Shown: one piece after another, positions 1 through 64,000 of the stretch | Numbering within the stretch: the stretch's first letter is position 1 | How the letters are laid out: every line of letters begins with the position of its first letter | Origin: a virus | Length of the DNA stretch: 64,000 nucleotides | Virus record (IMG/VR): IMGVR_UViG_3300028569_000023 | Location: 1-64,000 of that record | Strand: one strand, 5' to 3' | Position numbers and translations under genes: made by a program | Notes under the pieces: generated by a model | What the model was told of the DNA's origin: nothing | Seen by the model: the letters and a program-made list of their open reading frames with translations, nothing else | Database searches by the model: none

Positions 1-18
1 AACACATACCCCCCCCCT

Positions 19-185
19 AGCAATAACCATGCCAAGTAATAGAACTCCGAAGCTCATGCAATAACTATACTAACCGTACAACTGTATGGTATAACAAAGC
101 GTATGCAAGGATCGTACCTGGTACAGAAGTTGCAGAGAGATGCAAGATCTATGCCAATGGTCCATCCTATGCAATAGCCATGCTA
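19..185. promoter_or_regulatory. Array of sigma54 (RpoN) -24/-12-like motifs
   Basis: Consensus TGGCACGNNNNTTGCW. Minus strand: 19-34 TGGCATGGTTATTGCT, 57-72 TAGTATAGTTATTGCA, 104-119 AGGTACGATCCTTGCA, 141-156 TGGCATAGATCTTGCA, 170-185 TAGCATGGCTATTGCA. Plus strand: 119-134 TGGTACAGAAGTTGCA, 158-173 TGGTCCATCCTATGCA. Confidence 0.75.
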
Positions 186-333
186 GCGAAATAATATTTC
201 GTTGTGACGATATGTGACCATATATGTTATATCTAAACAATCCTAACACTCCTATATATACATGATGCGATAACACACCCTGAAGAACTATTAGACACTG
301 ACTAAACTATAACACCACCATAATCCCTAATGA

Positions 334-414
334 TAACAATGCGTTATAGCTAAGTAGTTGATATGTGCTGTCTAATACGTAAACAGGGTATATTCTAATA
401 GTTTCAATTAGTTA
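334..414. promoter_or_regulatory. IHF-consensus sites
   Basis: WATCAANNNNTTR: perfect at 351-363 (minus, TATCAACTACTTA); one mismatch at 334-346 and 402-414 (plus). Confidence 0.5.
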
Positions 415-419
415 AGTCC

Positions 420-435
420 TGGTATGGTATTAGCA
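420..435 (+). promoter_or_regulatory. Candidate sigma54 early promoter
   Basis: TGGTATGGTATTAGCA has correct GG-N10-GC spacing, lies just downstream of IHF-like sites and points into the early transcript. Confidence 0.55.
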
Positions 436-446
436 ACATACCTAAT

Positions 447-700
447 CAGAACACGCTGAACGTTAGCAGAATGGTCCTAGTCGTGAGACTCGGATATCAA
501 ACGAAAAACTCGACACCTAATAAACACTGTAAGTGTGATTCGAGCTAACTATATACCACGCGCTAACACCGCTTAGACGTATAGTTAGATGAGACCGAAA
601 CTCTCATTATAACCTTGCTTAGAATAGAGCTACCGAGGTCACTGGAACTTCGCGATTGTGCGAATGATTCTACACCTTAGGAGAACACCTCAGGCAAGGC
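447..700 (+). ncRNA. Structured leader RNA / candidate ncRNA
   Basis: ORF-free run of consecutive hairpins: AGTC-GTGA-GACT, CTCGA/TCGAG, CTAACTATA/TATAGTTAG, ATGAGA/TCTCAT and a long CCTTGC...GCAAGG domain. Confidence 0.5.
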
Positions 701-703
701 ATA

Positions 704-778
704 ACACGAAAAGCGGGGCTTAGGTCCCGCTTAGACGCGAATGAGTCTATAACGCGTCCTGATGAGTGTAAAGACTTA
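704..778 (+). ncRNA. Hammerhead ribozyme, type II with pseudoknot
   Basis: ACAC-GAAA-stem III (712-719/724-731)-UA cleavage after 733-stem I (GACGCG/CGCGTC)-CUGAUGA (759-765)-GUGU; loop I UGAGUCU pairs with 3' AGACUUA. Confidence 0.93.
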
Positions 779-797
779 ATAACTAAGGAGTTATAAC

Positions 798-947
798 ATG
801 ATCAAACGAGTCGAACAAAGTGACGCAGTTATCTTCGGAAAGACTTTCAAAGTGAAACGTGGCACAAAAATCCTTGTTAAGGGCAAGTTAAGCATTGAAT
901 CTATTGACGCTTTGATTCGCTGCGGCTTTACAATCGTTTATAAATAA
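798..947 (+). CDS. Small early hypothetical protein (49 aa, first gene; not in ORF track)
   Basis: TAAGGAG RBS at 784-790; ORF MIKRVEQSDAVIFGK...VYK*. Confidence 0.75.
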   Translation: MIKRVEQSDAVIFGKTFKVKRGTKILVKGKLSIESIDALIRCGFTIVYK

Positions 948-958
948 GGAGTTATCTT

Positions 959-1159
959 ATGAGAACTATTGAATCTTCACAGTTTCTTAACAATCGTATT
1001 CAAATTGTATATCACGCTGAAAGCGCGGCATATGCTGCAATGGTGAATAATCGGCCTGTTACGGAATACGGCAAGCTTGTACTTGACTCTTCAAAACTTA
1101 ACTTGATAACCTTTGTACGTGAAGCTATTCTTAACAATAAGTTCCCCAAGGTGAAGTAA
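959..1159 (+). CDS. Hypothetical protein
   Basis: TAAGGAG RBS, in early operon. Confidence 0.7.
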   Translation: MRTIESSQFLNNRIQIVYHAESAAYAAMVNNRPVTEYGKLVLDSSKLNLITFVREAILNNKFPKVK

Positions 1160-1223
1160 CATGGTAACGTTTTTGGTTGTCCTATTGATTCTGCACGATG
1201 TCCTATAAGATTAAGGAGATACG

Positions 1224-1598
1224 ATGTCCAATCTTGGAACACTCACAACGAAGCTTTATAAAGAACTTGTTAACAATAGTATGGCTGGAGCTTCGATCAT
1301 GTCCGATGGTAAAATTCCCAAGTCTGGCTTTGCTTTGAGTATTGACCCTGATTTTGAGGAAAAAACAGACGTTCTTAACTTTCACGTTCTCGTAACATAC
1401 GCTTCGAAAGTTGAAAAGTTCCTTAATAAATCAGTAGATAAGGGAATTGGTATCTGGTTCAATGAGTCCGAGGGAATGTTTTATCTTGACGTTATCACTG
1501 TTAAGAAGAGTATTAACGAGGCGATAACACTCGCAAAAATGAACAATCAACTTGCAATCTTCCACCTTAACACAAAACAGGAGATTAAGATTGTATGA
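1224..1598 (+). CDS. Hypothetical phage protein
   Basis: AAGGAG RBS; 124 aa ORF. Confidence 0.75.
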   Translation: MSNLGTLTTKLYKELVNNSMAGASIMSDGKIPKSGFALSIDPDFEEKTDVLNFHVLVTYASKVEKFLNKSVDKGIGIWFNESEGMFYLDVITVKKSINEAITLAKMNNQLAIFHLNTKQEIKIV

Positions 1599-1816
1599 AG
1601 AAAAAATTCTGGTTAATTGCGGATACTTATCATAACGATTATACTAGGGTTTTCGTTGAGGCTATTGACGCTTATAATTTTATTAACAATGCCTTTACAT
1701 TTCCTAATCAGACTGATTTTGTGATTCACGCGAGAGAACTTACCTTGAAAGATCTTGATCTTATCCTAGAGGGAGAGAACGTAGAAGAAACTTGGGAGAA
1801 TGCTAAAAATGTATAA
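1595..1816 (+). CDS. Hypothetical protein
   Basis: ATGA overlap with upstream gene. Confidence 0.65.
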   Translation: MKKKFWLIADTYHNDYTRVFVEAIDAYNFINNAFTFPNQTDFVIHARELTLKDLDLILEGENVEETWENAKNV

Positions 1817-1983
1817 AGTAATTGTTAACGATATTGAACTTCTCTTTAAAGTAGAATCTCCGAAGCTTTTCATTCGTCGCTTTTTAAAGCCGACGCATAT
1901 GGGGCAATGGGTTAAGACTTCGCAAGGTCTTGAATATAACACCACTATTGGCAAGTATTACGTTTTCATTAAGGAGTAGCATT

Positions 1984-2322
1984 ATGTCGGCAAGAACTTA
2001 CAATCTTTATAAACCTAAGAAATACGGTAACGTGCAAGTCCAATTAAGCGAAGATAAAGAAACGATTAAGGTTTATCTTCATGATCATAACGTTCTAAGT
2101 TTCAATCCTCGCACAAAGGAACTTGTTCTTAACGCTTGTGAGTGGCATACAATGACTACTACGACTGCGATTAATACCGCGTTAAAACAAATTGACTTGC
2201 CCTATTATGTATTCAGAAAAGATGGTATGATTTTTGTATCAGGCTTTGAAAACGTTTTCGAGAAGGTACAATTCTTGAGCGCAAAAATGCGAGTCACAAG
2301 CGTAGGCCTTGAAAAGGTATAA
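1984..2322 (+). CDS. Hypothetical phage early protein
   Basis: AAGGAG RBS before ATG at 1984 (start revised from track). Confidence 0.7.
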   Translation: MSARTYNLYKPKKYGNVQVQLSEDKETIKVYLHDHNVLSFNPRTKELVLNACEWHTMTTTTAINTALKQIDLPYYVFRKDGMIFVSGFENVFEKVQFLSAKMRVTSVGLEKV

Positions 2323-2323
2323 C

Positions 2324-2344
2324 TTTCTAGAGAATCTTAATACC
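2324..2344 (+). repeat. Intergenic element copy 1 (TTTCTAGAGAATCTTAATACC)
   Basis: Other copies at 3843, 6912 and 11078. Confidence 0.85.
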
Positions 2345-2386
2345 GCCTTTTCTATAACGTTCTTAACTTAACAATGGGAGAGAATT

Positions 2387-2965
2387 ATGCGAGTTATCAC
2401 ACAACAAACAGAAGTGTTTAAATTCGAGGAACTTGAAGATTCTGTTAAGACAAAGGTTATCGATAAGTTTCGAGACTTTAACTTGGACCATACGTGGTGG
2501 GAATTCTGCGAGGAGAATATTAAGAATGATCTTGAGAAGATCGGCCTTAGACTTGATAAAGCCTACTTTTCAGGCTTTTGTTCCCAAGGTGATGGGGCTT
2601 GTCTAGAAGTAACGCTGATGGATTATGAAAAACTTATCCCTAAACTTAAAGAACGTGGCGTGCCGATGCGTGAAATTGTTCTCGCGAGGAAACTTGGATT
2701 AAGCTTTGATACTAAACACTCGGGACATTATTATCATGAGAATTCATTGCGTTATAACATTGACGCCGATTATTATCCTCATAAACGGCACGAGAAAACT
2801 TGGAATGATCTTGAAGATACTGTTAAGGAACTTGTGCAAGATCTAAGCCGTGATTATTACAGAACACTCGAAAAGGAATACGAGTATTTGACAAGCGATG
2901 AAATGATCAAAGAATCTCTTGAAGCTAATGAATACGAATTTAAGAAAGACGGGAGTATTTTCTAA
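2387..2965 (+). CDS. Hypothetical phage protein
   Basis: 192 aa ORF with GGAG RBS; FSGFCSQGDGA motif. Confidence 0.8.
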   Translation: MRVITQQTEVFKFEELEDSVKTKVIDKFRDFNLDHTWWEFCEENIKNDLEKIGLRLDKAYFSGFCSQGDGACLEVTLMDYEKLIPKLKERGVPMREIVLARKLGLSFDTKHSGHYYHENSLRYNIDADYYPHKRHEKTWNDLEDTVKELVQDLSRDYYRTLEKEYEYLTSDEMIKESLEANEYEFKKDGSIF

Positions 2966-3168
2966 TGGAAATCAAAGGATTAACCGTACAAGAATTAAGT
3001 CTTATTAAATCAGGACTTGAGCTTAATTCGAAGAACTTAGAAAGACTGCGCGATGCCTGTCAAGATTCTGAATTGAATGCTATATTTAGCAATAGACGTA
3101 ACCTTAATAGAAAACTTTACAAAGAAATATCAGACGCTATACTGGAATTAACTGAGGAGAATGAATAA
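2965..3168 (+). CDS. Hypothetical protein
   Basis: TAATG coupling. Confidence 0.65.
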   Translation: MEIKGLTVQELSLIKSGLELNSKNLERLRDACQDSELNAIFSNRRNLNRKLYKEISDAILELTEENE

Positions 3169-3470
3169 TGAAAACGTATAACTTTGAAGTTCGGGACCTT
3201 GGTGATATTGACGTGGGACTTTTGCCTACAATCTCCACGATAACAATTAATTCAGAGAATGAACTAAGCGATGAACAAATACAAATCACTAAACTTTTCC
3301 TGCAAGATCTTTTCGACTCCGCTACGATGGTTGAAGTTCTAGACGACAATGATCTTAGAAAAGAAATCGAGGACCGGCTAGAGCTACAAGAAATGATTGA
3401 CCTAGAGAGACAAGCGGAATTCGAGAATAACGTGCTTAATGAAACGTTGAAAGTCTGGAGAGTAATGTAA
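3168..3470 (+). CDS. Hypothetical protein
   Basis: GAGGAG RBS, TAATG coupling. Confidence 0.7.
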   Translation: MKTYNFEVRDLGDIDVGLLPTISTITINSENELSDEQIQITKLFLQDLFDSATMVEVLDDNDLRKEIEDRLELQEMIDLERQAEFENNVLNETLKVWRVM

Positions 3471-3709
3471 TGAAAGTTAAGGAGTTAATTGAATCTTTAC
3501 AGAAACTCCCTCAAGATGATGAAATCTTTGTAGGTGATCATACTTATGGTACGCAATTGCTTTACATTCCCGACCCTAAGCACGTAGATATATTGACTAA
3601 TGCGTACAATGAAGACTATGAAGTAACGATATACGATTTTAAATCAGAGGAAGATACTGAGGACTATTTCACAGACGCTACTAATTTGAGAAAAGGATGG
3701 CTTTTATGA
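3470..3709 (+). CDS. Hypothetical protein
   Basis: TAATG coupling; MKVKELIESLQKLP start. Confidence 0.7.
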   Translation: MKVKELIESLQKLPQDDEIFVGDHTYGTQLLYIPDPKHVDILTNAYNEDYEVTIYDFKSEEDTEDYFTDATNLRKGWLL

Positions 3710-3842
3710 GAACTTTAAGTGTACAATTTCTTGACAGTGTTGACTCGACTGGATTCTACTATTATCTGATTCGCCGCGCTAATGGCAAACTAATGGCACG
3801 CCCTATTCACAATCAACCAAAGTATCAATACAATAACTAAAC

Positions 3843-3900
3843 TTTCTAGAGAATCTTAATACCCTCTTGACATTGCTTGGTTTTTAAGTACCGGGCGCGG
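3843..3900 (+). repeat. Intergenic element copy 2
   Basis: TTTCTAGAGAATCTTAATACCCTC...CCGGGCG. Confidence 0.85.
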
Positions 3901-3927
3901 GACCAATTTTAACATAAGGAGTTTTAC

Positions 3928-6015
3928 ATGAGACTAAATAACGCAGTGAATACACTTGAAACTAATGCTCAAACTGTATCGACAAACTTCGGAATTGGCG
4001 ATGTCGGCATGGTTATTGAAATTCTTAGGTCTAAGCTTTACTCTCATCCTATTAGGACTTTGGTACAAGAGTACGCTTGCAATGGCCGCGATGCAATGCG
4101 TGAAGTTAAGTCGCAAGATCGCTTGATTATAACAGCGCCTACAACTTTTAATCCAGAATTCCGAGTGAGGGACTTCGGACCCGGTATCTCGCCCGAACGT
4201 ATTGAGAACGTATTCGTTCTTTACGGCGCGAGCACTAAGCGTAAAGATAATACGCAAACTGGCGGCTTTGGTATCGGTGCTAAATCGGCTTGGAGTTATA
4301 CCGATAGCTTTACCATTACGACATTCATTGACGGCACTAAGCGCGAATACGTGGCGCATATCGGTACTAGTCAAAACGGTAGCCTTGACTTTGTATCAGA
4401 GTCTAAAACAGACGAAAAGAATGGCACAGAGATTAAGATCGCAGTGAATCTTCAAGATATTGTGAAGTTCCAAAAGGCAATTCAACGCGCAGTATTCTTT
4501 TGGGAAGAGAAAGAAAAACCAGAACTTCGTTGTGTACAAGTGCCTGATCTTTCTAAGCAAAACGGTGATGAACTTCGAATTGAGGAACTCCTTATCACCG
4601 ATAAGAGCTTGGATTTTGTCGAGTCTAATAACGGTTACTACGGATCACGCGGTGGTTTCTTTCTGATTGTTGACGGCGTACCGTATCCGATCGATGATGA
4701 ACTTGTTAATGAAAACGAGAGTCTAAAGAACTTTCGTACTAAAGTATCGCACATAGTTAACGTATTTTGTAGCGTACAAACTGGATTTGTTGAAGTAAGT
4801 GCTAATCGTGAGCAACTCTCTGATTCTAAAGCTACCCGCACTGCGCTTAATCTTATCGCAAAACGGTGGACTAATCTTCTCGACAAGTATCATTCCGATA
4901 AGTTCCAAGATTGTAAAACCGTAATGGATTATCTCAAAGCTCAAGCTACATTCGAAAAGGTATTTGTTCGCTCAAGTTTCTCGAATGAAGTGGACGGTTA
5001 TAAGATTAACGATTGTCGAGTTACGAGTGACTTGTTTGATAAGACTAAGTGTACGGAAGTATTCGGAACTTCAAACGATAACTTGAAATACTCTGATAAG
5101 ACTAAGAGAGTATTTCATATCGACGAACTCCAAACGGTTTATATCGATGATTTGAAAAGCGATACGTCAAAGGTCGAGAGGGCAGCAGTGTTGAGGGGAG
5201 CAGTTAAAACCACTGGTAAAAAGAACACGATACTTGTATTATCTAATGGAATACACGTTACTAAATACGATAATAATCACAAGGCTACTAGTACATTCAA
5301 AGCAATGACCGATGCGGAATGGGATAAGCTTGTATTGGATCTTGAAATTAAGAAACTGTCAAGTGTAACTCCCGATTATCGTGCAAAGAAAACAAGATCG
5401 GTTAACTCTTCGGGACAAAAACAAAAAGGCGAGATCACTGTATGGCGCAATAGCAGTGGCAATAAAAAGAATATCGATCTTGATAATGTCACTTTGAAAT
5501 ACGTATATCTTAAACTTGATGATACGGAAAAGCATCGCGAGTTTCAGGGAGTGGTTCATCTTATGGGATACGAGCTTGTACGAATGGGAGACGGATCGAT
5601 TAAGAAGATTAAAGATGACGCTGATTTCATGGCATTTGATAAGTTCGTAGAAAGTCTTAAAGATAATAAGAAGTTAAAGCAAGCTTGTATTGATCGTCAG
5701 TTTATCAATAGTAACTGTTATATTCAGCAACTAGTTCGAATCAAAAAAGAAATCACTAATCCGGACATTAAAAAGATGCTTGATAAAACTAATGTTACAG
5801 CACAAGGTCATTACGAAAACGGCATAGCGCTATCTCCCTCTGTTATTACCCTTGTATCTTCATGGGATGGAATGAAACAAATGGAAAAAGAAATCGAAGA
5901 ATTTGCTAAACTAGTTAAGACAAAATATGCTATCGTTACTAATGTAAATCAATATGCATCCGGTACTGATCAAGAAAACGAAAACATCATCTGGTATATC
6001 AATAACCGTAAATAA
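3928..6015 (+). CDS. rIIA: RIIA-like protein (N-terminal GHKL/HATPase domain)
   Basis: LYSHPIRTLVQEYACNGRDA, VRDFGPGIS, STK...GGFGIGAKS GHKL motifs; followed by an rIIB-like gene. Confidence 0.85.
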   Translation: MRLNNAVNTLETNAQTVSTNFGIGDVGMVIEILRSKLYSHPIRTLVQEYACNGRDAMREVKSQDRLIITAPTTFNPEFRVRDFGPGISPERIENVFVLYGASTKRKDNTQTGGFGIGAKSAWSYTDSFTITTFIDGTKREYVAHIGTSQNGSLDFVSESKTDEKNGTEIKIAVNLQDIVKFQKAIQRAVFFWEEKEKPELRCVQVPDLSKQNGDELRIEELLITDKSLDFVESNNGYYGSRGGFFLIVDGVPYPIDDELVNENESLKNFRTKVSHIVNVFCSVQTGFVEVSANREQLSDSKATRTALNLIAKRWTNLLDKYHSDKFQDCKTVMDYLKAQATFEKVFVRSSFSNEVDGYKINDCRVTSDLFDKTKCTEVFGTSNDNLKYSDKTKRVFHIDELQTVYIDDLKSDTSKVERAAVLRGAVKTTGKKNTILVLSNGIHVTKYDNNHKATSTFKAMTDAEWDKLVLDLEIKKLSSVTPDYRAKKTRSVNSSGQKQKGEITVWRNSSGNKKNIDLDNVTLKYVYLKLDDTEKHREFQGVVHLMGYELVRMGDGSIKKIKDDADFMAFDKFVESLKDNKKLKQACIDRQFINSNCYIQQLVRIKKEITNPDIKKMLDKTNVTAQGHYENGIALSPSVITLVSSWDGMKQMEKEIEEFAKLVKTKYAIVTNVNQYASGTDQENENIIWYINNRK

Positions 6016-6026
6016 GGAGAAACAAA

Positions 6027-6923
6027 ATGTCACACGTAAAATACCATGTCCTACCTAATAGTATCGTTCTTAATTTTCACGGTAAAACAATGTCAATTCC
6101 CCGAGATGACAAGCGTTATGATAAAGTTCTAGGTCTTATTAGGTCGGGACAATTGGCAGATATTCCCGCAGCTATCGATCTGGAAACAATGTTTAAAGGT
6201 ACTAGGATGTCACTGGTGGACGGCGTTGTACAAATCGACGGCGATGAACTCCCGAATGCCCTATCTAAAAAGATTCTACTCCTCAAAGAACAAGACCTAC
6301 CGCTGGATTCGATTGTTAATTTCTGGGATAGACTTAAACTTAATCCAAGCTTTAACTCTCGTAAACAACTGTATGATTTCCTTGAATTTAATCAACACCC
6401 ATTGACAGAGGATGGCAAGTTCATTGCATATCGCGGAGTGACAGAGGATTTCAAAGATATTCATTCTAAGACTTTCGATAATTCAGTAGGCAGTGTTTGC
6501 GAAATGCCCCGCGATAAGGTGGATGATAACCCTAATAATACTTGTAGCTTCGGACTACACGTAGCATCTCACTCATACGCTAAAGGATTTGGACCTAAGC
6601 TTGTAGAAGTTGAAGTAGACCCGGCAGATGTCATAGCAGTGCCTACCGATTATAACGGTACAAAGATGCGCGTCTGTAAATTTAAGGTTATCGCACTGGG
6701 CGAGAACGAACGTACCGAAGTTCTATACGGTCATATCCCTGAATCAGTTGATGAAGAAACAAGCGATGACAACTCTGAGGAACTCGCGTTAATCGAACAA
6801 GAAATGAATGAAGTCGAAACTAGTATCTTGAACTTTGACCCGCGTCATGACAGTATTGATTATCTAATCGAGATGCGCGATAGACTCGAAAGACTTGAAA
6901 ACGAGAAGAGTTTTCTAGAGTAA
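6027..6923 (+). CDS. rIIB: RIIB-like protein
   Basis: NPS...QLYDFL...LTEDGKFIAYRGV, CSFGLHV, VPTDYNGTKMRVC motifs; adjacent to rIIA. Confidence 0.85.
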   Translation: MSHVKYHVLPNSIVLNFHGKTMSIPRDDKRYDKVLGLIRSGQLADIPAAIDLETMFKGTRMSLVDGVVQIDGDELPNALSKKILLLKEQDLPLDSIVNFWDRLKLNPSFNSRKQLYDFLEFNQHPLTEDGKFIAYRGVTEDFKDIHSKTFDNSVGSVCEMPRDKVDDNPNNTCSFGLHVASHSYAKGFGPKLVEVEVDPADVIAVPTDYNGTKMRVCKFKVIALGENERTEVLYGHIPESVDEETSDDNSEELALIEQEMNEVETSILNFDPRHDSIDYLIEMRDRLERLENEKSFLE

Positions 6924-6986
6924 TTTAATACCCTCTAGTTTCTATCCAAACTTTAAGACCGGGCGGGGAACGAAATCTCCGCTCGG
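6912..6986 (+). repeat. Intergenic element copy 3 with downstream hairpin
   Basis: TTTCTAGAGTAATTTAATACCCTC followed by hairpin CCGGGCGGGGA-ACGAAA-TCTCCGCTCGG (6959-6986). Confidence 0.8.
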
Positions 6987-7000
6987 AATAGGAGAATGAA

Positions 7001-7216
7001 ATGGGTTTTCTTAAACAAAAACAATTACCTGAAGACGACGAAAAAGAATTGCGCAGACTCGCGTGGGTTCAACTTCGAAAACATCTTGACTATGAAGCTC
7101 TTGTATTGTCATATGTAGATGCGTATGAAGTAGGGGCGAGATCGGGATTTACAGACGGTTATCTTAAAGGTCTTGAAGTAGGGATCGGTAAAGGATTGGA
7201 GACAAGCGATGAATAA
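7001..7216 (+). CDS. Hypothetical protein
   Basis: AGGAG RBS. Confidence 0.65.
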   Translation: MGFLKQKQLPEDDEKELRRLAWVQLRKHLDYEALVLSYVDAYEVGARSGFTDGYLKGLEVGIGKGLETSDE

Positions 7217-7922
7217 CAAATACGAATTTACAGGACAGACTATCGTATCGTTCGGTATTACTCTAAAACAGATTAGACGTAAATCAGACGGACTAATCGG
7301 TGGATACATTGAGAGCGAGAAGAACTTGAGCTTCGATGGTGACTCTTGGGTTTCCGGTAAAGCTCAGGTTTCAGGTAACGCTCAGGTTTACGGTAACGCT
7401 CAGGTTTCCGGTAACGCTCTGGTTTTCGGTAACGCTCAGGTTTACGGTGACGCTCTGGTTTTCGGTAACGCTCTGGTTTACGGTAACGCTCTGGTTTTCG
7501 GTAACGCTCTGGTTTACGGTGACGCTCTGGTTTTCGGTAACGCTCAGGTTTACGGTGACGCTCAGGTTTCCGGTAACGCTCTGGTTTTCGGTAACGCTCA
7601 GGTTTACGGTAACGCTCTGGTTTTCGGTAACGCTCTGGTTTACGGTGACGCTCTGGTTTTCGGTAACGCTCTGGTTTACGGTGACGCTGTTATTAAGTCC
7701 AAAGCATGTCTAATCGTTCTAGTACTAGGACTTAGCTATAACGTAACAATTACACCGCAGAACGTTTCGATTGGTTGTAAACTGTATGACTATAAGACAC
7801 TGAGGCATATGACGAAAGAACAAGCTATTAACGAAGGTATTTTAGAAAGCGAAGTATCGTTTTATCACGCCATGATAATGGAAAGTCTTAATGAAATGGA
7901 GAGACGCAATGGAACGAAATAA
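7209..7922 (+). CDS. Hexapeptide-repeat (beta-helix) phage protein
   Basis: GGYIESEKNL followed by ~19 G[ND]A[LQ]V[FYS] repeats and C-terminal IGC motif. Confidence 0.85.
   Translation: MNNKYEFTGQTIVSFGITLKQIRRKSDGLIGGYIESEKNLSFDGDSWVSGKAQVSGNAQVYGNAQVSGNALVFGNAQVYGDALVFGNALVYGNALVFGNALVYGDALVFGNAQVYGDAQVSGNALVFGNAQVYGNALVFGNALVYGDALVFGNALVYGDAVIKSKACLIVLVLGLSYNVTITPQNVSIGCKLYDYKTLRHMTKEQAINEGILESEVSFYHAMIMESLNEMERRNGTK
7338..7688 (+). repeat. 18-bp coding tandem repeat (~19.5 units)
   Basis: Near-identical units such as GGTAACGCTCTGGTTTTC. Confidence 0.95.
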
Positions 7923-8121
7923 GGAAGAAAAGCGTAGAGCAGAATGGGATGCAATGACTCATCTCGCTAAAACTTATCCAAAGAAATACTCTCTCAGTAT
8001 CGGCATTGAAAATGTTTATCTATGGGAACTCAAAGATTTCGGAAAGCAAGTGTTCTACTGGTTCCCAGTGATGGATTTAACAGAACAACAACAAATAAGA
8101 GATACCGAATGGGAGCAATAA
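7909..8121 (+). CDS. Hypothetical protein
   Basis: ORF in operon; start revised to MERNK. Confidence 0.55.
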   Translation: MERNKEEKRRAEWDAMTHLAKTYPKKYSLSIGIENVYLWELKDFGKQVFYWFPVMDLTEQQQIRDTEWEQ

Positions 8122-8282
8122 TCTTAACGATCTTCATCATTTACCTTATACTTGCCGTACCAGTGACTCGGTTTTTTGTACTAAAACTCACAGAGTTGAT
8201 GTTTAATACTCTCGCTTGGTTTACAAGTACGATTACTGGATGGTTTATCATCGGCATTATATACGCAATATCTAGGAGTTAA
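8109..8282 (+). CDS. Small membrane protein
   Basis: Two hydrophobic stretches; start revised to MGAIIL. Confidence 0.55.
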   Translation: MGAIILTIFIIYLILAVPVTRFFVLKLTELMFNTLAWFTSTITGWFIIGIIYAISRS

Positions 8283-8284
8283 CA

Positions 8285-8539
8285 ATGAATAAACTGACAG
8301 TGTATCATGAACTAGACTACGTTGAAACGTATATGGAATTTAGTCCACTTATTCGTAACTATACAAAAGATTATCTTGTTTACAAAGACTTTGTGATATG
8401 TTACGATGATCTGATAACGCTCACTGAAAAAGGACAAGCCTTTCTAATGGAATTCAGAGAAGAACAAGAAGTCTATAACATGGCTGACAACTCAGGGATC
8501 GACCATAACAATATCGAAATGGAGACAATGTATGAATGA
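8285..8539 (+). CDS. Hypothetical protein
   Basis: AGGAG RBS. Confidence 0.65.
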   Translation: MNKLTVYHELDYVETYMEFSPLIRNYTKDYLVYKDFVICYDDLITLTEKGQAFLMEFREEQEVYNMADNSGIDHNNIEMETMYE

Positions 8540-8765
8540 TAAAGAACAATTAATCGAAGATATCAAACTACTTACTAAATCAGTGGAGGATATTTGCATC
8601 AAAGCAGCGAGTCATATCGAATCGCAAGGTCAAGAACTTCCGAATGCTTATGAGTTGATGCTATATGTTATTGAAGAAGCATATGCTGGAGCTATTAAAC
8701 GAGCGAACGCTGAGTTCAATGATCAACAAACGGCAGTATTGAAGGGGACGGGAGACGTGAACTAA
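8532..8765 (+). CDS. Hypothetical protein
   Basis: Overlapping operon ORF. Confidence 0.65.
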   Translation: MNDKEQLIEDIKLLTKSVEDICIKAASHIESQGQELPNAYELMLYVIEEAYAGAIKRANAEFNDQQTAVLKGTGDVN

Positions 8766-9280
8766 TGGATCTTACTTTACTAGTAGGAGAATACTTTAAT
8801 TCGAAAAAGACATCTAGTGTTTGGAAAGTAACAGCGGTGGATAGTTTACACGATAAGATCGAATGTAAGGAACGTATTGCTCAAGTTCCCTGCGAAGTTG
8901 AATACATTAAGTTTAAAGAACGATTCGAGTCGGGAGCTTGCGAGTTTATTGACGGTCCTAGTTATACTAATTGGGGTAGTATGGTAACAAAAGGTCATAA
9001 CTCTATTTTCCAAAAAGTCGAGAGTTCATTCGGTAATGTAACCTTTAACAACGGATTGACCCCGACATTAGTAGCAAAGCCTACGAATGTTACTGGAGAA
9101 TGGACTGTAGATAATCCTTTATGGAATCACCAGTATATGATAAACGATGTAGCGACACGAATCTACGGAGAGTTTAAAAAAGAATACAAGAAACCGAACT
9201 GCGAATGTGGAGCACATGCTATTGGAGTTAAGGATTATCAAGGTGGACATGCTCATTACTGTCCAGTTCATAAAACATAA
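8765..9280 (+). CDS. Hypothetical protein with C-terminal Zn-binding-like motif
   Basis: CECG...HAHYCP at C-terminus. Confidence 0.7.
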   Translation: MDLTLLVGEYFNSKKTSSVWKVTAVDSLHDKIECKERIAQVPCEVEYIKFKERFESGACEFIDGPSYTNWGSMVTKGHNSIFQKVESSFGNVTFNNGLTPTLVAKPTNVTGEWTVDNPLWNHQYMINDVATRIYGEFKKEYKKPNCECGAHAIGVKDYQGGHAHYCPVHKT

Positions 9281-9290
9281 GGAGATATAT

Positions 9291-9941
9291 ATGTTATGGT
9301 TTACAAGCGATTTACACTGGAATCATCGCAACGTTCTTCCGTATTGCAATAGACCATATGGAAGCGTAGAAGAAATGAACGAAGCTATGCTTAAAATCTG
9401 GAACGATACAGTTAAACCCGACGATACCGTTTGGTTCTTAGGAGATCTCGACATTAACGGTAAACGTAGTCATCGTGATCTAGTTAAATCGCTCAACGGT
9501 CATAAGAAACTCATCGTCGGAAACCACGACATTGGATTTAGCCATACTCATTCGGGTAGTAGAGTATTGGATAAAACCCAACGTCAAAGAGATCAGCTAC
9601 TAGAATATGGATGGCAAGAAGTTCACCAAATTCATACCGTCACTCTTAAAAATGGACGCAACGTAATGCTTAGTCATCTTCCTTATCTAGAAGATACTTC
9701 AGAGTTTGATCTTAGATACAAAGAACTTCGACCTATCGATAAGGGAATGACGCTCATTCACGGACATTTGCACGCTCGTTATATTAAAAAGAATAGAATG
9801 ATCGATGTCGCATTCGATGGTAAACTCGGATTCTATTCCGAAGATGAAGTCATTGCACTGATCGATGACCCTAGGGATTATATTTCGAGTAGGCTTACTG
9901 ATTTCTACAACAGTTCCAATCCTAGAGTACTGGAGAAGTAA
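9291..9941 (+). CDS. Calcineurin-like metallophosphoesterase
   Basis: SDLH, LGD, GNHD, SHLP, HGHLH motifs; TAAGGAG RBS before ATG 9291. Confidence 0.9.
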   Translation: MLWFTSDLHWNHRNVLPYCNRPYGSVEEMNEAMLKIWNDTVKPDDTVWFLGDLDINGKRSHRDLVKSLNGHKKLIVGNHDIGFSHTHSGSRVLDKTQRQRDQLLEYGWQEVHQIHTVTLKNGRNVMLSHLPYLEDTSEFDLRYKELRPIDKGMTLIHGHLHARYIKKNRMIDVAFDGKLGFYSEDEVIALIDDPRDYISSRLTDFYNSSNPRVLEK

Positions 9942-10216
9942 TGGACTTTCTACAAACAAAGACTAGGGTTCAATGGACTAAACAGGGAGATCAATACATT
10001 AGTCATAAGTTCCTAGCTGGAGATAAAGTAGTGCGTTGTATCATCGATACCGTAACTAAAACGGTAGGAGTATACACCGTAGATCCTCATGTTGTATTAT
10101 GGGCGGAGATTCAACAAACAGATAATCTAATTCGAATGAAGAACAAAGCGAAGAAAGCATTAGAACTAGTAGGAGTTAAGTTCTTTCAAGAGAAACGAGT
10201 AAAGGATAAGGAGTAA
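9941..10216 (+). CDS. Hypothetical protein
   Basis: TAATG coupling, GGAG RBS. Confidence 0.7.
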   Translation: MDFLQTKTRVQWTKQGDQYISHKFLAGDKVVRCIIDTVTKTVGVYTVDPHVVLWAEIQQTDNLIRMKNKAKKALELVGVKFFQEKRVKDKE

Positions 10217-10218
10217 CA

Positions 10219-10653
10219 ATGAACAAGTATTTGATGGCAGCTATTCTAATGGGACTCGGAGCTTGCGGAGATCGCGATCAGGTTCAACTAATTCCTGGAC
10301 CTAAGGGCGAACAAGGAGAACGCGGCAGCGACGGTGAAGATGGTATTGATGGTAACGACGGTCAGGACGGCGAAGACGGAAGCGATGGTCAAGACGGAGA
10401 ACAAGGTCCTATCGGTCCACAGGGTCCACAAGGAATTCCAGGTTTGAACGGTACTACGTTCGAAATCGTACCTCTTTGTCCATCACTTAGTGGTTCTTAT
10501 CCAGAAGTTCTTTTCAGAATTAACGGTAGTCTTTACGCTATTCTAGACGGAGGTCCTCATTCTGATAGACTGGCTTATCTTCCTAATGGTACATATCAAA
10601 CAACGGACGGTAGATCGTGCGTCTTTACTGTTTCAGGAGGTAACGTACTATGA
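10219..10653 (+). CDS. Collagen-like (Gly-X-Y) lipoprotein
   Basis: Lipobox LGAC; ~17 GXY triplets; small C-terminal domain. Confidence 0.85.
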   Translation: MNKYLMAAILMGLGACGDRDQVQLIPGPKGEQGERGSDGEDGIDGNDGQDGEDGSDGQDGEQGPIGPQGPQGIPGLNGTTFEIVPLCPSLSGSYPEVLFRINGSLYAILDGGPHSDRLAYLPNGTYQTTDGRSCVFTVSGGNVL

Positions 10654-11084
10654 AACGTTTAGTATTAACCTTGGGTCTTTTAAGCGGTCTAGCGAGTGCT
10701 CAAGATCTTCCAGGTACTGAGGTTATTCCTAAGTTCATGAAAGACGGTACGATTACCGTTCAACTTAAAGACGGTAAGAAGTATATCTTTTCGACAAATG
10801 AATACAAAGTAGTACGTCGCGGATCTAAACGAGCAGAACCAGTAGAGCAAATCGTTGTTGCTCAACAGCCAGATACTACGAATCGTAATAGAGTACAGTT
10901 ACATGGTGGAGTAGGTTACAAAGGGTTCGATACTTCGGTTAACTCTTCGGATATAGTCGTTAGAGAGAAACGAGTACCAGTCTTCGGAGTGTCGTACTTT
11001 AGACTTCTCGATAACGATGCGAGTATCGGAGCGAGTATCTTTACGAACGGTGTTATTACGCTAGGAGTAGGCAAGGATTTCTAG
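10650..11084 (+). CDS. Secreted / putative outer-membrane beta-rich protein
   Basis: Sec signal peptide (ASA-Q), amphipathic beta strands, C-terminal Phe (LGVGKDF). Confidence 0.65.
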   Translation: MKRLVLTLGLLSGLASAQDLPGTEVIPKFMKDGTITVQLKDGKKYIFSTNEYKVVRRGSKRAEPVEQIVVAQQPDTTNRNRVQLHGGVGYKGFDTSVNSSDIVVREKRVPVFGVSYFRLLDNDASIGASIFTNGVITLGVGKDF

Positions 11085-11132
11085 AGAATCTTGATACCCT
11101 GTAGTTTCTATCTGTATTTCCAGATCGGGCGG
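11078..11132 (+). repeat. Intergenic element copy 4
   Basis: TTTCTAGAGAATCTTGATACCCTGTAGTTTCTATC...TCGGGCGG. Confidence 0.8.
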
Positions 11133-11165
11133 CTAACTGAAAAAGTTAGTCGCTCTTTTCATTTC
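11127..11165 (+). terminator. Rho-independent terminator ending the first early block
   Basis: GGGCGGCTAACT-GAAAA-AGTTAGTCGCTC followed by TTTTCATTT. Confidence 0.75.
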
Positions 11166-11350
11166 TAAACGAACCAATTGACGTAATTTTGTATAAGAAT
11201 GGTCCTATGACCTCGCAATGATCTTAACGAACGAATTACTATTAACAGTCCTAATGAAATTAAATACACCTATTCATTATCTGAGGGGCTATCTTATTGT
11301 GTCTTTGAATTAATTTTAACGTTTGAAATTAAGAGATCGTTCTCTAAACT

Positions 11351-11378
11351 ATTATACCAGAAGTTCTAAACCCGTCAA
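11351..11378 (-). promoter_or_regulatory. Leftward sigma70-like promoter
   Basis: TTGACG-N16-TATAAT with extended TG, minus strand. Confidence 0.55.
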
Positions 11379-11411
11379 GTATTAAATGATACTCAATACA
11401 AGATTAACCCA

Positions 11412-11440
11412 TTGACAGAAATAACGAATTACTATATGAT
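11412..11440 (+). promoter_or_regulatory. Sigma70 promoter
   Basis: TTGACA-N17-TATGAT. Confidence 0.75.
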
Positions 11441-11461
11441 TAGAAGAAAGGTAGGTAACTA

Positions 11462-11716
11462 ATGGAATATTCAGAACTTGTTACACTTCACGACGGTAGG
11501 CAATTAGATGTTATCGTTGAAGTTACTACTCCAGATCCGAAAGAGTACGACTTCCAAGAATCAACAGTAACTGGATGGTTCATTGATACGCTTGAACCTA
11601 TCGAGGATTCGGAAGTAGAAGCACTAATCGGTTCTAAACGCTTAGATGCTATCGTAGAAAGCGCTATTGAGAGATACTGGTATATGGGAGGAGTTTCGAA
11701 TGAGTACGCAGATTGA
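11462..11716 (+). CDS. Hypothetical protein
   Basis: Downstream of promoter; AGGT RBS. Confidence 0.7.
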   Translation: MEYSELVTLHDGRQLDVIVEVTTPDPKEYDFQESTVTGWFIDTLEPIEDSEVEALIGSKRLDAIVESAIERYWYMGGVSNEYAD

Positions 11717-11960
11717 ATACTCGGTCATTATGGACGATCTAATGACGAATAAGGACTATTACAAATCGTGGCTTAATGCTCTTAAAGAAGACAAGTACGC
11801 AGGGGTTGAAGATCTTTTCGACTTCAACGTTAAGGATAAAAAGAAACAGGCAGTAACTTTTAGCCTTGCTTCTATTTTCACGGTTAAGTATAATTACAAT
11901 ATCGAGGAGCTTGTTATTATGTTGGAACAAATCGACTGGCAGAGGTATTTGGAATCATGA
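11700..11960 (+). CDS. Hypothetical protein
   Basis: GGAGGAG RBS; start revised to MSTQIEY. Confidence 0.65.
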   Translation: MSTQIEYSVIMDDLMTNKDYYKSWLNALKEDKYAGVEDLFDFNVKDKKKQAVTFSLASIFTVKYNYNIEELVIMLEQIDWQRYLES

Positions 11961-12145
11961 ACAGAAATACAGATAAACCTACCGTTCATAGCGCAGTAGC
12001 TATCGACTATGAAGGAAATTTAATTGTGATTAGCTTAGTAGATCAGTCATCTTCTTTGTATTTTTTAGAAACAGAAAAATACGGTAAAGGTCATTACTAC
12101 TGGTTTAATGAAATAGAGGTAGCTGAAGTTTTAGGTGAACTATGA
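11957..12145 (+). CDS. Hypothetical protein
   Basis: ATGA coupling. Confidence 0.6.
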   Translation: MNRNTDKPTVHSAVAIDYEGNLIVISLVDQSSSLYFLETEKYGKGHYYWFNEIEVAEVLGEL

Positions 12146-12378
12146 TAAACAATGTAGAACAAAAGGTAGGAATTACTCCTAATGGATCGTTAGTTATTCT
12201 GACACCTTTATATGCTAAATACTTCCCAAATACAGACATTTACGACTTTAAAACAATGACTATTACAATTATCGATCAAGATCCTGTTCTTTACCTTTTA
12301 GAATATGAAGATTCTGGTATTATTGAAACCCTAAATCCTACTATTCTAGACGAACTTATTATGGTCGGTGATCTATGA
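12142..12378 (+). CDS. Hypothetical protein
   Basis: ATGA coupling. Confidence 0.6.
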   Translation: MINNVEQKVGITPNGSLVILTPLYAKYFPNTDIYDFKTMTITIIDQDPVLYLLEYEDSGIIETLNPTILDELIMVGDL

Positions 12379-12475
12379 GCTATTGCTGTCCAAAATGTAA
12401 ATCGACCGTTACGTATACTCATAAGCAACTCGTTAAGTGTTTCGAATGCTTGACGGTTATTGAGGTACTATTCTA

Positions 12476-12688
12476 ATGTACGGATTGTATTTCAGTTTAC
12501 TAGCGTCGTGTTTAACTCCAAATGTTGTTAACGAGAGTAAAGAACAGTTCGGTACTCAGCACGATAAGGAAGCACTAAGACGTGCTAAAATGACGTGTAA
12601 TAGCAGATACTATGGATGCTTAAAGACGTTCACTAAAAAGGAACCTCAGCGGTTCTGGGCTATTTGTTCGAAGGAGTATAAGAAATGA
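12476..12688 (+). CDS. Small Cys-containing putative lipoprotein
   Basis: Hydrophobic N-terminus with LASC; further Cys residues. Confidence 0.6.
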   Translation: MYGLYFSLLASCLTPNVVNESKEQFGTQHDKEALRRAKMTCNSRYYGCLKTFTKKEPQRFWAICSKEYKK

Positions 12689-12879
12689 CTATTGATGAAC
12701 CCAACGAATGTCCCTTGGATGAAGATACTGAGGACTATTTTACAGACGTTGATTTTGAAAAGCGAGCATTAGAGCATGGTATACCGTTGAGCGTGATTCG
12801 CGGTGAAACTAAGCTATCTGATCACTTCTCTAAGGAGTATATAAATTGGAAGCGTAACCTAGACGAGGATGAAAAATGA
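12685..12879 (+). CDS. Hypothetical acidic protein
   Basis: AAGGAG RBS, ATGA coupling. Confidence 0.65.
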   Translation: MTIDEPNECPLDEDTEDYFTDVDFEKRALEHGIPLSVIRGETKLSDHFSKEYINWKRNLDEDEK

Positions 12880-13160
12880 ATCAAGATATTCTAGAAAAGC
12901 TCGCGGAAGAATTAACAGATAGGCGTTTCGTTCGAGACGATGATCGATACGATGATGAATACTTTTCTTACAAAAAAGGAGTAAAAGCTGGTATTATCGA
13001 GATGTTATCGATGTTCTCTCCGGTTTTAAACGAAGCACGTTCGCAATGTCAAAGACCTCAGAAGCCCGATAAACTTAAACGTGAGATTTACCTAATCGAA
13101 CATAACCTCGGAATGGATTATACTTTTCCAAAAGAATGCTTGAAATCTACAGAAGAATAG
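12876..13160 (+). CDS. Hypothetical protein
   Basis: GAGG RBS, ATGA coupling. Confidence 0.65.
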   Translation: MNQDILEKLAEELTDRRFVRDDDRYDDEYFSYKKGVKAGIIEMLSMFSPVLNEARSQCQRPQKPDKLKREIYLIEHNLGMDYTFPKECLKSTEE

Positions 13161-13168
13161 GATATAAT
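13140..13168 (+). promoter_or_regulatory. Sigma70 promoter, leaderless type
   Basis: TTGAAA-N17-TATAAT; ATG 6 nt downstream. Confidence 0.7.
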
Positions 13169-13174
13169 AATCGT

Positions 13175-13375
13175 ATGAAAAAAGCACTCGTCATTGAAGT
13201 AGAAGCAAAGAACTCCGAAGTAACGGCTTTAACTCTCCGTTCGATTGGGACCGATAACGTTCTAATCAAACCGGAAGGACCTGGAGCTTCAGTTTCTATC
13301 ACAGAGCTGAAAGCCGCGCTGAATTCTATGGAAGAGTGGCAAGAATCGGAAGACGTTAAAGAAACTGCATACTAA
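13175..13375 (+). CDS. Hypothetical protein (leaderless)
   Basis: Start revised to MKKALV at 13175. Confidence 0.65.
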   Translation: MKKALVIEVEAKNSEVTALTLRSIGTDNVLIKPEGPGASVSITELKAALNSMEEWQESEDVKETAY

Positions 13376-13584
13376 TGGAAAAAGATATTTTCCTAGTGAA
13401 AAGAGATGGGTTTTTCTTAAACCTTATTGTTCATAGAGCTTGGAAAACATTTGGATTTTCATTTTCAGTTCGCTGGGGTAAAAATGACTTTGTATACAGA
13501 AAGATTCTAGAGTTCCGAAGTCGTATTTTGTTCTGGGAATTTCTATTAATTTATTGTTGGCAACCATTTAGGAGAATCAAATGA
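13375..13584 (+). CDS. Hypothetical protein
   Basis: TAATG coupling. Confidence 0.5.
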   Translation: MEKDIFLVKRDGFFLNLIVHRAWKTFGFSFSVRWGKNDFVYRKILEFRSRILFWEFLLIYCWQPFRRIK

Positions 13585-13976
13585 CCCCTAGCGTGAAGAG
13601 CATTGAAATCGCTAAAGCCATACTCGCTGACGAGTTCACTTCGAAAAAGCTATATTATAGAATAGCGTTAGCTCTCGATGCGGCCCGAGTTCCTAAGGTG
13701 GACAAGAGCGATGAGGAAAGAGCAATGGAAGTCTTAAAAGAGATGACCGATAAATGTCATACTGTCCCCTATCCTAGATCTGAAACTGATCTGTTTACCG
13801 TTCAAGTGAACGTGTTAGCTCAATCCTTTGCGGAGATCCGCGCCGAGTCCCAGCCCGAACTTCTAAGCGAGAGCGAGCTTCATAAGGCTGCTATAGAGTG
13901 CGACCCTTTCGCAAATGTTAGCTCTTACGACGCATTCAAAGCCGGGTATAGACTGGTAGTAGGAAAGATCAAATGA
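13581..13976 (+). CDS. Hypothetical protein
   Basis: AGGAG RBS. Confidence 0.7.
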   Translation: MTPSVKSIEIAKAILADEFTSKKLYYRIALALDAARVPKVDKSDEERAMEVLKEMTDKCHTVPYPRSETDLFTVQVNVLAQSFAEIRAESQPELLSESELHKAAIECDPFANVSSYDAFKAGYRLVVGKIK

Positions 13977-14236
13977 CCATTCAAAAAATCCGCGAGCATA
14001 TCGATTTAATCTGTTCGTTTGAAATAGAAGATTACGTTGAAGATGAGTTGCGAAACATTTTAGACCTTCTATATCAACTGGAAGCAAGACAAAGACGTTC
14101 TGACAAGCTAGTGGAAGCGTTGAAAGAAATAGCGGAAATTACAACAGATAGAGGATTCGAGATGGGTCTAGATCGAATGATTGCTAAAGGTGCGTTAGCC
14201 GAATGGGAAGATGGTAATGGGAAAGACATTGACTAA
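13973..14236 (+). CDS. Hypothetical protein
   Basis: ATGA-type overlap. Confidence 0.65.
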   Translation: MTIQKIREHIDLICSFEIEDYVEDELRNILDLLYQLEARQRRSDKLVEALKEIAEITTDRGFEMGLDRMIAKGALAEWEDGNGKDID

Positions 14237-14439
14237 GAAACAGATCAACGCTATCGTAAAAGAAGCTAAAGAACTATCGAAACTACCAGAGAATGAACTA
14301 TTTGAATTACTAGGTAAAGCGGTTGTTAAAGAACGAACTAAGAAAAGGAAACGTAAATGATCGTATTTAAATGCTGGAAAGAAAAGTCAGGCGTTAAGTT
14401 TATAATTACCGTTAAAGAAGAACGGAAGAAGTATCTGGT

Positions 14440-14679
14440 ATGACCCCTAAATCCTTAGACGCTAAAGCTATTCGTTATATCCAAGATCAAGAGTTTGTAC
14501 AACCGGGTAGCAGAATCACGTTGGACTTCGAAGAAGGAGTACAGACGTTTAAAGCAGGATACGAACAGGCTATTGAAGACGTAATTAAACACATCGAAGA
14601 CGAGTGGTACTATAATGGTATTCCGGATAGTGACGATGTTGCAGAATTCGTTAGAGCTAATTTTAAGGTTAGTAAATGA
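14440..14679 (+). CDS. Hypothetical protein
   Basis: ORF in operon. Confidence 0.6.
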   Translation: MTPKSLDAKAIRYIQDQEFVQPGSRITLDFEEGVQTFKAGYEQAIEDVIKHIEDEWYYNGIPDSDDVAEFVRANFKVSK

Positions 14680-14972
14680 AATACATTCTGTACGTAGGAT
14701 CTCCCGATAATTTCGGTAGATATTTCGCATCGTTGAAAGTTCAGGAGTTCAAGATTAACGTTTCCGATCATAAGTTTATATCCAAAGACTTCACTGTTTT
14801 CAGGAGAGGAATTCAAGACCCTGAAATGCTTAGAGGATATAACGTGGACGAAGTAGTTATTAATAGCTTCGAATATAACGCATTGTCAATAGAAAAACAG
14901 AAAGAACTAGAGCGAGTTATTAGACCGCTTGTTGCATTTAGTAGTGGAAAAGTTCTTTACTTAGATCCTTAG
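14676..14972 (+). CDS. Hypothetical protein
   Basis: ATGA coupling. Confidence 0.6.
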   Translation: MKYILYVGSPDNFGRYFASLKVQEFKINVSDHKFISKDFTVFRRGIQDPEMLRGYNVDEVVINSFEYNALSIEKQKELERVIRPLVAFSSGKVLYLDP

Positions 14973-14984
14973 TTCTGATATAAT
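14956..14984 (+). promoter_or_regulatory. Sigma70 promoter for the RNA locus
   Basis: TTTACT-N17-TATAAT with extended TG. Confidence 0.65.
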
Positions 14985-14990
14985 AAATTA

Positions 14991-15080
14991 ACAGAGCCCG
15001 ATAACTTCGGGGAAGAAACACCAATATCGGAGATTAGGGTCCTAGGCCTGAAAGTCGGTTGTAAGAACGATTGCTCCCTC
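14991..15080 (+). ncRNA. Four-way-junction structured RNA (unknown)
   Basis: GAGC/GCTC closes three hairpins: CCGATA/TATCGG, TTAGG/CCTGA, AGTCG/CGATT. Confidence 0.45.
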
Positions 15081-15087
15081 TAAGAAT

Positions 15088-15190
15088 AGACGGTTGACTG
15101 AGTGGTTTAAGGTTGACCCAGATAAACGGGATGTCCGGTTCTGAGGACTGCATGGATGTTCCGCCATACGTTCGAATCGTATACCGTCTA
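15088..15190 (+). tRNA. Atypical class II tRNA-like RNA (anticodon undetermined, possibly UGA/Ser)
   Basis: Acceptor AGACGGT/ACCGTCT, D-arm ACTGAGTGGTTTAAGGT, T-arm ATACG-TTCGAAT-CGTAT; oversized non-canonical centre; no encoded CCA. Confidence 0.7.
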
Positions 15191-15244
15191 GTTTCTTTTA
15201 AATAATCACTTGCTAAATCTAAAGAAGTGTTGTATAATAAGATT

Positions 15245-15622
15245 ATGAACATGGATAGAGCTAAAGAACTAGCGAGAAAGACATCGCTACTATCCGATCA
15301 TAAAAGCCATAAAATGGCGGCGGTTATTGTCAAAGGAAAATCAGTACTTGCGGCACGTCCGAATTGGCAGTTCAAGACTCATCCTGAATATCATCGCATC
15401 GACCAACTCAAAACTTTACATGCGGAATCTTCTGCAATTTTGTCATGCCGACATAAGAACGATCTCAGAGGTTCTACCATTGTCGTATTCAGATCTACCA
15501 AGGACGGTAGACTGGCAATGTCGAAGCCTTGCGAAGCTTGCACTAAGCTTATGAAGATATATGGTATTAAGAAAGTCGTTTATACGAATGGGAATGAATG
15601 GCACGAGGAGAAAGTGGTATGA
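15245..15622 (+). CDS. Cytidine/dCMP deaminase-family Zn protein (leaderless)
   Basis: HAE and SKPCEAC motifs; promoter TTGCTA-N17-TATAAT at 15210-15238. Confidence 0.85.
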   Translation: MNMDRAKELARKTSLLSDHKSHKMAAVIVKGKSVLAARPNWQFKTHPEYHRIDQLKTLHAESSAILSCRHKNDLRGSTIVVFRSTKDGRLAMSKPCEACTKLMKIYGIKKVVYTNGNEWHEEKVV

Positions 15623-15789
15623 GTAATAAATCTATTTTACTAGACATTAGTTCGTTGTTTTCAGGAATGATGATCGGTACTGCAATTGGGAATATGCTAT
15701 TTCATGGAATTTCACATAAAGGTTTAGTAATAATTGTATTAAGTTTTTTCGTATTAATGCTTAATATTAGGATAAGGCGAATACTATGA
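15619..15789 (+). CDS. Small membrane protein
   Basis: Two hydrophobic helices; ATGA coupling. Confidence 0.55.
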   Translation: MSNKSILLDISSLFSGMMIGTAIGNMLFHGISHKGLVIIVLSFFVLMLNIRIRRIL

Positions 15790-16025
15790 AGAAAAAGTTT
15801 AAGACTAAATATACTTCTCCGTATTCGACCGAAAAAGAAACTGCTACTTTTTTACTAAACTCATTTACAATGGACGGTATAGAATATCTAGAATTCGATT
15901 CCTTCGATGATCGATTGAGAGGGTACGATGGGATGTTCCCTATTAAAAACGCTAAACAATTAGAAGATATCGGTAACTATTTTCTTAAACTGGCTACGAA
16001 ATACAAGAACTACGAGGTGAAATAA
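15786..16025 (+). CDS. Hypothetical protein
   Basis: ATGA coupling. Confidence 0.6.
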   Translation: MKKKFKTKYTSPYSTEKETATFLLNSFTMDGIEYLEFDSFDDRLRGYDGMFPIKNAKQLEDIGNYFLKLATKYKNYEVK

Positions 16026-16285
16026 TGCTATATAACGTTTTTAAACATCCAACATACGGACTTGCTAAATTCTACGAGCGCGTGGAAGAACTCAAAAAGA
16101 AGAAGAAACCACGAGGTAGTAAAAAGTCTCGTGAAGAACGTGCTGCTAAGAAACGAGCTACTCGAAAACAGAATCATCTAGAGGCTATTCGTTCCGGAGA
16201 AGCGGAAGCTATTCGAGTATTGAATTCAACTACTGAAGAAACTCAGAAGAAAAACGTACATCCTCGTCATAAAAGAGAGGCATAA
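16025..16285 (+). CDS. Basic hypothetical protein
   Basis: GAGGT RBS; K/R-rich. Confidence 0.6.
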   Translation: MLYNVFKHPTYGLAKFYERVEELKKKKKPRGSKKSREERAAKKRATRKQNHLEAIRSGEAEAIRVLNSTTEETQKKNVHPRHKREA

Positions 16286-16485
16286 TGGGAACCGCTCAAG
16301 AAGTTCTTAAAGTACAAATAGAATCTTTACAAAGACGAATTTCTTATAATGATGCGCAATTAAAAACGCTCACAGCTGAAGTACTAATTGTCAAACAAGG
16401 TTCTATGAAACTTCAGAATGAAATTGATGAACTCCAAAAAGCTATTAAAGTATTAGATAGCAATAAGACTACACGTAAACGATGA
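16285..16485 (+). CDS. Coiled-coil hypothetical protein
   Basis: GAGG RBS; heptad pattern. Confidence 0.6.
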   Translation: MGTAQEVLKVQIESLQRRISYNDAQLKTLTAEVLIVKQGSMKLQNEIDELQKAIKVLDSNKTTRKR

Positions 16486-16644
16486 AAACACTGATTCTAT
16501 TATTATCGCTTATTTTTGTATTTCTTTTAATATACAAGTTAGAATGGGAATGCTTCATCCGTAAAGATGTGGTAGTCTGGGGAGAAAATGGCGTTAAAGT
16601 AGTTACGCCTGTAAATGTTTATGATTGTGGAGGTTGAATAAACA

Positions 16645-17619
16645 GTGGGAATTTTTACACCTAGGCTAGTATATAATCCATTCGAATATCAATACGCTTA
16701 CGACATTTGGATGAAACAACAACAAATGCACTGGTTACATACTGAAATAAGTATGGCGTCAGATATTTCCGATTGGAAAACTAAACTGACGGACGCTGAA
16801 AGAGGAGTTATCGGTGGGGTCCTAAAAGGATTTACTGTTGCTGAACTTGTTATCGGTAATAATTACTGGAGCGAAATCATACAGCGTAAAATCAAGAAAC
16901 CTGAAATCCAAATGGCAGCGTGTACTATTGCGTCAATGGAAACAATCCATGCAGCAGCGTATGCTCAATTGGAAATTTCACTAGGCATTGAGAACTTCGA
17001 TGCTTTTTTGTACGAACCTACTGCTAAAGCTAAAGTGGATAGACTTATCGATATTAAGGGTAATAACCGTAACGATCTTTTACGGTCTATTGCTATTTTC
17101 TCGGCATTCAATGAAGGAGTAAATCTTTTCAGTGCCTTTTCTATTTTGATGTCTTTTAGCCGCCGCGACCTGTTAAAAGGAGTAGGCGAAATTGTCGCGT
17201 TCTCTGTACGTGACGAATCGATGCATTCCGAATTTGGATGTTGGTTATTTAGACAGATTATTGAAGAACATCCTGAAATGAAAACCGAAGAACTTCGTAC
17301 TGATATTTACGAAGCGGCGAGATTGACTGTCGAGTTAGAAGATAACTTCACAGATCATTGTTTTAGCTTTGGTAATATCGAAGGAATTAATAAAGAAGAT
17401 ATTAAGCAGTATATCAGACATCGTGCTAATACAAAATTAGGCGATTTAGGCTATGGTATTAACTGGAAAAATATTGACAAGGAAGCGGTTTCTAGGATAA
17501 CATCATGGTTCGACGTTATGACTGCCGGAGATTCAAAACAGGACTTTTTCAGCGGTCGTGAAACTCGATACTCGAAAGGTCGCAACTTCGATGAAATTTG
17601 GACAGGGGAATGGAAATGA
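16645..17619 (+). CDS. nrdB: Class I ribonucleotide reductase beta subunit
   Basis: HW...E, ETIH...Y, NEG, RDESMH, C-terminal DFF...Y motifs. Confidence 0.93.
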   Translation: MGIFTPRLVYNPFEYQYAYDIWMKQQQMHWLHTEISMASDISDWKTKLTDAERGVIGGVLKGFTVAELVIGNNYWSEIIQRKIKKPEIQMAACTIASMETIHAAAYAQLEISLGIENFDAFLYEPTAKAKVDRLIDIKGNNRNDLLRSIAIFSAFNEGVNLFSAFSILMSFSRRDLLKGVGEIVAFSVRDESMHSEFGCWLFRQIIEEHPEMKTEELRTDIYEAARLTVELEDNFTDHCFSFGNIEGINKEDIKQYIRHRANTKLGDLGYGINWKNIDKEAVSRITSWFDVMTAGDSKQDFFSGRETRYSKGRNFDEIWTGEWK

Positions 17620-19331
17620 CATTAGACGATCTTAAGGCCGCCGGAGAAGCCCCGAACTGGATGACGGAGGAATCGTTTTTAACTCTATCTAAGGGTTATT
17701 TACTTCCCGAAGAAACCCCTAATCAGATGTGGATTAGAGTTTCTGAATCTTCAGCGAAACATTTAGGAAGACCCGAATGGGCTGAAAAATTCTATTACCT
17801 AATGTGGAATAACTTCTTGGGATTAGCGAGCCCTGTCGCTGCGAATGGCGGTACAGATCGCGGATTACCGATTAGCTGTTTCAGTGTTTCAGTACCGGAT
17901 AGTATTACTGGTATTTTCGATACGTACTCCGAAATCGCGACGATGACTAAAAACGGCGGCGGCGTCGGAGTTTATTGGGGTAATGTTAGAGGTCGCGGTG
18001 AGAGTATTAAAGGTAACGGTAAGTCCGATGGTATCATCGGGTGGAATAAAGTACAAGACTCGCTAACGATTGCTGTATCACAGGGTCAAACTCGCAGAGG
18101 AGCTACTGCTTCTTATATCTCTATTGAACATCCTGATTTCGAAGAGTTCCTTAAAATGCGCAGACCTATCGGAGATACAAATAGGCAATGTCTTAACATT
18201 CATCATGGTGTATCTATTCCAAATAGCTTCATGGAAAAAGTACGAGATGGTGATTCGGATGCTAAACATAAGTATCAAGAATTACTTCGCTGTCGCTTCG
18301 AAACGGGCGAACCGTATATGCTATTTATCGATAACGTAAATGATCAGAATCCAAAGATGTACAAGGATTTGGATCTTAAAGTTGAAACTAGTAATATCTG
18401 TTCCGAAATTATGCTTCATACCGATAAAGACCATTCTTTCGTTTGCTGTTTGTCGAGCATGAATCTCGCTAGATGGCACGAATGGAAAGATACCGACGCT
18501 GTATTTTGGGCTACAGTCTTTTTGGACGGGGTTATGGAAGAGTTCATTCAGAAAGCTAAGAAGATTCCGTACATGGAGCGATCTGTTCGTTTTGCGGAGA
18601 AATCACGAGCATTAGGACTCGGAGTTCTAGGATGGCACTCGTTTCTTCAACAGGAACGTATTGGATTCGAATGGATCTCCGCGTTTTCGTACAATCACTT
18701 AATCTTTGAACATCTCCAAAGAGAATCAACTCGTGCTTCGGAGTTCCTAGCTAAGGAATTCGGAGAACCGGAATGGTGTAACGGTCACGGGGTTAGAAAT
18801 TCTCACCGTTTAGCGGTAGCTCCCACTGTTTCTAATTCTTTGATCTCTGGAAACGTCAGTGCCGGAATCGAGCCCTGGAGTTCAAACGCTTTCGCTAATA
18901 AAACAGCTAAGGGTGTTTTCATTCATCAAAATAAAGAGCTAAAGAAAGTATTAGAAGAACTAAATAAAGATACTCCCGAGGTGTGGAGTAGTATTTCAAC
19001 CAACGAAGGAAGCGTTCAGCACTTGGATTTTCTATCGTCAGATTTAAAAGAAGTGTTCAAAACGGCTAGGGAACTTGATCAATTACAAGTTGTACGCCAG
19101 AATGCTGATAGACAGAAATATGTAGATCAAGGTATTAGTTTGAATCTGTTCTTTAAAGCTAATGTCGATTTGGCCTATTTCTCGAAAGTCCATTTCAGCG
19201 CATGGGAACGAGGGTTAAAGAGCTTGTACTATTGTAGATGCGAAGAAGCTAGTCGCGGAGATGTTGCTAGTCGAGAGAACGTTGAACCTGCTAAAGCAGA
19301 TGAAACATCATGTGTAAGTTGTGAGTCGTAA
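17616..19331 (+). CDS. nrdA: Class I ribonucleotide reductase alpha subunit (no ATP cone)
   Basis: ISCF, GGGVG, QGQTRRGA, SNICSEI, APT, SLYY, C-terminal CVSC. Confidence 0.95.
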   Translation: MTLDDLKAAGEAPNWMTEESFLTLSKGYLLPEETPNQMWIRVSESSAKHLGRPEWAEKFYYLMWNNFLGLASPVAANGGTDRGLPISCFSVSVPDSITGIFDTYSEIATMTKNGGGVGVYWGNVRGRGESIKGNGKSDGIIGWNKVQDSLTIAVSQGQTRRGATASYISIEHPDFEEFLKMRRPIGDTNRQCLNIHHGVSIPNSFMEKVRDGDSDAKHKYQELLRCRFETGEPYMLFIDNVNDQNPKMYKDLDLKVETSNICSEIMLHTDKDHSFVCCLSSMNLARWHEWKDTDAVFWATVFLDGVMEEFIQKAKKIPYMERSVRFAEKSRALGLGVLGWHSFLQQERIGFEWISAFSYNHLIFEHLQRESTRASEFLAKEFGEPEWCNGHGVRNSHRLAVAPTVSNSLISGNVSAGIEPWSSNAFANKTAKGVFIHQNKELKKVLEELNKDTPEVWSSISTNEGSVQHLDFLSSDLKEVFKTARELDQLQVVRQNADRQKYVDQGISLNLFFKANVDLAYFSKVHFSAWERGLKSLYYCRCEEASRGDVASRENVEPAKADETSCVSCES

Positions 19332-19473
19332 TGAAATTCTTCTTTGGAGATACTGAAATTACAGAAAAGGAATTCTTTAGCAAAATAGCAACGCTTAATT
19401 TGCTATACGGATCTGTTAGTTACATGCAAGACGAACAAGGATTACATATTCTAGATCCAGGAGAACAACGATA

Positions 19474-19800
19474 ATGTGGTTAATATATCGGAACAGCGGA
19501 GACTACGGAGAATCTTCTCAAGACATCATAGGGTTCTCTCGCGACGAAGAAACTGCGAAACTATCGGTTGAAGTTCTAGAACAAACGGCCAATAGACTCA
19601 GTGACACGTATAGTGATATTTGGCAAGAATGGTATAATAGCGATGAATACGAAAGTAATGATTCTAGCGAAAGATATGGACCTATTTGGGAAAAATGTCA
19701 TGAATTATCGGAAAAGCTATTAAATTCTGAAGAGTATATTCTAGTAGGATCGAAAGATGCGGTTTTTGGATATTTCAAAGTAGAGGAGATCAATGTATGA
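19474..19800 (+). CDS. Hypothetical protein
   Basis: AGGAG RBS. Confidence 0.65.
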   Translation: MWLIYRNSGDYGESSQDIIGFSRDEETAKLSVEVLEQTANRLSDTYSDIWQEWYNSDEYESNDSSERYGPIWEKCHELSEKLLNSEEYILVGSKDAVFGYFKVEEINV

Positions 19801-20084
19801 ACGAAATGATATCAATAGCTGTTACTGGCATGTTGACTATGATCTTAATTATTTGGTTAATGTATAAAATAGAATGTACCATATATCGAGATCGATTTAA
19901 AAAAGGCGACATTATCGTAGGTAAAGATACCGAAAGTTGGCACGTACAAGAACGTATGGAAATTATAGAATCAGGCATCAACTACTATAGAGCATATGAT
20001 ATTGATTCTAACGGTAAGAAAACTGATAGAGACTTAAATAAAAAAATAGCTCATGCTTTTTATAAAAAATTGGAAAATCTATGA
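19797..20084 (+). CDS. Membrane-anchored hypothetical protein
   Basis: N-terminal TM helix; GAGGAG RBS. Confidence 0.65.
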   Translation: MNEMISIAVTGMLTMILIIWLMYKIECTIYRDRFKKGDIIVGKDTESWHVQERMEIIESGINYYRAYDIDSNGKKTDRDLNKKIAHAFYKKLENL

Positions 20085-20809
20085 TCCTACAATTAAATCC
20101 CAGTATTCCGGTTAATACACCAAAAGGCCCAGGAGAAGCAATTCTGATCATTGACTACGGTAAAGAAGATGATTTACTATTTACTGTATTCCTTGACGAA
20201 ACGGGACAGTGCTGGACGTTCAACAATAAAGACATCCGAGCTATTAAGAATGTTTCGATTGGAAGAACAACCGTTGAAGATCCGAAAGTTATTGCTAAAT
20301 GCGATGAAGAATACATTAGTATATTTAAAGAACGAGACGAATTATTACAAGCTATTCGATTAAATCAAGAAGCTTTTGGTACACCAAATATCACAATACC
20401 TACCGATGAATCCGAAGAAGTTCAAGTCGGTGGTGTTAAGATTATATCAGATCCTAACATGAAGCCTGGAGAATGGGCTATTTACGGAGATCCTGGAGGT
20501 CATACAGCTAAAGTGGTTAAAGGGTTGTATGAAGAAGTAAAAGAACTAAATAAGTGGCTATCTAATTTAGATTTCCATAGGCTATCAGTTGATTCTGAAG
20601 TTAAGCTAGTAGAAGCGATAGATTTAAGACGAGTAGAGTTAACTAACGGTGATCGTATGATGCCGGATAATGTGAATATCGTCACAAAAGAACTAGCAGC
20701 AGCTATCGAAAAGTTAAAACAACACGATTTTAACATGGGATTAGTAGAACCGACGCCCGGAAATCCTAAACGTAATATCTTCAAGAACTTGTTCTGGGGT
20801 TACGAATAG
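20081..20809 (+). CDS. Hypothetical phage protein
   Basis: 242 aa ORF beginning MILQLNPSIPVNTPKG. Confidence 0.75.
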   Translation: MILQLNPSIPVNTPKGPGEAILIIDYGKEDDLLFTVFLDETGQCWTFNNKDIRAIKNVSIGRTTVEDPKVIAKCDEEYISIFKERDELLQAIRLNQEAFGTPNITIPTDESEEVQVGGVKIISDPNMKPGEWAIYGDPGGHTAKVVKGLYEEVKELNKWLSNLDFHRLSVDSEVKLVEAIDLRRVELTNGDRMMPDNVNIVTKELAAAIEKLKQHDFNMGLVEPTPGNPKRNIFKNLFWGYE

Positions 20810-20847
20810 TACTTGACTTTCTATAACGTTTCGTTTATAATAGAGTC

Positions 20848-21120
20848 ATGATTAAATATTTACTTCTATTAACCGTATTATCTGGATGTATTAATGTTGA
20901 AACACTAAAAGTAGGTGAATGCGTACTTGTTCATCCTACAAACATCGGACTAATTTCTATTAGTTCAGTAACTGAAAAAATAGTGGTAGGACGCCGACTA
21001 GCACTTAATAATGAAGACGGGATGCTTTATGAACAAGAATATCGTGCTCTTACTAAAGAAGAACTAAAAGGTTCGTCATTTACTTGCGATTACTATCCCT
21101 ATGAGGATAATAAAAAATGA
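20848..21120 (+). CDS. Putative lipoprotein (leaderless)
   Basis: Lipobox LSGC; promoter TTGACT-N17-TATAAT at 20813-20841. Confidence 0.7.
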   Translation: MIKYLLLLTVLSGCINVETLKVGECVLVHPTNIGLISISSVTEKIVVGRRLALNNEDGMLYEQEYRALTKEELKGSSFTCDYYPYEDNKK

Positions 21121-21299
21121 AACCTCGCAAATGTGATTGTTGTGGAAAATTTAGAAAAGAAGAAGATCTTTTCGAATCTCAAGCCGAAGGTGTCGAGTGG
21201 TGGGTAGAATGTCGTTTCTGTTGTTCAGATTTTGATCTCCAAGTCTATTTTTCTAAATTGGAAAATGATACCGGATTGGAAATAGAGGACACGTTCTAA
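21117..21299 (+). CDS. Small Zn-ribbon-like protein
   Basis: CDCC...CRFC. Confidence 0.55.
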   Translation: MKPRKCDCCGKFRKEEDLFESQAEGVEWWVECRFCCSDFDLQVYFSKLENDTGLEIEDTF

Positions 21300-21458
21300 T
21301 GTTTAGCTTAATAATTAAACCGCAAGGTTCAACTAAATGGGAAGAACATCTAGTAGTCGCTAAGTCGATAGACTCGGCTATTAAAAAGCTCGAAAAACAA
21401 CTAAAGACCACTTTCGAACTAGTTGGATATCAGGATCTTAGACCTAGAGGATGAAAGA

Positions 21459-21794
21459 ATGAGAACACTTTTAAATCAAATTGTATTTTTTGTACTATGT
21501 TTTACCGCTTTATTTTTCTCGATTAGATCAATTTTAATTGACACTGGTCATTATAAAGAAACCAATGGGCCTCAAAAACAGGTCGGAATGTGTTATTATC
21601 ACGATCGGTCTAATGAATTCGAAAAGAAAATAACAATTCTGAAAGTACTAGAAATAGGAAAAACCTTGTATAAGGTAGATGTTTTTTATCCTGGTATCGG
21701 CTGGGAGAATAAGATTATCGATAGGCCATTTAGCGTAAAATCTATTAGACATGTCGATAGCGATTATGTAAATTCAATAGAATGTCCAAAATGA
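21459..21794 (+). CDS. Membrane-anchored hypothetical protein
   Basis: N-terminal TM helix; GAGG RBS. Confidence 0.6.
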   Translation: MRTLLNQIVFFVLCFTALFFSIRSILIDTGHYKETNGPQKQVGMCYYHDRSNEFEKKITILKVLEIGKTLYKVDVFYPGIGWENKIIDRPFSVKSIRHVDSDYVNSIECPK

Positions 21795-22272
21795 TTACTA
21801 TTCTATACAAAGATCCGTACAGTCAGTTAATGGAACGTAAAGACTTTAAGAATGAATCGGACGCTATTAAATTCCTAGTGGCGTTACGTGATGATTATCC
21901 GGAAGTACAATATGAGGTTATCGAATTATGAAATGGATTTTCGAACCGCCCGGTACTAGAAAACAAGTTATGGCTGGATATATTCTAGGATTAATTCTAA
22001 CACTTATTCTAGGAGCGCTAACTTTATGAGTTCAGAAAGCATCGAGCGTACATTCGGTTGGATATTAGGAATCAGCGTTACTAGTATTGTAGTATTTGCT
22101 GCAATATTATTTGCGTCATTCGTAATTGAAGAAGTTACAGGATACAAAGTTAAAAGCTATTTTGTTTCTAAGGAGAACCAATGATCGGTTTATTTCTTTG
22201 TATCTTTCTAACTCTTTTCGTGCTAGTGTTAGGAACAATGGGCGGCGGAAATAACAAGGGAGGACCGAACTG

Positions 22273-22887
22273 GTGACACCTACTTATTTAGCACTAGACG
22301 TTGAATCCGGAGGATTGGACCATAACGTTACCAGCGTTTTGGAATACTATTTCATTGTTCTAGACGAGAACTTTAATGAATTAGCAAATCTGCATCTTCT
22401 AACAAAACCCGACGATGGTATTTATGCGTTAAACGCTAAAGCTATGGAGGTTAATCGTATTAACCTTATAGAACACGATAAAGTGGCGGTCTTCGAAAGA
22501 GAAGCGAAAACTAAGCTATACCAGTTTCTAGATTCCAATACTAACCACGGCGAGCATAAACTCGTATGGGTTGGACATAACGTTGGATTCGATAGAGATG
22601 CCGTATACGCAAAGCTCTGTTCAAGAACTACTCTTGATAAGTTCTGTAAATACTATACGCTCGATACCGGGACTGTTTCTCAGTTCCTGAGATTCGCTAA
22701 TCTTTTACCATTAGATGTAACAAGTTCGCTAGGAGCATTGATTGAACACTTCGGAGTTCAGGGTGTTAACAGTCACAAAGCTGAAGATGATATTAGGGTA
22801 ACAATTGAAGTGCTAAAAGCTATGTCAGACCGCGTTAAAATGGCAGGACTTTATAGAGCACTACACGATGAGCAAGCTTATGGATGA
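22273..22887 (+). CDS. DEDDh 3'-5' exonuclease (DnaQ-like)
   Basis: LDVESGG, GHNVGFD, LDT, HKAEDD motifs. Confidence 0.9.
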   Translation: MTPTYLALDVESGGLDHNVTSVLEYYFIVLDENFNELANLHLLTKPDDGIYALNAKAMEVNRINLIEHDKVAVFEREAKTKLYQFLDSNTNHGEHKLVWVGHNVGFDRDAVYAKLCSRTTLDKFCKYYTLDTGTVSQFLRFANLLPLDVTSSLGALIEHFGVQGVNSHKAEDDIRVTIEVLKAMSDRVKMAGLYRALHDEQAYG

Positions 22888-23668
22888 TAAAATCATAGTA
22901 ATAGCGGATATTCACGGGGACTATAAGAAACTAATGCAGGTAATGCGTCGTCTTTACAAAAAAGGACTTCGCTTTAAAGGAACGAATAACGTACTGATCC
23001 AACTCGGAGATCGCGTCGATAGGGGACCGGATAGTTACCGAGTTAACGGATTCTTTCTAAGACTACAAAAACGATATCCTTCACAAATCCAACTGATTTA
23101 CGGCAATCATGAGGACATGATGAAACAAGCAGCGTCGAGTGGTATTAACGATCATAATCACATCTTCTATTATAACGGCGGAGATAAGACTCTAAAGAGT
23201 TACGCTAGAGCTACTAAAGAGTACGGAAAGAATCGCTTGTATCATTCAATCGTTAAAGCTGGACATTGGGATTTACTGGCAGATCCGGTTTTGTATATCG
23301 AGACGAATGACTATTTCTTTTGCCATGCTCCGATTCCGAAAATGGAATACCGTCAAGGATTAGCAGCATTAGCGCCCGATGCATTCCTTCGCGATAAAGA
23401 TACTCTTATTTGGAGTTATGTTCATAACGATACTTCGGTTTGGGTAGATCCTGATCTTTTCAACGGAAAGATTTGTGTGTACGGACATGTTCACGGTTTA
23501 CATCGTAATCCTATTACGGATGAGTATCAAACATCTGTTCGTAAATACGGAAATGCTATTCTATTAGATACAGGCTGTGGATGCCACTCGGATGCCGTTT
23601 TGACTTCTCTAATTCTTCCCGATTTAACCACGCTCGATAACGAAGGAAAAGAAGAACAATTAGTTTGA
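22868..23668 (+). CDS. PPP-family Ser/Thr phosphatase-like metallophosphoesterase
   Basis: DIHG, GDRVDRG, GNHE, HA, GH and LDTG motifs. Confidence 0.9.
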   Translation: MSKLMDDKIIVIADIHGDYKKLMQVMRRLYKKGLRFKGTNNVLIQLGDRVDRGPDSYRVNGFFLRLQKRYPSQIQLIYGNHEDMMKQAASSGINDHNHIFYYNGGDKTLKSYARATKEYGKNRLYHSIVKAGHWDLLADPVLYIETNDYFFCHAPIPKMEYRQGLAALAPDAFLRDKDTLIWSYVHNDTSVWVDPDLFNGKICVYGHVHGLHRNPITDEYQTSVRKYGNAILLDTGCGCHSDAVLTSLILPDLTTLDNEGKEEQLV

Positions 23669-23699
23669 CTTTTTCTATATCCTATTGTATAATAGCGGT

Positions 23700-24395
23700 A
23701 TGGACCAAATCAAATTAGAACTTCAAGGTGTTTTCGGTAACGATAAGCAGATCGCAGAAGCGGCTTGGACATCAAGTACTACCTACGAAGGTAAAGAACT
23801 GAAAAACGAATCAGACGTTTCGCGAGTAGTGAATATGCTCGCTGATTCGAAACACTCCGTACCATTCGAGAGTGTCGTATTTCGTTTCTGGATGAAAATT
23901 CCAATCACCACCGATAGACAAGTAGTAACGCATAGAATTGCTTCGCATTCCGGAATGAGTGGTCGGTATCGCACAATGCCAGATGAGTTCCTGGAAATGC
24001 CTATGGACGTTTTGGATATTCTATATAAGGGACTAGGAACCGTTCAGTCTCTTTTTTTCGAACAGTCTTATCAGAAACTGGCACAAGAAGCTAATTGGAT
24101 GTACCGTGAACTACTAACGGAACTTAAAGAAGTAGAACAAAAGGGAATTCTTACGAATACTGAGTATAAGCGTGCTCGTGAATTCTATCGTGGTATTCTG
24201 CCACAAAATAACATGACAGAACGAGTAACCGTTATTAATCTTCGAAGCTTTGCTAATTTCGTTAAGCTTCGTGATAAGCCTGAAGCGCAGCCTGAAATCC
24301 GGTACTTAGCTCAGTTAATGCTGGACGCTGTAAAAGCATCTAATACTTGCCCGATTGCGCTCGCCGCGCTCGAACGAAATAACTGGAGCATCTAA
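23700..24395 (+). CDS. thyX: Flavin-dependent thymidylate synthase (leaderless)
   Basis: HSVPFE, RQVVTHRIASHSGMSGRY, NLRS...LR, AQPEIR; promoter TTGACT-N17-TATAAT at 23665-23693. Confidence 0.9.
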   Translation: MDQIKLELQGVFGNDKQIAEAAWTSSTTYEGKELKNESDVSRVVNMLADSKHSVPFESVVFRFWMKIPITTDRQVVTHRIASHSGMSGRYRTMPDEFLEMPMDVLDILYKGLGTVQSLFFEQSYQKLAQEANWMYRELLTELKEVEQKGILTNTEYKRAREFYRGILPQNNMTERVTVINLRSFANFVKLRDKPEAQPEIRYLAQLMLDAVKASNTCPIALAALERNNWSI

Positions 24396-24898
24396 TGTAT
24401 AAAGTTTGGAAAACATCATCAATCGATAATCGTTATGAAGTTTCTAATTACGGAGAAGTTCGTAATATTAAAACTCAACGTAAACTAACCCCTTATGGCG
24501 CGTCGCGTTATAGCAAATACGTATATATTGGAAACAAAGCTCGTAATATCGAATACGTTATTTCTTTGGAATTCAACCTTCACGAAAGACACCAAGATTC
24601 AGCGGTTAACGTTAATAACGAATCTAAACTAGCTAAGAACTTGACTCCTTGTACTCGTTCTGAAAGAACTTCGGTTAACATGAAAAAAGTATGGGCTAAA
24701 CGGAATGCTCGAAAAGGACGTACTTTAGTCGGAGCTTATAAGAACCTAATCAAAGGGTCTAAAAAACCGTACAGGGCGATGATTAAACATCTTAATAAAC
24801 TTACGACTATTGGATATTACAATACAAAAAAAGAAGCACATCTTGCTTTTAAAGCTAAGCACTTAGAACTATTCGGATTCGAACACGGAAGTATCTAA
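24395..24898 (+). CDS. NUMOD4/AP2-type homing-endonuclease-like protein with degenerate HNH
   Basis: YEVSNYGEVRN (NUMOD4-like) and IGYYNTKKEAHLAF (AP2-like); HNH core not intact. Confidence 0.65.
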   Translation: MYKVWKTSSIDNRYEVSNYGEVRNIKTQRKLTPYGASRYSKYVYIGNKARNIEYVISLEFNLHERHQDSAVNVNNESKLAKNLTPCTRSERTSVNMKKVWAKRNARKGRTLVGAYKNLIKGSKKPYRAMIKHLNKLTTIGYYNTKKEAHLAFKAKHLELFGFEHGSI

Positions 24899-25914
24899 TG
24901 AGCATCCGTTTATCAAAAACCGCCGTTGAGATGTATCAACAGTGCGGGATGAAATACAAGCTTCACTATATCGACAAGTGGCGCTCAAAGCTTTTAGACA
25001 GTCCGTTGTTCTTCGGATCGGCTATTGACGAAGCGTTGAATTGTTTGCTCATTACAAAGAAAAAGACACTAATCGGAGACGAGGTTAAATTCTTAGGTAA
25101 AGATCCACGTATTCTATTTTACGAATCGTTTAAGTTCGTTAAGGTACTAGACGATAGAGTAGACATTCGGTTTAGTGAGTTAGCTCGTTATTCAGCGGCT
25201 GATATCGATCTGGACATTCTATTAGACGAGGACTTGGATTATATCCTGAAACATAACCCATCTAAAGAAATTGAGCTTGTAAAAGAGAACGTCGTCGGTT
25301 TTATCGAAGAATGTCAAGCTGTTCGTAAAGAGAAGGGAATGCTGGAACTTCCGGAGTTTAAGCTTTACAACCTCTGTGCGTGGACTAGTCTTTACCGAAA
25401 AGGACTTATGCTTATCGAAGCGTATGAAAAGAACATCATGCCTGAAATCGTTGAAGTTCATGACATCCAAAAACTAGTACATCTTCCTAACGAACAAGGC
25501 GATCATATTACCGGATTTATTGACTTTACCGCTACATTTAAAGACGGCGTTAAAAGGGTCATGGATAACAAAACGAGCAGTCAGCGATATACTCAGCAAG
25601 ATATTCTTGACTCGCAGCAGCTTTCTATTTATACTGAATATGAAAGCAACAAACAGTGCGGGTTCGCTGTTCTGGAAAAGAAGATTAGAAAGAAAGAACC
25701 AAGGGTTAGAACTGAGTTAGTTTTTGGAGAAGTATCAGATGCTCAAGTCGAGAAACACTTCGAAGCTATCGATTCGGTTTTGACGAACGTTAAGAATGGC
25801 GTGTTTGAGAAGAACGAGAAGTCATGTTTTCTATATGGAAAACCTTGCCCGTTCTACGATGCGTGCATGAAGAACGATTTTAGTCATTTAGTAAATACTA
25901 AGGAGAAGAAATGA
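24898..25914 (+). CDS. PD-(D/E)XK nuclease (Cas4/RecB-like exonuclease)
   Basis: N-terminal C, GFID, DNKT, QLSIY, C-terminal C...CPFYDAC. Confidence 0.85.
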   Translation: MSIRLSKTAVEMYQQCGMKYKLHYIDKWRSKLLDSPLFFGSAIDEALNCLLITKKKTLIGDEVKFLGKDPRILFYESFKFVKVLDDRVDIRFSELARYSAADIDLDILLDEDLDYILKHNPSKEIELVKENVVGFIEECQAVRKEKGMLELPEFKLYNLCAWTSLYRKGLMLIEAYEKNIMPEIVEVHDIQKLVHLPNEQGDHITGFIDFTATFKDGVKRVMDNKTSSQRYTQQDILDSQQLSIYTEYESNKQCGFAVLEKKIRKKEPRVRTELVFGEVSDAQVEKHFEAIDSVLTNVKNGVFEKNEKSCFLYGKPCPFYDACMKNDFSHLVNTKEKK

Positions 25915-26047
25915 AACGACTTTTTGTACTAATGAGTCCTAGCGGTGAACTGAGTCTTTGGGTTCAACAAAACGGAGAATATGTCCCTGTCGAAGGAAAC
26001 AGCGAAGAAGACGGTCGTTACGAAATGCTAGGATCTTGGGAGGAATA

Positions 26048-26335
26048 ATGATTACAGCTAAAGAAGCAAAAGCTAATTCACAATTGGCGTCACAACCTGC
26101 ACCTATTCCTGTTATTCTAGAAGCAATTGAATACAGAATACGAGATGCTGCTCAAAAAGGTAGAACTGAGGTAGAAGTAACGCCTAGTACTACTCCTGCT
26201 ATCAATAATTATTTTATATTAGAAAATCTTCAATATCTCAATAAACTAGTAGAAGAATTACAATCTTTAGGATATAGCGTAACTTTAAATTCAGTCGCTA
26301 TTATCACATATGGTATTGTGGTGAGTTGGAAATGA
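26048..26335 (+). CDS. Hypothetical protein
   Basis: GGAGG RBS; start revised to MITAKEA. Confidence 0.7.
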   Translation: MITAKEAKANSQLASQPAPIPVILEAIEYRIRDAAQKGRTEVEVTPSTTPAINNYFILENLQYLNKLVEELQSLGYSVTLNSVAIITYGIVVSWK

Positions 26336-26763
26336 AACAATCAGTCGTTATTCTAGTAGGAACTCCGGGATCGGGAAAATCAACGCTCGCTAAAGAGTTC
26401 ACCGATCATGTTCGTATTTCGCAGGATGTTCTAGGATCTCGCCAGAATTGCATTAACGAGTGTCATAAGCATCTATCTTCGGGAAAGTCCGTGATTATCG
26501 ATAGAACTAATATCAATCGTCAGCAGCGAGGATACTGGACAAATATCGCTAATTACTATGGAATTACGAATGTTCATTGTATTGTCTTGGAATTAGATCC
26601 AGAAGAATGCATTCACCGTATTTCGCATAGAGTAGGACATGAAACTATCTCGGAACATTTAAGCATTGACGAGAAGAGAAAGATCGTGTATAATTTTCAT
26701 AAATCGTTCGAGATGCCAAGTCTCAACGAAGGATTTAAAACAATCACGATTACAAAAGGATGA
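26332..26763 (+). CDS. P-loop kinase (AAA_33 / polynucleotide kinase-like)
   Basis: GTPGSGKST, RISQD, IIDRTN, PSLNEGF motifs. Confidence 0.85.
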   Translation: MKQSVVILVGTPGSGKSTLAKEFTDHVRISQDVLGSRQNCINECHKHLSSGKSVIIDRTNINRQQRGYWTNIANYYGITNVHCIVLELDPEECIHRISHRVGHETISEHLSIDEKRKIVYNFHKSFEMPSLNEGFKTITITKG

Positions 26764-26767
26764 ACAA

Positions 26768-27049
26768 ATGAGTAAGAAACAAAAATCAATTGAAGATCTA
26801 ATTTTGGAGGCAGCGACTCCGAAACAGGAGGAAAAAGAGCCACAAGTAGTACTTCCTGTTAATTTAACAGAAACAGCACTAGGAATCGCAAAAGATCCCT
26901 TGACAGGGAAGTGGAATGTGGTTACAATCAAATTCGACCCTGAAACACGGACAGCGGGTCCTGTCGAAATGAAGGAAGAAGAAGATCGTCAGATCGCAGT
27001 TGAACGTTTTAAGATTTACGCAGCTAACGATATTTTAACGCTTAAATAA
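26768..27049 (+). CDS. Hypothetical protein
   Basis: AAGGA RBS; start revised to MSKKQK. Confidence 0.7.
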   Translation: MSKKQKSIEDLILEAATPKQEEKEPQVVLPVNLTETALGIAKDPLTGKWNVVTIKFDPETRTAGPVEMKEEEDRQIAVERFKIYAANDILTLK

Positions 27050-27057
27050 GGAGATAC

Positions 27058-27636
27058 ATGAAAAACGTCCTAAAGAAACTACTTAAAGTTAAATCCGAGA
27101 TGGGATCTGTAGCTAAAAGCTCAGATAATCCTTTCTTTAAATCCAAATACGCAGACCTTAATGCGCATTTGCAACTAGTAGAACCTCTCTTGGAAAAGAA
27201 TGGTCTACTTCTTCTTCAACCTGTCGAGTCAGATGAACGAGGTGATAAAGTTGTAACTCGTATTCTCGATTCGGAATCAGGTGAGGAAGTTCGCTCTGAA
27301 ATGCATCTAGTTCTTGTAAAAGAAGATATGCAACAAAAAGGGGCAGCGGTTACATACGCTCGTCGATTCACGCTAGGATCGCTTCTTGCGCTTCAAGCCG
27401 AAGATGACGACGGTGAGACAGCATCCGGTCGCGGTAAATCAGCACCTAGAGCATCGTTTAGTCCTGGGCCGAACGTGGCTAGTACACAGAAGATGGTAGC
27501 GGATAAACCAGTGGAAGCTCCTGCTGCTAAAACATCATTATTCCGTAAAACAGTAAAACCTAGCGCTCCTGTTTCGGTTCAACCTGCTAAAGTATCAGCA
27601 CCTGCCGAATCATCTGAAGAAGAAAGTTGGGAATAA
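27058..27636 (+). CDS. erf: ERF-family single-strand annealing protein
   Basis: NPFFKSKYADL, Q-x-x-GAAVTYARR, EDDDG motifs. Confidence 0.9.
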   Translation: MKNVLKKLLKVKSEMGSVAKSSDNPFFKSKYADLNAHLQLVEPLLEKNGLLLLQPVESDERGDKVVTRILDSESGEEVRSEMHLVLVKEDMQQKGAAVTYARRFTLGSLLALQAEDDDGETASGRGKSAPRASFSPGPNVASTQKMVADKPVEAPAAKTSLFRKTVKPSAPVSVQPAKVSAPAESSEEESWE

Positions 27637-27638
27637 AT

Positions 27639-28061
27639 ATGACAAGCGTACTACCTCCTGAAGCTCTCGAAGCGTTGCAACAAATGCAAGCTCGCGATGC
27701 TGAAGTTACAGAAACAGTTAACGTAGAAGAAGCTAAACAAGTACTAGATGAAGCAACGAGTGCCGAACAACGAGCTACTCCTGAAGAAATCGCAGCGCAG
27801 CTTCTACATTTCTATACTCCGGTTTATAATAACCTAGTGGCGCAATTAAGCTCTAAAGCGATGCGTAGGCTCTTAAATAAGCTTATCGAGTATCCGCTTA
27901 ATACTAAGAAGTACGATTCAACTAGTCCTGCTGAGGGACAAGCGTTCGCTGTAGGTCTACGACTTCTAGAAGCTAAACACGTTCTAATCATGAGCACATA
28001 CGCTCAAAACATTGACAATCTAACCCAGGAACAGAAAGAACAAGGAGAATCAAATGGCTAA
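27639..28061 (+). CDS. Hypothetical protein
   Basis: ORF in replication operon. Confidence 0.7.
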   Translation: MTSVLPPEALEALQQMQARDAEVTETVNVEEAKQVLDEATSAEQRATPEEIAAQLLHFYTPVYNNLVAQLSSKAMRRLLNKLIEYPLNTKKYDSTSPAEGQAFAVGLRLLEAKHVLIMSTYAQNIDNLTQEQKEQGESNG

Positions 28062-28320
28062 AAAGAAACGTAACGTTGTCGGAGAAGTACTTAAGAGTAA
28101 AGAACAAGGTAAAGCTCCGTATATTAAAATCAAGAAAGATGTAACTCTTTCAGCAGGACAGAGCATTTCGCTTGAGAGCAAAAAGAAGCAGCTAGAAAGT
28201 CTAGCGCAAGCTGTCGCTGACGGTAAACTTGGCGGAGATATGGCAGCCGAGATCCAGGAACGTCTAGAGAAGATTCCTAATTTCGTTATGTACCAAATGA
28301 TCGTTCTCGAAGACGTCTAA
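28054..28320 (+). CDS. Hypothetical protein
   Basis: AAGGAG RBS. Confidence 0.7.
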   Translation: MAKKKRNVVGEVLKSKEQGKAPYIKIKKDVTLSAGQSISLESKKKQLESLAQAVADGKLGGDMAAEIQERLEKIPNFVMYQMIVLEDV

Positions 28321-28335
28321 ACAATAACCTACTAC

Positions 28336-28369
28336 CCTGTTACATTATGTTAGAGCGTAGTGTAACAGG
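28336..28369 (+). promoter_or_regulatory. 14-bp hairpin upstream of primase-helicase
   Basis: CCTGTTACATTATG-TTAGAG-CGTAGTGTAACAGG with G-U pairs on the plus strand. Confidence 0.55.
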
Positions 28370-28389
28370 TATCTCCTAAAAGGGTTACA

Positions 28390-30330
28390 ATGAGTAAGTA
28401 TGTCCGTTTAACAAAGGGTCTAGCATCCAAGGGTCAACTCGTAAAAGAAGAAGAAGTATACGATGTAATCGGTAGTCAAATCGATTCAGACTGGTATCAA
28501 TCTGCTTTCTATTACAATCAAGAACAATATGAGAAGTTCACAAAGATAGGTTCAGTAAAAGGTCTAAAAGACGTTACCACTAATAAGATCTTCTTTGACT
28601 TAGATTCCAAAAAAAGCGTACACGATTCTAGGAATTCAACGCTTAGAGTTATTGAACGTTTGAAATCACAAAACGGAGTAGATCCTAGTCATTTAGAGAT
28701 CACGTTTAGCGGTAATAAAGGATTCGGAGTCGTACTGACCGTTGATAAAGATCTAAATCCTCCTCAAGTTGCTGAAATTGCAACAAGAATCGCTGGAGAT
28801 CTTGATGGTTTCGACCTTTCGATGTATGATCCTAATCAGATTATACGCGTACCGTTCACTAAGCACCAGAAATCTGGCAAATACAAAATCCCGCTTACTT
28901 ATTCAGATCTAAAAGATCTTTCTATCGATGCTATTTTCGATAAAGCTAAGGATCTATCGAATGTAAACAGCGAGATTACAGTTTCGGAAGTTCATCTTCC
29001 GGATAGTTTCTATACTTCCGATAAAAAGGAAGAAAAAATCAACAACATCCCGAAAGGGGCTAGAGAAATCCTAGCAAGGAAACCTAAACAGTGGCGCGAT
29101 TCCAAATGGCTCATCCATGAAGGATTCTTCGAATCCGGAGAAAGACATCACGCTTTAATGGTTTTAGCGGCGACTCTAAAGGGCATGGGATATGATTCGG
29201 TATCGACCGGACATATGTGTAAAGCCGCCATTGAGAAACAAGCTATCCGTACAAAGAGCGATAAGTTCCCTAAAGAAGAACTTTGGGAAAACGTCATTGC
29301 TTCAGTATTCGATGAAGGATGGGAAGGTGGTCAATATTCTGTCGATAATGACCCTTGGCTTAAAAACTATGCTATCAATATGGGTGTTTTCGAGAACGAC
29401 TCAAAGGAAGACGCTCCTAAACAGATCCGCGATATTGAAGGTGAATTCACCGATTTTGTAATGAATATCGATGAGAACACAATTAAGACAGGTATTGAAT
29501 GGTTAGATAAAGAAATGCCTTTAATTACAGGAGGTAATCTTGGAATTATAGGGGCAGCGAGTTCAGGAAAAACAGCCTTAGCTCTTGAAATCCTTAAGAA
29601 TACATCGCAAGCCGGGGTGGTTTCAGTATTCGCATCACTGGATATGCACCGTAAACGTCTTTATCAAAAGCTATTACATAAAGTATCAGGCGGTATGAGC
29701 AGGGATGAAATTTACGAGCTATATCGAGCAGGTAGAGGTCACGAGGTTTCGGATGCTATCGCTAGAGATTACGGTAACGTATGGTTTTTCGATAGAAGCG
29801 CTCCGACTGTTTCTGATATTAGAGAATATGTTCTAAACGTAGAGAAGAAAACAGGCAAGAAAGTAAAGCTATTGATGGTCGATTACTTCGAACGTGTCAA
29901 TTCCAATAAGTCAGAAGATACAGCGGCTAGTAAAGAAGTAGCTGGTCAATTGCAAGACATCGTTAATGATTTGGACATCTGTTTAATTACGTTGGTTCAA
30001 CCTAACAAGTTCTCACTTAATGGAGGCCCGGATAGTCCTATTCTCTCATATACAGCGATTAAAGGTTCATCGTTCATGTACCAAGCGTTCCGTAGTATCG
30101 TATCGATCTGGCGTCCTTTTTTCAATCCTGAAACAGCAGATCGTGATAACTACATGGAAATGGCAATCTTAAAAAACGACCTAGGTGAGGTAGGGAAGAA
30201 CACGTTTGGTTGGACTGGGAAAACAGGCGATATCTATAACTTAACAGCTTCCGAAAAAGAAACGTTTAAAGCATTACTGAAGGAACGCCAAGATGAGAAA
30301 AAAGAAAACAAGTCCGAAGAATGGTCATGA
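28390..30330 (+). CDS. Primase-helicase (AEP PrimPol + DnaB-like SF4 helicase)
   Basis: FFDLD, SGNKG, D...RVP.T.H.KSG; Walker A GAASSGKT, VDY, LVQ. Confidence 0.85.
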   Translation: MSKYVRLTKGLASKGQLVKEEEVYDVIGSQIDSDWYQSAFYYNQEQYEKFTKIGSVKGLKDVTTNKIFFDLDSKKSVHDSRNSTLRVIERLKSQNGVDPSHLEITFSGNKGFGVVLTVDKDLNPPQVAEIATRIAGDLDGFDLSMYDPNQIIRVPFTKHQKSGKYKIPLTYSDLKDLSIDAIFDKAKDLSNVNSEITVSEVHLPDSFYTSDKKEEKINNIPKGAREILARKPKQWRDSKWLIHEGFFESGERHHALMVLAATLKGMGYDSVSTGHMCKAAIEKQAIRTKSDKFPKEELWENVIASVFDEGWEGGQYSVDNDPWLKNYAINMGVFENDSKEDAPKQIRDIEGEFTDFVMNIDENTIKTGIEWLDKEMPLITGGNLGIIGAASSGKTALALEILKNTSQAGVVSVFASLDMHRKRLYQKLLHKVSGGMSRDEIYELYRAGRGHEVSDAIARDYGNVWFFDRSAPTVSDIREYVLNVEKKTGKKVKLLMVDYFERVNSNKSEDTAASKEVAGQLQDIVNDLDICLITLVQPNKFSLNGGPDSPILSYTAIKGSSFMYQAFRSIVSIWRPFFNPETADRDNYMEMAILKNDLGEVGKNTFGWTGKTGDIYNLTASEKETFKALLKERQDEKKENKSEEWS

Positions 30331-30625
30331 TCTATTCTTTGATATATTTATCGGAGAGTTTGTAGATATCATAACTAAAAGACGTTCTTCTAGGATTTCA
30401 GTAAACCCTGATACAGGAGAAACCGATCAAATAGAAATGCCTATGGTTATCTCAGGGTATTTACTAGACGAAGACGAGGTTTACTATTTCATAGGTGTTA
30501 CTCCTAAAGAAGTATCAAATGCTGTTAAAAAAAGTATAGTTGACCATGTAGGATTATCTAGTCCAGACGGGTTAAACATGGAAGAATTAGAATATCCTAA
30601 AACCCCAGTGGGCGAATTAAATTGA
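30293..30625 (+). CDS. Hypothetical protein
   Basis: 110 aa ORF. Confidence 0.65.
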   Translation: MRKKKTSPKNGHDLFFDIFIGEFVDIITKRRSSRISVNPDTGETDQIEMPMVISGYLLDEDEVYYFIGVTPKEVSNAVKKSIVDHVGLSSPDGLNMEELEYPKTPVGELN

Positions 30626-30698
30626 CGTGGAGTTTAACATGTGGTATGCTACCTTTGTAGTCCTAGTTATTGTATTAATTTTACACGAGGGGTCCTAG

Positions 30699-30941
30699 AT
30701 GACAAACATAATTCCTGTAGAGTACTTTAAATTCCGTTCAGAGTTCAACACTATGAGTTATACCGAGCTTATGGCAGTATGGGCTGAGCAGTTCGAAAGT
30801 GGTTATTCTTGGAAATCTAAGCCTATCCAACAGTATAAGCTTAAAGCGATGTTTGAGACGATCAAAAGTCGCAGCACTAATCCTGCCGTAAAGGATTTCA
30901 TCAATAACCAATCTAAAGCACTGAACTTCGGAGATATTTAA
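30699..30941 (+). CDS. Hypothetical protein
   Basis: GAGGGG RBS. Confidence 0.65.
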   Translation: MTNIIPVEYFKFRSEFNTMSYTELMAVWAEQFESGYSWKSKPIQQYKLKAMFETIKSRSTNPAVKDFINNQSKALNFGDI

Positions 30942-32479
30942 TGTCTACTGACATCCAGCGCATTATTCACGGTAAAGCCGGAATTAAGCACGTTGTCGGC
31001 ATGAAAGTCGAAGAAGACGTTGCTAATATCTGGACCGAGAAAGATGGAGTTGTAGAACATTTACAACTGAAGAATAAGTTCTGGCTTTTATCGAATAAAC
31101 GAATCGCTCCGAATTGGACCAAACTAGAGGGTAATTTGTATTACCAGTACGGCGCTCAGTTTTCAAAACGTTTAGATTTCACTAGAGCGAAATACCAGCT
31201 ATCAAAATACGACTGCTATTCGATTATGAACCCGGAAGAGTCTTTCATGGTCAAAGACGGAGTTCGCTATTTTCTAGATTTAAAACCTAAAGAAGTTTCT
31301 ATTCTATCTTTCGATATCGAGACGACGGGACTTTCTGTAAATGAAAACTCCAAGCTTTTACTGATCTCAAACACCTATCGCTGTGGAGATCGTATTGTCA
31401 AGAAGATGTTCGATTATACGGATTATGAATCATGTGGAGCAATGACAGAAGCATGGTGCGATTGGGTTAGAGAAATGAACCCTGCTATTATTTGTGGTCA
31501 TAACATCATTCAGTTCGACTTGAAGTATCTACTCGATTGTGCTAATAGAGACGGTACGCGTTTTGCCATTGGACGTGACGACAGGGAAACGACGCTAGAT
31601 AGTTACACTACTAAGTTCCGCGTAGACGGATCTCGTAGTCAAGAAATCAATAGGTACGTGATCTTCGGACGTGAACTTTGTGATACAATGCTTTTAGCAT
31701 TACGTTACGATATTGCCACTAAGAAATACGATAGCTATGGACTAAAGCAAATCATTAAAACCGAGAAGTTAGAAAAGGTCGATAGGCAATTCTATGACGC
31801 TTCACTTATTCGAGTGAACTATAAGAATCCTACCGAATGGGCTAAAATCAGAGAGTATTGTAAAGATGATGCAGATGATGCTCTGGCTCTTTTCGATCTT
31901 ATGATTCCTTCGGCTTTTTATTGTGCTCAATCTATTCCTAAAACATTTGGTAATACCCTAACATCGGCAACCGGGGGACAGATCAATTCCATGCTTGTCG
32001 GTGCGTATTTACAGGATAAGCATTCAATTCCTAAAACTACTGAAACAAACGGATACGAGGGTGCTTTATCGGGAGGTAATCCTGGAATATACAGTCACGC
32101 AATCAAGGCCGACGTGCAGAGTTTGTATCCGTCCATCATGCGTAACTATAAGATAGGATTAGGAAATAAAGACCCTAAGGGTGTTTTTATACAACTGACC
32201 GAGTATTTTACAGTAGAGAGATTGAAGAATAAAAAACTAGCAAAAGAGACTGGAGATAAGTACTACGATGATCTTCAAAGCTCACAAAAAGTGTTTGCGA
32301 ATTCTTTATACGGGTTCTGTGCCGCGCCTGGGCTTTCGTTTAATGCGCCCCAGTCTGCGTCTTTTATTACTAAAACAGGTAGAGATATTCTACTTAAAGC
32401 TATACAATTTACTTGCGGTCTAACTTCTGAACAGTTACAATCGGATGTAGAGGAAGAAGAACCAGTAGATGCGTGCTAA
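30941..32479 (+). CDS. Family B DNA polymerase, N-terminal part (exonuclease + motifs A and B)
   Basis: FDIET, GHNIIQFD, YCKDD, YEGA, DVQSLYPS, KVFANSLYG. Confidence 0.9.
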   Translation: MSTDIQRIIHGKAGIKHVVGMKVEEDVANIWTEKDGVVEHLQLKNKFWLLSNKRIAPNWTKLEGNLYYQYGAQFSKRLDFTRAKYQLSKYDCYSIMNPEESFMVKDGVRYFLDLKPKEVSILSFDIETTGLSVNENSKLLLISNTYRCGDRIVKKMFDYTDYESCGAMTEAWCDWVREMNPAIICGHNIIQFDLKYLLDCANRDGTRFAIGRDDRETTLDSYTTKFRVDGSRSQEINRYVIFGRELCDTMLLALRYDIATKKYDSYGLKQIIKTEKLEKVDRQFYDASLIRVNYKNPTEWAKIREYCKDDADDALALFDLMIPSAFYCAQSIPKTFGNTLTSATGGQINSMLVGAYLQDKHSIPKTTETNGYEGALSGGNPGIYSHAIKADVQSLYPSIMRNYKIGLGNKDPKGVFIQLTEYFTVERLKNKKLAKETGDKYYDDLQSSQKVFANSLYGFCAAPGLSFNAPQSASFITKTGRDILLKAIQFTCGLTSEQLQSDVEEEEPVDAC

Positions 32480-33020
32480 AATGAAAGACTGGACAGGGTA
32501 TAGATTCGGGAGATTAGTAGTCACTCGATTCGAAAAACATACAAAAGTTAATAGACGGTCGGTGTATAAATGGGAATGTATATGTGAATGCGGAGTCGTT
32601 AAACTATACGACATTAACGATCTAAAAAAAGGTTCAACTAATTCGTGTGGTTGTTTTAGGAGACAGAACCAGTCGCTAGTTAAAAGGGCACCGGAAGGTA
32701 TAGCTGCTTTAAATTCGTTATACAAATCTTATAAATTTAAATGCGCTAAAGATAGAAATTACGATTTCGAATTGACAATGGATGAATTTAAGATCCTAAC
32801 AAAAAATAATTGTTATTACTGCGGAAAGATCCCTTCTCAAGTTAAAAAGAGTAAATGTTCTCAATATGTGTATAATGGGATAGATAGGGTTGATAACAGT
32901 TTAGGATATACTACCAGCAATACGGTAGCATGTTGTAAAGATTGTAATTCTAAAAAATCAGGAGTTACTCGTGATATAGTATTTAAACTATACGAGTATT
33001 TTATTAAACTAGATGGCTAA
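32469..33020 (+). CDS. Free-standing HNH-type homing endonuclease between the polymerase halves
   Basis: FGRLVV, WECICECG, SCGC, CYYCG, GIDRVDNSLGY...CCKDCN. Confidence 0.85.
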   Translation: MRAKMKDWTGYRFGRLVVTRFEKHTKVNRRSVYKWECICECGVVKLYDINDLKKGSTNSCGCFRRQNQSLVKRAPEGIAALNSLYKSYKFKCAKDRNYDFELTMDEFKILTKNNCYYCGKIPSQVKKSKCSQYVYNGIDRVDNSLGYTTSNTVACCKDCNSKKSGVTRDIVFKLYEYFIKLDG

Positions 33021-33684
33021 TTTAAAACTCATAAATTGGGACACAGATTCTATCACTGTATGTAAACCGGACGAAACTCCATTTTCTGAAGAAGAAATTT
33101 CTAAATTCTTTAACGATCTAAATTCTCAATTTCCAGATTTGATTTTATGGGACGATGACGGGTATTTCGAAACCGTCATTGTTCTTAAAGCTAAAAACTA
33201 TGTACTATGGGATGGTAAAAAGAAGAAGATCAAAGGTTCTGCGCTTAAATCGTCTACTCGCGAACCTGCCGTTAGAGATTTTCTTAATGAGATCATTGAT
33301 ACAATGCTATATCGTAAATTCGATTACGAGAATATCTACCATAAATACGTCAAAGAAGCTCTTGCTATCAAAGATCCTAAAAGATGGGCATCTAAAAAGA
33401 CTATTGGTGATAAAATTCTTAATCCTCAACGTACTAATGAGCAAAAAATCCTTGACGCACTGCAAGGAACTGAGTATACTGAAGGGGATAAGGTTTACTT
33501 TTTCTACAAGAAAGATGGCAGTCTTTGTACCGTTCAAAACTTCGATGGCGAATACGACGAAGTTCTCCTTGTTAAGAAGTTATATAACGCGGTTAAGGTA
33601 TTTAGTACAGTGTTACCAGTTAAAGATATATTTATTAACTACTCGTTAAAGAAGAACCAGAAGCTATTGGATACATTTAAATGA
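33013..33684 (+). CDS. Family B DNA polymerase, C-terminal part (motif C + thumb)
   Basis: DTDS, KAKNY, KIKG motifs. Confidence 0.9.
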   Translation: MANLKLINWDTDSITVCKPDETPFSEEEISKFFNDLNSQFPDLILWDDDGYFETVIVLKAKNYVLWDGKKKKIKGSALKSSTREPAVRDFLNEIIDTMLYRKFDYENIYHKYVKEALAIKDPKRWASKKTIGDKILNPQRTNEQKILDALQGTEYTEGDKVYFFYKKDGSLCTVQNFDGEYDEVLLVKKLYNAVKVFSTVLPVKDIFINYSLKKNQKLLDTFK

Positions 33685-33959
33685 AAGCATATTTAATCGA
33701 TACAAAAGGTAATATCTTCAGAACTTTAGATGTTCAATATCCTCCTCTTTCTTCGTTTTATATGGCGGTTTACAACCCTATTTCGGAAGCGAGATTCTGG
33801 GATGAGCAAGAAATACCTGACTCTATTTCCACTATTAAAACGTTAGAGTTCGATTTAGTGACAGACGTAGATGATTTTATCACATGGGACGATTACGAAG
33901 ATTCGCAATTGACAGATTTCGACGAACATGTTATTTATAAACTAAGGAGTACAAAATGA
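33681..33959 (+). CDS. Hypothetical protein
   Basis: ATGA coupling. Confidence 0.6.
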   Translation: MKAYLIDTKGNIFRTLDVQYPPLSSFYMAVYNPISEARFWDEQEIPDSISTIKTLEFDLVTDVDDFITWDDYEDSQLTDFDEHVIYKLRSTK

Positions 33960-35089
33960 GCGAAGAGTCAGGTTCAGTATTTATGGTTCCAGTCGTTGAG
34001 ATCGTAAATGTTAGACCTCATCCTAATGCCGATAGACTAGACATCGTAAAGATCCTCGGCTTTGAAACAGTCGCTACTCGCGATATGTACAAGATCGGCG
34101 ATTCTGTTTTATATATTCCCGTAGACTCAATTCTACCAGCGGATATCGAGAAGGTGCTATTTGCTAATTCCAAGATGAAACTAACAAACTCCCGAGTTCG
34201 CGCTGCGAAGATCAGGGGATTCGTTTCTGAAGGAATGATTACTAAGCCTGAACAATTTGGCATTACGAATTACAAACATAAGCAAGATTTTAAGGTTCGT
34301 TTAGGAATCACAAAGTATCAACCGCCTGAACGGAATATCCAAGGAATGAAAGCTAAAACTAATCGAGTGAAGCTTAAAGATCATCCGTTGTTCCATTCGT
34401 ACAATGGTCTTAATCGCATTCAGTGGCAAGAAGATCTATTTCAAGAAGGTGAACTCGTCGTGGTGCAGTGTAAAATTCACGGAACGAATGCTCGCTATTC
34501 GATTTTACCATACACCGTCGATACTCTTTGGAGAAAAGTTCTTCATTTCTTAAAACTAACTCCTAAGTTTGAAAAGAACTACGGAAGTAATAATGTTCAG
34601 ATCTCTAGGAAGTTTGGATATAAGGGATTTTATGGAAGCGATATATACGGGGACACTGGAAAGAAAGAAAAGATCTTCGAAAAGTTGAAACAGAACGAGA
34701 TTGTATATGGAGAGATCGCTGGACCTGGGATTCAAAAAGGTTATTCATACGGATTGAAAGGTCATGAGTTTTTCCTATTCGATGTTAAGATTTACGATCC
34801 TGTCAAGAACGAAATGAAATGGCTAAATCCTGAAGAAGTCGAAGCGTTCGCTACAGAACGAGGATTCAAGCTAGTTCCTATTGTATTTAAAGGTGCGTTT
34901 AATAGGAAGAAAATGGAAGAACTCGCGACGGGTCCTAGTCTTTTAGATCCAAATGAGAAAGTACGAGAAGGCGTTGTAGTTAAAGCTGTTCTCGATTACA
35001 ATAGTCCGTTAGCTAAAAGTGACAGAAAAGCATTGAAGATTATTAATCCTGAATATCTATTAAACCCGGAGAATACAGATGAGCACTGA
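33956..35089 (+). CDS. RNA ligase (DRB0094/Rnl5-like) with N-terminal OB domain
   Basis: HPNADRL, IRGFVSEG; KIHGTN, YGE, FDV, REGVV, KIIN nucleotidyltransferase motifs. Confidence 0.88.
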   Translation: MSEESGSVFMVPVVEIVNVRPHPNADRLDIVKILGFETVATRDMYKIGDSVLYIPVDSILPADIEKVLFANSKMKLTNSRVRAAKIRGFVSEGMITKPEQFGITNYKHKQDFKVRLGITKYQPPERNIQGMKAKTNRVKLKDHPLFHSYNGLNRIQWQEDLFQEGELVVVQCKIHGTNARYSILPYTVDTLWRKVLHFLKLTPKFEKNYGSNNVQISRKFGYKGFYGSDIYGDTGKKEKIFEKLKQNEIVYGEIAGPGIQKGYSYGLKGHEFFLFDVKIYDPVKNEMKWLNPEEVEAFATERGFKLVPIVFKGAFNRKKMEELATGPSLLDPNEKVREGVVVKAVLDYNSPLAKSDRKALKIINPEYLLNPENTDEH

Positions 35090-35321
35090 TGCGTTCACTA
35101 GAGTAATTTATAGAATTATTACAAATGGACAAGAGTCAATTTGCACATACGATTATAGTTCGGTAAAACCATGGAACACGGATGATTTTCTTTCAGATTT
35201 ATGTAGTCTAAGATGGCATAAGCCGTCAGCGAATGTCAGAATTTCCTCTAGCACGGTTTCATCTATTGAACTAATTCTAGTCGAAAGATCTATTCAACAT
35301 TCTATTCAGTTTAAAACCTAA
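35079..35321 (+). CDS. Hypothetical protein
   Basis: GGAG RBS. Confidence 0.5.
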   Translation: MSTDAFTRVIYRIITNGQESICTYDYSSVKPWNTDDFLSDLCSLRWHKPSANVRISSSTVSSIELILVERSIQHSIQFKT

Positions 35322-35344
35322 CTAATTGTAATTACTAAGAAACT

Positions 35345-35737
35345 ATGAGGAATATTCTATTCATGAAATATACAAAACAAGAAGCAGCTAAAGAACTAGA
35401 CCGTGTTGTTACCGAGGTTCTATCGAAAACCGATCCTGTAGACTGGCTAGAACTTATGGAAGAGATGACCGATTTAGTTAGAACTCACGCTCCGAAGAAA
35501 CACCCACCTATACCTGTTTACGGAACGCCTGTAACTAATCACGCGAAAGAACTTAAAGAGAAACTAGCAGAACTCCAAGCTAAAATGAAGACAGATCCAT
35601 ATGGAACCTTAGGTATTCTAGGCGGTAATACATCTGGTGCAGATATTTATTCCGATGCTATGGCGTATGGAACAGGGGTAAGGTTAATTCCTAGAAAAGG
35701 AACTTCCGGAGTTGGATCAGACGATATTCCTTTTTAA
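35345..35737 (+). CDS. Hypothetical protein ending in DDIPF
   Basis: SSB-like acidic C-terminal tail. Confidence 0.65.
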   Translation: MRNILFMKYTKQEAAKELDRVVTEVLSKTDPVDWLELMEEMTDLVRTHAPKKHPPIPVYGTPVTNHAKELKEKLAELQAKMKTDPYGTLGILGGNTSGADIYSDAMAYGTGVRLIPRKGTSGVGSDDIPF

Positions 35738-35776
35738 CTGTACTTTCCATTCATATTGTGGTATACTAGAGGTCTA

Positions 35777-36751
35777 ATGGAAAATAATCACTTTAAAGTT
35801 AAGAAAATATGGATGATTGATTCTCTTCAAGAAGGAGACGAACTCGACACTAGCGATTATCTAGTAACTACCGATAAAAAGCTAATTCAATTTGAGTTCA
35901 TTGAAACTGAAAAACCGACACGCACTAAGACTGAAATTAACCCAGGTGTGTACACCGCTAAATACAGTCAAGGGGGTTTGAAACTAATAGAAACTGAACT
36001 ATCTAGCGATAGCTTGCTCGAATCACATGGTCCTACTCAAGAAATCGTCGCAAAGATTGACTGTTTCTTCAGGAACCTCGATAAATACCGTCAATATGGT
36101 ATTGAAACCCCTCGTCGTTCTATGCTATTGTATGGACCTGCCGGAAGCGGGAAGTCTTCCACTATTTCGTCTGCCGTTAAGAAGTACACCGCTAATAATA
36201 GAACTGCTGTTCTCATTTGGAAAACAGACGTGGTTGAACCTGACGACATTAAATTCCTTATTCAGGATTTAGAATATATCAACGTTGATTGTTTATTCTT
36301 TATCGCTGAAGATATCGGCGGAGTGGAAGCAGAAGATGCTCGTATTAATTCCAAAAGCTCACTTCTTAGTCTTTTGGATAATCAAGAGAAAACATTCAAG
36401 ATTCCGACAATGATGATTTCAACTACAAACTTTCCTGAAATGTTCCTTGCGAATATCGCCAATCGTCCTCAACGTTTCGATGATAAGATTAAAGTTGGAT
36501 ATCCAGATTCTGCATTCAGACAAGCACTTTTAAAGCATATGGTAGGAGAGCAAACTACCGAAGATGATCTCCAGGAGATAGGTAATAAACGTTACGATTC
36601 GTTCACCCCGGCGCATATCCGGGAAGCAGTTATTCGTTCTGCTATTTACGAGAAGACGTTTAAAGATGTACTCACTGAGATGCTTAAAGAAATCGAACAT
36701 TACAATAAAGCTTTTAGTGATAAAAAAGATATAGGAATAGGATTCCCATAA
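35777..36751 (+). CDS. AAA+ ATPase
   Basis: LYGPAGSGKS, FIAEDI, TTN, NRPQRFD motifs. Confidence 0.88.
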   Translation: MENNHFKVKKIWMIDSLQEGDELDTSDYLVTTDKKLIQFEFIETEKPTRTKTEINPGVYTAKYSQGGLKLIETELSSDSLLESHGPTQEIVAKIDCFFRNLDKYRQYGIETPRRSMLLYGPAGSGKSSTISSAVKKYTANNRTAVLIWKTDVVEPDDIKFLIQDLEYINVDCLFFIAEDIGGVEAEDARINSKSSLLSLLDNQEKTFKIPTMMISTTNFPEMFLANIANRPQRFDDKIKVGYPDSAFRQALLKHMVGEQTTEDDLQEIGNKRYDSFTPAHIREAVIRSAIYEKTFKDVLTEMLKEIEHYNKAFSDKKDIGIGFP

Positions 36752-36999
36752 TGAGACATCGTAGAATTAAGAACTTATTTTCAGACTTTAAAAAAGGTAA
36801 AGGGTTCAGTATCTCAATTGATGCTAAAGAAGGACTAGCTGATAATTCGTATTATTTCTTTAAGTTACCACAAGATTTACATTCTTCAATAGTAGAGCAT
36901 GATGAATTAACTCCGTTTAGAAATAAGTTATATAGTAAATCCGGAAGGGGATGGTTAAGTGGGGGACTTAAACGATTTAAAATCACTAAAGACAGCTAG
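36751..36999 (+). CDS. Hypothetical protein
   Basis: TAATG coupling. Confidence 0.5.
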   Translation: MRHRRIKNLFSDFKKGKGFSISIDAKEGLADNSYYFFKLPQDLHSSIVEHDELTPFRNKLYSKSGRGWLSGGLKRFKITKDS

Positions 37000-37186
37000 A
37001 GCTATGGCTAAAGATATAGAAGAGTCTTTGGTTATTTTAGAAGTAGCATATACCGGACTTTTACGGTTTAAGAAGTATAAGAATATCTACGCATTAACTC
37101 TTGAGATGAAATCCTATAGAGAAATTCTAAAGAATAATCTTGACAGATGTAACAAGATCATAGATAATAAAGGTAAAGATGTCTAA
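36959..37186 (+). CDS. Hypothetical protein
   Basis: ORF in operon. Confidence 0.55.
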   Translation: MGDLNDLKSLKTARAMAKDIEESLVILEVAYTGLLRFKKYKNIYALTLEMKSYREILKNNLDRCNKIIDNKGKDV

Positions 37187-37502
37187 AATAATCGATTGGG
37201 ACGATTTGTTTAACAGAATCCCTTCTGTTGTTCAAATTAAAAAAGCCAAATATCATGTATTATGGGTAGACGCATTCCCTAATGACCCTACTCAATTAGG
37301 TGGAACTGATCCTAATAAGTTCCAGATTACTGTGAAGAACGGCCAGACTTCTAAAGAATCAGTTTGTACTTTTTTACACGAAGTAGCTCATGCTTTTAAT
37401 TTTGAATACGAAATGAAATTAACAGAAGCACAGGTTGTTAAGTTCGAAAAATCGTTACATTGGGTTCTGAAACCAGGAAACATATTTAAGGATAAAAAAT
37501 GA
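37179..37502 (+). CDS. HExxH metallopeptidase-like protein
   Basis: TFLHEVAHA motif. Confidence 0.75.
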   Translation: MSKIIDWDDLFNRIPSVVQIKKAKYHVLWVDAFPNDPTQLGGTDPNKFQITVKNGQTSKESVCTFLHEVAHAFNFEYEMKLTEAQVVKFEKSLHWVLKPGNIFKDKK

Positions 37503-38761
37503 CAAAAGAACAATTACTAGAGAAATATATTGAACTTGCTCGTAAGATCAACAAGATGCCAAGTGTCGCAGATTGCGTGGCGCTTCTAGACGTTAAAGAA
37601 TCAACCATTCGAACAAACTTCGGTAATCTAGCTAATCTAAAAGAATTAGCACTACAAGTCTATCCCGATCTCGGGGATTCAGTAGTCCCAGCGGTTCTCG
37701 GAGTCCCCGACATTAGGAATCATCGCGAGAAGCTTCTGGATAATAAAACTAAGAAACAAAACCTTGATCTTGTTAAGAGCGTTAATACTCTGGATTTCAT
37801 TGAGAAATTCGCAGAGAATACCTTTAGAGATAAAGTTAAGCCTGTAAATGTTAAGAAGAAGTCTAAGAAACCCATTAAGAGAGTCTTGAATCTCATTCTA
37901 TCCGATCATCACTACGGATCTGATCTCCACCGGGAAGAAACTGGAAATGACACATATACCGCTATCGAGGAATCTCGTCGTTTGGCACACGTTGTCAAAG
38001 AGACAATCGAATATAAGCCTCAATATCGAGAACAAACTAAGCTTTTAATCCATCTTGACGGCGATATGATCGAGAATAAGATGCACGATCCTCAAGATGC
38101 TGCCCCAATGGCCGAACAAGTATGTCGCGCTATTCACGTTTTAACACAAGCTATTGCTCAACTTGCTGAAGCGTTTCCAGAAGTCGAAGTGGTATGTGCC
38201 ACGGGAAACCACGGGAGATCGCTCACACGGCATCCTAAACGTGCAACAACTGGTAAATGGGATAGCTATGAGACGATCATCTATTACTCAATTAAGACTA
38301 GTTTAAGCCTTTATTCGAATCTAAAGATCTCCATTCCGAAAACTCCTTATTGTGTTACAAACGTATTAGGACATAGCATCTTTACGACACATGGCGATAA
38401 CGTCATTAATCCTGGAAATCCTGGTAAATCAATTAACACTAAAGCACTTGAGGGTCAAATTAACGCCATTAACGCAGCACTAAGCGATCATCAAGAGCAT
38501 AAGGTCTTTATCGTCGGACACGTCCATACTGCCAGTATTACGCTTTTAAACAACGGAGCGACGATGATCACTAACGGAGCGTTGTGTCCTGGTAACGGAT
38601 TTACAACAAGTATCGGTATCATGGAGTCTAATAACTCCCAGACGCTATTCGAAACGGTCGAAGCTCATGCGGTTGGTGATATCCGATTTATTAAAGTTGG
38701 ACCTGAACAAGATAAAGATGCTAGTTTGGATAAGATCATTAAGCCGTGGAGGTCACTATGA
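37499..38761 (+). CDS. Metallophosphoesterase with N-terminal HTH-like domain
   Basis: SDHHYG, DGD, GNHG, HGD, GHVH motifs. Confidence 0.85.
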   Translation: MTKEQLLEKYIELARKINKMPSVADCVALLDVKESTIRTNFGNLANLKELALQVYPDLGDSVVPAVLGVPDIRNHREKLLDNKTKKQNLDLVKSVNTLDFIEKFAENTFRDKVKPVNVKKKSKKPIKRVLNLILSDHHYGSDLHREETGNDTYTAIEESRRLAHVVKETIEYKPQYREQTKLLIHLDGDMIENKMHDPQDAAPMAEQVCRAIHVLTQAIAQLAEAFPEVEVVCATGNHGRSLTRHPKRATTGKWDSYETIIYYSIKTSLSLYSNLKISIPKTPYCVTNVLGHSIFTTHGDNVINPGNPGKSINTKALEGQINAINAALSDHQEHKVFIVGHVHTASITLLNNGATMITNGALCPGNGFTTSIGIMESNNSQTLFETVEAHAVGDIRFIKVGPEQDKDASLDKIIKPWRSL

Positions 38762-38916
38762 TCTCTTTCGGTGCGTTCTACATTACCGGATTCGTATTAG
38801 GATACGTAATGGGAAGAAATGACGAAAAGCAACTCGCCGTAAAAGCTTCAAAAAGACCTCGTAAGTAGTAAATTCCTGATATTTAGACTCGAATAAAGGT
38901 ATTAACTATTACAAAT

Positions 38917-39297
38917 ATGACATATCATGAATGGTCCGACGATTGGGGATATTGGAAGCTTCTAAACGAAGGTATTTGTTATATCGATAATGAACTTCGA
39001 AAAGCTCGAATTGGAGTCCACTCTAAAGAAAAGTTCGGAAGTGCGCGTTTTTCTTTGTACTTCTTCAACGGTCATCTTCACGATTTAACACATCCTGGTT
39101 ATGTTTATTCTCAATATCCAAAATGGCTATGGAAATTTGACGTAACGAAAAGTCCTTACATTTTTAAGTATTTAGGATTAACATTTATAATTAGACAATT
39201 ACAATACATGTGGTTGAAAAGAGTTTTAACAAACGCGGAAGCTCTGTATCCTGAAATTAAAAAAGAATTACTTAGAGATTTAGTTGACTTTCTGTAA
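38917..39297 (+). CDS. Hypothetical phage protein
   Basis: KEKFGSARF motif. Confidence 0.7.
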   Translation: MTYHEWSDDWGYWKLLNEGICYIDNELRKARIGVHSKEKFGSARFSLYFFNGHLHDLTHPGYVYSQYPKWLWKFDVTKSPYIFKYLGLTFIIRQLQYMWLKRVLTNAEALYPEIKKELLRDLVDFL

Positions 39298-39311
39298 ATT
39301 TCTGATATAAT
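39284..39311 (+). promoter_or_regulatory. Sigma70 promoter for ncRNA
   Basis: TTGACT-N16-TATAAT with extended TG. Confidence 0.7.
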
Positions 39312-39317
39312 AATGTA

Positions 39318-39485
39318 AGTACAGCGGCGTGAAAAGCTGAGAGCCCGGACATAGCTAAAAAACAGCGCTGGTCGTTGATGCTAATCTTGAGAGGGCTTTC
39401 TGGAGACACGCACCCTGATCGGGTGAGGAATTAGATCAGTGAAGCCTCATAGTCTCGGTAGCGCGGGACCTGTACTACTTTTTTT
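39318..39485 (+). ncRNA. Structured ncRNA with tRNA-like top half
   Basis: AGTACAG/CTGTACT closing stem, internal stems, stacked GTCTCG/CGGGAC arm, then a T-run. Confidence 0.7.
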
Positions 39486-39494
39486 AGGAGTTAT

Positions 39495-40187
39495 ATGACA
39501 ATCTTGCTACTTTCTGGATATAAACAATCAGGCAAAGATACAGCGGCTAACTATTTAGTTCAAGACCGTGGGTTTAAACGAGCAGCATTTGCTGATTCGT
39601 TAAAGAATGATGTTTCTACGTTTTTCAATTTATCACGTAAAGACATGGACGATCAATCGACAAAAGAAAGTCCGATTCTAGATCGCCCGGTTCAATCTTA
39701 CGATCCGTTCTCAAAGCTAGTTAACGAGTTTTTGTTTAAGGAATTCAGAACACGAGACGGTAAACAGCCGTTGCATTTTAACTGGTTCGACGGTGAAATG
39801 GTTTCTGTCGAAACAGACGGTCAGAGTATTGAAATTAAAGAGCTTTTCTGGACGCCGCGTGCTGCTTGTATTTTCGTAGGCTCAGTAGGTCGTAGCTTTA
39901 ACGCAGACCATTGGGTCGATAGGGCATTAACCAACGTTGGGGATATCAATAAACCAATCGGATTACAAAACGTTGTTGTATCTGATTTCCGCTACAAATC
40001 CGAATACAATCGAGTCATTGAATTGTTCGGTAAAGACATTGTTAAGACGGTTCGTATTGATCGTTTTGATACTGTCAATTCCACAGATCCATCTGAACGT
40101 AATCTAGATGATTTCGAGTTCGATGTTCGAATTGAAAACAAAGGTACTCTACAAGAATTCATCGCTAAAATTAACGAGGTTGTATGA
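39495..40187 (+). CDS. Deoxynucleoside monophosphate kinase
   Basis: SGYKQSGKDT, FADSLK, TPR, VVSDFRY, SE..LD motifs. Confidence 0.88.
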   Translation: MTILLLSGYKQSGKDTAANYLVQDRGFKRAAFADSLKNDVSTFFNLSRKDMDDQSTKESPILDRPVQSYDPFSKLVNEFLFKEFRTRDGKQPLHFNWFDGEMVSVETDGQSIEIKELFWTPRAACIFVGSVGRSFNADHWVDRALTNVGDINKPIGLQNVVVSDFRYKSEYNRVIELFGKDIVKTVRIDRFDTVNSTDPSERNLDDFEFDVRIENKGTLQEFIAKINEVV

Positions 40188-40418
40188 CAAAAGCCGAAAT
40201 GAGATTCAGGGCAGCGTTGGAGATTCTTGTGCATACAATTAGTTCTTCTATGCGAGATGACGCTAAAGTTGAAGAAGCTGTTAAGCTTGCAGATAAACTT
40301 CTGGCTGAATTAGAAAAGGTGAAAGAATGAACGTTGTTCATATAGGAGTTCGGTATAAAACCGTTTGGTTGAAATACCTTGCTTATTTTCTGTTAGGATT
40401 ATTAGTAGGAGTTGTATT

Positions 40419-40793
40419 ATGAAAAGTAGTCACGTATTTGCACTAAACGAACTGTCCAAAGAAATCCACGAGGATAACGTTAAAGCGGGATGGTGGACAG
40501 ATCTCGCGACAGGGCAGAAGAAAGATCGTAACGTCGGAGAGCTATTATGTTTGGTTCATTCTGAAATTAGTGAAGCAATGGAAGGATTCCGAAAGAATCT
40601 GAAAGACGATAAGCTTCCGAATCGTTCGATGTTTGAAGTCGAACTAGCCGATACTCTTATTCGTATTTTCGATATCGCAGGTGCTCATAATTTAGATCTA
40701 GGCGGTGCTGTATTCGAGAAACGAGCGTTCAACAAGAAACGTGAAGATCACCAACTAGAGAACCGTAAACAAGAGAACGGGAAGAAGTTCTAA
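40419..40793 (+). CDS. MazG-like NTP pyrophosphohydrolase
   Basis: LVHSEISEAMEG, EVELADTLIRIFD. Confidence 0.85.
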   Translation: MKSSHVFALNELSKEIHEDNVKAGWWTDLATGQKKDRNVGELLCLVHSEISEAMEGFRKNLKDDKLPNRSMFEVELADTLIRIFDIAGAHNLDLGGAVFEKRAFNKKREDHQLENRKQENGKKF

Positions 40794-40970
40794 TGGACTG
40801 GTTGGGAGTTTTTAAAGTTTACTTCGAAGTTAAAGGTCATCATTGTCAATTTATCGTTTTAGCTAGAAGTGTTAATGAAGCTTTAGCAAAAGCACAGACA
40901 CAAAATGACAATTGGGCCGATACTATTAGAATCGAATTCATGGGAGCAGTTGATATTAAATAAGGAAGTA

Positions 40971-41264
40971 ATGGCAAGAAATAAAGATTCTGAGCTAGAA
41001 AGACTTGAACAAGAAGTACGTGAGTTAAAGAAACTGAACCGTCAGTTGATGAAGCAAGTTAAGAAAGCTTCAAAAGGTCGTAAAGATCGAATTAAAGATA
41101 CAGAAGACGAACAAGAAGAGTTCGTAGAAGAACCCCAAGAAAGGGAAACCTGTCCGGTTTGTTATGAAAAGTCCATTTCCGAATTAAAGCTAAACCTTAT
41201 AAACGGGAAAGAAAAGATCATCAAAACGTGTACAAGTTGTGGACATAGAATTGGCAAAACCTAA
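40971..41264 (+). CDS. Coiled-coil / Zn-ribbon protein
   Basis: CPVC...CTSC. Confidence 0.65.
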   Translation: MARNKDSELERLEQEVRELKKLNRQLMKQVKKASKGRKDRIKDTEDEQEEFVEEPQERETCPVCYEKSISELKLNLINGKEKIIKTCTSCGHRIGKT

Positions 41265-41676
41265 GAACCTGAAAACGTTTATTATCCAGATACTACGTAG
41301 AGCGTCGTTAAAATGGCCCGCTCGTCAAGAGATTCTTGCGGCAAGTCGCGTAGAGCGCGGAGTTTACAAATGCGCAATGTGTAATAGCTTGTTCAAGAAA
41401 GAACAAGTACACGTTGATCATATTCATCCTGTAATTCCTATTAATGGAACGTTCACTACGTTCGATGATTATATCGAAAGACTGTTCTGTGAATCCAGTG
41501 AACTCCAAGTGATATGTGGTACATGCCACAACTTGAAGAGTAAAATCGAAATAGAGATGCGTAAAACAGTTCGTAATACCAAAAAAGAAGAAGATAAAGC
41601 TAATGAAGTTGTTGAAGAATTCCAAGACTTTAGAAGTGCTAAAAGAAAAAAGATTGACAAAGAGAAGAAAGGCTAG
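41239..41676 (+). CDS. HNH endonuclease
   Basis: CAMC, VDHIHP, LQVICGTCH. Confidence 0.85.
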   Translation: MDIELAKPKNLKTFIIQILRRASLKWPARQEILAASRVERGVYKCAMCNSLFKKEQVHVDHIHPVIPINGTFTTFDDYIERLFCESSELQVICGTCHNLKSKIEIEMRKTVRNTKKEEDKANEVVEEFQDFRSAKRKKIDKEKKG

Positions 41677-41688
41677 TATAATAACCAC

Positions 41689-41916
41689 ATGAGATACTTG
41701 AGAGACCCTAAAACTAAACAACCGTCCGTAACGCTAACAGCGTTTGTTACAGGATTCGGAGTGGCAGCTTTGAAACTACTATTCTCCGGAGTTCAATTGA
41801 CTGCTACTTATAAACTTCCAGAGTTTAACGGCGTAGACTTTGCTGCGGTCGTCGGAGCTTTGGGTGCAATCTACGCTATGAGACGTACACCTGGCGATAC
41901 CGAGGAGAAACTATGA
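41689..41916 (+). CDS. Two-TM membrane protein, holin-like (leaderless)
   Basis: Two hydrophobic segments; promoter TTGACA-N17-TATAAT at 41654-41682. Confidence 0.6.
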   Translation: MRYLRDPKTKQPSVTLTAFVTGFGVAALKLLFSGVQLTATYKLPEFNGVDFAAVVGALGAIYAMRRTPGDTEEKL

Positions 41917-42188
41917 AAAAGCTTTGGGGTTATATCGCTGGAGCATTCGCTCTAATTGTCGGATTGTTCTTTATGGAAAGAACTAAGCGTAAAAGCGCAG
42001 AAGCGTTAAACGAGAATAACGAAGCACTTAAGAAAGTAGACGAACTTGAAGCGAAGGTGAAAGTTAATCACGAACGTCTTCAAGTCGAAGAAATTAATCG
42101 TAAAGAACAAGTGGCAGCACTTGAGAAAGCTAAAGATGAAGAACTGTCTGCTAAAGCTCTTGTCGATTTCTTTAATCGCAGGAAGTAA
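41913..42188 (+). CDS. Membrane-anchored coiled-coil protein (i-spanin-like)
   Basis: N-terminal TM followed by coiled coil. Confidence 0.55.
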   Translation: MKKLWGYIAGAFALIVGLFFMERTKRKSAEALNENNEALKKVDELEAKVKVNHERLQVEEINRKEQVAALEKAKDEELSAKALVDFFNRRK

Positions 42189-42534
42189 CGCATCTTTTGC
42201 GTATGACTCTGTGCTCCTTCAAAAGGGAACTCCTTCCCCTTTTGAGGGTGTTTTGTTTTCTACGGAAGACGCCGGAAAACTCCGCGTTGAACTTCTTGAA
42301 AAAGAAACATACCAGTTACTAAATGAATCATACCAGAAAAGCTTTAATCTTGTAGAAGCTAGTAATAAGCTTAAAGACGAACAGTTCGATCTTGTGATGA
42401 AGCGTAATCTCGAACTCACGAAGTCTCTAAACTCCCAGAAAGATATGAACGATTGGGAGAAATTCATGTGGTTTGGACTAGGAATTCTAACCTCAACATT
42501 AACCGTATATGGCATTAAAAACGCAACTAAGTGA
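42136..42534 (+). CDS. Signal-peptide protein with C-terminal TM (spanin-like partner)
   Basis: Signal peptide, coiled coil, C-terminal hydrophobic helix; overlaps upstream gene. Confidence 0.55.
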   Translation: MKNCLLKLLSISLIAGSNASFAYDSVLLQKGTPSPFEGVLFSTEDAGKLRVELLEKETYQLLNESYQKSFNLVEASNKLKDEQFDLVMKRNLELTKSLNSQKDMNDWEKFMWFGLGILTSTLTVYGIKNATK

Positions 42535-43162
42535 TCAGGACCTTTTAAAGCTTTTACAAGACACTTCACATTTAGAAGCAGCTCGTCCTGTTTCAAAAGA
42601 TCACTACGCTGATTTTGTAGAGTTTTACGGACTTATTCCCGGAGATAACAATGTCTCTAAAAAACTCGTATATCAGATCTTCAAGAATTACACACTATCC
42701 GAAGATTCCTATAGAACATTCGGTTCTCAAATCTCTCTTTATATTCCAGAAGTTGACGATAAATTCATTAAGATTAACCTTGAAACTTCAAAACTCGGTC
42801 AAATCCTTAAACAGCTAAAAGCATTACACGAATCGTCTAATATCTCGTATTCCCAGAATATCGCCCCTATTTTCGACTTTTTAACCGAAAACGAGGTAGA
42901 GGCAGGGAATGATGTTAAAGTCTCGCTAAAGGCGTTTTATTCGCTTTTAAAGAAGAGATCTAAAGGTATTAAAATGTCAGTTCTAAAGACGGAACTAGAC
43001 AAGTTATTAACTCCAAAAGTCACATCTAAAGGGGTTATGTACTCGGTATCTAACAGTATTTTAAATAATATATCATTGGATGATATAAAGAAAGCAACGG
43101 ATGGCAAAAAAACAAACAAAAAGAAGTCGCGAAAAGTACCCAAATCTAAAACCAGAACTTAA
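42509..43162 (+). CDS. Hypothetical protein
   Basis: 217 aa ORF. Confidence 0.7.
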   Translation: MALKTQLSDQDLLKLLQDTSHLEAARPVSKDHYADFVEFYGLIPGDNNVSKKLVYQIFKNYTLSEDSYRTFGSQISLYIPEVDDKFIKINLETSKLGQILKQLKALHESSNISYSQNIAPIFDFLTENEVEAGNDVKVSLKAFYSLLKKRSKGIKMSVLKTELDKLLTPKVTSKGVMYSVSNSILNNISLDDIKKATDGKKTNKKKSRKVPKSKTRT

Positions 43163-43517
43163 TCTTAAAACAAGGTTCGAGCAGTTATCGATTGATTACT
43201 TGGATAAGTTAAACGATTCTGAGAAAGAATGGCTTAACAAGTTTAACGGTGAATACGTCGGGGCTTCTTTTAATAAAGACAATAGGAAGAATATCCAAAA
43301 GTCTAAAGCTCATCGAAAAGATAGTTACGATAGGAATAATGCAAGAAATCGTTGCGTTTTAACTAGAGCTAAAGCTACAGGAATTGTTGACTATATCGAA
43401 GAAATTAAACCTGAACGGTTCATTACTGAACAAGAAGATGAGCTAATCTACAATATCGATACTCAAAGGTTCTTAGATGAGCTTGGAGACAGTGAAGATG
43501 GCAGTAGCGACGAGTGA
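43101..43517 (+). CDS. Hypothetical phage protein
   Basis: 138 aa ORF, last plus-strand gene. Confidence 0.75.
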   Translation: MAKKQTKRSREKYPNLKPELNLKTRFEQLSIDYLDKLNDSEKEWLNKFNGEYVGASFNKDNRKNIQKSKAHRKDSYDRNNARNRCVLTRAKATGIVDYIEEIKPERFITEQEDELIYNIDTQRFLDELGDSEDGSSDE

Positions 43518-43751
43518 TATTACTCCAATTACCTGAAGACCTACTTTAACGAAAGTAGTGATATTTCTGGCAGGAGCTAATTCTTTACGAAGACCTTCTA
43601 GGGATTCTTCTAAAAGATTAGTACGTTTAATATGAGTTTCGATATCTTTAGCTTGAACACCGAGTGTAACTTTAATGTCGTTAGTATCGCGTTCAATACG
43701 ATCTAACTTCTGGTATACCTGTTCAAAAAATACATCATCCTTGATTTCCAT
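43473..43751 (-). CDS. Coiled-coil protein with C-terminal TM (XhlA/holin-like)
   Basis: Coiled coil plus terminal hydrophobic helix. Confidence 0.6.
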   Translation of the reverse strand: MEIKDDVFFEQVYQKLDRIERDTNDIKVTLGVQAKDIETHIKRTNLLEESLEGLRKELAPARNITTFVKVGLQVIGVISLVATAIFTVSKLI

Positions 43752-43760
43752 ATTACACCC

Positions 43761-45674
43761 TTATTCGTTATCTTCGTCGTTTTCGTCAAGTCCGAAATCG
43801 AAATCACGCATAGCGTTTCTCGTTTCAGGATTTTGCATCATTGAGAACAGAACGGCATTACGACCGACTGATCCTTTGTTTTCCATTGCGTTAATTAAGT
43901 TATCACCAAAACGTTTAAGTCTTGGATCTTGTTGCATTCTAATAGCAGCAGATTTAAGCTGATCGTCAGACATAGAAAATACCTTTTGGGTGAATTTAGG
44001 AATGTCTTTAATTACAGCCGGAGTTGCTTCGGAAATGGCTTTAGTAGCGCGACCCGCAACGTTACCGAATGCATTTAAACGACCTCTCCATGTAGGAGCT
44101 GCTCCTTTTGTTATAGCAGAAGTAGCAAGTCCTGATACTGAAGTAGGAACACCTGTCCCTGCCGATTCGTTTACTGCTCCAACTATCGATTTTCTAATTG
44201 CCATTTTATCAGCATCGTTTCTGATCGAATTAGTTAAATCTGATATATCTTTGTATCCTAGTTTTTTAATAAAACCAGGTTCAAGTTGTTCCATTTTTTG
44301 AACATTTTCTATCAATCCTGAGAAAGTAGTAGCGCCTTCAAAGCGGTGTCCTCCGGGACCTCCGATTTGCTCCATAGTACCTTTTACGTATTTATAAAGA
44401 TCACTATATTTATTATTTAAGTCCTTAAATTGAGGTTTATCTGTTATAAATTCAGCAGGAACATCACCTACTGACTTATTAATCGCAACAGGATCGAATA
44501 CTGTTTTACGTAATTCCCTAAAACTATCATTAGCTTGTTTAAATCCTGGAACTTGATCTTCCAATGCGCCGCGTAATGATTTACTGAATTCTTTAGCTAC
44601 AGTGCGAAGATCTGGATTCTGTAAACGATTAGATAGAGCTATAACTTCTTCTCTAAATTGATCAGCAGCTAATGGTGACATATTAGAACTAGACAAATCT
44701 AAAATCTGCTTATTAAGTTTTTCTAATTCCATTTTACCGAGTAAATTAGGATTTAGTTCAATGATAGCACTTACTCTTTTAACAACATCATCGAGTTGGG
44801 GATCGATATTGATTTTTAAATTAGATGCCGATGTCTTCTCTAAAATCTCGCCCAGCGCCGCGCCGCGAGACATATCTATTTCTTGCAATCGACCAGCTAA
44901 TGCTGTAGCAGGAGCGTTAACTTCTCCAGCCATACGAGTAACTGCTGTATCTCCAGCATTTAATACGACACCTTCAGTTCCTTCTTTAAACGATCCTATG
45001 AATTGTCTAAGAGCAACGTTATCTAATCGTTGGTTATCGGCAGCTTTAGCTGCGACATTACTGCCTTTAGTGAAGAACTCGCCAGCTAATCCTAGAGGAG
45101 CACCGTATGCAACGGACGATTTAGCAGTTTCGTATGCTTGTTCTGGAGCATCGGCTAGCGTTTCGGATTGTCCTACGCCTTGAACCGCGCCTTGAAGCGC
45201 TAATTCTCCGAGTTTAGCCCCGCCGACTTTTGCTAATTGTTTAACTCCGCCTTGTTTAACTGCTTCTCTGAGTCCAGTTTGAGCCAGTTTACGAGCACCG
45301 CCCGTTAAAAGACTACCGCCGCCAGAAAGCAAGGAAGGAGCAATAGCTCCGCCAAATTCGGCGACAGATGATAATACAGGACTACGTTCTTGTGCTTGTT
45401 CATAGCGTTTACGTTCGATGTCACGATATTGAGCGTATAAATCAGAAAGATCTTTTTCGCTTCCGGCGACTTTTGCTGCAACTCCACGACCTGCTCCTGC
45501 TAGTTCATCTGAGAATCCCATAGTTAGACCTTGAGCCCCGGCGGAAGCTACGTCTTCTAGGGTATCGGAAACTGCGGAACTTTCTTGCGTAGCAGGTAGA
45601 TCTTTTCCGTATTGCTTTTCTAGAGCATCCAATTCTTCTAATTCTTGGAGTTCTTTTAGTTCTTCAGGAGTCAT
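43761..45674 (-). CDS. Putative internal virion / DNA ejection protein
   Basis: AQGLTMGFSDEL motif, Ala/Gly-rich helices, position in podovirus-like late cluster. Confidence 0.7.
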   Translation of the reverse strand: MTPEELKELQELEELDALEKQYGKDLPATQESSAVSDTLEDVASAGAQGLTMGFSDELAGAGRGVAAKVAGSEKDLSDLYAQYRDIERKRYEQAQERSPVLSSVAEFGGAIAPSLLSGGGSLLTGGARKLAQTGLREAVKQGGVKQLAKVGGAKLGELALQGAVQGVGQSETLADAPEQAYETAKSSVAYGAPLGLAGEFFTKGSNVAAKAADNQRLDNVALRQFIGSFKEGTEGVVLNAGDTAVTRMAGEVNAPATALAGRLQEIDMSRGAALGEILEKTSASNLKINIDPQLDDVVKRVSAIIELNPNLLGKMELEKLNKQILDLSSSNMSPLAADQFREEVIALSNRLQNPDLRTVAKEFSKSLRGALEDQVPGFKQANDSFRELRKTVFDPVAINKSVGDVPAEFITDKPQFKDLNNKYSDLYKYVKGTMEQIGGPGGHRFEGATTFSGLIENVQKMEQLEPGFIKKLGYKDISDLTNSIRNDADKMAIRKSIVGAVNESAGTGVPTSVSGLATSAITKGAAPTWRGRLNAFGNVAGRATKAISEATPAVIKDIPKFTQKVFSMSDDQLKSAAIRMQQDPRLKRFGDNLINAMENKGSVGRNAVLFSMMQNPETRNAMRDFDFGLDENDEDNE

Positions 45675-47233
45675 TATTGTTTCCTCGGTTTAGCTCTAAG
45701 TTCTAGCAGTCGCTTTTTATTATCTTCATCGGAACGAGATTGAATTAATTCATTCACTTGTGTAGATACTGAACTATTAGATGTTTTAGGAGTTAATTCA
45801 TTTTGCATCGATTCTTCAAGTAGTAAAGGATCGAATTCTCCAAAACGTTCTTCTGGAATACCTCTTTGTTTCGCTATTGCTTTTAAAGGAGTAGTTCTTG
45901 TTTTATACTGCTGTTTAGCACTAGATTCTGTCTGTTTTGCTATATCTAGCACTCCTTGACGGAACGATGGGCTTAATAGAGCACTCGATCCAATTTTCTT
46001 CAATCTAATACCTGCTGATTCCAAAATAGACATTCCTTTTTGTGTCAATTCGATTTCGCTGTCCCGGACAGCAGATTCAGGATCTAATAGCTTAATGAAT
46101 TCATAGAGAATACTGACATCACGAGGTCCAGGATTGGCACCATTTCGAATAGCATCGAAGTTTTGTTCTATCGATTGTTTAGCTCTATTAACTTTTTGGT
46201 AAGGAGCGAATTCTTCAGCGGATCGTTTCTCTGCTACCGTAACAAATTTATCATGTCTATCTTTTACTTTTTGTTCAGCTTTATCTTCTCTAGCATCTCG
46301 ACGATCTTCGCGATTACCTATCATTTGTTCTAGTTGAAGTTGACGATTAAGTTCAGCATTTCGCTGTGCTTCGAATTGAGGTAAAAGTTCTTTTAAAACT
46401 TTACCGGAAACATCGCCTTTGATGTTATATCCTTTAGAGATAGCTATTTGTTTATACAATCTAGAAGCAGGACTTGTAGGATCATTGTCTTGCATTTCGA
46501 TATCAGCTTTAGCTCGTTGTTCTAAACGAACAGCATTTTCATCCATTAGTTTAGCAGCGGAGTCATCGATTTCGTATGTTCCACCAGCAATAGCTTTACC
46601 TAATTGACTACCCATACGAGTTAGAAGCGCATAATTACGTTGTTTATCTGCCTCGGATCGAGCAGTATCGGTTAGTTCTTGTTCGCTAGGACCTTCGCGA
46701 GTTCCGATGTCGATATCGATTGGATCGAATTTAAGTTCAGGCATTTCGAAATTACGTTCTAATGCTTTTTCTTCTACTTTTTGAGAAGAAGGAACTAGTG
46801 AGGTATCGTCAATTGTTTCAGGTTGTTTCTGTTCCGGAGCTTTATTCTCATCTGAACCCGCAGGTTTAGAAGCTTCACTGACATTTGGTTTATCGTCACG
46901 GAGCGCCGCGTATAGAGCTGCACCCGCTCCCGCTGCTAAACCTAATTTACCGCCGTGTTTGCCGAGAAAAGACATAAGTCCTGACTTAGGAATAGATTTA
47001 CCGCCGACGATCATAGCGTCGTCAATGACGCCGGGTGCACGTTTAGCAACAGGGACATCAGGTTTTGGATCGGGAACACGTTTAGAAGCGAGTACTTCTT
47101 CTAGAAGATTAGGATCTTCAGTTAAAAACGCACCAGCAGATTGACGAGCGGATTTAGGATCGAGCCCCAATCCTGTATTCTCGCTAATAGCTTGCACATA
47201 TGGGAATTTAGAGGGTTTTTTCGGTTTAGCCAT
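45674..47233 (-). CDS. Putative internal virion / ejection protein
   Basis: Helical; KLLDPESAVRDSE motif; position. Confidence 0.65.
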   Translation of the reverse strand: MAKPKKPSKFPYVQAISENTGLGLDPKSARQSAGAFLTEDPNLLEEVLASKRVPDPKPDVPVAKRAPGVIDDAMIVGGKSIPKSGLMSFLGKHGGKLGLAAGAGAALYAALRDDKPNVSEASKPAGSDENKAPEQKQPETIDDTSLVPSSQKVEEKALERNFEMPELKFDPIDIDIGTREGPSEQELTDTARSEADKQRNYALLTRMGSQLGKAIAGGTYEIDDSAAKLMDENAVRLEQRAKADIEMQDNDPTSPASRLYKQIAISKGYNIKGDVSGKVLKELLPQFEAQRNAELNRQLQLEQMIGNREDRRDAREDKAEQKVKDRHDKFVTVAEKRSAEEFAPYQKVNRAKQSIEQNFDAIRNGANPGPRDVSILYEFIKLLDPESAVRDSEIELTQKGMSILESAGIRLKKIGSSALLSPSFRQGVLDIAKQTESSAKQQYKTRTTPLKAIAKQRGIPEERFGEFDPLLLEESMQNELTPKTSNSSVSTQVNELIQSRSDEDNKKRLLELRAKPRKQ

Positions 47234-48369
47234 TACGCTTGTCCTAATCCTGCAATCGCTTTCTTGCGTTGTTCATCAGCGTCTTTAACTTCGAGATCTG
47301 CTGCTTTATTTACGAAATCTTCAGTTTTACGAGCGTCGGATTTAAAAAGACCAGCGTCGGACGCGAGACCTAATCCTTTACCCGCAATATCTCCTAACAT
47401 TCCCCACTTATTAGCGGAAGATTGTCCGGAAGCAGTAGCACGAGCAGCTGCGCCTGTTTTAAGATCAGCGAGGCGGCCTAATTGACCTGCTTTATTTTCG
47501 TACATAGTTTGTTCGGCTTGACGTTGACGTTCTTTTTCAGCATTAGACTGAACAACGTTACGATTAGAAGTTTGTTGAGCGTTCACTAAATTAGCACGCT
47601 CTGCTGCGTTTTTAGCATCGATGTTACGAGTTTGCATAGTTACGCTGTTTTGATATAACATTTGATTTCTAAGATCTTCTGCGTCAGCTTTCGCTTTATT
47701 AATATCGAATTCCTGACCCCTGATATTACCAGAAAGACTACCCATTTGTCCAGCGGCTTCTAGAGCACGTCTAGAAGCCTGTGCTGCGATATCCAGACCT
47801 GCGCTTCTTGAACGATTAGCTGATTGTTGACCAGCGTTTAAACGAGCAATAAGTTCTGCACCAGATCCGCCTTGGCCGCGTTGTTGCATATCCTGGATGA
47901 TCGATTGTTCTTGACCGCGAGTTTGTGCAGCTTGTTCATCTTGTAATTGAGCAAGTTCAGCGCGTTCTTCGGGACCTAAACCGCTCTGCGCTGCGCCTGA
48001 AAGGATTTCAAGAGCTTTACGTTGAGAAGAACCAAGGGAAGGGTCTTCTTGGATCTGAGCAGCTTTAGACATTTCAAGGTCTAGTTTTTGTTCTAGCTCT
48101 GGGGTATAAATACCTTCGACTTTAAATTGATCCAGCATAATCTCGCGGGCCAGATCTGGCCCTGCGCCTACTTCTTTAATAAGACGTTCGGCTTCCGCGT
48201 ATGCTGCTTCTGCTTTCTTTTTAGCGGAATTACCGCTAAATAGACCTACTATACCACCTAATAGGCCGCCTGCTACTGAACCTATAGCAGTCCCTACTCC
48301 AGGAACGATAGATCCTATTGCCGCACCTGCTTGTGCTCCGGTTGTACCGCCGCTGATTGCATCTGCCAT
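47233..48369 (-). CDS. Putative DNA pilot / ejection protein
   Basis: N-terminal Gly-zipper GAAIGSIVPGVGTAIG; Q/A-rich coiled coil. Confidence 0.7.
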   Translation of the reverse strand: MADAISGGTTGAQAGAAIGSIVPGVGTAIGSVAGGLLGGIVGLFSGNSAKKKAEAAYAEAERLIKEVGAGPDLAREIMLDQFKVEGIYTPELEQKLDLEMSKAAQIQEDPSLGSSQRKALEILSGAAQSGLGPEERAELAQLQDEQAAQTRGQEQSIIQDMQQRGQGGSGAELIARLNAGQQSANRSRSAGLDIAAQASRRALEAAGQMGSLSGNIRGQEFDINKAKADAEDLRNQMLYQNSVTMQTRNIDAKNAAERANLVNAQQTSNRNVVQSNAEKERQRQAEQTMYENKAGQLGRLADLKTGAAARATASGQSSANKWGMLGDIAGKGLGLASDAGLFKSDARKTEDFVNKAADLEVKDADEQRKKAIAGLGQA

Positions 48370-49859
48370 TAGAATGTACCTACTTTTCCTAGATTATTTA
48401 AATACTGTTTATACGCATCGACTGAATTGAGATTACCGTAGTTTGATGCTTTCTGACGCGTTTCATTGACTTTAGATCCAGCTAGGTCTAATGCTTCCTT
48501 TTGTAGCTTATTAGCCTGTACTATTAGACGGTCACGTTCCTTTTTATCACCGGGATATCTCTTATCTAATTTAGCGTAGATATCTCTGAGTTCAGGTTTT
48601 TGACTAGCAAAGAACTCTCGGTCTCCTGGGTTTTTATTATGTATTGCACTATTTTGTGCGGCTTTAGAATTGGTAATATAATGTTGTAAACGTTCTGCTT
48701 CTTTATTCAAGTTATTTTGTTCATTACGAGTACGGGATAAACCTTCGATACTTGATTTATCTTTTAGATCGGCAGTACTTTCTTTATATTGTCCAGCTTT
48801 ATCATAAGCACCGACTTCTTTACCGGATAGTTTCTGAAGCGCTTTAAGTTGAGCGGCTTTTTCTGGACTCATGAAAGACGAAACGTCAGAAAGAACGTCT
48901 TGTCCTTGTTGTTGTAAGTTCATAATCTTAGCAATTTGAGCACCTGCTTCAGGACCTGAAAGACCCGAATTCACTAGAGCGTCATACTGAGATGACATAT
49001 AGTCAGTATCTTCTTTACTAAGACCTAATTGTGATCCTATTTGTGAAATCTGTTCTTTACGACGATTATTATTGTTCAATCCTTTTTCATCAGGAGCAGA
49101 AAGAGCGCTTGCTGCTCCGGTCATTGCATTAGATTTAGCTAATTCGCGTTCTTGTGCTATTTTTTGAACACCTTCAGCTTCGGAGCTAATTCCAGTAATC
49201 CCTGTGTCTAAAGTATTCTTAGTTTGAGTACCGAATGTTTGATTTTCTGCGGCAGCTTGTTTAGCGGCACCTTCAGCTTGACCGATTTGTTGTTCAACTC
49301 CGCGAGATAGACCGCGTAATGCTCCAGATGCGGCTTGGATACGTTTAGCGTCTTGACCAAGAAGGAGAGCATCGGTGCGTTGAGTACCTTGTGTGTATTT
49401 AGAAGTAGGATTGAATTGCTGAAGAAGACCATATCGGCCTTGTTCAGTATTAGAACCACGAGCTAGTGTGTTAGCACGTTCTGCTTCATTTTTAAGTTCA
49501 TCTTGATTTCGTAGGGTCTTAGGACCTTGATATGTGCCCGAACTAAAGCGGCTGATAGCAGCTACGTCCTGATCATCGACATTACCAGTCGCTGCCTTAC
49601 CGATGATAGCATCACGTTGAGCGGCTTGTTCTTGTCCGAAAGCGTTTTGTTTTAAGTCTTGATTGAAACGATCAGCAGCATTAGCTGTTGCTTGTTGGAT
49701 ATTTTGTCCAGTTTGTTGAAGACTACCAGCGACAGCGGAACCTAATTGATTACCTTTATTGGCATCAATTACTTTATTTAAATTAGTAAACCCTGAACCT
49801 TTTTGCTTTTGTTTACGAGGATCTGAAGAACCTGGGTTTTGAGGAGGCATAATAGGCAT
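48369..49859 (-). CDS. Putative internal virion protein
   Basis: Q/A/N-rich helical protein in late cluster. Confidence 0.65.
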   Translation of the reverse strand: MPIMPPQNPGSSDPRKQKQKGSGFTNLNKVIDANKGNQLGSAVAGSLQQTGQNIQQATANAADRFNQDLKQNAFGQEQAAQRDAIIGKAATGNVDDQDVAAISRFSSGTYQGPKTLRNQDELKNEAERANTLARGSNTEQGRYGLLQQFNPTSKYTQGTQRTDALLLGQDAKRIQAASGALRGLSRGVEQQIGQAEGAAKQAAAENQTFGTQTKNTLDTGITGISSEAEGVQKIAQERELAKSNAMTGAASALSAPDEKGLNNNNRRKEQISQIGSQLGLSKEDTDYMSSQYDALVNSGLSGPEAGAQIAKIMNLQQQGQDVLSDVSSFMSPEKAAQLKALQKLSGKEVGAYDKAGQYKESTADLKDKSSIEGLSRTRNEQNNLNKEAERLQHYITNSKAAQNSAIHNKNPGDREFFASQKPELRDIYAKLDKRYPGDKKERDRLIVQANKLQKEALDLAGSKVNETRQKASNYGNLNSVDAYKQYLNNLGKVGTF

Positions 49860-49881
49860 TGTTCAATAATATCCTTATCTT

Positions 49882-49891
49882 ATAGTTGTTA
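49882..49891 (-). promoter_or_regulatory. Candidate late promoter motif TAACAACTAT
   Basis: Exact copies also at 57189-57198, 57861-57870 and 62142-62151, all just upstream of minus-strand genes. Confidence 0.65.
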
Positions 49892-49898
49892 ACTCGCG

Positions 49899-50324
49899 TT
49901 AGTTCCAAATCACTAGTTTTAAACGGTATTTTTGATTTGCTTGTAAACCGCTGATATTATTAAGCTGGAATTTACCTTGACTGTTTAGAGTCCAGGTTAC
50001 AAACGGTTGGGCCGTAGGATAAATGCTTGAATTATCAAGGTTTGTGGCATTTATTACCGAACAACCGATAATAGGAAGCTGAGTATCAGGCGTTACTGTA
50101 ATAGTCGTGGTAGGCTTACCGTTCGAATCCACAATAACATCCACGTCTTTAACAGTTGATGCCAGATTATCGGCAAGAGTGATCTTTTTCTTTAGAGCTT
50201 CATATAGAATCTCAAAGTTGATGTTTACAGTACTAGCAAGAGCATCAGCGAAATCCTGATACTCTTTTTGAAAGTCTGTTTTGTAGAGGCGACGAAATCC
50301 AGGGATTAAAATTTGACTACCCAT
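49899..50324 (-). CDS. Putative virion protein
   Basis: Follows nozzle-like gene. Confidence 0.65.
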   Translation of the reverse strand: MGSQILIPGFRRLYKTDFQKEYQDFADALASTVNINFEILYEALKKKITLADNLASTVKDVDVIVDSNGKPTTTITVTPDTQLPIIGCSVINATNLDNSSIYPTAQPFVTWTLNSQGKFQLNNISGLQANQKYRLKLVIWN

Positions 50325-50343
50325 CCTTTACTGATAAACACAA

Positions 50344-53300
50344 TTAGCTCCTATAAGCTCTTTCAGATTGACCAATTGAACCAGTTAGCGTGATCCCGTT
50401 AATCTTATAAACTTCACGAGCAACTGAGTGTTCATAACGTAATCTCATGAAACGACAACGTTGACATTGACGAGGTACATAAGTTCTAAATGGAGCAGCA
50501 TGTGAATTACCGCCGAAGAAACCGGAACCGAAATCTCCGTATCCAAATGCTCCGTTACCATCGCTATCGAATTGTACAGGGATAAACTCTGGAAGTAGAT
50601 CTGTGGCAAACGATAGAGTAGCACGAGTAAAAGCTCTATTCTCAAACATTACAGTTGACTCTCTAAGGTGCTTCCATCCAAGTGGATCTTGCATAGTGAT
50701 TGGAGAGTACTCAACAGTCGTATCGATAGATTCAAAAATAGTAATAGGTCCTTCGATAAAATCTAAGGCATAATTCAAGGTCAAGGTTTTAGTGACGCGA
50801 TTAACGTTTAATATCACTGCCTCTAGAGTCGTAACATTGTTTAGATATTGATAATTACTAAACGAAACCCCTGAATCGGAATTAAGTTTATTAATAATAG
50901 CATTGTAACATGTAGAGATATCGTTAAAGTTATTATCTAGAGTGATCCATGATAACGACCCGCTGATACCTACTGTCAAAACCTCTACGGGAATAGTGAA
51001 CGTATTAGCATCCAGTACTGTTACAGTGTGGATACCGTTTAGGCTAGGTGATGAATTACTACCTGAAATATCAATAACGCGTCCTGTTAATAGACCGTGA
51101 GAAGGAGCGGTAATAACAACGGGACTTGATTCTGTTATACCTGTAGTATTAGAAACTGTTCCTGATTTTGTAGAAATAACACTTTCGTAATCAGTAGCCA
51201 CCACGTTAGAATCTAGGTCTAGTTTTTGAGCAAGAGCTAATAGTTTAATACGCATATTGTTGTTAGCGATAGCCTTTAAACTTGAGAAATAATCATTTCC
51301 GCTAGGTCCTGTATCTAGATCTAACTTTTTCAAAAGCTGATTATATGAATATACAGTAACAATAGGTGTCTGAACTACTACGTCGCCTTCGTTGAAATCA
51401 GTAACTGAATTTAGGCGTAAGGTTTTATTAGCTTTAGTGTAACTAGCCGTTGCAATAGTTGCTGAATATTCACGATCCGCGTAATCAGTTCTATCGTAAT
51501 CTTTACGTTCTTGACGTATATAGTTCTCCACGGCTGAACCTAGATACATCAAATCGTCAACAGGGTTTATAATACCGCAAGTACTAGCTAGGTCAAGAGT
51601 GGTCCATGTTTGAGTTAATGTATGATAACGGTACGCTATAGCGGCGTAGGTATCTGATTTATTCTTAACTGTCCAAACTGTATAACTTTGATCAGAATCG
51701 TAAGCAACGCCAAATGTCGATGTCTTAAATCCAGGATATACGTTAGACGCAGTAGGAAGGATGAGATTATCGATAGCTCGACTAATAGGAGATACACCTG
51801 ATTCGGTAATTTGAACAATACCGCCGCGTTCCCATCCGAAAATAGAGTTCTCTAGAATAGCTAAAGAGTCAGGAGCGAGCAGTGTTGCAGACCCGTCGAA
51901 TAGAGTGACGTTAAACGGCGATACTTCTCCGGATAAACGGTAAATACCATCCCCTTTGAAGACGAATAGACTATCACGGAGTGCGAAGATTCGACTAATA
52001 GCTTGGTCTTTTGCTCCGATATCGATATAGTTAGCAATCGGCACCGCTTCAGGTTGCTGATACTTGGAATAGTAAAGGCGATTGCCACGATTTTCGTTAT
52101 CTGAGAATTCACTGTTTGTAGCAAGAGTTAGATATCCAACGGTTCCCGCTTCTGAAACTTGAGTATCGATAGTAAAAGTATTAGTTGTTGTGTTCTTTAC
52201 AACCCAAGGACCATCAATAGATGGAACAGAATTAGATCCAGTAATAAGAACAGTTTGACCGTTCTTAAATCCATGAGAAGTTGCTGTAATTTGAGCACTA
52301 GATGCAGTAGAGATAGCAGTAATTCCTAATTCTGCTGAAATATCAGGGCTAAATGTCGAACCAGTCGAAGCATCTCCGGCATTGACATAGAATGGAGTTT
52401 CATTGATATTCAAAGTACGAGACTCGAATAACATTTTACCTGCAACATCCTCCGCGCCTGATAGATAGTATCCATAAACAGTTTCGAGTTTGTTATTGTT
52501 TATAGCGTTAATTAAATTACGAGCCGTTTCATCGGTGGAGATAGAAGGAGATATTTCTGCTGATTTTTCAACAGTTAGAACTCCTAGTTGATCGACAACG
52601 TAGCTGAATGCAGGAGAAGATCCTGTTAAATTTGCACAAAATTTAGCATTCCCGATGCCGATATTCGTAATAGTAACATCATCTCCAGAATTAACGGCGA
52701 TGAATTCTTCGGAGATCTCAGAGTTCACTGCATTTTTAACGGCAGTCGCGATAGTAGCAGCGGTATCGTTTGTTAGGATATCGACTTGAATGCCAGTTAG
52801 ACCTGCGGGTGTTGGATTTGAACCAATTCCGCTTACTTTAAACCAAAGATAGTACGCTTTGCGATTAAAAGGAGAGTATAGAGTGAAAGCTTTACCTGCT
52901 AGACTTCCGGCAACATCTGCGACACATGTGATAGTCTGGATTTGTTCTGAGAGTTCTTGACCGATCCCGCGAGTTAGCACTGTGGCTGATAGAATATTGA
53001 CAGTTTGTACAATAGTTACAGGATCTGAATAACCGGATTCCGAGTTAGTAATAGTAACAGATCCAGAATAGTCCACACAGTTAAAATCGTTGATATACGG
53101 AGCTAGCCCTTGTGCGATTTTGGCACTAATTTCAGCAGTAGTGGTTACTGTGGAGATGTCAATACGAACACCGATATAACCAGCGGGAGTAGGATCTGTA
53201 GTACTTCCGGTATCATCGAACCATACTGCATATCTACGTAAGTTACCAGTTGAACTTAGTACGAAATAAGACGCATCTTCAATAAACATACTTAAACCAA

Positions 53301-55464
53301 TTGTCGTTGAACGAGCTTCGGCAAGGATAAAAGGATATAGATTGAATCCGCCATCCGTATTAGTTATACTAAATACAGACTTAGACCATGTTCCTAAAGT
53401 ACTACTGACTGCTCCTGTAGCTTCAATTGTGAAAGCATTAGCATTTAAAACCGTAACTTCATGATACCCATTTGCTGTATCATTTACGATACATCCTTGA
53501 ATGTAAACAACATCTCCGGTAGCAAGACCGTGATTTGTAGTAGCGACAGTGATCGTATCGAAACCTGACATCGCGCAACCTCTTCCGGATAAACGGACGG
53601 TTCCTAATAGATCTAGAAGTTTACGATGACGTGTTTTAGTATTTGAGAAAAAGGTGTACCCCTTGAATAGTGAAAGATCAGTAGCGAGAGGCGGTTGATC
53701 GTTTGCTTGTAAAATACCCTCTCCGCTATTAGCGTTAGTGTAAAGATTAGCGCCTCTAAATTCAGAAGGAGTGATGTCTTCAAATGCAACAACGCCTGCG
53801 TCGATTTCTGATTGCGCAACGAATCCTTCAAAAACAAGCTGAAGTTCATCCGATGGAACGAGATCCGTAAGAACATCCGTTCCGATAGCAGTTACTGTTT
53901 CAGAACGATAAACTTGATAGAAATAGCTAGTATTTACTTCTTCAGGAACTGTAATATACAAGATAACGTTAGCTGAAGTAGTAAGTGTAATAGGGTCAAT
54001 ATGTTCGGCACGTAATGTCGAATTAATAATAGCGCCGGGTTCTAGTTTTAGTAGGTTTAGGATTTCATCAACATATATTTGAATAGATTCTAGTTCTTGA
54101 TGATTAGGGATAACTCCTAATGCGATAGGTTGAGTAATGCCACGATAGTTAGCACTATCGATAGTTCCGAATGTGCTGGTAGAACTTGTTCCAGTTCCAG
54201 TCACGATAAAGGAAATAGTGGTAGAAGTGACGCCTGTTAAAGTACGAACTCCGTTGATTGATACAGAGTTTACAGTTCCGAACCCTTCTAGATTGATTTT
54301 ATTACCAGATACAAAATAATCAGAGAGAGTATAGTCATTGTTAAGCGTGATTGTCACTAGATCTGAACTCGAAGCTACAGAGGAAACATTAAAACGGACA
54401 ATGCTAGTATTACGTGTTGTGTTTTGGATATAACCAAAATCCGTAGTACTTCCGTTTGTTCCAACGTTTGCGAATGTGATACTATTAGCACCTACTCCGG
54501 TTAAAACAACACTTCCGTTGATAGAAGTTCCGGCGATTGTTCCGAATCCTGTTAGTACAACAGTTTCACCGATGGATGCAAAGTTTGTAGCAATACCATT
54601 AGCGAAAGTAATAGTAACATCGTTTGTTGTACGAGTAGCGGCTGAAACGTTTAAATTTACGTATTGAAGATCTTCATCGATCTTTGTAGCAAGAGCGATA
54701 GAAGCGGTTCTTAAAGTATCGGCGCTAGTATTAGAAAGAACACCTAAAGTGTTGTAGTAGTTACTGTCGTTTAATAAATATGTGTTACTATTGCCAGCTT
54801 TATCCAGCGCCACTAAAAGTCTGTTAAAATCTGTTAGAATAAGAGATAGAATAGGATTATAGATTTCATCACGTTCAGATGGCGATCCGAGAAGAAGATT
54901 CTCGTTTAAATCCTTATACCCCCAAACGACACGATATGCTACTGCGCTGTCTTGTGGGAGAAATCCTGATGAACTCCCGAGTTCGATATCAAGAGTCGGT
55001 TCGATGTCTAGGGCTTTAACTGCTCCGGAATTTACGATATAACCGGAATCAGAAGTTAGATCACTAGCTGTTTTTGCTGAGATCTTTTTGATACCATCGG
55101 CAGTTGTAAAATAGAAATTAGAGTTAGCCTCAATTCCTTTAATACGAAGACCATCTTCGACTTCGGAATATGAACCATTGAAAGCTGTGAAATTAGCAGC
55201 GCCGCTATTTGTTGTACCATCTTGGAATTCAAGAGTATTATTGAAATGTCTAAGAATTCTCTCTTTATAGACGAATAATTGCGTAGCCCTATCCGAAGAT
55301 GTACCAATTGGTGTTCCAAATAGTTTATGACCGCGCCGAGGTTCAATGACGTTATCACGACGGATAATGACGTTATTAGCCTGTTTTAGTGAACCATCTT
55401 GTTGGTTAATCTCGTTTGGTGATGTCTGAAGCCCTAATGCTGTAAGATAAACGGAACTTGACAT
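50344..55464 (-). CDS. Tail nozzle / tubular protein B-like with large beta-rich insertions
   Basis: N-terminal ANNV...IEPRRG; RLYYSK...PEAVP; repeated HG(L/F)xxG...G motifs; follows adaptor-like gene. Confidence 0.7.
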   Translation of the reverse strand: MSSSVYLTALGLQTSPNEINQQDGSLKQANNVIIRRDNVIEPRRGHKLFGTPIGTSSDRATQLFVYKERILRHFNNTLEFQDGTTNSGAANFTAFNGSYSEVEDGLRIKGIEANSNFYFTTADGIKKISAKTASDLTSDSGYIVNSGAVKALDIEPTLDIELGSSSGFLPQDSAVAYRVVWGYKDLNENLLLGSPSERDEIYNPILSLILTDFNRLLVALDKAGNSNTYLLNDSNYYNTLGVLSNTSADTLRTASIALATKIDEDLQYVNLNVSAATRTTNDVTITFANGIATNFASIGETVVLTGFGTIAGTSINGSVVLTGVGANSITFANVGTNGSTTDFGYIQNTTRNTSIVRFNVSSVASSSDLVTITLNNDYTLSDYFVSGNKINLEGFGTVNSVSINGVRTLTGVTSTTISFIVTGTGTSSTSTFGTIDSANYRGITQPIALGVIPNHQELESIQIYVDEILNLLKLEPGAIINSTLRAEHIDPITLTTSANVILYITVPEEVNTSYFYQVYRSETVTAIGTDVLTDLVPSDELQLVFEGFVAQSEIDAGVVAFEDITPSEFRGANLYTNANSGEGILQANDQPPLATDLSLFKGYTFFSNTKTRHRKLLDLLGTVRLSGRGCAMSGFDTITVATTNHGLATGDVVYIQGCIVNDTANGYHEVTVLNANAFTIEATGAVSSTLGTWSKSVFSITNTDGGFNLYPFILAEARSTTIGLSMFIEDASYFVLSSTGNLRRYAVWFDDTGSTTDPTPAGYIGVRIDISTVTTTAEISAKIAQGLAPYINDFNCVDYSGSVTITNSESGYSDPVTIVQTVNILSATVLTRGIGQELSEQIQTITCVADVAGSLAGKAFTLYSPFNRKAYYLWFKVSGIGSNPTPAGLTGIQVDILTNDTAATIATAVKNAVNSEISEEFIAVNSGDDVTITNIGIGNAKFCANLTGSSPAFSYVVDQLGVLTVEKSAEISPSISTDETARNLINAINNNKLETVYGYYLSGAEDVAGKMLFESRTLNINETPFYVNAGDASTGSTFSPDISAELGITAISTASSAQITATSHGFKNGQTVLITGSNSVPSIDGPWVVKNTTTNTFTIDTQVSEAGTVGYLTLATNSEFSDNENRGNRLYYSKYQQPEAVPIANYIDIGAKDQAISRIFALRDSLFVFKGDGIYRLSGEVSPFNVTLFDGSATLLAPDSLAILENSIFGWERGGIVQITESGVSPISRAIDNLILPTASNVYPGFKTSTFGVAYDSDQSYTVWTVKNKSDTYAAIAYRYHTLTQTWTTLDLASTCGIINPVDDLMYLGSAVENYIRQERKDYDRTDYADREYSATIATASYTKANKTLRLNSVTDFNEGDVVVQTPIVTVYSYNQLLKKLDLDTGPSGNDYFSSLKAIANNNMRIKLLALAQKLDLDSNVVATDYESVISTKSGTVSNTTGITESSPVVITAPSHGLLTGRVIDISGSNSSPSLNGIHTVTVLDANTFTIPVEVLTVGISGSLSWITLDNNFNDISTCYNAIINKLNSDSGVSFSNYQYLNNVTTLEAVILNVNRVTKTLTLNYALDFIEGPITIFESIDTTVEYSPITMQDPLGWKHLRESTVMFENRAFTRATLSFATDLLPEFIPVQFDSDGNGAFGYGDFGSGFFGGNSHAAPFRTYVPRQCQRCRFMRLRYEHSVAREVYKINGITLTGSIGQSERAYRS

Positions 55465-55474
55465 TTAACACTCC

Positions 55475-56737
55475 TTAAAAACGACGACTACGTGTGTATC
55501 TTAACATTGAATGACGGCCTGATAATTTCTTAGGAGAACCTTCGCTTCGATTATCCAATAATGAGATTTGCGATTGTTCATTCGCTCCGATTTTAGCTTT
55601 AAGTTCAGCAGCACCTTCGCGGTCCCCGATAGAAGCGAGCATTCGTTCAGCGGTTCTTTCGCAAAGAGTACTGTGTAGATCAGATGGTAATTGAGGAATG
55701 ATACACTCGTATGCATTACAAACGTAATCTCCTTTAACTACCGTATAAGGGATATGTTCCCAATTGAAAGTCATTTCGGTACCTTGAATATTAAGACACT
55801 CATTATCGTAACTTTTAGTTTTATGTCCACCTGACGTTTCAAGAATATCCATTAGTGAATTATTAGAAAATACTTCAGTATCGACACCTGCTGTGAAATT
55901 AAAGATAATATTATCCGAAACAGCAAATCCTGCTGTATTAGCGGAGCTTATGTTTTTCATTGTCATATCTGCGAAGTTCGAGGATTTAGGGACGATGAAA
56001 TTACCAATAAGCGTTGATGTTAATGTAATAACAGCGGAAGTACTCGCAGCAGTTAGTCCCGTAATCGAAGCCGCTGAAATAGCAGTGGATAGATTTGAAG
56101 CAGTTTGAGTATCTGATACTCCAATTGCGAAATCTACACCAGCCGTAAAGGTATTAGACCCAATATTGAATCTATCACCAGAAGCAATAGCAGAATCGTC
56201 AATCGAAACGGTTTGTTTAAAATTAGAAATAATAGCAGCACGAGAATCAGGAACTAATCCGTTAGGACGGAGATAAAAGCTCATTTGTAGATATCCAGTA
56301 GTCGTAAATTGACCTCCGGAATAAAGAACTACGTTGTTATTCTCGAAATAGAAAGACTTAGCCGAACTTGCAGTGTTACTATCGTAACTTTGGAAGAACA
56401 TTTTATCGTCAGGTGAAATACGAGTCATCTCATAGATATTACCTTGTTCATCTACATAGCTAATATCGCGAAGTTTAACGCCGATTGCTCGTTCAGGGAT
56501 GGGATACTTTGTTACATTGTTAACAAGAGGAATTAGTTTAGTATATACAAAGTATTCTTCATTGAACATCATGACACTAGGGACTTGTGCCACTTGCATT
56601 TCTTCGTCAGCGAATGCGAGAACGTCTGCTTCTGTGAACGTTGATTGATACAACGGCATTGATATCTTCCGCTTAACGGATTCAATAATTCCGTTCGTAC
56701 CGCTGGATGTTTTCCAGGGTGTTTTATTTTGGGCCAT
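55475..56737 (-). CDS. Head-tail adaptor / tubular protein A-like
   Basis: YPIPERAIG...LRD and PQLP...H motifs; upstream of nozzle. Confidence 0.65.
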   Translation of the reverse strand: MAQNKTPWKTSSGTNGIIESVKRKISMPLYQSTFTEADVLAFADEEMQVAQVPSVMMFNEEYFVYTKLIPLVNNVTKYPIPERAIGVKLRDISYVDEQGNIYEMTRISPDDKMFFQSYDSNTASSAKSFYFENNNVVLYSGGQFTTTGYLQMSFYLRPNGLVPDSRAAIISNFKQTVSIDDSAIASGDRFNIGSNTFTAGVDFAIGVSDTQTASNLSTAISAASITGLTAASTSAVITLTSTLIGNFIVPKSSNFADMTMKNISSANTAGFAVSDNIIFNFTAGVDTEVFSNNSLMDILETSGGHKTKSYDNECLNIQGTEMTFNWEHIPYTVVKGDYVCNAYECIIPQLPSDLHSTLCERTAERMLASIGDREGAAELKAKIGANEQSQISLLDNRSEGSPKKLSGRHSMLRYTRSRRF

Positions 56738-57153
56738 TACTCACCCTTGAGTTTTTGTTTTTTAAGAAGTAATTCTTGAATCTTAGCGTCGATTTCGTCT
56801 TCGGACATGCGATCTGATTCTTCGGACATCTCATCAGGCATCGCCATAGCATCTGATTCGGATGCTTCTTCGAGCATTTCGTCTTCAGCACCGTCAGAGT
56901 ATTCTTCGGACTGATCTTGAAGACCATCCATACCTTCAACGATATCTTCAGCTTTTTCTAAGCCTTTTTTCAGACTTTCAGCATCGGGAGCGGCGACTGA
57001 AACTTTCTTCAGACCGCCGAGTTTAGAACCCATTTTATCGGCCATATCAGCGCGAAGTTCTTGAAGAACGGACTTTTTAGCGCCCATTTCTTCAGGTTTG
57101 ACTTTCTTGCCTTCTTTTAGTTTTTTAGCAAGAAGTGACTTAATCTTATCCAT
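56737..57153 (-). CDS. Hypothetical protein (basic N-terminus, acidic C-terminus)
   Basis: AAGGGGA RBS; late motif upstream. Confidence 0.7.
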   Translation of the reverse strand: MDKIKSLLAKKLKEGKKVKPEEMGAKKSVLQELRADMADKMGSKLGGLKKVSVAAPDAESLKKGLEKAEDIVEGMDGLQDQSEEYSDGAEDEMLEEASESDAMAMPDEMSEESDRMSEDEIDAKIQELLLKKQKLKGE

Positions 57154-57195
57154 TTATTATTCCCCTTGAATTATAATTATTTACGTATATAGTTG

Positions 57196-57855
57196 TTAAA
57201 ACAGTGTTTTTGAGCCGTTTAAAGCCCATAACGCTTGATATATCCAAAGAGTTGGACTATTGTAATCAGATAGGTATCTACCCTTATATTTGTCGCCTAG
57301 TTCTTTAACGATACGAGGGAGTGCTGAGAATTTCACACCTGCTGCATGTAAAAACAATAACTTAACTCGTTTTGTATTAAATACCTTGTTAAAATCAAGA
57401 CTTAGAACGAGCATTAGCTTTTCTAGAACGTTAATTTTACGACCCGCTGCGATCTTAACGAGTGAACGATATTCAGGACGGAGAAGAGAAAACCATTCAG
57501 AATCAATAAGATGACCGTGTTCGTTTTTACCAGTAATCCAAAGACCGTATTCCGTATTTGCAAGGATTTCTCTAGCGATTTCGCCATTATCAAATAGATA
57601 AGATAATACAGCTAGACCTATTAGATTGTCGTGTGAATTGGCTATAGGGTCATTGGGAGATCTTCTGAAATGACCCGGCTTAGTTCTAGTAGAATTAATC
57701 AGAAGCTCGTAGTAAGGCTTAATAGGGCTAATATCGAGCCCTGCAAATTTAGCTTCTAGACATAAGGACGCGAGTTCTAATTGGGAGTTTTGGTGATCCC
57801 ATCCACCCCAATCGTTTAGACTATTGATTATCGCTTGGATTATTGGATGAGTCAT
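57196..57855 (-). CDS. Hypothetical protein
   Basis: 219 aa ORF; SHDNLIG motif. Confidence 0.7.
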   Translation of the reverse strand: MTHPIIQAIINSLNDWGGWDHQNSQLELASLCLEAKFAGLDISPIKPYYELLINSTRTKPGHFRRSPNDPIANSHDNLIGLAVLSYLFDNGEIAREILANTEYGLWITGKNEHGHLIDSEWFSLLRPEYRSLVKIAAGRKINVLEKLMLVLSLDFNKVFNTKRVKLLFLHAAGVKFSALPRIVKELGDKYKGRYLSDYNSPTLWIYQALWALNGSKTLF

Positions 57856-58114
57856 TACTGATAGTTGTTACAGTATCGTCCCATTTGCTCATTGGACATT
57901 TCATTCCATTTAGTCGAGCTTTCGCGTTGAGAAAACAGCCACATTCTCCACAAACTGACATATCTGGCTGGAATTTAGGACAACCTTTACAAATTGACAT
58001 GCGACGTTCAAACTCGTCATTACTAACCGTTATATCCGCTCCAGTTACTGCGTTTTTTGCAACGTTTCTGGCCGATTCAACCGCGAGCTTGAGTTTTGTC
58101 TTAAAATCAGACAC
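57821..58114 (-). CDS. Cys-rich Zn/Fe-S-binding-like protein
   Basis: RMSICKGC...CGECGC...KAR...CP..KW. Confidence 0.75.
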   Translation of the reverse strand: MSDFKTKLKLAVESARNVAKNAVTGADITVSNDEFERRMSICKGCPKFQPDMSVCGECGCFLNAKARLNGMKCPMSKWDDTVTTISNDSSNNPSDNQ

Positions 58115-58579
58115 TTAACCGCCTAGTGCTTTTAGTTGGAGGGATTCTAGAACGACTTGAAGTTCTCCGGGTGCTGCCCCGTCGAAGCCGCCGACAAATC
58201 CGAACTCGTCATCGTCGGAGATTGCTTCTTTCGCAAAGACGTAGAAGTTAGGAATGACGTATTTAGGGACCATTTGCGGAGTACCATCTGGATTTAAGAG
58301 TTTAGTACCGATGAAATTACCACTAGCGTCCTGTTTCGGAGTGCCGTCATCATTTGTTTCATATCCAAATGCTTCCTGAGTTTCGGCGAATTGCTCGTAT
58401 AGCGATTTAACTGTGTTGATTTCGGCGCTAAAGAACTGAATTTCTTCGCCGTAATCCTGTTCTAACTGTTCAAAAACGGGTTTAATCGTTTGGCAATGAT
58501 GACAGTTATTAGCGTAAATAAGAAGAATAGAGAATTCGTGCTGTTTTAATTCGGAAGGATCTAAGAGGATTTTAACCAT
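58115..58579 (-). CDS. Thioredoxin-like protein (leaderless)
   Basis: YANNCHHCQTIKPVF (CxxC), VIP cis-Pro-like; promoter TTGACA-N17-TATACT at 58586-58614. Confidence 0.85.
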   Translation of the reverse strand: MVKILLDPSELKQHEFSILLIYANNCHHCQTIKPVFEQLEQDYGEEIQFFSAEINTVKSLYEQFAETQEAFGYETNDDGTPKQDASGNFIGTKLLNPDGTPQMVPKYVIPNFYVFAKEAISDDDEFGFVGGFDGAAPGELQVVLESLQLKALGG

Positions 58580-58614
58580 AGACGTAGTATATACGGTCTG
58601 AATGGTATTGTCAA

Positions 58615-58654
58615 GAATAAAAGCGAAGGTCCGAACGTTTTACCGTCCGGACCT
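58615..58654 (-). terminator. Rho-independent terminator after tail fibre genes
   Basis: AGGTCCGGACG-GTAAAA-CGTTCGGACCT followed by TCGCTTTTATTC on the minus strand. Confidence 0.7.
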
Positions 58655-58717
58655 GTATTTAACTCAGCGAGACGAACGAAGTGTCGCAGCTAGCTAGGAA
58701 TGCGGAGAGGAGGGAGA

Positions 58718-60451
58718 TCATCTGGGGCCCATGCAGATGAGGTTAAAGTTGCCAGTACTGTCAGCCACGGTTGATGCGCCTGAGTTATAGATTCCCGTGA
58801 TCTTGACCGACGTGCTTGATAGCACTTGGGCTTGGGCTCCATATGTGATTCCGGTATTTGTATTATTGAGAGACGCAACACATGATGGGTTGTCAGAGAA
58901 GGTTCCTGTCGCAAGCGTTAGCGTACAAGAACTTGACGAGATATTCCCAATAGAAGAGATCCAAGATCCGCTTTGACGGGTGATAGACGCCGAAGTCGAG
59001 CAAACTACAGTCGCTCGCTCAACTCTCTCCACCCCTGGACTGCTCGAATACACACTCCCAGGAATGAGCACTTGGGGAGACTTGGGACAGGGGGAGGAGG
59101 CGGTGACGTCTATAATAGCATCAAAAGCAATTGCAGGGTTTGATCCAAAAAGCGAATCTGCGTTTTGAGCAGCAAACGGATTGGCGGTTGATGTCTTGTC
59201 GTTATACCGAATGGCAACACTTGTCCCACCCGATAGCTGCCATATGGTGCCAGTCTTTACCGCCGTGTTTGAAGTCGAGCTTAAGTCCCAATCTCCAGCC
59301 TTAGTGTCACCTTGTGTGAATGTCGGGATTGTAAAGCCCGCCGGAAGCGGAATGATTGCAGGTGTTGCTGTTGGAGTGCCGCCTTGGAATCTGCCCCGCA
59401 TCATAATCTTTTGAGGCGCAATACACTGATAGCGAATATCGACGTTCGTTACCGTTCCAAGCCCCGCAATGGCCGGAGTGTAACTCGTAGGTAACACCCC
59501 CGGAGCATCAAGACGAGCTACGGTCTCGGAGGACGTGGGGAAGCGGGTCACAGACATTGCTGGCCCTGCCTGTATTGTGTAGGAAGAATCAGTTACTCCG
59601 CTGACAAAAAACTCAAAGTAATCATTTGCTGCTGCCTGAATAACGCACGGCTGAGTCGTTAAGGTGGTGAACCCTCCCGCGACGAGACTTGCGGTGCAAG
59701 CTGTAACCTCAGAGCCATTTTTGCGAATGGTAGAGAAAAAATCCCCTGCTCCAGTATTGTCGAGATAAGCGTTGGCGCTTACTAAAAAGTTACCCGAAGA
59801 ACGAACGACGTAACGATTGTTAGTTGTGTCAAAAGAACCCAAGACATCAAGTGTTTTTGAGTTAAGTTGAACCTTTTGAAAACCTGTAGAGCCAATGGCT
59901 TGTGTGGTTGATCTTGTTGCAATAGCTAGAGTCTGAGCCTGAGCCACGGTGCCGATGCTTTTAGCTGCGCCGAGATAAACGTTTGCTACGTTAATAGTGC
60001 TTGTTGTAGCAGCAACGGTTTGAGCGAAACGTACAGTAGTTGCTGTAGAAAGATCACCACATGGGTAAACGAGTGATACTTTATTCACAGTAGTCGTTGC
60101 TGTAAGAGGTGTCGAATTCGCAATAACGCCGTTGATGAGAACCTGAGCTTGCACTGTCGCGCCAGATCCAAGTGTAAGTTTGTAATCAGCGGTCATTTCG
60201 CACGCTTGACCGGACAGCGAGCGGTCTAATGAGTTCGTTGTGAATTCGGCATAATCCGTAGCGGCATCGAGAACGATCTGAACATCGGAGATAGCAGTTA
60301 AAGGAGTAGTTGTGTTGCGAGTAATGACTGCACCAGATGCCGTAATACCACGCGTAGAGTTCTTTAAACCGCTAGGATTCTTGATGAAGTTTCTACCGAA
60401 AGTACCTTGACCTTCGAGGTAATCGATTAATTGTAAACGGTTGGATGACAT
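58718..60451 (-). CDS. Tail fibre / receptor-binding protein (C1q-like domain)
   Basis: T/S/A/G-rich beta protein; FDTTNNRYVV..SGNFLV...NDYFEFFV C1q-like segment. Confidence 0.7.
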   Translation of the reverse strand: MSSNRLQLIDYLEGQGTFGRNFIKNPSGLKNSTRGITASGAVITRNTTTPLTAISDVQIVLDAATDYAEFTTNSLDRSLSGQACEMTADYKLTLGSGATVQAQVLINGVIANSTPLTATTTVNKVSLVYPCGDLSTATTVRFAQTVAATTSTINVANVYLGAAKSIGTVAQAQTLAIATRSTTQAIGSTGFQKVQLNSKTLDVLGSFDTTNNRYVVRSSGNFLVSANAYLDNTGAGDFFSTIRKNGSEVTACTASLVAGGFTTLTTQPCVIQAAANDYFEFFVSGVTDSSYTIQAGPAMSVTRFPTSSETVARLDAPGVLPTSYTPAIAGLGTVTNVDIRYQCIAPQKIMMRGRFQGGTPTATPAIIPLPAGFTIPTFTQGDTKAGDWDLSSTSNTAVKTGTIWQLSGGTSVAIRYNDKTSTANPFAAQNADSLFGSNPAIAFDAIIDVTASSPCPKSPQVLIPGSVYSSSPGVERVERATVVCSTSASITRQSGSWISSIGNISSSSCTLTLATGTFSDNPSCVASLNNTNTGITYGAQAQVLSSTSVKITGIYNSGASTVADSTGNFNLICMGPR

Positions 60452-60469
60452 GTTTTATAATTCCTTTTC

Positions 60470-62122
60470 TTATAGTTCAGAACGAGATACTTCGCGCCAT
60501 AAGGACGATCCGTTATCCCAGCGGAGGGTTAGAATTGATTCAGAATAGGATAACCATTCTCCGTTTAGAGAAAGACCTGTTCCGTTTTCTAAAATGATGT
60601 AATTGGTATTAGAAGTACCGATAAGACGTAAAGTTTGTCCGTCGATAACCCCTAGTGAAATCTGAGGATTAGAAGTAATGTTTACTTCTCCGGAATTACT
60701 AACAATGTAAATATCTTGATCAGTACCTGCGGTAGTTGGAATACCACCAGCGGCTGTGATAATAAACGGCGAAGCGAATGATCCGGACACTATACGGCCT
60801 GAACCGCCTGATCCTCCGATAACCCTATATTTATTTGTATCATTATCGTAGTATAGATAAAGAGATGCGTTATTAGATAAGATTAGATCGAATCCTGTTC
60901 CTGTTAAAATACTCTCAGTTACTGTTCCTGAATCATTTTTTATAGTAATAGAATTACCAGTACCGTTAGTTAAAATCAGATATTCAGGAACACCCGTTGC
61001 CGTAATACCTCTAACTGAAATAAGACCTGAATTTGTAACTTTTAGTACTGTTGAATTAGGAAAAGTTAAAGTTTTAAGACTTCCAGTTGTAGTGGAATCA
61101 ATTACAATACCCGCGCCGTAAATAGCATCTAGATGTTCGAGAACTCCGCTAACTTTTAAACCGCTTGACGATTTGACAAGGGTAGAACCGTCGAGTTCGA
61201 GAGATAACTGATTTCCAGAAATCTCAATTCCTTGACCGTCAGTAGTGATTGTTCCGACTCCAGAGAATTGAACAAACGTTACAGCGGTACTACCAAGAGT
61301 TCCACCTGAATTGATGGTACAGACCCATCCGGTATCAGATCCGGTAGTTCCTTCTTCAACGAATACGAACGCTGAAGTTAGTTTATACCAGGAGTTAGCA
61401 TCGGATGAACGAACTGGAGCACCTGAAGCTTGTACGATATAAATACCGTTATCTGCTTGTGTCGTTTGGTTCTTGATGAGAATACGATCATTGGTAACAA
61501 GAACGATACCGTCGATTGTTGCGCCGTTTTGAAATGCAGTAGCAAGCGTACCGTTTGCGGTAGTCGCGACACGTACTGAATCTTTAACGTCTAGACCTTG
61601 AGCTACTGAATCTACGTATGCTTTATTTGCGAGATCGTTAGCGCCGAGAGGAGCGAAACTGGAAGTGATAGCATTAGCGCCCATATCCAGAACACCGGAC
61701 ATTGTATCCCCGGCTTTATTTACTTTATCGTTAAGTTGAGTCTGAATGCTCGATGTAACACCAGCAACGTGACCTAATTCTGTACTAGTTACGGCACTAG
61801 GAGAAAGAACTCCCGAACCGTCCGATTGGACAGCCCGGTTAGCGGTTAGAGTAGCGAGCTTCGAAACTGCGATATTTGCGCCAGATTTGATATTCCCGTC
61901 GTCAATATTGGAAATGACGTTACCTGTACCATCGGCATCGATGGTCTTATTGGTAAGAGTATCGGTACTAGCGTCGGTTACAACTTTTTCTAAGTTAGAA
62001 CCATCGTGGAATTTCAACCGTCCAGTTGAATCATCTACTTCCATTTCGCCTTTTTCGTCGGCGGTGGAAGTAGACTTAGGAACGATTCGAAGTCCTAGAA
62101 AGAACTTTTTGAATAAATTCAT
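60470..62122 (-). CDS. Tail fibre protein
   Basis: ANKAYVD, KDSVRVAT, DRILIKNQ...NGIY, FVEEG motifs. Confidence 0.8.
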   Translation of the reverse strand: MNLFKKFFLGLRIVPKSTSTADEKGEMEVDDSTGRLKFHDGSNLEKVVTDASTDTLTNKTIDADGTGNVISNIDDGNIKSGANIAVSKLATLTANRAVQSDGSGVLSPSAVTSTELGHVAGVTSSIQTQLNDKVNKAGDTMSGVLDMGANAITSSFAPLGANDLANKAYVDSVAQGLDVKDSVRVATTANGTLATAFQNGATIDGIVLVTNDRILIKNQTTQADNGIYIVQASGAPVRSSDANSWYKLTSAFVFVEEGTTGSDTGWVCTINSGGTLGSTAVTFVQFSGVGTITTDGQGIEISGNQLSLELDGSTLVKSSSGLKVSGVLEHLDAIYGAGIVIDSTTTGSLKTLTFPNSTVLKVTNSGLISVRGITATGVPEYLILTNGTGNSITIKNDSGTVTESILTGTGFDLILSNNASLYLYYDNDTNKYRVIGGSGGSGRIVSGSFASPFIITAAGGIPTTAGTDQDIYIVSNSGEVNITSNPQISLGVIDGQTLRLIGTSNTNYIILENGTGLSLNGEWLSYSESILTLRWDNGSSLWREVSRSEL

Positions 62123-62154
62123 TTACTTGATTCCTTACTTAATAGTTGTTAACG

Positions 62155-63999
62155 TTATACGCTTGTCGTCACTGCCCTAAATTTGATCTCTAAACTAGCG
62201 AATCCTGCGTAGTTTCCGCTTGTATATTGAACTTGTCCACCGGAGGTGATTTCGAAGTTAACAAGACTAGCGTCGCCTGTCGATTCGATAGACATAACGA
62301 AGTCAGATCCGCGTTGAATACCTAAAAGCTTAAAGGATTCAAATAGATCGGCTGCCGCATCGACTTTAACGCTGATAAGGGCGTCAAATGAACGGACTAC
62401 AGCAGGGTTGAACGATAGACCAGTGACGTTCGCGGGTGAAGCTTGGTTATTAGAACCAGCGAATGAGGTTTCAGAGATGTCGCCAGGAGAACCGCCAGAA
62501 CTCGCGAGATCTACGATAGTTTGAACTGTTACTTTCTTTAGAGCACCCGAATCGCTAGCATCTGCTACAAGGATTTCATCGCCTAAAGCAGCGGTAACTA
62601 GAGTAGCGTCTGAAGGATCTACTGTGAAAGTACGGTTAGCTGAAATATCGCCACCGCCAGAAAGACCGCCTCCTGCTGTTAAAGTAACAGAGGTATGGTC
62701 GATATGCTGATCCGCTACGTAATTTAATAACGAATCGTGGTCGACTCCTGCTGGAAGTACTGTTGCCGAAATGCTATCAGCGGCATCATTATAAACTAAA
62801 CTGACAGAAGTAGTATTGGTTAAAGTCGCACCTACTGCATCATGTACCGCTTCGTCAAAATCGGAAATTTGACCACTAGCGATGACAATTGGAGTAGCGG
62901 AAACAGCGCTCACTCGTCCTTGAGCATCAGTAGTAATACTCAACGTTTCACTGGCGCTACCCTCACTTCCGGGAGTACCAACGTTAGGCATGGAGATACT
63001 AACGTTACCGTCGATAGTTCCGCCGCCGCTTAATCCTGCTCCAGCACTGACTGAAATAGCAGAGTGGTCGATATGTTCGTTAGCTACATAGTTTTGTAAT
63101 GCATCGTGATCGACGCCAGCAGGAAGAACCGTCGCTTCTATAGTTCCAGCGCCGTCGTTATATACGAGATCAACGGAAGAGGTATCGGTTAGAATAGCAC
63201 CGACTGCATCCTGGGCACGTTCGTCGGTGAAATAAAGAGCAGTACCTTCTGCGATATCATCTGTATCTAGAACGACAACACCTTGCTGTCCGTTTACTGA
63301 AACAACAGAGTTAGAGTTTACTGATTTTTCCCAAATAGCTCCGCTATAAAGAACCCAGTCACCGACTGCAAATGTAATGTTACCTGCTCCAAAGTCTTGA
63401 GTACCAGCTACACTTACTAGATATACGTCTCCAGAATTACCTGTACCATTTACAAGAGTAGGAGTGTTGGTACTAGCATCGTATGTGCCTTTGAACTCCA
63501 TAACAGTGTTCGGAAGTTGTGATGCAGGGATTTTACCGCCAGCATCAAGAGTCGCGACACCGTTGTTTGCTCCCTTTTCGGAGTCATCGATTTTATCGTT
63601 TAATTGAGTTTGAATATCACTTGTAACACCGCCTAGATATTGGAATTCAGCATTACTGACTGATCCATCTGCTAGTTTAGAAGCATCGATAGCTGCTCCT
63701 GATTTGATATCAGCGTTTTCGATGTTAGTGATAGTGTTAGCATCAGCATCGATTGTTTTGTTAGTAAGGGTTACAGATGCTGAGTTCTTAGTGGCATCGC
63801 TTGTATTATCTACGTTACCTAATCCCACATCTGCTTTAACTAATCCTGTCGGAGAGTTAATCACAGGGGCAGTTAATGTTTTGTTAGTAAGAGTAGCAAC
63901 CGCTGCATCTTTCGTAGCATCGCTTGTGTTATCTACGTTACTTAACCCGACATCAGCTTTGACCAGTCCAGTAGGCGAACTGATAGCAGGTGCAGTTAG
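62155..63999 (-). CDS. Tail fibre protein, 5'-truncated by window end
   Basis: Frame is open to the window end; KADVGLGNVDNTSD repeats, NGVATLD..GKIP..QLP, YFTDERA. Confidence 0.8.
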   Translation of the reverse strand, partial: LTAPAISSPTGLVKADVGLSNVDNTSDATKDAAVATLTNKTLTAPVINSPTGLVKADVGLGNVDNTSDATKNSASVTLTNKTIDADANTITNIENADIKSGAAIDASKLADGSVSNAEFQYLGGVTSDIQTQLNDKIDDSEKGANNGVATLDAGGKIPASQLPNTVMEFKGTYDASTNTPTLVNGTGNSGDVYLVSVAGTQDFGAGNITFAVGDWVLYSGAIWEKSVNSNSVVSVNGQQGVVVLDTDDIAEGTALYFTDERAQDAVGAILTDTSSVDLVYNDGAGTIEATVLPAGVDHDALQNYVANEHIDHSAISVSAGAGLSGGGTIDGNVSISMPNVGTPGSEGSASETLSITTDAQGRVSAVSATPIVIASGQISDFDEAVHDAVGATLTNTTSVSLVYNDAADSISATVLPAGVDHDSLLNYVADQHIDHTSVTLTAGGGLSGGGDISANRTFTVDPSDATLVTAALGDEILVADASDSGALKKVTVQTIVDLASSGGSPGDISETSFAGSNNQASPANVTGLSFNPAVVRSFDALISVKVDAAADLFESFKLLGIQRGSDFVMSIESTGDASLVNFEITSGGQVQYTSGNYAGFASLEIKFRAVTTSV

Positions 64000-64000
64000 C

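Follow-up and report, generated by a model that had tools for sequence, protein, structure and literature searches.

Conserved arrays of sigma-54-type boxes in the gap between early and late genes of a lake-water phage and its relatives

The box array and its place in the genome

The record IMGVR_UViG_3300028569_000023 represents a lake-water phage of 86,035 bp, and the window analyzed here is its first 64 kb (64,000 nucleotides). Positions 19–185 of the window contain seven 16-mers that follow the pattern T(G/A)G(C/T)A(C/T)-N5-(T/A)TGC(A/T), which we number from left to right. A C9 homopolymer at 9–17, which is a G tract on the late-gene strand and is C8 in Logan contigs, adjoins box 1 (TGGCATGGTTATTGCT; 19–34, minus strand), a near-perfect, late-facing match that scores 22.3 bits with a matrix derived from relatives. 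Box 2 (57–72, minus strand; 12.7 bits) is an AG-N10-GC variant. Box 3 (AGGTACGATCCTTGCA; 104–119, minus strand; 14.8 bits) lies back-to-back with the early-facing box 4 (TGGTACAGAAGTTGCA; 119–134, plus strand; 16.6 bits), the two overlapping by one base. A second back-to-back pair, separated by 1 nt, is made up of the near-perfect box 5 (TGGCATAGATCTTGCA; 141–156, minus strand; 22.5 bits) and the weak box 6 (TGGTCCATCCTATGCA; 158–173, plus strand), which agrees with the consensus at 8 of 11 positions and falls below 8 bits. Box 7 (170–185, minus strand; 15.0 bits) is again an AG-N10-GC variant. GG-N10-GC is kept in five of the seven boxes and replaced by AG in two, and five boxes point leftwards. 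The original prediction had described exactly this arrangement, and every element of it was borne out by the sequence: the seven 16-mers with their coordinates and orientations, the two near-perfect boxes, the split into five GG-N10-GC and two AG-N10-GC forms, the five leftward boxes and the two back-to-back pairs.

To the right of the array, an A+T-rich spacer (186–419; GC 0.329, versus 0.417 for 18–185 and 0.395 genome-wide) leads to a separate, early-facing sigma-54-type box (TGGTATGGTATTAGCA; 420–435, plus strand; 14.0 bits), a candidate promoter whose first downstream ATG is preceded by a 363-nt leader. Immediately upstream of it, a putative IHF-like element (TTTCAATTAGTTA; 401–413, plus strand) was spotted by eye. 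Read from the late side, the order of the module is a G/C homopolymer, a two-way box cluster, an A+T-rich spacer and a separate box with an IHF-like element. The plus strand of the window has no 11-of-12 sigma-70-type match before 11412, and sigma-70-type matches are not enriched (35, versus 37.1 ± 6.2 in shuffled sequence). A terminator-like hairpin is found at 11127–11155. A search of window positions 1–1200 against Rfam gave no match at E up to 1.

The array had been placed at the left end of the genome, yet this end is a joint of the assembly. Positions 1–135 recur at 85902–86035 with 99% identity, the C homopolymer being shorter by one, and Logan contigs of 85,645 bp from two lake-water runs, which may be the record's own source, are continuous across window position 1. 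The first 3000 positions of the window map inside these contigs at 4404–7402, and positions 81–409 are unchanged in a Logan contig from a third run belonging to a different study. The overlap is therefore an assembly joint on a circular or concatemeric map and does not demonstrate a genome terminus. We set aside a location at the physical genome end as undemonstrated, because the length of the C homopolymer differs between the two copies of the overlap and the Logan assembly passes through. The boxes also lie mid-contig in three array-bearing records that IMG/VR flags for terminal repeats. Among the contigs of the family, 15 of 40 end within 620 bp, near the array, and several start exactly inside the G homopolymer; the homopolymer beside the array is a likely cause of these breaks. 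With no genome end demonstrated at the array, the suggestion that it serves as a tether during genome entry is baseless here, and the analysis removes the false premise of a terminal array for this window.

On the closed map, the array lies within a 932-bp divergent gap that separates early and late genes. The early block runs rightward from 798, the start of the first early gene, and the late/packaging block runs leftward from 85766, across the assembly joint. At the head of the late/terminase block is a 188-aa ORF (85200–85766, minus strand) whose start lies about 153 bp from box 1 and which is followed by protease, endolysin, terminase (78972–80411) and portal genes. The leftward boxes, described originally as pointing away from all visible genes, are thus oriented towards the late genes and face this ORF across the joint. 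The late genes have a late-type motif of their own, TAACAACTAT, of which the genome holds 11 exact copies; one of them (85818–85827, minus strand) lies between the array and the 188-aa ORF. Real genes beyond the window start for the leftward sites, which the original prediction had itself named as evidence against it, are therefore present, although they carry their own late-type motif.

Enrichment, conservation and identity of the motif

With GG and GC fixed and at least 8 of the 11 consensus positions matched, a scan of the 85.9-kb genome gave 29 matches, versus 15.6 ± 3.8 in 200 dinucleotide shuffles. The densest 170 bp contained five of these matches, while the densest 170 bp of the shuffles contained one (111 cases), two (85) or three (4). 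When a matrix was derived from 59 sites in 13 relatives, with the genome itself left out, it found 18 matches scoring 8 bits or more across both strands, of which six fall within 17–187 and one at 418–437. The five highest scores in the genome (22.5, 22.3, 16.6, 15.0 and 14.8 bits) are all within the array. A matrix scan for RpoN sites set against shuffled sequence had been put forward as the check on the original prediction, and, in the consensus scan, five sites per 170 bp against a maximum of three in 200 shuffles speak for it. As the original prediction held, this density far exceeds the need of one promoter. The boxes are nevertheless weaker than those of the relatives, with two AG variants and one box below 8 bits.

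The terminase of the phage has more than 1,700 metagenomic homologues. A scan of IMG/VR with the single terminase protein produced no match, and an alignment of 27 homologues retrieved 80 IMG/VR loci with 46–66% identity. At least four boxes within 300 bp are present in 17 of the 80 loci; all 17 clusters are located 2.7–6.3 kb upstream of the terminase gene, and none of the 80 loci has such a cluster elsewhere. The gap that holds the array in the relatives is the same divergent gap as in our phage, and the first gene on its late side encodes a conserved protein of about 180 aa, the profile of which matches the I-TevI GIY-YIG catalytic domain with an E value of 5e-4 (one member of the family reaches 21.7 bits against the Pfam cut-off of 22.6). 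A hidden Markov model of this GIY-YIG-like gene detected it in 40 of the 80 loci, 25 of which have at least 800 bp of upstream sequence. Among these 25, at least four boxes occur upstream of the gene in 14 and a run of at least six G in 17, while 11 have fewer than three boxes. In 10 of the 13 relatives examined, the array is followed by 6 to 12 consecutive G, and array-bearing phages have their cluster no further than about 240 bp from the G tract. Positions 19–185 are one copy of a conserved non-coding module. The original prediction had proposed to look for the array at the termini of related phages, and these 14 of 25 carry it in the divergent gap.

Many boxes of the relatives are perfect copies of TGGCAC-N5-TTGCA, and the box halves are constant while the spacers vary by phage. 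Two near-identical relatives, L013 and L023, differ by one duplicated box, and in two others the same gap holds different repeats, namely five direct repeats of about 22 bp in L047 and about eight copies of TGCAAT in L082. Early-facing boxes make up 56 of the 83 in 13 relatives versus three of eight in our phage, where the other five are late-facing. Orientation is therefore not conserved, although this would be expected for promoters. When window positions 1–3000 and two array-bearing loci were compared with cultured phages by blastn, no match was obtained.

The motif has the strict spacer and the asymmetry of a sigma-54-type −24/−12 box, as the original prediction held. In the 80 related loci together with the genome itself (1.095 Mb), TGGCA-N6-TTGCA occurs 41 times, whereas every other spacing of TGGCA and TTGCA from 0 to 30 occurs 0–5 times, with the exception of 25 nt (11 occurrences). 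Pairs of the same half are few in this DNA (four TGGCA-N6-TGGCA and one TTGCA-N6-TTGCA), and the reversed order of the halves has no spacing peak. When the arrays of 14 phages were anchored on TTGC only (101 anchors), the other half emerged at the sigma-54 distance as T (.53), G (.66), G (.71), C (.50), A (.70), Y (.80), R, G, and the logo has no conservation beyond the 16–17 nt of the box. The GG and GC doublets are 10 nt apart in TGGCAC-N5-TTGCW, as in sigma-54 sites. The array motif matches the sigma-54 consensus as quoted in the accessible part of PMC12316311 and, compared by eye, is similar to the Salmonella sites defined by ChIP in Table 3 of PMC3844500, in the portion of that article available.

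To gauge how widespread such pairs are, we counted DNA with two perfect boxes within 30 nt. The raw counts, which are not normalized per base, are at least 120 stretches in IMG/VR, compared with two for the pattern read backwards and four for the pattern with an N6 spacer; among 401 bacterial genomes from one phylum, the raw count is one. The 120 listed loci of these at least 120 form a wide set that is biased, since it was selected by the two-perfect-box query itself. At least three boxes (each with at least 9 of 11 positions) within 400 bp are found in 102 of the 120 listed loci, and the extremes are 15 boxes in 400 bp and, in locus L100, 45 boxes in 6.5 kb. Of the 120 listed loci, 98 are connected by one or more shared proteins, and about 42–47 of them form one group, so the breadth may reflect one large phage lineage; we have accordingly toned down the notion that the carriers are unrelated phages. 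In the large group, the layout, which is the same as in our phage, runs from early genes through the array and a G-rich run to genes for an AT-hook protein, endolysin, terminase and portal. Its array-side gene is unrelated to that of our phage, the comparison between the two groups giving an hhalign probability of 0.1%. A terminase homologue was identified in 51 of the 120 listed loci, with the array upstream of its start in all 51, by 850–5700 bp; the 99 ORFs of the remaining 69 listed loci include a further 17 terminase matches.

Among cultured phages, Alteromonas phage V22 (MN877442) has nine box matches versus one for the control pattern. Four of its boxes lie within 376 bp (69888–70263), in a 1.6-kb gene-free block between convergent genes and 70 kb from the terminase gene, which sits at position 1 of the record. 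The available part of the V22 paper does not mention promoters. None of the five cultured phages with the nearest terminases has a box cluster. As a cultured carrier of a small cluster, V22 could offer an entry to wet-lab work.

Activator, host and possible functions of the array

To our knowledge, sigma-54 polymerase is alone among the bacterial polymerase forms in needing an ATP-driven activator to start. The genome of our phage has no match to the sigma-54 activator domain (PF00158) at E up to 1, and none of 36 further records with arrays, of which 15 are at least 90% complete, has one over the Pfam cut-off; a single match below the cut-off reached 17.3 bits. A search of the phage itself for the sigma-54 DNA-binding domain (Sigma54_DBD, PF04552) found nothing at E up to 10. 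The phage genes thus do not supply the activator that a functional sigma-54 promoter needs. With no PF00158 protein from the phage, only an activator of the host could bring about firing, an odd arrangement for the early genes of a phage. As for the host, three metagenome bins with contigs of relatives all have Sigma54_DBD over the cut-off, although binning is no proof of a host, and the phage loci in these bins have no cluster within 8 kb of the terminase gene. A host among the Bdellovibrionota, as had been proposed, found no backing: the nearest cultured terminase, that of a Silvanigrella phage, has 28% identity, and the record of that phage has four box matches versus three for the control and no cluster. 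We have therefore dropped this assignment.

The separate box is a candidate for a working promoter. An early-facing separate box is present in 8 of 14 phages including our own, 255–431 bp from the G tract, and it precedes an ATG by 25 nt in L035 and by about 75 nt in L018. By eye, TTCAAT-N3/4-TTA stands before the separate box in our phage, L011 and L018, with variants in L007 and L013, and no clear copy was seen in L014, L032 and L035. The earlier idea of a loading zone that feeds a promoter at 420 gains from this conserved box and from its distance to the ATG in two phages. The lack of 11-of-12 sigma-70-type matches on the plus strand before 11412 also favours a promoter at the separate box.

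The motif is alike in phages of very different GC with differing neighbour genes, which makes a conserved host factor the best explanation, and from the sequence we predict that the boxes are bound by host sigma-54, free or as holoenzyme. Such a factor is not universal, as Actinomycetota are without sigma-54 according to the accessible part of PMC12316311. Our preferred reading, to which we assign a rough probability of 0.4, is that the array is a docking hub for host sigma-54 polymerase, in which the first early operon would probably be transcribed from the separate box and the cluster would be a set of auxiliary sites. Host sigma-54, free or within sigma-54 RNA polymerase, would occupy the boxes, and the polymerase would rest on them as a silent, stable closed complex. 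A host enhancer-binding ATPase, invoked because the phage encodes no activator, would then fire the separate box as the working promoter of the first early operon. The cluster could retain polymerase or pass it to the nearby promoter, and it might also compete with that promoter. As the boxes are 17–38 bp apart and holoenzyme could not sit on all of them simultaneously, the cluster would act through capture probability and not through stoichiometric loading. The fixed architecture of G tract, cluster, A+T-rich spacer and separate box is more in keeping with a control element tied to its position than with a free sponge. The sequences show the motif with its spacing, asymmetry, enrichment, conservation and position, and the lack of an activator gene in the phage; binding by sigma-54, firing of the separate box and the contribution of the cluster are all steps that we infer. 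Weighing against this reading are the missing phage activator, the unconserved orientation, the comparatively weak boxes and the 363-nt leader of our phage, the 11 of 25 relatives with fewer than three boxes, the other repeats in L047 and L082, the shared proteins that link 98 of the 120 listed loci, and the five cultured phages with the nearest terminases and no cluster.

A serious rival is that the boxes are sites of a phage-encoded DNA-binding protein, forming origin iterons, a packaging site or an early/late operator array, with the likeness to sigma-54 sites coincidental or a product of mimicry. We regard it as unlikely, yet it carries weight given that no activator was found, that orientation is mixed, that packing is tight and that some relatives have other repeats. 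Boxes packed at 15–28 bp fit a small protein better than a holoenzyme, and the different repeats of L047 and L082 in the same gap are what one would expect of a site array for a variable, phage-chosen protein. The adjoining A+T-rich stretch, the position upstream of the terminase in all 51 listed wide-set loci that have one, and the shared proteins that join 98 of the 120 listed loci also suit this explanation. Sites of phage-encoded binders usually drift along with the binder, whereas here the spacing and asymmetry of the motif are identical at 48–66% terminase identity and from 33 to 64% GC. The irregular spacing in both directions is unlike direct iterons, and an iteron origin is matched by the A+T-rich neighbour but not by the mixed orientation, the differing neighbour genes or a motif common to divergent phages. 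The unrelated genes beside the array in two groups argue against a linked binder gene, which we rejected as a candidate on the hhalign result. Further points against a phage-encoded binder are the absence of a sigma-54 DNA-binding domain in searches of the phage, the five cultured phages with the nearest terminases but no clusters, the distance of the V22 cluster from its terminase gene, and the low odds, by a rough estimate, that chance would reproduce 11 positions of a bipartite consensus together with its correct spacer. Less probable is the suggestion, made already in the original prediction, of a DNA sponge, by which hundreds of replicated copies of seven or eight boxes would soak up a small sigma-54 pool and so silence host responses or free core polymerase. 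The number of boxes, beyond any promoter's need and in both directions, the extremes of the wide set (L100 and the 15 boxes in 400 bp) and the failure to find a phage activator would all suit a sponge. It would also draw on the stable silent closed complexes of sigma-54 holoenzyme described in the accessible portion of PMC3844500, and on the ability of repeated decoy sites to sequester a yeast transcription factor reported in that of PMC3322331. A sponge would need no fixed place, though, and the cluster keeps its place, G tract and separate box throughout the family; overlapping boxes add little capacity, and those of our phage are weaker than those of its relatives.

Two further explanations fare worse. 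The boxes might be promoters of an unrecognised RNA polymerase or sigma-like factor, encoded by the phage or carried in the virion and using a sigma-54-like motif, which we consider very improbable even though G033 has 14 of its 17 boxes on one strand over 48 kb, some of them 11–16 nt before an ATG, and a 1706-aa protein of the virion block has no sequence match to a family or PDB entry. Six proteins that were scanned gave no polymerase or sigma signal, the Sigma54_DBD search described above was empty, and the exact host consensus in many lineages is not expected of a phage-specific enzyme; nor do we know of phage-polymerase promoters arranged as tight two-way arrays. A hidden polymerase in the 1706-aa protein was set aside at the sequence level, where neither a family nor a PDB match was obtained. 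That the array is a functionless chance product of local duplication would explain why boxes 1, 2 and 7 have spacer letters in common and why L013 and L023 differ by one duplicated box. The observed cluster size, however, was reached by none of 200 shuffles, the cluster is kept in 14 of 25 relatives with constant halves and varying spacers, and at least 120 stretches stand against two and four for the controls. Shuffles, relatives and control patterns together leave chance duplication close to refuted.

If the array is a docking hub, a wider and doubtful though possible view is that many phage lineages keep an activator-less sigma-54 hub that would capture polymerase at the early/late switch point. 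Sigma-54 governs stress, nitrogen and envelope responses, and the hub could serve to time the first operon by the stress or nutrient state of the host, or to withdraw sigma-54. Were this true, it would be a hijack of an alternative sigma factor at the level of DNA and a new kind of phage–host interface, either as a promoter system that reads the state of the host or as a factor sink. We found no description of sigma-54 box arrays in phages in open-access papers and preprints.

Comparison with known systems

The closest likeness is to bacterial sigma-54 −24/−12 promoters, which, in the accessible parts of PMC3844500 and PMC12316311, have the same two-part motif, fixed spacer and asymmetry; ChIP in Salmonella has also mapped sites of this kind that are silent or lie inside genes. 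The separate box with its IHF-like element and upstream sites resembles a sigma-54 promoter with an upstream region, and secondary sites near a promoter have been suggested, in the available portion of PMC3844500, to speed the search of the polymerase or to repress. The phage arrays differ from these promoters in having seven to eight or more boxes, 17–38 bp apart and in both directions; in bacteria, tandem box pairs are rare, being present in one of the 401 genomes. They also come without an activator gene or a recognisable activator site, and they are known here from sequence.

The early promoters A1–A3 of phage T7 are clustered sigma-70 promoters that all face the early genes and fire without an activator. 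The phage array is similar in packing several sites for host polymerase before the first early genes, and differs in that its boxes point both ways and belong to an activator-dependent class. A titration of a transcription component by many non-productive sites has parallels in 6S RNA, a promoter mimic that sequesters sigma-70 holoenzyme, and in synthetic decoys. In the latter, a yeast system presented in the accessible part of PMC3322331, repeated decoy sites sequester a transcription factor. A natural DNA decoy for a sigma factor was not found in open-access papers and preprints, and a pure decoy is disfavoured by the constant place of the array. The iterons of the lambda origin, the R sites of lambda cosB with IHF and the hexamers of P1 pac are phage-specific motifs bound by phage proteins. 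Like the array, they consist of short repeats that lie in a non-coding gap and have an A+T-rich stretch, an IHF-like element and the terminase block nearby; the difference is that here a single host-type consensus is common to divergent phages.

The late-side gene and the homopolymer bordering the array

The first late-side gene adjoining the seven-box sigma-54-type array lies outside the window, on the minus strand at genome positions 85200-85766 (15200-15766 of locus L003), and belongs to a conserved family of about 180 amino acids with a profile match to the GIY-YIG catalytic domain of I-TevI (E 5e-4). Members of this GIY-YIG-like family were found in 40 of the 80 family loci, including relatives that have no sigma-54-type array. 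For a homing-type nuclease, such constancy of position is unusual.

The array is directly bordered by a G/C homopolymer of 6-12 nucleotides, located at window 9-17 and at the equivalent place in relatives such as loci L070, L019 and L015; in relatives, letters resembling TAGGTTACTTTG often come next. A number of contigs start exactly within this homopolymer, and its length is unequal between the two ends of the present record. The tract probably marks a technical break in assembly, but its conservation means that it may also have a function.

Candidate transcription signals in the early region

We scanned window 1-1200, which covers the spans 447-733 and 704-778, against Rfam, and no family was matched at E-values up to 1. 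Going rightward into the early genes, the first strong terminator-like hairpin on the plus strand is located at 11127-11155, and the first sigma-70-type match with 11 of 12 positions, also on the plus strand, at 11412-11440. Given where these two features lie, the early genes of the first 10 kb, from 798 to about 11100, may form a single transcription unit fed from the hub, the proposed docking module that includes the array and a separate box at 420-435 facing the early operon. Within the same region, the 24 nucleotides at 2321-2344 are placed a second time in the Logan contigs from two runs, which also have a loose end of 255 nt at 2344.

Repeat and box layouts in other viruses

In locus L047, a relative with 53% terminase identity, the equivalent gap contains no sigma-54-type boxes but five direct repeats of about 22 bp with a TTCAAT...TTA core (7160-7400). 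Locus L082 carries about eight copies of TGCAAT at 5150-5230. One 147.5-kb viral contig (region L100) contains 45 boxes with at least 9 of 11 matching positions within 6.5 kb that has few ORFs, among them same-direction runs of 9 and 10. The 48.5-kb viral record G033 (L225-L227) has 14 of its 17 sigma-54-type boxes on one strand, scattered genome-wide, and some lie 11-16 nt upstream of an ATG; from this layout, they look like a dispersed promoter set and not an array. Among cultured phages, four sigma-54-type boxes lie in Alteromonas phage V22 inside a gene-free block of 1.6 kb flanked by convergent genes (MN877442, 69366-70986; L212), a block that the consulted passages of the V22 paper do not discuss.

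Follow-up and report, generated by a model that had tools for sequence, protein, structure and literature searches.

That phage transcripts contain hammerhead ribozymes has been recognised since 2011, and their purpose there is still open (Perreault et al. 2011, PMC3088659; PMC6765202). In the parts of Perreault et al. that deal with the phage examples, type II hammerheads (Rfam family RF02276) lie in phage transcripts, where several ribozymes often flank single genes, as is also the case in four of the related loci described below. The type II consensus given there includes a pseudoknot between loop I and the 3′ tail, which is described as common in this type and not obligatory. A processing role for the phage hammerheads was proposed in the passages on function of the same paper, and it was proposed again in those of a 2019 review (PMC6765202). 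The locus reported here has the same core, the same open stem II and the same loop I/tail pseudoknot as that description, but its ribozyme is not intergenic in the sense of the examples described in PMC3088659; it stands at the start of an early operon, preceded by a folded leader of 257 nt that contains no ORF. It also differs from RF02276 in that the hammerhead is unscored by the family model, while the leader belongs to no Rfam family at all. The stretch is a single-sequence example so far among hammerhead-processed phage transcripts, which are an already known kind.

Two other groups of RNA elements are close to parts of this arrangement. RiboJ is a synthetic ribozyme insulator; it is engineered, is built on a different hammerhead type and has no long structured leader upstream. 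Its ribozyme removes the promoter-proximal leader and leaves an mRNA with a 5′-hydroxyl and a hairpin, which is the same outcome as in the cis-acting account favoured below, and the likeness implies no natural function. CsrB and RsmZ (GGA motifs) and CrcZ (A-rich motifs, AAnAAnAA; sigma-54 promoter) are protein-sponge small RNAs. They resemble the stretch in having tandem hairpins and a repeated short motif that is unpaired, and CrcZ also in its sigma-54-type promoter, whereas here the motif is AACAC, in five copies only, and a ribozyme, not a terminator, would generate the 3′ end. A sponge of the CsrB/RsmZ type proper was rejected, the roughly four GGA counted by eye in 447-703 not being placed systematically in loops.

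The window, that is, the whole stretch of DNA analysed, comprises the first 64 kb (64,000 nt) of an 86,035-nt IMG/VR virus record of an uncultured lake phage. Positions 1-135 of the window are repeated at the end of the record (genome 85902-86035), so that the two ends overlap by about 134 nt; a C-run has 9 C in one of the overlapping copies and 8 in the other, which is probably the reason for the linear class of the record. Moreover, a contig of 85,645 nt that is independent of the record and comes from two lake-water runs contains positions 1-1200 internally, at its positions 6204-7402. It follows that position 1 reflects a cut made in assembly and not a physical end, and the "terminal takeover module" of the initial annotation is not borne out, the stretch being internal in the genome. 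The stretch itself was found in four DNA sequencing runs from 3 studies, with identical sequence and no variant; the runs listed as containing it included none of RNA.

The structured stretch lies within a gap of about 930 nt between the late (minus-strand) and early (plus-strand) gene blocks, which are divergent; the genome has no other large gap free of genes. On its late side stands a minus-strand gene of 188 aa (genome 85200-85766), which closes the terminase/portal/tail block; on its early side the first plus-strand ORF is followed by further small ORFs and rIIA. No ORF of at least 30 aa overlaps 277-790 on either strand. Pfam and PHROG searches said nothing useful about genes 1-9 and the 188-aa neighbour, gene 1 being without any match, and a domain search of the phage genome found no RtcB. 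The phage is distant from those in culture: blastn of window positions 1-4000 against GenBank phages gave no match, and the terminase of the closest cultured relative is 28% identical. The coordinates of all features are collected in Table 1.

Table 1. Features of the late/early gap and its early border, in window coordinates.
Feature	Position	Strand	Basis
Sigma-54-type -24/-12 box, TGG-N10-GC, candidate early promoter	420-435	+	sequence reading
ORF-free structured leader, tandem local hairpins	447-703	+	folding versus shuffles, ORF list
Weak hairpin	455-467	+	MFE fold
GUGA-loop hairpin	474-495	+	MFE fold
Hairpin enclosing ACAC/GUGU	509-544	+	MFE fold
10-bp hairpin	545-588	+	MFE fold
AUGAGA/UCUCAU hairpin	589-608	+	MFE fold
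Long irregular hairpin	613-699	+	MFE fold
Type II hammerhead ribozyme, complete	704-778	+	own descriptor, sequence reading
Stem II, 4 bp ACAC/GUGU, open	704-707/766-769	+	sequence
GAA core	708-710	+	sequence
Stem III hairpin, 9 bp, A711-U732 pair	711-732	+	sequence, fold
Predicted cleavage site	after A733	+	motif
Stem I, 6 bp	734-739/753-758	+	sequence, fold
CUGAUGA core	759-765	+	sequence
Pseudoknot loop I/3′ tail, 7 bp	742-748 with 772-778	+	pairing versus shuffled tails
Small hairpin with Shine-Dalgarno AAGGAG	779-794	+	sequence reading, fold of 447-800
Gene 1, first early ORF, 49 aa	798-947	+	ORF list

The hammerhead contains every position of the conserved core (C3 U4 G5 A6 N7 G8 A9, G12 A13 A14, the pair A15.1-U16.1, and an H17 other than G), and with stems I and III closed by loops and stem II open its topology is that of type II. 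A pseudoknot of the same 7-bp length was reached by 1 of 200 shuffled tails. On both strands of the 86-kb genome the descriptor written for this motif matched this hammerhead only; it found no second hammerhead upstream, and there was no closed-stem-II core in the genome. The Rfam model RF02276 gave no match in 680-800 and none genome-wide at E≤10, but its silence is weak evidence, because at the gathering score (threshold 37 bits) it found just 1 of the 15 type II motifs that the descriptor located in nine related loci (L007, L011, L048, L060, L065, L072, L077, L081 and L082), namely that in L011 with 40.6 bits, and missed the other 14; the model seems to have low sensitivity in this group of phages. 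The hammerhead is credible as the element that sets the 3′ end of the leader, the cleavage itself being predicted from the motif.

The ribozyme is also conserved in the phage family. The comparison set consisted of 80 terminase-related IMG/VR loci (1.02 Mb), with terminases 46-66% identical. Type II motifs were found by the descriptor at 17 sites in 11 of the 80 loci, with differing stem sequences; all 17 are on the early-gene strand and 0 on the other, and five shuffled replicates of the loci gave 1, 1, 0, 1 and 1 motifs. Since pairing is required by the descriptor, the evidence for conservation is the count and the strand bias and not the pairs; two of the loci, L042 and L043, have the same sequence. 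The hammerheads of the relatives are mostly placed between small early ORFs. In L042, L048 and L077 an ORF of about 90-101 aa stands directly 5′ of the ribozyme, and in L011, L060, L065 and L082 two type II hammerheads bracket a single ORF of about 93-106 aa. This position of the ribozymes directly between small early ORFs fits the processing role as set out in the parts on function of PMC3088659 and PMC6765202.

The bracketed regions are L011 8214-8640 (reverse-complement), L060 10924-11458, L065 10710-11313 and L082 13000-13592; the bracketed ORFs of L060 and L082 are 47% identical, and an excised one-gene RNA of this kind would have a 5′-hydroxyl and a cyclic phosphate. In addition, compact closed-stem-II cores (CUGAUGAG-UUC-AAAA-GAA-CGAAA type) were seen on the early-gene strand of L042/L043 (reverse-complement 15158-15180), L044 (7221-7243) and L048 (12320-12342), from which it follows that the phage family mixes type II with type I or III hammerheads. 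Repeats of the stem II strand upstream of the relatives' hammerheads were looked for and not found.

As for the leader, the stretch 447-703 is truly and unusually structured on the plus strand. All the stems named in the initial annotation were recovered, both in the sequence and in the minimum-free-energy (MFE) fold, and the folding energy that was to be compared with dinucleotide shuffles turned out better than in all of them: for 447-733 on the plus strand it is -84.1 kcal/mol (z -4.08), a value that none of 200 shuffles equalled. When stem III is left out, 447-703 still reaches -67.7 kcal/mol (z -3.14, 2 of 200 shuffles), with MFE and centroid structures that are the same, and 447-800 reaches z -4.47 (0 of 100 shuffles). 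The leader fold contains 75 bp over 150 of its 257 nt (34 A-U, 34 G-C and 7 G-U). The claim of a discrete RNA of about 290 nt at 447-733 holds in so far as this segment is folded and ORF-free, but the hairpin at its end, 711-732, belongs to the hammerhead as stem III, and the non-ribozyme part is 447-703, of about 257 nt. When 447-800 is folded as a whole, stems I and III form together with the leader hairpins, a 3-bp contact of 447-449 with the ribozyme core being the only link. The predicted architecture is a row of local hairpins without any multi-way junction, and in this it looks unlike a riboswitch aptamer and also unlike a large ribozyme.

The rank of this fold in the genome was obtained with a script of our own, in which 334 non-overlapping 257-nt segments of the plus strand were each compared with 20 shuffles. 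For 447-703 the script gave z -4.38 (40 shuffles) and the folding tool -3.14 (200 shuffles), and the script values, in the genome scan as well as in the relatives, therefore serve as ranks only. Read as ranks, the segment 515-771 (z -4.34) is the second lowest of the 334, against a background with mean -0.34 and sd 1.15. The lowest is 6940-7196, which is mostly coding. Around it, 6924-7216 is an apparent intergenic stretch after rIIB, with a G+C hairpin at about 6958-6990, and by eye 7001-7216 holds an ORF of about 70 codons with a good ribosome-binding site. Rfam 15 at the gathering score gave no family match in the window, the leader included, and at E≤10 in 1-1200 only two chance snoRNA matches outside the stretch; the Rfam scan that the initial annotation had named as a check accordingly leaves 447-703 in no known RNA family.

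The structure signal begins at about 447, and the strand on which it appears bears on whether the element acts as RNA or as DNA. The gap could instead be a DNA-level element (a replication origin, a packaging site or a protein-binding array) in which the hairpins would simply reflect inverted repeats, without a role of their own, and AACAC/ATAACAC would be bound as sites with an orientation. Such an element would be at home in the only large gene-free gap, between divergent blocks and beside sigma-54-type repeats and an A+T-rich segment, and AACAC continues upstream of the folded part (at 1, 245, 272 and 311); with 68 of the 75 predicted leader pairs being Watson-Crick, the pairing is possible in DNA too. 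However, the excess over shuffles is confined to the plus strand (z -3.14 versus -1.04 for the minus strand of 447-703, where 30 of 200 shuffles are as good; for the minus strand of 447-733, z -1.44 and 16 of 200), though with so many Watson-Crick pairs this asymmetry comes mostly from the weakly folding shuffles of an A/C-rich plus strand and is no proof of pairs possible in RNA only. Moreover, the folded stretch stops exactly where the ribozyme of the same strand starts, the upstream part of the gap is unstructured (146-446, plus strand, z -0.39, an ordinary value), and the AACAC spacing has no periodic iteron pattern. A DNA-level role is on this evidence unlikely.

The reading that is favoured here, with about an even chance of being correct, is that 447-703 is a non-coding folded 5′ leader of the early operon, severed by the type II hammerhead. 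Its fold is strand-specific and far above background. Transcription of the stretch, its start site, the cleavage and the later roles of both pieces are what we infer. The sigma-54 reference has GG at -24 and GC at -12 with 10 nt between them, in the context TGGCAC-N5-TTGCW. The box at 420-435 reads TGGTAT-GGTAT-TAGCA; the GG-N10-GC spacing is present, with flanks weaker than at 119-134, where the better copy of the box lies, 420-435 being the direct-repeat partner of 117-134. By regex there are 5 sigma-54-type boxes on the plus strand of the 85.9-kb genome, 2 of these in the gap. Four further repeat copies face the late genes (20-35, 58-73, 142-157 and 171-186), two of which are matched by the strict box regex. 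In the relatives, 1-5 near-consensus boxes (TGGCAC-N5-TTGCA) face the early genes, and the order of boxes, then a stretch of 136-490 nt from the last box, then the first hammerhead is seen again in L007, L011, L072 and L081. Near-consensus boxes were noted in the gaps of these four loci and of L060, L007 having five within 200 nt.

No sigma-70-type promoter was found on the plus strand of 1-797. Neither a sigma-54 activator domain (PF00158) nor sigma-70 region 2 was found in the phage, and the lack of a phage-encoded activator makes 420-435 uncertain as an early promoter. A transcription start near 447 from this box is plausible, and the structure signal sets in near there. The defined ends ascribed to the RNA in the initial annotation are thus of unequal standing: the 3′ boundary is supported by a complete type II hammerhead, and the 5′ boundary, given by the sigma-54-type box, is plausible only. 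Promoter-like and terminator-like matches on the minus strand of 711-772 occur at chance frequency and were set aside.

Under the cleaved-leader account, transcription would enter from the late/early gap, probably at the box 420-435, and start near 447. The nascent RNA is predicted by folding to form a string of self-contained local hairpins that do not pair with the ribozyme. The hammerhead would then form stem III, stem I and the pseudoknot and cleave after A733. Since the products are joined by the 4-bp stem II only, they should separate. The leader product would be about 287 nt long (447-733) and would have at its 3′ end the G+C-rich hairpin of stem III (9 bp) and a 2′,3′-cyclic phosphate; the early mRNA would begin with a 5′-hydroxyl and the stem I/pseudoknot fold, 64 nt ahead of the ATG of gene 1. 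The main selected effect would be in cis, that is, the 5′ end of the mRNA would be defined, protected and made independent of the promoter-proximal leader, a role which may be likened to that of the relatives' hammerheads cutting between early cistrons. If the leader is merely discarded, it would be a natural counterpart of the engineered ribozyme insulators. One point against the account is that a purely disposable leader leaves a fold near the top of the genome ranking and five unpaired AACAC unexplained.

The AACAC motif leads to the possibility that the leader product acts in trans. It occurs 5 times in 447-707, a count reached by 2 of 5000 shuffles; the fold leaves each of the four copies within 447-703 unpaired, and copy five consists of the linker and the stem II strand. 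On the plus strand the genome has 70 copies, 9 of them in 1-707 (starts at 1, 245, 272, 311, 450, 523, 565, 684 and 703), an enrichment of about 13-fold, and the reverse complement is absent from 1-800. The longer form ATAACAC stands at 270, 309 and 701. According to this alternative, the stretch would be a discrete trans-acting early ncRNA: the ribozyme would give an RNA of about 287 nt a nuclease-resistant 3′ end without stopping transcription, and AACAC would titrate a host RNA-binding protein or an ACA-cutting endoribonuclease. The exceptional and well-defined fold, with its identical MFE and centroid structures, agrees with this, as do the number of copies, their unpaired state and their bias to one strand; known protein-sponge RNAs, too, are built of tandem independent hairpins.

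The motif count is, however, only modestly significant, because some 5-mer or other reaches five copies in 29 of 1000 shuffles, and with an A/C-rich plus strand the unpaired segments are A/C-rich by default. The four copies upstream of the proposed start would be no less expected of a DNA motif, or of a transcript that is longer. The relatives show neither AACAC enrichment nor a homologous RNA. Complementarity of the stretch to the rest of the phage genome did not go beyond chance, and of 13 early ribosome-binding regions 2 were complementary beyond shuffles (1/200 and 5/200), which is unconvincing after 13 tests; an antisense RNA against phage targets was rejected on the chance-level complementarity. 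A trans-acting ncRNA is accordingly possible but doubtful. Its fullest form, a lineage-specific early ncRNA of about 287 nt for which the hammerhead is a terminator-free 3′-end maker, and which would draw off, as a trans decoy, either an ACA-specific toxin endoribonuclease or an RNA-binding protein of the host, with a cyclic-phosphate-capped G+C hairpin and five single-stranded AACAC, equimolar with the first early mRNA, must be called improbable. If the leader is a stable RNA, the locus would have a ribozyme making the 3′ end of an ncRNA while transcription continues into an mRNA.

Sequence comparison of the leader gave matches to itself only. At 46-66% terminase identity the relatives have no sequence similarity to the stretch, and their gap sequences have almost nothing in common. 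A single-sequence covariance model of 447-703, run over the 80 related loci and the window, matched itself alone, and with the filters off its scores in the gaps of L065, L082 and L072 did not exceed 5.2 bits. Scans of viral, metagenome and genome contigs by rIIA, terminase and the 188-aa neighbour gave no closer relatives. Close protein kin were obtained for two genes only: the 188-aa neighbour has relatives at 88% and 85% identity, on contigs of 6347 and 1064 nt, and the terminase has one at 95%, in Logan only; for rIIA the highest identity is 41%. A hammerhead-anchored DNA pattern retrieved only loci unrelated to this phage, 5 of them viral and 21 from metagenomes. The 257 nt ahead of the first post-gap hammerhead are strongly structured in 2 of 7 loci, L065 (z -4.02) and L082 (z -3.19), and range from +1.20 to -1.52 in the other five, all of these being script values and so ranks; a folded leader is therefore not general in the family. 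The value of the leader is moderate, as a single sequence without comparative support. The phage family offers a clear test layout, in which the gap runs from sigma-54-type boxes through the leader to the first type II hammerhead and the early genes, and the further hammerheads around single small genes in the relatives extend it.

The lack of common gap sequence would be expected if the stretch had no function and were a fast-evolving spacer that folds well by chance, perhaps left over from an early gene that was lost or from a ribozyme copy that decayed; a small ORF often precedes the hammerhead in the relatives, and parts of the hammerhead are copied within the leader. An 11-mer over the cleavage site (727-737) is found again exactly at 569-579, and a 13-mer of stem I/loop I (737-749) recurs at 660-672 with one mismatch. 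Against this stand the rank of the overlapping segment 515-771 in the genome, a tblastn search in which 21 hammerhead-adjacent ORFs from the relatives gave no match in the stretch (best E 0.62), and a similarity to the hammerhead that is marginal, 2 of 300 shuffles reaching it. A pseudogene of the relatives' hammerhead-adjacent ORF and a decayed ribozyme copy were each rejected on these last two results, and the absence of any function is very unlikely. Apart from these questions, the copy at 569-579 might, in principle, offer the ribozyme a second substrate site by pairing with its stem III and stem I strands, and the shorter motif GCTTAGA occurs 3 times, at 571, 617 and 729.
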